Positions 1-14,174 of a stretch of DNA of 14,174 nt are shown here, one piece after another. This DNA is from a bacterium. Lineage in GTDB: Bacteria > Babelota > Babeliae > Babelales > RVW-14. Each line of letters opens with the position of its first letter. Position 1 is the first letter of the stretch. The translations under genes were made by a program, and so were the position numbers. Under the pieces are notes generated by a model. It had not been told where the DNA came from. It made no database searches and saw only the letters and a list, made by a program, of their open reading frames with translations. Location of the stretch: assembly GCA_043822925.1 (NCBI GenBank), contig JBDRBF010000033.1:1-14174 (forward strand). The letters run 5' to 3'.

Positions 1-1
1 A

Positions 2-313
2 AAAACTAAGCAACTGACGACAAATTTAAACACCTATAAAAAAAAGCTTACCCTACTTGCGCAAAAACTGGCAGAAATTAAAACAACGCTTGCAGCCCAA
101 GAAAAAAACCATCCTGAACCTGAAAGAATTGTACCTCTAGAAGAAAAAGAAGAAGAAGAAGAAGAAGAAGAAGCCATCGAAGAAATTACAGAACCTTTGA
201 ATAAAAATGAAATCCCCAAAGAAGATCTAGATGCCGCTGCGCAAAAGATGACCGATCAAGAGCAAGAAGAAGCAGATCAGTTAATAGCTGCTGATGAAAG
301 GCTTAAAAAATGA
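2..313 (+). CDS. 3' part of a hypothetical acidic/coiled-coil protein (truncated by window edge, absent from ORF track)
   Basis: Frame 2 is open from base 2 to TGA 311-313: KTKQLTTNLNTYKKKLTLLAQKLAEIK...EEKEEEEEEEEAIEE...ADERLKK*. The stop overlaps the next ATG (ATGA 310-313). Confidence 0.85.
   Translation, partial: KTKQLTTNLNTYKKKLTLLAQKLAEIKTTLAAQEKNHPEPERIVPLEEKEEEEEEEEAIEEITEPLNKNEIPKEDLDAAAQKMTDQEQEEADQLIAADERLKK
149..172 (+). repeat. (GAA)8 trinucleotide tract encoding poly-Glu
   Basis: Eight perfect GAA units in frame within the partial CDS. Confidence 0.9.
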
Positions 314-1392
314 AAACGAATCTACTATTACTCTTCCTACTACTTACCCTGGGCGCCGGATTCAGTTTTGACGCACAAGCTATGAGAAGAGACAAAGAAA
401 AAAGGCATCGCTATGCTCATGGACGAATATGGAATAACAACGATCTTCGAGCCCAATATAATCGAATTTTTGCAAAACATTTGCACCGTATGCACCCAGA
501 AGAAAGATGGATCGGAGGTAGATGGCAGCGCCGTGGCCAGTGGTGGCTCAGTAAAATGGCAGGATGGAACAATTTCTCCAACGAAGATAAAGAAAAATGG
601 CTTAGCTTATGGAACAGCGCTCGAAGAAGAAGCCATCACCAACACGAAATACATGGCCAGAAAGAAAATATAAAAGTACTAGATGACTTGTGCACCAAAA
701 TCCAAGAAATAACAGACAAAAAGAACAAAGACCGAAGAGGCTTTAAAGGCCACCACAGACACGAATTTGGACATCACGCCTTCGGTGGACCTGGCCATGA
801 CAAACGTAAGCCAGACTTTGATCCAGAAAAAAGATGGAACGACTTACCTCTAAATCAAAAAGAACAACTAGCAAAGTTATGGACCGAAATTCAACAAAAA
901 TGGAACGAATTACCTGAAGATGATCAAAAAGAAATACTTGAAGAAGCAAAACATCAACATGGACGCAGACATCATGAACCCGATAGAAGAGAACAAGTTT
1001 TGCCACAGCAACAAATTCAGCCACAGCCACTAGGTGCCCTAATAATTTTGACTGATGAAGAAAAGGCTTTGTTAATTAAAATCGGACAAAGCGGGGAACG
1101 ACATGGCCGAATGGGAGGTGGCCGCCACCAACGAGGACCACAGAAAGAACAATGGTGGGGAGAGTTTGATGGATTACGAACAAAATTCAAAAAAACAGGA
1201 TGGAATAATTTAAAAATCGATGAACAAAAAAAACTACTCGAATTAGGTAAAATATGGCATACACAGCGACAAGAGAGATTCAAAAAGCATGGTCCTAGAA
1301 GACAAGGCCGCCCAGAAGGAGGTCAATACAGAGAACACAGAGGGGGTCGCGGGAAAGGTGGCCGCGGTAGAGGTGACCGATGGAGGAACTAA
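310..1392 (+). CDS. Secreted hypothetical protein, basic and His/Trp-rich, with WNxL/F helical repeats and an RGG tail
   Basis: 360-aa ORF. Signal peptide MKTNLLLLFLLLTLGAGFSFDAQA. Four repeats (WNNFSNEDKEKW, WNDLPLNQKEQL, WNELPEDDQKEI, WNNLKIDEQKKL). C-terminus RGGRGKGGRGRG. ATGA-coupled to the upstream gene. Confidence 0.85.
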   Translation: MKTNLLLLFLLLTLGAGFSFDAQAMRRDKEKRHRYAHGRIWNNNDLRAQYNRIFAKHLHRMHPEERWIGGRWQRRGQWWLSKMAGWNNFSNEDKEKWLSLWNSARRRSHHQHEIHGQKENIKVLDDLCTKIQEITDKKNKDRRGFKGHHRHEFGHHAFGGPGHDKRKPDFDPEKRWNDLPLNQKEQLAKLWTEIQQKWNELPEDDQKEILEEAKHQHGRRHHEPDRREQVLPQQQIQPQPLGALIILTDEEKALLIKIGQSGERHGRMGGGRHQRGPQKEQWWGEFDGLRTKFKKTGWNNLKIDEQKKLLELGKIWHTQRQERFKKHGPRRQGRPEGGQYREHRGGRGKGGRGRGDRWRN

Positions 1393-1442
1393 TATCAACT
1401 TAAAACAAAAAAACGTCAGACCACAAAATCTTTCGTAAAAAA

Positions 1443-2009
1443 CTAACGAGAACTCCCCTTAAAAGACACCTTAGAAGCCACCTTAGAAGAGCCATTCAGA
1501 GACCCTTTAGGAACCTTCTTAAAAATCCCAGTCTCAAATACAGTAATTTCTTTTCTTAATTTTTTACGCCTTTCTTCTTCTAATTTTTTCTCTTTTTGCT
1601 CGTGAGTATTTAGATCTAACAAATTAACAGACTCATAGAACTTATTAATATCTTCATAATTAATTTCTTCAATCGCTTTTCTAATTTTTTCTTTAATCTT
1701 TTCTTTAATTTGTTGAGTAAATTTTATAGGATTTTTTTTATAAAGCTTTAATATCGCTTCTCCGTCTTTTTTATCAAGGCCATCAAACGCTTTTGATTTA
1801 ATTTTCTCAATATCTTCCTGAGTCTTTTTTTTAGCTATTTCTTCAATCTCTTCTTCTGTAAATACAACAAAATCATCTTCAAACGATTCATCAAAATGCT
1901 CACTGACATGAGATTTTGACGTCATGCCATACAACCAAACACCCGGCAAAACGGCTACTAAAATTCCCGCAAAAATTATTTGTTTTATTTTTTTAAAAAC
2001 ACTATTCAT
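1443..2009 (-). CDS. Secreted or membrane-anchored hypothetical protein, Lys/Glu-rich and helical
   Basis: 188-aa ORF, GAGG RBS upstream, basic N-terminus plus hydrophobic segment ending LYGM. Confidence 0.8.
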   Translation of the reverse strand: MNSVFKKIKQIIFAGILVAVLPGVWLYGMTSKSHVSEHFDESFEDDFVVFTEEEIEEIAKKKTQEDIEKIKSKAFDGLDKKDGEAILKLYKKNPIKFTQQIKEKIKEKIRKAIEEINYEDINKFYESVNLLDLNTHEQKEKKLEEERRKKLRKEITVFETGIFKKVPKGSLNGSSKVASKVSFKGSSR

Positions 2010-2088
2010 AAAAAACCTCGCACATAAAAAATATTTAAAAATCTAACCAACACCCCCGCGCCAACTGCGCGTCCATACATTTTTTATT

Positions 2089-2775
2089 TTAAGTTTTTTT
2101 ATATTTAGAGTTTACAGCCCCGAGCAATTTTACCAATTTATTCACCGATTTCTTTCTTTTCAGCAATGCAATTATACTATACACATTATTTGTAACATGC
2201 TTATCAATCCAATCAATCGCATCTTTAAGAATAAAAACTATATCATTAAATCGCTTTTTCTTTGCAGCGTCTATGGCCGATCCAGCCTTTACAACCGCAA
2301 TCTTACAAGCCGCCTCAAGTTGCTCTTTTGAATAAATAATGATTCCAACAAGACATTGAACTACTTCTTTAGAGCCATTATTTGCAGCTACATTGAGCGA
2401 CCAATTAGCAAAGTAGCCACCCTTGCGATATTCGAACGCATCTTTTATGCCAACGTCTTGAAGAAGAACTCTAAAAAGCTCCAAACGATTGTAACGTGCA
2501 GCTCTATAAACTGCATTGGCAGCACACTCGCCTTTTTTGTAAGCAATAAAATCTTTTCTAACAACAGGATCTTTTAAAAACTCTCTGACCGCATCAAGTC
2601 TATTATTTTCTATGGCCATTTCTAAACTGACTAAAGAGTTTTCTTTCTGCATGCCATACAAATTTACAAAAAAACCAAACAATATGGTCCCAAAAAACAC
2701 AAAAAAACCAATTGTTCTCAGTTTTCTTAAACTGGGGTCTTTTACCATAATCGCCATGCCATAAATCTCTTGCAT
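2089..2775 (-). CDS. Ankyrin-like repeat protein with N-terminal signal/TM segment (start may be ATG 2757 or 2748)
   Basis: Motifs AIENNRLDAVREFL, AARYNRLELFRVLL and AANNGSKEVVQCLV spaced 38 aa apart; hydrophobic N-segment ending LYGM; paralog of 8236..8814. Confidence 0.8.
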   Translation of the reverse strand: MQEIYGMAIMVKDPSLRKLRTIGFFVFFGTILFGFFVNLYGMQKENSLVSLEMAIENNRLDAVREFLKDPVVRKDFIAYKKGECAANAVYRAARYNRLELFRVLLQDVGIKDAFEYRKGGYFANWSLNVAANNGSKEVVQCLVGIIIYSKEQLEAACKIAVVKAGSAIDAAKKKRFNDIVFILKDAIDWIDKHVTNNVYSIIALLKRKKSVNKLVKLLGAVNSKYKKT

Positions 2776-2806
2776 AAAAATGTTAATAAAAATAACCCAA
2801 GAGCCG

Positions 2807-2815
2807 ATTATAGCA
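2807..2815 (-). promoter_or_regulatory. Extended -10 promoter element (TGcTATAAT) for the ankyrin-like gene
   Basis: Consensus TGnTATAAT about 30 nt upstream of ATG 2775; no well-spaced -35. Confidence 0.5.
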
Positions 2816-2850
2816 AAAAACTAGCGCTTGCAAAGACAATTAAGAGAGAA

Positions 2851-4200
2851 CTATACCAACGCAAGTATCGCCTGCCTCATCTCTAAGTTTTTGTCGCTCA
2901 TAATTTTAGCCACAGCATATAACGGATACGAGTGAATATTATTATGCACCGAATAATTTTGCGCCGAAAAACGTATGCCATACGGAGATTTTGGATGAGA
3001 TTCAAGAAATACATGCATACTCTTAAGCGTACTTCCCAATCCAGCTTTTACTTCAACCGGAACAACAACTGAATTAAGTTGAAGCAAATAATCAATCTCA
3101 GCCTGCCCAATAGATGCATCTTTGTGCCAATAATAAATATAGTTTTTTATATTCATATCAGAATAAGCCAGTATTTCTTGCCCGATAAAAGCTTCAACCA
3201 AAGCACCTTTATTAACAAATTCTTGTTGTGGATTTAAAAACCACTCAGCAATATCAAGATTAAGAACAGATTGAGCTAGTCCAGTATCTAAAAAGATTAC
3301 TTTATAATCTTGTGGGTCCATCTGGGCCCCAAGTGGAACCCCCTGGCCCGCAGAATGATAAACTTTGTGGGCAATACCAGCTGTAACTAACAAATCAAGC
3401 GCTGGTGCAAGTTCGCGTTTGCGATAATCACCTTCAACCAAACTATATTTAAATTTTCTTCCAAGTTGCAAGGGTATATGGCCAAATAATAATGCAACAT
3501 ACTTTACCTGCAACGTACGCGCATATTTATCAAAATCTTGCCGATACGTATTTAATAAAGAACTATGAACCCGAGCACAACCAAGTGGATTTTTTTTCTC
3601 AACCCACCGTTGTACAGATTGTGGCATACCGCCAAGCGCCAGATATTCGCCGAGCAGTCCCAATAATAGATTATGAATCGCAGAACTCATTTCTTCTTCT
3701 GGTTTGTGGTTAATAATCTCGTCGATAGCAAGATAATTCCCAGTAGCTACCAAGTATTCGATAAACGATAACGGATGCATGTACAAAGATTGCACACGCC
3801 CAACCGGTATACCAACCTGCTGAATGGCAAAGTCCAGAAGTGAGCCAGCCGCAATAACATGTAACTCTGGAAGCATCTCATAAAAATATCGCAGGGCAAT
3901 AATTGCCTGTGGAACAATTTGAATTTCATCCAAAAATAAAAGGGTTTTGCCGGGAATTATTGGCTTTTTTACGATAAGCGAAAGATCGCTACAGATTCTT
4001 TCTGGATCAAGATCTTTTTCAAAAACCGCGCGAGCTTTTGGGAGCAATTCAAGATTAATTTCTACAAAGTTCTGATACATCGCACCAAGTCTTCTGATCG
4101 AATATGTTTTGCCAACTTGCCGTGCCCCACGCACCAGAAGGGGTTTCCGGTATTCATCGAGCTTCCATTCTGATAAGAAATGGTCAATAATACGCTTCAT
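2851..4200 (-). CDS. AAA_14 family ATPase with C-terminal DUF4143 (PD-(D/E)XK-like) domain, intact copy
   Basis: 449 aa. Walker A GARQVGKT, Walker B LLFLDEIQ, AAGSLL, YLALGGMP, GALVEAFIGQE, and C-terminal AEIDYLL...PVEVKAG. Confidence 0.93.
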   Translation of the reverse strand: MKRIIDHFLSEWKLDEYRKPLLVRGARQVGKTYSIRRLGAMYQNFVEINLELLPKARAVFEKDLDPERICSDLSLIVKKPIIPGKTLLFLDEIQIVPQAIIALRYFYEMLPELHVIAAGSLLDFAIQQVGIPVGRVQSLYMHPLSFIEYLVATGNYLAIDEIINHKPEEEMSSAIHNLLLGLLGEYLALGGMPQSVQRWVEKKNPLGCARVHSSLLNTYRQDFDKYARTLQVKYVALLFGHIPLQLGRKFKYSLVEGDYRKRELAPALDLLVTAGIAHKVYHSAGQGVPLGAQMDPQDYKVIFLDTGLAQSVLNLDIAEWFLNPQQEFVNKGALVEAFIGQEILAYSDMNIKNYIYYWHKDASIGQAEIDYLLQLNSVVVPVEVKAGLGSTLKSMHVFLESHPKSPYGIRFSAQNYSVHNNIHSYPLYAVAKIMSDKNLEMRQAILALV

Positions 4201-4209
4201 TTATTACCC

Positions 4210-4308
4210 TTTTTGGTTAAAAAAAGCACATGATTTCAATTGTTTTTGGTTAAAAACGGTACATAATCTTAACCATTTTTGGTCGAAAACGCAAAACCAG
4301 TTTAAGGC
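4210..4308. repeat. Three degenerate 33-bp tandem repeats filling the intergenic space upstream of the ATPase
   Basis: Units start at 4210, 4243 and 4276, each beginning TTTTTGGTyrAAAA. Manual ungapped identity is 24/33 (units 1-2) and 21/33 (units 2-3). Confidence 0.85.
4266..4294 (-). promoter_or_regulatory. Putative sigma70 promoter embedded in the 33-bp repeats
   Basis: TTGCGT-17 nt-TAAGAT on the minus strand, about 65 nt upstream of ATG 4200. Confidence 0.4.
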
Positions 4309-4313
4309 GCTCC

Positions 4314-5216
4314 CTATGGCATCCCCACCGGCTCAAGCCCAATACTTTTTGCATACGCAACCTGCTGCGCAATTTCATCAAATAGGTTAAGCTTTTTCAC
4401 ACTCAAACTGTTTTCACTCAATATTTTTTTATTTTTTGAATCAACAACTGACTCAAAATCCATCTGGGCAAGCTTAAGCCCTATATTTGCAGCCTGCTTA
4501 ACCTGTTGAACAACTACCTCATCTAAATCAGTATCATATATATATTTTCGCACAAAGGGGCCTAAATAATTCAATCCTTTCTGATCACCCCTCTCTTTGC
4601 TCACTTGTCCATTATCTGCATGTACAACTTGGGCCTGAATAGCTTGACTCTCCTGAGCCGCACCTTGGTTAACCCCCTGACATGACCGTTGTTGCTCTTC
4701 TTGGACAACCTGAATACATGTATCTTGACTTGATTGATGATCCAACTTCCCACCCAATATTCCAGGATCTTTATCCTGTGGCAACTTGACGCCCGCAAGC
4801 TCTTGCAGCCCAGGGGCAGCACACGGCGGCGACACTTTATTTTTTCTTTTTTTAGGCAAAAAATTCAACAAAAACAAAACTATAACAACAGCAATTACTA
4901 AAACAATTAATGCTGTAAGCACCCCTGCCCAACCTTCCCGCACAAAAACATTTACTGTTTCTTTTTTTTCAGCCTCTTTTTTTTCAGGATACTCTTGGCT
5001 ATCATTAACCATTGCGACGATTTCATCGGTCGAATACCCATGCAAAAGAAGATCATAAATCTTTTTTACAAAAGTCTTCAAATCACCTTTAATCCCATTT
5101 TCAGCACCAAAAAAAGGCTCAACTTTAGTACTTTGCGCAAATAAAACAGCACCATTACTCAAAACAACAAAACACATAATTAAAAGAAAAAAATATCGTC
5201 GATTCATAAGCATCAT
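4314..5216 (-). CDS. Hypothetical membrane protein (signal peptide, one TM helix, Gln-rich linker)
   Basis: ATG 5216 overlaps the upstream TGA (ATGA), giving about 300 aa. N-terminal RRYFFLLIMCFVVLSNGAVLFA; TM GWAGVLTALIVLVIAVVIVLFLLNFL followed by PKKRKNKV. Confidence 0.82.
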   Translation of the reverse strand: MMLMNRRYFFLLIMCFVVLSNGAVLFAQSTKVEPFFGAENGIKGDLKTFVKKIYDLLLHGYSTDEIVAMVNDSQEYPEKKEAEKKETVNVFVREGWAGVLTALIVLVIAVVIVLFLLNFLPKKRKNKVSPPCAAPGLQELAGVKLPQDKDPGILGGKLDHQSSQDTCIQVVQEEQQRSCQGVNQGAAQESQAIQAQVVHADNGQVSKERGDQKGLNYLGPFVRKYIYDTDLDEVVVQQVKQAANIGLKLAQMDFESVVDSKNKKILSENSLSVKKLNLFDEIAQQVAYAKSIGLEPVGMP

Positions 5217-6772
5217 TTTAAAGCTCCGACCCATTCATCACGTTCTTTTTTCCATTGCAATATTTGTTCTAAACTATGTTTTGCCTGATCAATCGCTGCG
5301 AGCGCTATATCATCAGTAAGCTGTTTATTTTCTTGTCGTCGAGCACAAGCAACCATCTCCTGAGCAATAAACTTAATAGCCCGTGGCGCCAGCCCCTTCA
5401 AACTCTCGGCGTATCTTGCCAATTTTTCTACAACCTCCGGACAAATACCCACAAGCGCTTCTTTATTTTCTTGTGCAAAGTTCTCAAGATATCTAACAAG
5501 AATTCTTTCTCGTTCAGGAGCATCCGGCAGCGTAAATTCTATACTTACCCCAACACGATCAATAATTGCATCATCAAGTTTGAATGGATGATTTGTGGCA
5601 AAAATAAACATCAAATTTTTCTGCGCTTTATCCGGAATAAGCGCCAAAAAAGTATTAATAAAATCTTGAACAGATTTTGACGTTGTTGGAAGCTTTCTGT
5701 TTGCAAACAAAGATTCAGCCTCATCAATAAAAACAAGTAACCCTTTATCTGTTTTTTTTGCCCAATTCAAAAGTTTACGTAATTCATTGTTGGCTATTTT
5801 TAAATCTGTGATCTTTGCGAATTCTGAACCAGACGTTAATGCATAATCAAGCCCTGAAGCATACGCTAAAGCTTTGGCAAAAGCAGTCTTGCCCGTTCCA
5901 GAATCCCCATAAAAAAGAAGATTAGGTAACGCTTCATCATAAATTCTTGCCGTTTGCACACGAGATAAAACATCAGAAAGCTGCTTAAATAAAGAAGGCC
6001 CAAAGATTAAATCTTTAATATCGATATTTTGTTGAGCCTTAAAATAGCCAAAAAAACCTGTTCTAGACGTTTCACTTACAACGTATGGCTGCATAAAATA
6101 ATTTGTAAGCACAGGCATACCATATTTAATACTATAAATACACAAAGCAACTGCTATCGTTGCCAATACTATTTTTATTATGGGCCTTGAATCTCCAATA
6201 ATCTCCCGAATGTTTTTCCATTTTACTTTTTCAGCCTCAATAGGTGCTTGAGCCCGGATTCGTTCTGCTTGCTCATAAATTCCACGCCGTTGCTTTTCGC
6301 CTATTTTTGCCTGCCCTATTTGGATCTTATCTTCCAGTCCAAGTTTTCGTTCTCTTTTTGCTGTATCTGCTATTCGTTCTTCAGCTTTTGCAACTTCTTC
6401 TGCAAGAGTTCCACTTAACCGTTTATACTCTTGCTCTAAATTCGCTGTAGCTGCCTGAGTTCGCTCTATCCCTGCCACCGCTTCTTTTGCCGCAACGGAT
6501 GCCCGGCCCACAACGGCCAAAACCTCAGTAGCATTTTCAAAAGCCTTAAGGGCCGTACCATTAGAGCTATGCACAAGGCCCAATGCCTCATTTGCTCTGC
6601 AAACAGCATTATCTGCCTTTACAAAAGCATATTCTGAATGATCTTTGAGATGTTTTAATGCCTCATCAACTATCTGTTTAATTTCACTATTTGATGGCTT
6701 TATTGCCAGGAGCCCTGAAGCACTCAAAATACTCACAAAAAAAACCAAATTAAACGTTATTTTTTTATACAT
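5213..6772 (-). CDS. ATAD3-like AAA+ ATPase (signal peptide, coiled coil, TM, AAA domain)
   Basis: 519 aa, AAGGGGG RBS. Walker A LFYGDSGTGKT, Walker B GLLVFIDEAE, ATNHP, AIIDR. ATAD3-type motifs PYVVSETSR, SGLDYALTSG, KLLNWA and FTLPDAPERERIL. Confidence 0.88.
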   Translation of the reverse strand: MYKKITFNLVFFVSILSASGLLAIKPSNSEIKQIVDEALKHLKDHSEYAFVKADNAVCRANEALGLVHSSNGTALKAFENATEVLAVVGRASVAAKEAVAGIERTQAATANLEQEYKRLSGTLAEEVAKAEERIADTAKRERKLGLEDKIQIGQAKIGEKQRRGIYEQAERIRAQAPIEAEKVKWKNIREIIGDSRPIIKIVLATIAVALCIYSIKYGMPVLTNYFMQPYVVSETSRTGFFGYFKAQQNIDIKDLIFGPSLFKQLSDVLSRVQTARIYDEALPNLLFYGDSGTGKTAFAKALAYASGLDYALTSGSEFAKITDLKIANNELRKLLNWAKKTDKGLLVFIDEAESLFANRKLPTTSKSVQDFINTFLALIPDKAQKNLMFIFATNHPFKLDDAIIDRVGVSIEFTLPDAPERERILVRYLENFAQENKEALVGICPEVVEKLARYAESLKGLAPRAIKFIAQEMVACARRQENKQLTDDIALAAIDQAKHSLEQILQWKKERDEWVGALK

Positions 6773-6912
6773 CGATCCCCCCTTAAAACATCTCCCCTAT
6801 TTATTTAAACCCTCTTTTAGATTAAACAATCTGACCATAACAAAGTAAGCAAATTATAATTTATAATAATCACAGAAGATCCAGAGCTTCTCTTAAAAAT
6901 TAAACGCGTTTC

Positions 6913-6942
6913 TTGCTTTAAAAAAAATAACTTTGCTACGTT
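6913..6942 (+). promoter_or_regulatory. Putative sigma70 promoter for the YjzC-like gene
   Basis: TTGCTT-18 nt-TACGTT with extended TG; GGGGAG RBS at about 6988-6993. Confidence 0.4.
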
Positions 6943-6997
6943 AATTTAAACAAAAAAATATTACTGTTACGTTGTATAACTTTTACCAGGGGAGAAA

Positions 6998-7204
6998 GTG
7001 ATGCTTAAAAGAGGTGATACTTTTAATATTGGAGAAATATGCCCTGAATCCGGAGTTTATCGTTTAAAAGATCGAAACTGCAAAAATAATAGTGGTTGTA
7101 AGTCTGAAGAACAAAGAGAGATCCCCTTAGTTAAAGGCAAAACATTTCCTCCGTGCAAAAACTGCAAGGGGAAAGTAATTTGGGAATTTGTTAGAATGGC
7201 CTAA
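6998..7204 (+). CDS. YjzC-like / Zn-ribbon small protein (start GTG 6998 or ATG 7001)
   Basis: Pattern GEICPESGVY...C...C...L.KGKTFPPCKNC....W with a strong RBS. Confidence 0.8.
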   Translation: MMLKRGDTFNIGEICPESGVYRLKDRNCKNNSGCKSEEQREIPLVKGKTFPPCKNCKGKVIWEFVRMA

Positions 7205-7227
7205 GTTCATTAACGTTTCTTCTATAG

Positions 7228-7253
7228 AAGAGCTCGCTTTAAAGCGAGCTCTT
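7228..7253. other. Perfect 26-bp palindrome (possible terminator, RNA hairpin or operator)
   Basis: AAGAGCTCGCTTTAAAGCGAGCTCTT is its own reverse complement; 23 nt after the YjzC-like stop; no long U-tract. Confidence 0.75.
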
Positions 7254-7378
7254 ACCAATCATAATCCTTGGGATTATCAAAACATAATAAAGCAATCAAG
7301 ACAATATTTTAAAAAAAGACAAACTCTACCGCAACGCCGTATTTTATGCTACTTTAATATAAAGAAAAGCAGAGCTAT

Positions 7379-7750
7379 ATGACGAAAAAAATACAAGTTC
7401 TTGAAACTAAACATTATTTATCTCAATTGTCAGCTTTTATACACAAAGGGATAAATAAAGAAGAATTCCGAGAAGGGATTAAAGAAACTATCTCCGAAAA
7501 TCCACTTATTGGTGACGTCATACCCAGAACAGGCGGCGTGCGCAAAGTGCGTTACGCTATGCCTGGAAAAGGTAAGCGTGGTGAATTTAGAATAATTTAT
7601 TATTTTTATGATGAAATCAATCCTGTTTTTTTGATAACAATATATCCAAAATCTAAAGCTGAAAATATAACGCCTAAAGAAGAAAAGCTCTTCGCTGAGG
7701 CTGTAAGACAGTTAAAAAGTAGTTTTAAAAACACAAGGTACAATATATGA
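7379..7750 (+). CDS. higB: Type II TA toxin, RelE/ParE superfamily, HigB2-like
   Basis: NPLIGDVIPRTGGVRKVR...GKGKRGEFRIIYYF...VFLITIYPKS..ENIT; toxin-first order and ATGA overlap with the antitoxin. Confidence 0.9.
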   Translation: MTKKIQVLETKHYLSQLSAFIHKGINKEEFREGIKETISENPLIGDVIPRTGGVRKVRYAMPGKGKRGEFRIIYYFYDEINPVFLITIYPKSKAENITPKEEKLFAEAVRQLKSSFKNTRYNI

Positions 7751-8169
7751 GAAAATTTGTAAAAGACGTTCTTACTGGGTTTGAAGACGCTATAGCTTAT
7801 GCACAGGGAGATAAAAGCAGAGGGGTACTGACAACAATCACCATTCCAGATATTGATGTAAAATCTATTCGTAAAAAAACAGGCCTAACACAAGAAGCAT
7901 TTTCTCGCCTATTTGCAATCAAAACTCGCACGTTGCAAGATTGGGAACAAAATAGAAGAAAACCTGAGGCATCTGCACGTATATTTTTACTTTTAATTGA
8001 TCGACATCCTTCGACGATAAGAAAAACACTAAAATCATTCGGTTATTCTTTAGAAACGAGAAAGCCATCAAAAGCTAAAACCAAGACATTACGAAAGCCA
8101 TCTAAAAAATTTATCGACCCAATCACACCAAAAAACAAGCCGATTAAGATAGCCTTGAAAAAGAAGTAA
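7747..8169 (+). CDS. higA: Type II TA antitoxin, HigA2-like XRE HTH with basic C-terminal extension
   Basis: DIDVKSIRKKTGLTQEAFSRLFAIKTRTLQDWEQNRRKPEASARIFLLLIDRHP; translationally coupled to the toxin. Confidence 0.9.
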   Translation: MRKFVKDVLTGFEDAIAYAQGDKSRGVLTTITIPDIDVKSIRKKTGLTQEAFSRLFAIKTRTLQDWEQNRRKPEASARIFLLLIDRHPSTIRKTLKSFGYSLETRKPSKAKTKTLRKPSKKFIDPITPKNKPIKIALKKK

Positions 8170-8174
8170 TAACT

Positions 8175-8217
8175 AAAAAATCTGGGGTTGCCGGCAACCA
8201 TAACAACCGTGCAACCC
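8175..8217. terminator. Possible terminator hairpin between convergent genes
   Basis: GGGTTGC (8185-8191) pairs with GCAACCC (8211-8217); alternative palindrome GGTTGCCGGCAACC (8186-8199); A6 at 8175-8180 gives a U-tract on the minus strand. Confidence 0.4.
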
Positions 8218-8235
8218 TCTATTTCAAATCTTGTT

Positions 8236-8814
8236 TTAGTTAATTTTTATCTTACCAAATTGTTCGATTAATTCTTGCATCTCGATTTGTGCCTGAAAAA
8301 TATTTTTAATACCAATATTTGTTGCGTATCCTGAAGCCAGCTTGAGTTGCGTGAGCGTGCAAACAATTATCGATTCAAACAAATATTTAAAAACTTCAAA
8401 ATGCCCTTTCTTTGCAGCTTTAAACGCTGTTTCAGGCGCATAGCCACCACCTTGGCAAGAACGAAATTTTTCTCTAATTTCTTGATTATTAAGAAGACAT
8501 TTAACAATATCCAAATAGCCCTTTACAGCAGCTGTCCGAACAGCTTTAACAGCCACACCGCCTGACTTAAAAGTAATAAATTCACCTCTAATTTTGGCAT
8601 CACTAAAAAGCGCTTTAAATTTTTCTAGATTACCCGTTACTATAGCATCATTAAGATCTGAACTATCTAAAACAGACAGATTCTTATCATCCCAAGAGCC
8701 AACAATTTCCCCGCATAAATGAGTAACGCTACTAAGCAACACAAATGCCAGAAGCACACACAAATTTATTTTTCTATAATTGTTCAAAGCAAGACATCTT
8801 GCAACAATTTCCAT
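8236..8814 (-). CDS. Ankyrin-like repeat protein with signal peptide
   Basis: 192 aa, GGGGGGA RBS. AIVTGNLEKFKALF, AAVKGYLDIVKCLL and AAKKGHFEVFKYLF at 38-aa spacing. Confidence 0.85.
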   Translation of the reverse strand: MEIVARCLALNNYRKINLCVLLAFVLLSSVTHLCGEIVGSWDDKNLSVLDSSDLNDAIVTGNLEKFKALFSDAKIRGEFITFKSGGVAVKAVRTAAVKGYLDIVKCLLNNQEIREKFRSCQGGGYAPETAFKAAKKGHFEVFKYLFESIIVCTLTQLKLASGYATNIGIKNIFQAQIEMQELIEQFGKIKIN

Positions 8815-8868
8815 GACAAATCCCCCCCTAACATAAACTCCGTACTTGTCCTCCTTCCATTACATAAA

Positions 8869-8898
8869 AACGTACAAAAAACCAACATAAATTGTCAA
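8869..8898 (-). promoter_or_regulatory. Putative sigma70 promoter
   Basis: Consensus TTGACA (8898-8893)-18 nt-TACGTT (8874-8869). Confidence 0.5.
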
Positions 8899-8922
8899 TA
8901 AAAGGCCCCAATTCCATTGGAA

Positions 8923-9420
8923 TTAATAAGGCGACCCACCCAAAAGCTTTTTACAAATAGCTTTGGCCCCCTCAGTAGTATTGCACACAAGAATTTCTTC
9001 TAACGTAAACCAATGGCCTGCCTCAACTTCAGCTTCAGCAGGTACAACATTCTCGTTATCTGCTTGCAGGTAATACAAAAAATCGTAATGTAAATGCGCA
9101 GGTTTTTGGCCATGAGCCGGTATTTGCTCATGAAGTACAGCTATAGGCGTTGGAATTTGTATCTCTTGAGAGCCAGCAGGCAAACAAAGGTCACCTAACG
9201 GGTCAATAATTTGAGCACGCACACCCGTTTCTTCAAAAATTTCCCGTACGACAGCGTCATGTGGCAATTCGCCCAAATCAACGTGCCCCCCAGGAGGCAA
9301 TAAAAGTTGTAATTTATTATGAAAAATAAATAAAATTTTATCGCCACCTTTATTACGTACAAAACCAGTTGCCGTATAATGGGACTCTAAATTATGGTTA
9401 TCTTGAAATTTTATCGACAT
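8923..9420 (-). CDS. Nudix hydrolase
   Basis: Nudix box GGHVDLGELPHDAVVREIFEETGV, N-terminal HYTATGFV and HLHYDFLY. GAGGA RBS supports ATG 9420 rather than 9447. Confidence 0.92.
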   Translation of the reverse strand: MSIKFQDNHNLESHYTATGFVRNKGGDKILFIFHNKLQLLLPPGGHVDLGELPHDAVVREIFEETGVRAQIIDPLGDLCLPAGSQEIQIPTPIAVLHEQIPAHGQKPAHLHYDFLYYLQADNENVVPAEAEVEAGHWFTLEEILVCNTTEGAKAICKKLLGGSPY

Positions 9421-9559
9421 GTAATATTCCTCAAAAATTTGGCCCATTTATTACGTATGTTTTTTACGCTGCTTACTATGCCAAATAAATTAAAGGCTGT
9501 TAAGCCCAAGTAAACCGTATCTCAACATGAAACGCCTAAATTCTCCTGCCAGCCAGACT

Positions 9560-9613
9560 TAAAAACTCAATCTTGTGTAAAAACTCAATTTTGTTGTAAA
9601 ACCACTATATTTT
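9560..9613 (+). repeat. 18-19 bp tandem repeats upstream of the second ATPase
   Basis: TAAAAACTCAATCTTGTG (9560), TAAAAACTCAATTTTGTTG (9578) and a degenerate TAAAACCACTATATTTT (9597). Confidence 0.7.
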
Positions 9614-9635
9614 TCACTATCCTTAGAAAACGACC

Positions 9636-11009
9636 ATGAAGAGAATTATAGATGCTTATCTTACTCAATGGAAAACTGATTTAAACCGAAAACCCCTTTT
9701 ACTCAGGGGCGCACGCCAAGTTGGTAAAACCCATGCCGTACGAGAACTTGGTAAAACCTTTGACCATTTTATAGAGATCAACTTTGAACGAAATCAACGC
9801 GCACTTGCAATCTTTGATAACGATAAAAGCCTAGACCCAAAACGCATACTACAAGACATTTTTGCCCTTCTAAATAATGAACAAGATGCGAAAAGTGAAA
9901 AAATTATTCCAGGATGAACATTACTTTTCTTTGATGAAATTCAAATCTCGCCCAGAGCAATTACTGCGCTGCGTTATTTTCATGAAGAAAAGCCAGAACT
10001 CCATGTCATAGCAGCAGGCTCTTTATTGGATTTTGCAATCGAACAAATTGGCATCCCCGTCGGCAGAATTCGCTCACTCTATATGTACCCATTATCTTTT
10101 ATCGAGTTTTTGGTTGCATTGGGTAAAAAAAAGATCGTTGAGCAATTATTAGAAAAACGAGAAATATCTAACTTCGTCTATAGTGCAGGGGGACATGCAG
10201 ATTTACTCGATATGGTTGGCAAGTATTTGGCCGTTGGCGGCATGCCTGAATCTGTCAATCAATGGATAAAAACAGGAAATATAAACGAATGCCTCATGGT
10301 ACACCAGGATATTATTGATACTTATCAACAAGATTTTGGCAAATACGCAAAAGCACCACAAATTGACCATGTTGCACGCATTTTCATGAACATCCCTCAT
10401 CAACTTGGTGGTAAATTTAAGTATACAGTTATTGAGGGCGATTACCGGAAACGCGAACTGGCGCCAGCACTTGATTTACTCAGAACAGCCGGCATTGTCC
10501 ACAAAATTTTTCATACAGCAGCCCAAGGTATCCCACTGGGAGCAGAAGTAGACCTAGAATTTTATAAAACAATATTAATGGATATTGCCATAAGCCAAAA
10601 AGTTTTGGGATTAGAAACTGGATCCTGGATCTTAGAACCTTTACAAAATTTTACAAATAAAGGTGCAGTGGTTGAAGCTTTTGTTGGCCAAGAAATTTTA
10701 GCGTATGCCGATCCGCGTCAAAAAACACAACTTTATTACTGGCAACGTATGGCTAAAAACAGCACCGCTGAAGTTGATTATCTGCTACAAGATCAAGAAA
10801 CCATAATTCCTATCGAAGTAAAAAGTGGACATAGCACAACGCTCAGAAGCCTAAACATGTTTTTAGAACTGCATGCCCGATCATCATACGGAGTACGCTT
10901 TTCTGCGCAAAACTATTCGGTACATGAACAAATCCATTCATACCCCCTGTACGCCGTATCTCAGGTTGCATTGCAAAATAAAGAGATTGTACTTAAAGCG
11001 CTTATCTAA
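9636..11009 (+). pseudogene. AAA_14+DUF4143 ATPase paralog interrupted by one in-frame TGA (9915-9917)
   Basis: ORFs 9636..9917 and 10026..11009 share a frame. The gap translates IIPG*TLLFFDEIQISPRAITALRYFHEEKPELHVIAAGSLL, matching IIPGKTLLFLDEIQ... of the intact paralog. Confidence 0.85.
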
Positions 11010-11032
11010 TCTTTATTACGAGAGATAAATTT

Positions 11033-11791
11033 TCATGCACGTTTTGATAAAAGTTCAGAGATAGTCACAAAACGATACCCCTGTTTCTGTAACTTTTTAA
11101 TAATAATATCTGTTGCTATAACTGTTTGGCTTCTATCACCACCACCATCATGCAACAAAATAATAGATCCAGAACGAACATTCTTAATAACATTTTTTAC
11201 TATTTTAGAAACACCAGGACGGCTCCAATCCCACGCAACAACATCAAATAAAATATGCGGGCGTTTTTTTTCAGCAAGCACTTTAGCTAAATTTATAAAT
11301 TTCAGCCCCTTAGGAGCTCTAAAATATATCGGCCCTGTATACCCCAAATCTCGCAACAATAAATCTGTCGAATTAATTTGCTCACGTATAAACCTACACG
11401 ATTTGCCAACAAGAACTTTGTGCGACCATGTATGGTTCCCAAGCTCATGCCCCGCACCATATATCTCTTTAGTAATATCTGGAAACTGTTGAGCATATGC
11501 TCCAACAACAAAAAAAGTTGCTTTAATATGATGTTCTTTTAAAACATCCAAAACTTGATTGGTAAAAGGGCTATTCGGCCCATCATCAAACGTTAACGCA
11601 ACAACTTTTTCTTTTGTCTTAACTCGATTAATAGACGTGCCAATAAGTTGCGACGAATTAGGAATAATCAACCAGCCAATCATTGTAACGGTAGAAACAA
11701 TTCCAAACAATGCCGACAAAAGTATCGACCCACTGCGCAAGCCGTATACGCAACGATCAGAAACATGTTTCTTATTTTTTATATTGCTCAT
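11033..11791 (-). CDS. Membrane-anchored polysaccharide/peptidoglycan deacetylase (CE4, NodB homology); start uncertain
   Basis: VALTFDDGP, GNHTWSH, FRAPKG, AWDW and IILLHD motifs; N-terminal TM. ATG 11791 minimises overlap with the upstream gene. Confidence 0.9.
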   Translation of the reverse strand: MSNIKNKKHVSDRCVYGLRSGSILLSALFGIVSTVTMIGWLIIPNSSQLIGTSINRVKTKEKVVALTFDDGPNSPFTNQVLDVLKEHHIKATFFVVGAYAQQFPDITKEIYGAGHELGNHTWSHKVLVGKSCRFIREQINSTDLLLRDLGYTGPIYFRAPKGLKFINLAKVLAEKKRPHILFDVVAWDWSRPGVSKIVKNVIKNVRSGSIILLHDGGGDRSQTVIATDIIIKKLQKQGYRFVTISELLSKRA

Positions 11792-12089
11792 GTAGGGGGA
11801 CGCACTTCTGGGCTTTTTGCCACAAATCGATAAATAAAGCAATTTCATCATGTGTGAAAACTTCCTGATCACCATAAGCATCTTTTACGAGAAAACCCTC
11901 TGGACATCTTTTGATAATGCATTCTTTATCTATAAGTTCTTCCATTTTTTTATCCAAGAAGATTTTTTTAAACAGCGGGAAACAATCAGTATATTCATCT
12001 TCAATACACCAAAATTCCCCAACTCTTGTCGTTTCGTCCGGATTACTAAGCGCTTCATTGATATCAGCTCTTAATTCTTTTACTTCCAT
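11772..12089 (-). CDS. Small acidic hypothetical protein (105 aa)
   Basis: GGAG RBS at 12098-12095 before ATG 12089; fills the gap between co-oriented genes. Confidence 0.75.
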   Translation of the reverse strand: MEVKELRADINEALSNPDETTRVGEFWCIEDEYTDCFPLFKKIFLDKKMEELIDKECIIKRCPEGFLVKDAYGDQEVFTHDEIALFIDLWQKAQKCVPLHEQYKK

Positions 12090-12155
12090 GATTACTCCAT
12101 AAATTTTAACACAAGAATTTTTAATCAAGCAACGTACCAAACGTTCTTTTTATTA

Positions 12156-14075
12156 TCATATTTCACTCTCTTCGCACCGTCCACCCAAATGCTTGGCCAA
12201 GAATTTCTCAGCGATAGCATAAAACTTCAGGCGATTCTCAGGTTTGGCAAAACCGTGCCCTTCGTCAGGAAACAGAACATATTCATAAGGCAAGCCCTTG
12301 GCCGCCATAGCCGCAATAATTTGCCCTGACTCAGTTTGCTTAACGCGTGGGTCATTCGCGCCCTGGCCAATAAGAACAGGTCTTTTTATGTTTCCAATTT
12401 TATAAAGCGGCGAGCGGGATTTCAGAAAATCTTCATCACTTAAATTTCCCACACGCTGTTCCCATTGCGTCATAGACCAATAGGGCGGCATCGTTTGAAG
12501 AAACGTTTTTAAATCACTTACACCACATACATCAACCGCGCAACAAAACAAATCTGGCGTAGCCGTTACACCCGTAAGCGCTGCATAGCCACCGTATGAA
12601 CAGCCATAGATAGCAACACGACTTTTATCTGCAATGCCCTGATTAATAGCCCACTGAACTGCGTCAACCAGATCGTCATGCATTTTGGCGCCCCACTCTT
12701 TATTTCCTGCTGCCAAAAAAGATTTGCCATACCCACTAGAACCCCGAAAATTTATCTGCAAACAGGCATACCCACGGCTAGCCAGCCACTGTACCGCTGA
12801 ATCACAACCCCAACTATCCCGCGCAAACGGGCCACCATGAACAAGTAACACGAATGGGACATTTTGCTTTTTGCCATCAACTGGGTACGTCAAATACCCA
12901 TGTAATTTCAAACCATCACGTGAAGCAAACCCAACAGGCTCCATAGGCGCAAGCTTATATTCGTCAAGCTTTGGTCTTGTACAAAACAAAAATGTTACCT
13001 GCTTGGTATCGCAATCATACAAATAAAAATCAGACGATTTTATGTCATATCGATAGCCAAGTACCCACTTATTCCGGTCGTTATTCCTATGAATAAACCA
13101 CAGGTCTCCATTACTTATAGATTGCGCTTTTTGATATTTTTTTTTTGCTGATTCATCAAGCACCTGGGCAACAAGCCGATCTTTTTCCCACTGCACAATC
13201 TCTGGTTCGTACGTCTGGCTATTAAAAACAACCCAAGAAATATCATATTCAGGATCACCAGCCAAAACAATATATGTTTTCGTCTGAGGATCAAACTTCA
13301 GCAAGCGCCGCGTATCGGCATCAATCGAACTGTTAAGATACAAATACTTGCCATCACGCGAAAATTTAAGAAGCCCAGAATATAATTCGTCATACAGAGC
13401 ATCTTCAAAATCGACAGTCAATATAGAACGCCAATCATCAGTACTATACTCACGATATAACAATTCTTGTCTGCCATCAGGAAGCGTCCGAACCGCAGCT
13501 CTAACCTGAAGTTGTGAATCAGCAAGCCAGCTCACAACATGGCCAGGATTTTTAGCAACAAGCGTAATGGCCCCTGAATTTAAATCAAGCGTATATGCAT
13601 CAAAAAATTGTGGATTTTCTTTATTCATTGTGATTACAATTTTATCCAAAACATACATATCCTGGGCAAGAAAATTTGCTTGGACGCCCGCAAACGGCGT
13701 CAAGTCATCTATTTTATCTGTATCCAAAGTCACCCGATAAATATGATAGTTTTCATCGCCATTTGCGTCTTGACGATACAAGATAGAGGTGCTATCTGGC
13801 GCCCAGTAACAGGAATAAATTCCACGCTTAGTTTCTCGCGTGACTGGCCGGGCATCGTTTTTGCCAATGGTCTTAACCCACACATTAAGCACGCCACTGG
13901 CCGGAGCGCGATAAGACAATCTTGTTCCATCAGGTGAGATCATGGGATAAAATTTTTCTGGATTACCAAAAAGTACTTCACGGGAAATAAGGGGACTTTG
14001 CGCTGCACTATCTTTTGTCGTCGATTGCCCACAACCAGCACATAACAAACAAAAAACTAACAGATAACGATGCAT
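12156..14075 (-). CDS. S9 family serine peptidase (dipeptidyl/acylaminoacyl peptidase), lipoprotein
   Basis: Lipobox-like LCAGC; PLISREVLFGNPE; beta-propeller region; VHGGP; catalytic triad GCSYGG / GANDPRV / DEGHG. Confidence 0.95.
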   Translation of the reverse strand: MHRYLLVFCLLCAGCGQSTTKDSAAQSPLISREVLFGNPEKFYPMISPDGTRLSYRAPASGVLNVWVKTIGKNDARPVTRETKRGIYSCYWAPDSTSILYRQDANGDENYHIYRVTLDTDKIDDLTPFAGVQANFLAQDMYVLDKIVITMNKENPQFFDAYTLDLNSGAITLVAKNPGHVVSWLADSQLQVRAAVRTLPDGRQELLYREYSTDDWRSILTVDFEDALYDELYSGLLKFSRDGKYLYLNSSIDADTRRLLKFDPQTKTYIVLAGDPEYDISWVVFNSQTYEPEIVQWEKDRLVAQVLDESAKKKYQKAQSISNGDLWFIHRNNDRNKWVLGYRYDIKSSDFYLYDCDTKQVTFLFCTRPKLDEYKLAPMEPVGFASRDGLKLHGYLTYPVDGKKQNVPFVLLVHGGPFARDSWGCDSAVQWLASRGYACLQINFRGSSGYGKSFLAAGNKEWGAKMHDDLVDAVQWAINQGIADKSRVAIYGCSYGGYAALTGVTATPDLFCCAVDVCGVSDLKTFLQTMPPYWSMTQWEQRVGNLSDEDFLKSRSPLYKIGNIKRPVLIGQGANDPRVKQTESGQIIAAMAAKGLPYEYVLFPDEGHGFAKPENRLKFYAIAEKFLAKHLGGRCEESEI

Positions 14076-14138
14076 ACGATTTCCTAAATAATTATTTTTA
14101 AATCTTTTTGCTCAGTTTTTTCTTTTCATACTTCGGTA

Positions 14139-14149
14139 ATTATAACACA
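14139..14149 (-). promoter_or_regulatory. Extended -10 promoter (TGTGtTATAAT) for the peptidase operon
   Basis: Matches TRTGnTATAAT consensus about 65 nt upstream of ATG 14075. Confidence 0.55.
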
Positions 14150-14174
14150 ATCCGTGCAAATTCACTTTTGAAAG

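Follow-up and report, generated by a model that had tools for sequence, protein, structure and literature searches.

Genes and motifs at the locus

In the 14,174-nt window, the whole stretch of DNA that was analysed, the minus strand carries at 5213..6772 an unbroken, ATG-started open reading frame of 519 amino acids. The plus-strand frame of the same interval contains many stops, and the coordinates 5213..6772 given by the first-pass annotation are correct, with the minus strand as the coding strand. On the basis of the open reading frame, a match to PF00004 and its homologs, this is a gene for an ATAD3-like AAA ATPase of bacterial subfamily A, with the Pfam match covering residues 285-414 of the translated protein (E 1.2e-21). 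One search yielded 158 homologs at E<=1e-3, and 136 cluster representatives among 1.84 billion matched at E<=1e-30, numbers that place the gene far beyond chance. Scans of the window for tRNAs and Rfam families gave no match, and promoter-like sites around the ATPase gene showed no excess over shuffled sequence (12 versus 9.5 +/- 3.7). The source organism is a tiny parasitic bacterium of the phylum Dependentiae. Sequencing runs with matching DNA came from metagenomes of groundwater and biofilm, and none of those listed was an RNA run.

Read from the N-terminus (all coordinates on the minus strand), the protein begins with M-Y-K-K followed by a hydrophobic segment recognised by hydropathy and in an AlphaFold2 model (residues 5-23, 6704..6760), which is a putative Sec signal peptide or signal anchor. 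An all-helical, Ala/Glu-rich domain that is predicted to be periplasmic (residues 28-193, 6194..6691; composition and DSSP of the model) leads into a single transmembrane helix (residues 197-219, 6116..6184; hydropathy and model), so that the helical region and membrane helix described in the first-pass annotation are seen by composition, by hydropathy and in the predicted structure. The motifs that follow were located by alignment or directly in the translation: the juxtamembrane motif PYVVSETSR (residues 229-237, 6062..6088), Walker A GDSGTGKT (residues 289-296, 5885..5908), SGLDYALTSG (residues 306-315), KLLNWAKKTDKGLLVFIDEA (residues 333-352), Walker B VFIDEAE (residues 347-353, 5714..5734), the stretch from sensor 1 to the arginine finger, ATNHPFKLDDAIIDR (residues 392-406, 5555..5599), LPDAPERERIL (residues 415-425) and the lid-domain motif GLAPRAIKF with an invariant R464, a candidate sensor 2 (5369..5395). 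Every motif string quoted in the first-pass annotation is present in the 519-residue protein.

Residues of the catalytic core are invariant in the alignment, including G289, G292, G294, K295 and T296 of Walker A, F348, D350 and E351 of Walker B, and N394, D400, A402 and R406 between sensor 1 and the arginine finger. Walker A, Walker B, sensor 1 and the arginine finger are therefore all intact (K295, D350, E351, N394, R406), and P229 at the head of the juxtamembrane motif is invariant across 23 aligned bacterial and eukaryotic sequences. The Walker A motif does read GDSGTGKT rather than GPPGTGKT, as had been remarked; it fits the GxxxxGK[ST] consensus, with positions 290-291 being variable within the subfamily.

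A downstream gene on the same strand (4314..5234) overlaps the ATPase gene by 22 nt and encodes a 306-amino-acid protein with an N-terminal hydrophobic segment, one transmembrane helix and a C-terminal ...YAKSIGLEP motif, to which no Pfam family was matched. In 11 of 22 subfamily-A loci, the ATPase gene is followed immediately by a gene for a homolog of this protein, which makes the protein a candidate co-conserved partner of the ATPase, as judged from gene order. In a BLASTP test for fusion, the 306-residue protein was collinear with the C-terminal extension of the 764-residue relative P0085 at a non-significant E of 0.26, and complex prediction for the ATPase with the 306-residue protein scored 0.00 in two runs, with controls not folded.

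Similarity to ATAD3

In eukaryotes, ATAD3 is an ATPase of the inner mitochondrial membrane and is essential. The family comprises ATAD3A/B of vertebrates, "bor" of insects, ATAD-3 of C. elegans and the plant and apicomplexan ATAD3 proteins, and combines PF12037 (ATAD3_N / DUF3523) with PF00004. In a BLASTP comparison, the protein from the window matched Xenopus ATAD3A at E 8e-35 (125 bits, 27% identity), with residues 186-509 aligned to residues 231-567. This alignment spans the transmembrane helix, the juxtamembrane motif, the AAA core and the C-terminal lid, and the Xenopus protein has motifs of the same kind throughout, including PSLVRDTSR as the counterpart of PYVVSETSR. When ATAD3A was searched by tblastn against the bacterium's own genome, three ATAD3-like paralogs ranked first (C39, 2e-54; C8, 4e-49; C33, the gene in the window, 3e-31), and FtsH followed at 3e-9. 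The C8 paralog in turn matched named ATAD3 proteins of Perkinsus, Hondaea, Babesia, Tarenaya and Strongyloides with 35-41% identity (E 1e-51 to 1e-62).

The shared features are one transmembrane helix that immediately precedes the conserved motif P-x-[LV]-[VI]-x-[ED]-[TS]-S, an AAA core with a DWA motif, FIDEA and one arginine, set in [DS]-R, an invariant Arg in the lid, a helical region ahead of the membrane helix and an ATPase predicted on the cytoplasm or matrix side. The bacterial proteins differ from ATAD3 in starting with a hydrophobic signal or anchor segment, and the protein from the window differs further in its low identity, its position outside the eukaryotic clade, its GDSGTGKT Walker A, its conserved downstream candidate partner gene and an N-terminal domain with no detectable homology to ATAD3_N.

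This last difference bears on the earlier statement that the architecture is the same as that of ATAD3A, which is borne out as homology from the transmembrane helix to the lid, with none detected in the N-terminal helical domain. Of the HMM and BLAST comparisons proposed with that statement, BLAST gave ATAD3 as the best match of the AAA module, and in the HMM comparison the protein from the window did not match PF12037 at E<=0.01; hhalign of its N-terminal domain against ATAD3_N gave a probability of 0.3%, equal to that of a reversed control. The C8 paralog reached 23.1 bits against PF12037, below the 25-bit cut-off and over profile positions 220-265 only, while the subfamily relatives P0102, P0103 and P0105 carry a precomputed PF12037 match. 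PF12037 was also carried by 17 of 80 scanned matches from the tail of the representative search, of which the two looked up were both eukaryotic, and eukaryotic ATAD3_N clusters appeared at 0.95-0.97 in a language-model Atlas. As no N-domain homology was detected, the helical architecture that the protein shares with ATAD3 in this region may be convergent.

ATAD3 is normally regarded as eukaryotic, and passages of two papers agree with this (PMC3790746, PMC13249166). The first lists ATAD3 in animals, plants and protists and not in yeast (passages of PMC3790746), and the main text of the second, from 2026, does not contain the word "bacteria" and chooses AFG3-like outgroups, giving as the reason that no other AAA+ subclass is detectably similar to the ATAD3 domain (PMC13249166). 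Our full-text literature searches found no paper on bacterial ATAD3 members, and automated JGI annotation already names some of them "ATAD3A/B". Judged by its sequence, the gene in the window, whose nearest named relatives are the mitochondrial ATAD3 proteins of animals, plants and protists, represents a bacterial branch, seemingly not described before, of a family regarded as confined to eukaryotes.

Phylogeny, distribution and direction of descent

The AAA-domain phylogeny that had been suggested as a check was run as a careful search on 71 rows and 283 columns, with a sequence set from which Discoba, Amoebozoa and Metamonada are absent. In this tree the ATAD3-like family splits from the FtsH and tandem-AAA outgroups with support of 100/99, and the AAA module of the protein from the window groups with ATAD3 rather than with generic FtsH or Cdc48. 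Together with the pairwise match to ATAD3A and the ranking in the bacterium's own genome, this bears out the ATAD3 homology proposed in the first-pass annotation. All 22 eukaryotic ATAD3 rows form one clade (97/98) that was recovered in 98% of 200 bootstrap trees. The protein from the window lies outside this clade, in a bacterial clade of six rows (100/99), where it is a divergent paralog on a long derived branch; the bacterial proteins as a whole form several deep clades with an unresolved backbone. Because eukaryotic ATAD3 forms a separate clade and this protein sits on a long bacterial branch, the gene is no recent capture from a host, and the suggestion of a host-derived gene is not supported. 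The tree and the reciprocal searches support instead the second option offered at that time, a bacterial sister group that is informative on the origin of ATAD3.

Within Dependentiae, firm family members were detected in 117 of 261 genomes, with up to five matches per genome, and in 33 of the 34 genomes of the window's own taxonomic family; two genomes (G134 and G143) carry tandem triplets of ATAD3-like genes. Elsewhere, the family was found in 25 of 400 sampled genomes from the phylum of a Parachlamydiales MAG, in 2 of 131 from the phylum of an Oligoflexales MAG and in none of 301 Actinomycetota genomes. The survey consisted of these four groups, with Alphaproteobacteria, Rickettsiales and Legionellales lying outside it, and among them the wide occurrence in free-living bacteria that would have spoken against a link to an intracellular lifestyle was not seen. 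A scan of 185,579 species genomes with one narrow DNA pattern missed the chlamydial type and is accordingly not a distribution survey. Dependentiae and Parachlamydiales-type lineages are intracellular associates of protists. Confinement to bacteria living in or on eukaryotic cells, combined with paralog expansion, is also what would be expected of host-interaction genes.

It is possible, at odds that we would put clearly below even, that eukaryotic ATAD3 descends from an envelope-spanning bacterial AAA ATPase family that persists today in Dependentiae, environmental chlamydiae and a few Oligoflexales. The bacterial proteins would then keep the ancestral topology, with the ATPase inside and the helical arm in the periplasm or intermembrane space, and would serve the diderm envelope as ATAD3 serves inner/outer membrane contacts of mitochondria. 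ATAD3 is not known from fungi, nor is any alphaproteobacterial ancestor of it known. If this descent were true, the mitochondrion would have received ATAD3 at an early stage from bacteria outside its own ancestral lineage, and the mechanism of ATAD3 would be open to study in a bacterial two-gene module.

We consider rather unlikely an ancient transfer from host to bacterium, in which an intracellular bacterium took up one early eukaryotic ATAD3 gene that acquired a signal sequence, then diversified fast and spread to Dependentiae, chlamydiae and a few Oligoflexales. Such a history would leave the bacterial family silent on the origin of ATAD3. Bacterial monophyly, as this history would have it, was not rejected by an AU test (delta lnL 0.00, p-AU 0.50), and in a 113-row quick tree the bacteria formed one clade (SH-aLRT 84) sister to the eukaryotes. 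The patchy spread over three unrelated eukaryote-associated phyla fits gene transfer, as does the absence of matches from Actinomycetota. Nevertheless, bacterial sequences are never nested within the well-supported eukaryotic clade, there are more and deeper clades on the bacterial than on the eukaryotic side, and the eukaryotic clade is divided into separate groups for plants, alveolates, most stramenopiles and animals, the pattern that vertical inheritance since an early eukaryote would give. As the root rests on long outgroup branches, the tree can be read for neither direction of transfer.

Membrane orientation and proposed role

The first hydrophobic segment has a Kyte-Doolittle value of 1.98 and the second hydrophobic helix, at residues 197-215, one of 2.24, and the region between them (residues 27-195) consists of 16.6% Ala and 13.0% Glu. 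The AlphaFold2 model, built from an alignment of 61 relatives, has a mean pLDDT of 85.5 and shows a helix at residues 2-20 at low pLDDT, an all-helical region at 28-193, one helix at 195-227 and then a confident AAA fold. Both hydrophobic elements recur across the family. A transmembrane helix at the equivalent place was found in 109 of 110 subfamily-A, 73 of 84 subfamily-B and 125 of 127 eukaryotic ATAD3 proteins, and the N-terminal segment in 94/110, 77/84 and 4/127, respectively. Five open reading frames of the chlamydial-type clade, with translations that start at the upstream stop, have no obvious N-terminal signal segment by eye. The signal peptide reported in the first-pass annotation is thus present as a hydrophobic N-terminal segment, with its identity as a signal peptide being putative and based on hydropathy and charge only. 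Charges around the transmembrane helix are uninformative (5 K/R against 4 D/E on its N-terminal side, 2 K/R against 1 D/E on its C-terminal side).

From a Sec-type signal or anchor segment with a hydrophobic stop-transfer helix behind it, the protein is predicted to stay in the inner membrane of the bacterium itself, its helical domain in the periplasm and its ATPase in the cytoplasm. In mitochondria, ATAD3 is reported to point its helical arm toward the outer membrane and to hold its ATPase in the matrix (passages of PMC13249166), and the orientation predicted here would be topologically the same. With a diverse bacterial sister family of the same predicted orientation, the origin of ATAD3 becomes directly testable.

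Our main reading, to which we assign a probability of roughly 0.6, is that the protein is a bitopic inner-membrane AAA+ ATPase from a bacterial sister or stem group of mitochondrial ATAD3 and acts as an organiser of the bacterium's own envelope. The envelope function is inferred from the comparison with ATAD3, itself a protein of unsettled mechanism. The N-terminal segment would carry the Ala/Glu-rich helical domain over the inner membrane via Sec, and the second helix would halt transfer so that the ATPase stays in the bacterial cytoplasm with imported ATP at hand. There it would most likely assemble into a hexameric ring at the membrane's inner face, and ATP cycles could be passed through six transmembrane helices to periplasmic helical arms reaching the wall or the outer membrane. 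The role would be that of an organiser or remodeller of the envelope, probably with the co-encoded partner, and not that of a threading unfoldase. The small bacterial orthologs and the candidate partner lend themselves to studies of structure and mechanism in a human disease gene family, and Dependentiae biology would gain a conserved, unstudied envelope component.

The first-pass annotation had instead proposed an exported effector. On such a reading, which we regard as improbable, the protein would leave the bacterium, insert in host mitochondrial membranes, mimic or co-assemble with host ATAD3 and reorganise mitochondria around the parasite. Its likeness to a mitochondrial membrane-contact protein is real, the family occurs mainly in Dependentiae and a minority of genomes of the Parachlamydiales-MAG phylum, its paralogs have expanded as in effector families, and the chlamydial-type proteins could be delivered differently. 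The precedent named there is also on record, as passages of PMC6561590 describe Chromulinavorax wrapping a host mitochondrion round itself and report signal peptides on 44% of its CDS. However, a Sec signal with a strongly hydrophobic helix after it is what typically marks a protein as bitopic in the inner membrane. The AAA domain, which depends on ATP, would remain on the cytoplasmic side, and a long-branch derived paralog so distant from ATAD3A would be a poor mimic. Among the markers used for T3SS (FHIPEP, PF00771), T4SS (VirB4, PF03135) and secretins (PF00263), a set with T6SS outside its scope, the 92% complete genome gave no match to FHIPEP or VirB4 and three to secretin. Secretin-based export handles soluble periplasmic proteins. 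With no T3SS or T4SS marker and with retention in the inner membrane predicted, the effector reading is unsupported. The text of the Chromulinavorax paper, supplementary gene tables aside, does not use the words AAA or ATPase, and proposes a mitofilin-like protein for mitochondrial remodelling (PMC6561590). That C. destructans protein likewise resembles a mitochondrial inner-membrane organiser; it belongs to another family and is exclusive to C. destructans according to its authors (passages of PMC6561590), whereas the ATAD3-like family occurs widely in the phylum.

That the protein is instead a generic membrane-bound AAA ATPase, FtsH-like without the protease or Cdc48-like, with convergent ATAD3-like motifs, has hardly any probability left: PF00004 is its sole passing Pfam match, its best sequence matches among solved structures are Cdc48/p97 (E 1e-21 to 1e-22) and its best fold matches are FtsHi, proteasome Rpt, p97 and FtsH, but no ATAD3 chain was among the PDB matches, so that these rankings cannot test the one identity against the other, and the generic identity is contradicted by the tree, the own-genome ranking and a match to ATAD3A that far exceeds the 44 and 34 bits of the individual Cdc48 domains and begins outside the AAA core, in the transmembrane helix and juxtamembrane motif.

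FtsH, AFG3L2 and YME1, which are among the nearest solved folds, hold a classical-clade AAA module at the inner membrane, facing the cytoplasm or the matrix, as is predicted for the protein from the window. FtsH-type proteases have two transmembrane helices around a small periplasmic domain, whereas the protein from the window has one such helix after a long helical ectodomain and carries neither a peptidase M41 domain nor a second AAA domain by Pfam; the aromatic pore loop is not conserved in the ATAD3-like family, judged by eye from the alignments. Cdc48/p97/VCP, in contrast, are soluble and have two AAA domains and an N domain. The protein scored 39 and 31 bits with the NCBIfam FtsH models, whose cut-offs are 600 and 1008, and the FtsH of the same genome, which falls in the tree outgroup, matched it at E 1.2e-8.

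The ATAD3-like module and the N-terminal domain

The minus strand at 5213-6772 carries a 519-aa open reading frame beginning with ATG, and its product (P0001) contains all of the motifs quoted in the first-pass annotation; the plus strand of this interval is full of stops. Hydropathy places hydrophobic segments at residues 5-23, following M-Y-K-K, and at 197-215, and Ala and Glu make up 16.6% and 13.0% of the residues between these two segments. In an AlphaFold2 model built on an alignment of 61 relatives (mean pLDDT 85.5), the N-terminus is a short helix of low confidence, residues 28-193 are entirely helical, residues 195-227 form one long helix, and the AAA fold with its helical lid is confident. 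The sole Pfam match is PF00004 at residues 285-414.

The protein had been called a bacterial homolog of ATAD3, a description that holds from the TM helix onwards as far as the C-terminus, where the sequence is ATAD3-like, but not in the helical N-terminal domain. In pairwise comparison, residues 186-509 align with residues 231-567 of Xenopus ATAD3A (P0465) at 27% identity (E 8e-35). Searched in reverse against the whole genome, Xenopus ATAD3A finds three loci first, the paralogs on contigs C39 (36%, 2e-54) and C8 (37%, 4e-49) and the window gene on C33 (28%, 3e-31), with FtsH only following at 3e-9; Hondaea ATAD3 as the query gives an identical order of matches. The C8 paralog itself finds named ATAD3 proteins of Perkinsus, Cystoisospora, Hondaea, Babesia, Theileria, plants and a nematode, at 35-41% identity over approximately 60% of its length. 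Catalytic residues of the module are intact: in a 23-row alignment spanning both bacterial subfamilies (A, which includes P0001, and B) and five eukaryotes, P229, the Walker A glycines, K295, T296, W337-A338, F348, D350, E351, N394, D400, A402, R406, P416 and R464 are invariant. Solved structures cannot test this kinship, as the matches include no ATAD3 chain; the best by sequence are Cdc48/p97 (44 and 34 bits per domain), and the best by fold are FtsHi, Rpt, p97 and FtsH.

A search with P0001 of 1.84 billion cluster representatives returned 136 proteins at E<=1e-30. PF12037 (ATAD3_N) was found in 17 of the 80 proteins scanned out of 150 listed from this search, and the ten carriers looked up include proteins of a millipede (P0242) and the protist Fabomonas (P0177). 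Thirty-one fetched proteins have more than one AAA module match (for example P0134, P0137, P0139 and P0142); among these are giants, the longest of 2350 aa, with 3-6 classical AAA domains in tandem, and their summed scores give them a high rank in the representative search.

The Pfam scan of P0001 gave no match to PF12037. Over the whole genome the best match to this profile is the C8 paralog, at 23.1 bits, below the 25-bit cut-off and covering the last 46 profile positions only, and none of 14 control genomes gave a match. Profile-profile comparison (hhalign type) of the subfamily A helical domain with the N-domain of 18 eukaryotic ATAD3 proteins yielded a probability of 0.3%, equal to that of the reversed-alignment control, and the subfamily B domain reached 11%. 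Bacterial relatives also begin with a hydrophobic segment (94/110 in subfamily A, 77/84 in subfamily B), whereas eukaryotic ATAD3 generally does not (4/127), by a criterion of Kyte-Doolittle >=1.6 over 12 residues within the first 45 and with fragments, rows lacking the module start and multiple-AAA rows left out.

Phylogeny and distribution

A quick tree was built from 113 rows, comprising all retrieved proteins with a single module (thinned at 55% identity), four ORFs of an Oligoflexales-titled MAG and nine outgroup domains from the genome's own FtsH and four tandem-AAA proteins. SH-aLRT support was 99 for the family, 96 for a clade of all 15 named eukaryotic and six metagenomic rows, and 84 for a bacterial clade. 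A more careful tree used only rows of known provenance, reduced from 107 candidates to 71 by 60% identity thinning among Dependentiae loci and removal of two duplicate loci (283 columns, LG+C20+F+G4 by PMSF); its outgroups are long-branched and of few kinds, and Discoba, Amoebozoa and Metamonada are absent from the set. The AAA-domain phylogeny proposed in the first-pass annotation sets the family apart from five FtsH and tandem-AAA outgroup rows with support of 100/99. The 22 eukaryotes form a single clade (97/98), inside which plants, alveolates, most stramenopiles and animals each group apart. P0001 lies in a six-row clade (100/99) whose stem measures 1.02 changes per column, and the genome's two other paralogs fall in another clade.

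The suggestion of a host-derived gene fares poorly as recent capture, with the eukaryotes in a clade of their own and P0001 in a separate bacterial one. The backbone linking the eukaryotic clade with at least six bacterial clades is not resolved, and a single bacterial clade was not rejected by the AU test (delta lnL 0.00, p 0.50). From these clades, the backbone and the AU test, it follows that the ATPase gene is not a recent host capture, and that the ancient link between bacteria and eukaryotes could run in either direction.

The genome is a 1.52-Mb assembly of 86 contigs, 92% complete and 37% G+C, and the nearest protein relatives of P0001 are named Candidatus Dependentiae, Babeliales or TM6. 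A number of entries labelled "uncultured Pseudomonadota" or "bacterium" are not independent taxa, because they are the same genomes as members of the window's phylum set. Whole genomes of four phyla, Alphaproteobacteria not among them, were searched with the profile of the family alignment (A1). The profile matched 144/261 genomes of the window's phylum at E<=1e-30, the best match in 27 of these being weak (1e-31 to 1e-36); since other AAA proteins reach this range (a 331-aa ORF at 1e-33, an actinobacterial FtsH at 7e-31), 117/261 at E<=5.5e-43 are taken as firm. In the window's own family, 33/34 genomes matched at E<=2e-83. Family-bearing genomes of the phylum have up to five matches each, and two (G134 and G143) each have three family genes in tandem. 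At E<=1e-40, a sample of Actinomycetota gave 0/301, indicating that this threshold does not catch FtsH. At the same threshold, 2/131 genomes matched in the phylum of the Oligoflexales-titled MAG: this 6.3-Mb MAG (G263), as binned, has four ATAD3-like genes (L097-L100) in two clades, on contigs of 34-37% G+C, and G283 has one (L102).

An even sample of the phylum of a Parachlamydiales-titled MAG gave 25/400 (one genome not scored). Among the 25 is that MAG's own match, on a 3.6-kb contig of 32% G+C, whose protein is the tree row nearest P0001 (64% identity); the contig is probably of Dependentiae origin and mis-binned. Five other rows from this phylum (L107-L111, from G579, G525, G483, G599 and G554) form a separate clade at 100/100 in the careful tree. 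GPGGTGKT, a TM helix and a juxtamembrane motif of the form T/G-R-P-x-L are present in these proteins. The N-terminal regions, instead of being helical, are rich in Gly; inspection by eye of the ORFs, translated from the upstream stop, shows no obvious signal segment, and some ORFs have several additional hydrophobic stretches. Two further paralogs (P0332, P0333) lie on a 728-kb contig of a MAG submitted as Epsilonproteobacteria/Campylobacterota, which is probably mislabelled; both fall inside a Dependentiae subfamily B clade of the quick tree.

Predicted topology and the question of export into the host

The N-terminal segment, a positive N-terminus followed by about 19 hydrophobic residues, resembles a Sec signal or signal anchor in form. 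The second hydrophobic helix follows 170 residues after the first, directly before the ATPase. Under standard rules of membrane-protein insertion, such an order of segments gives a periplasmic domain, one span and a cytoplasmic C-terminal domain; P0001 is accordingly predicted to hold its helical domain in the periplasm and its AAA domain in the cytoplasm, with a single membrane span between them. Charge balance on either side of the span is uninformative. The cytoplasm is, to our knowledge, the only bacterial compartment holding ATP.

The first-pass annotation had proposed an effector exported to remodel host mitochondria. The available portions of a study of Chromulinavorax describe mitochondrial wrapping and many signal-peptide proteins and propose a mitofilin-like protein, and in these portions the words AAA and ATPase do not occur (PMC6561590). 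The 92%-complete genome has three secretin matches and none to VirB4 or FHIPEP, markers that do not cover T6SS. Because of the predicted bitopic inner-membrane topology, these secretion-marker results and the content of that paper, export of P0001 into the host appears very improbable. As reported in the accessible part of another source, ATAD3 has its ATPase in the matrix, its TM helix in the inner membrane and its N-terminal part towards the outer membrane (PMC13249166). This is the same orientation as that predicted for P0001, the bacterial cytoplasm taking the place of the matrix and the periplasm that of the intermembrane space.

The candidate partner gene, a proposed role and the neighbourhood

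The next gene 3' of the ATPase gene (4314-5234, minus strand), a candidate partner, overlaps it by 22 nt. The 306-aa product matches no Pfam family; it has a hydrophobic segment at the N-terminus, a TM helix, a middle part of low complexity and, C-terminally, the motif ...YAKSIGLEP. The gene pair is conserved: by tblastn, a partner homolog directly follows the ATPase gene on the same strand at 11/65 related loci, all in subfamily A (11/22 of its loci, some of the other 11 stopping at a contig edge). At the locus of one relative (L038) the ATPase gene seems to be followed by two tandem copies of the partner-type gene (667-882 and 1200-2234). Another subfamily A protein, P0085 (764 aa), has a 250-aa C-terminal extension with another TM helix and an end motif reminiscent of the partner's C-terminus; the two genes may be fused here, though BLASTP of the partner against the extension was not significant (E 0.26).

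We propose that P0001 would assemble as a hexameric ring on the cytoplasmic side of the inner membrane, with its helical arms in the periplasm, and that together with the partner it may use ATP to remodel or scaffold the envelope of the bacterium itself. The aromatic residue of the pore loop of the genome's own FtsH (…EVFVG…) lacks a conserved counterpart in the ATAD3-like family when the alignment is inspected by eye, which argues against a classic substrate threader. ATAD3 is described as eukaryotic in the available parts of two papers (PMC3790746, PMC13249166), and a full-text literature search found no publication on a bacterial relative.

Neighbours of the ATPase gene by Pfam include ankyrin-repeat proteins, a RelE/HTH pair, a NUDIX hydrolase, a polysaccharide deacetylase and an S9 peptidase. 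The ankyrin-repeat proteins (2089-2775 and 8236-8814, both minus strand) each have an N-terminal hydrophobic segment; such proteins are discussed as host-interaction candidates in Dependentiae in the portions of PMC6561590 available. Genes for a RelE-family toxin (7379-7750, plus strand) and an HTH (MqsA-like) antitoxin (7747-8169, plus strand) overlap and form a toxin-antitoxin pair, located a short way upstream of the ATPase gene and on the opposite strand to it. A 360-aa protein without a Pfam family (310-1392, plus strand) combines a hydrophobic N-terminal segment with a very basic, repetitive His/Arg/Gly/Trp-rich body in which W-N-x-L / K-W motifs recur. An intact AAA_14/DUF4143 ATPase gene lies at 2851-4200 (minus strand), and a broken paralog of it occupies 9636-9917 and 10026-11009 (plus strand), the first ORF matching residues 1-84 at 49% identity and the second matching residues 122-433 at 54%, with the stretch between missing.
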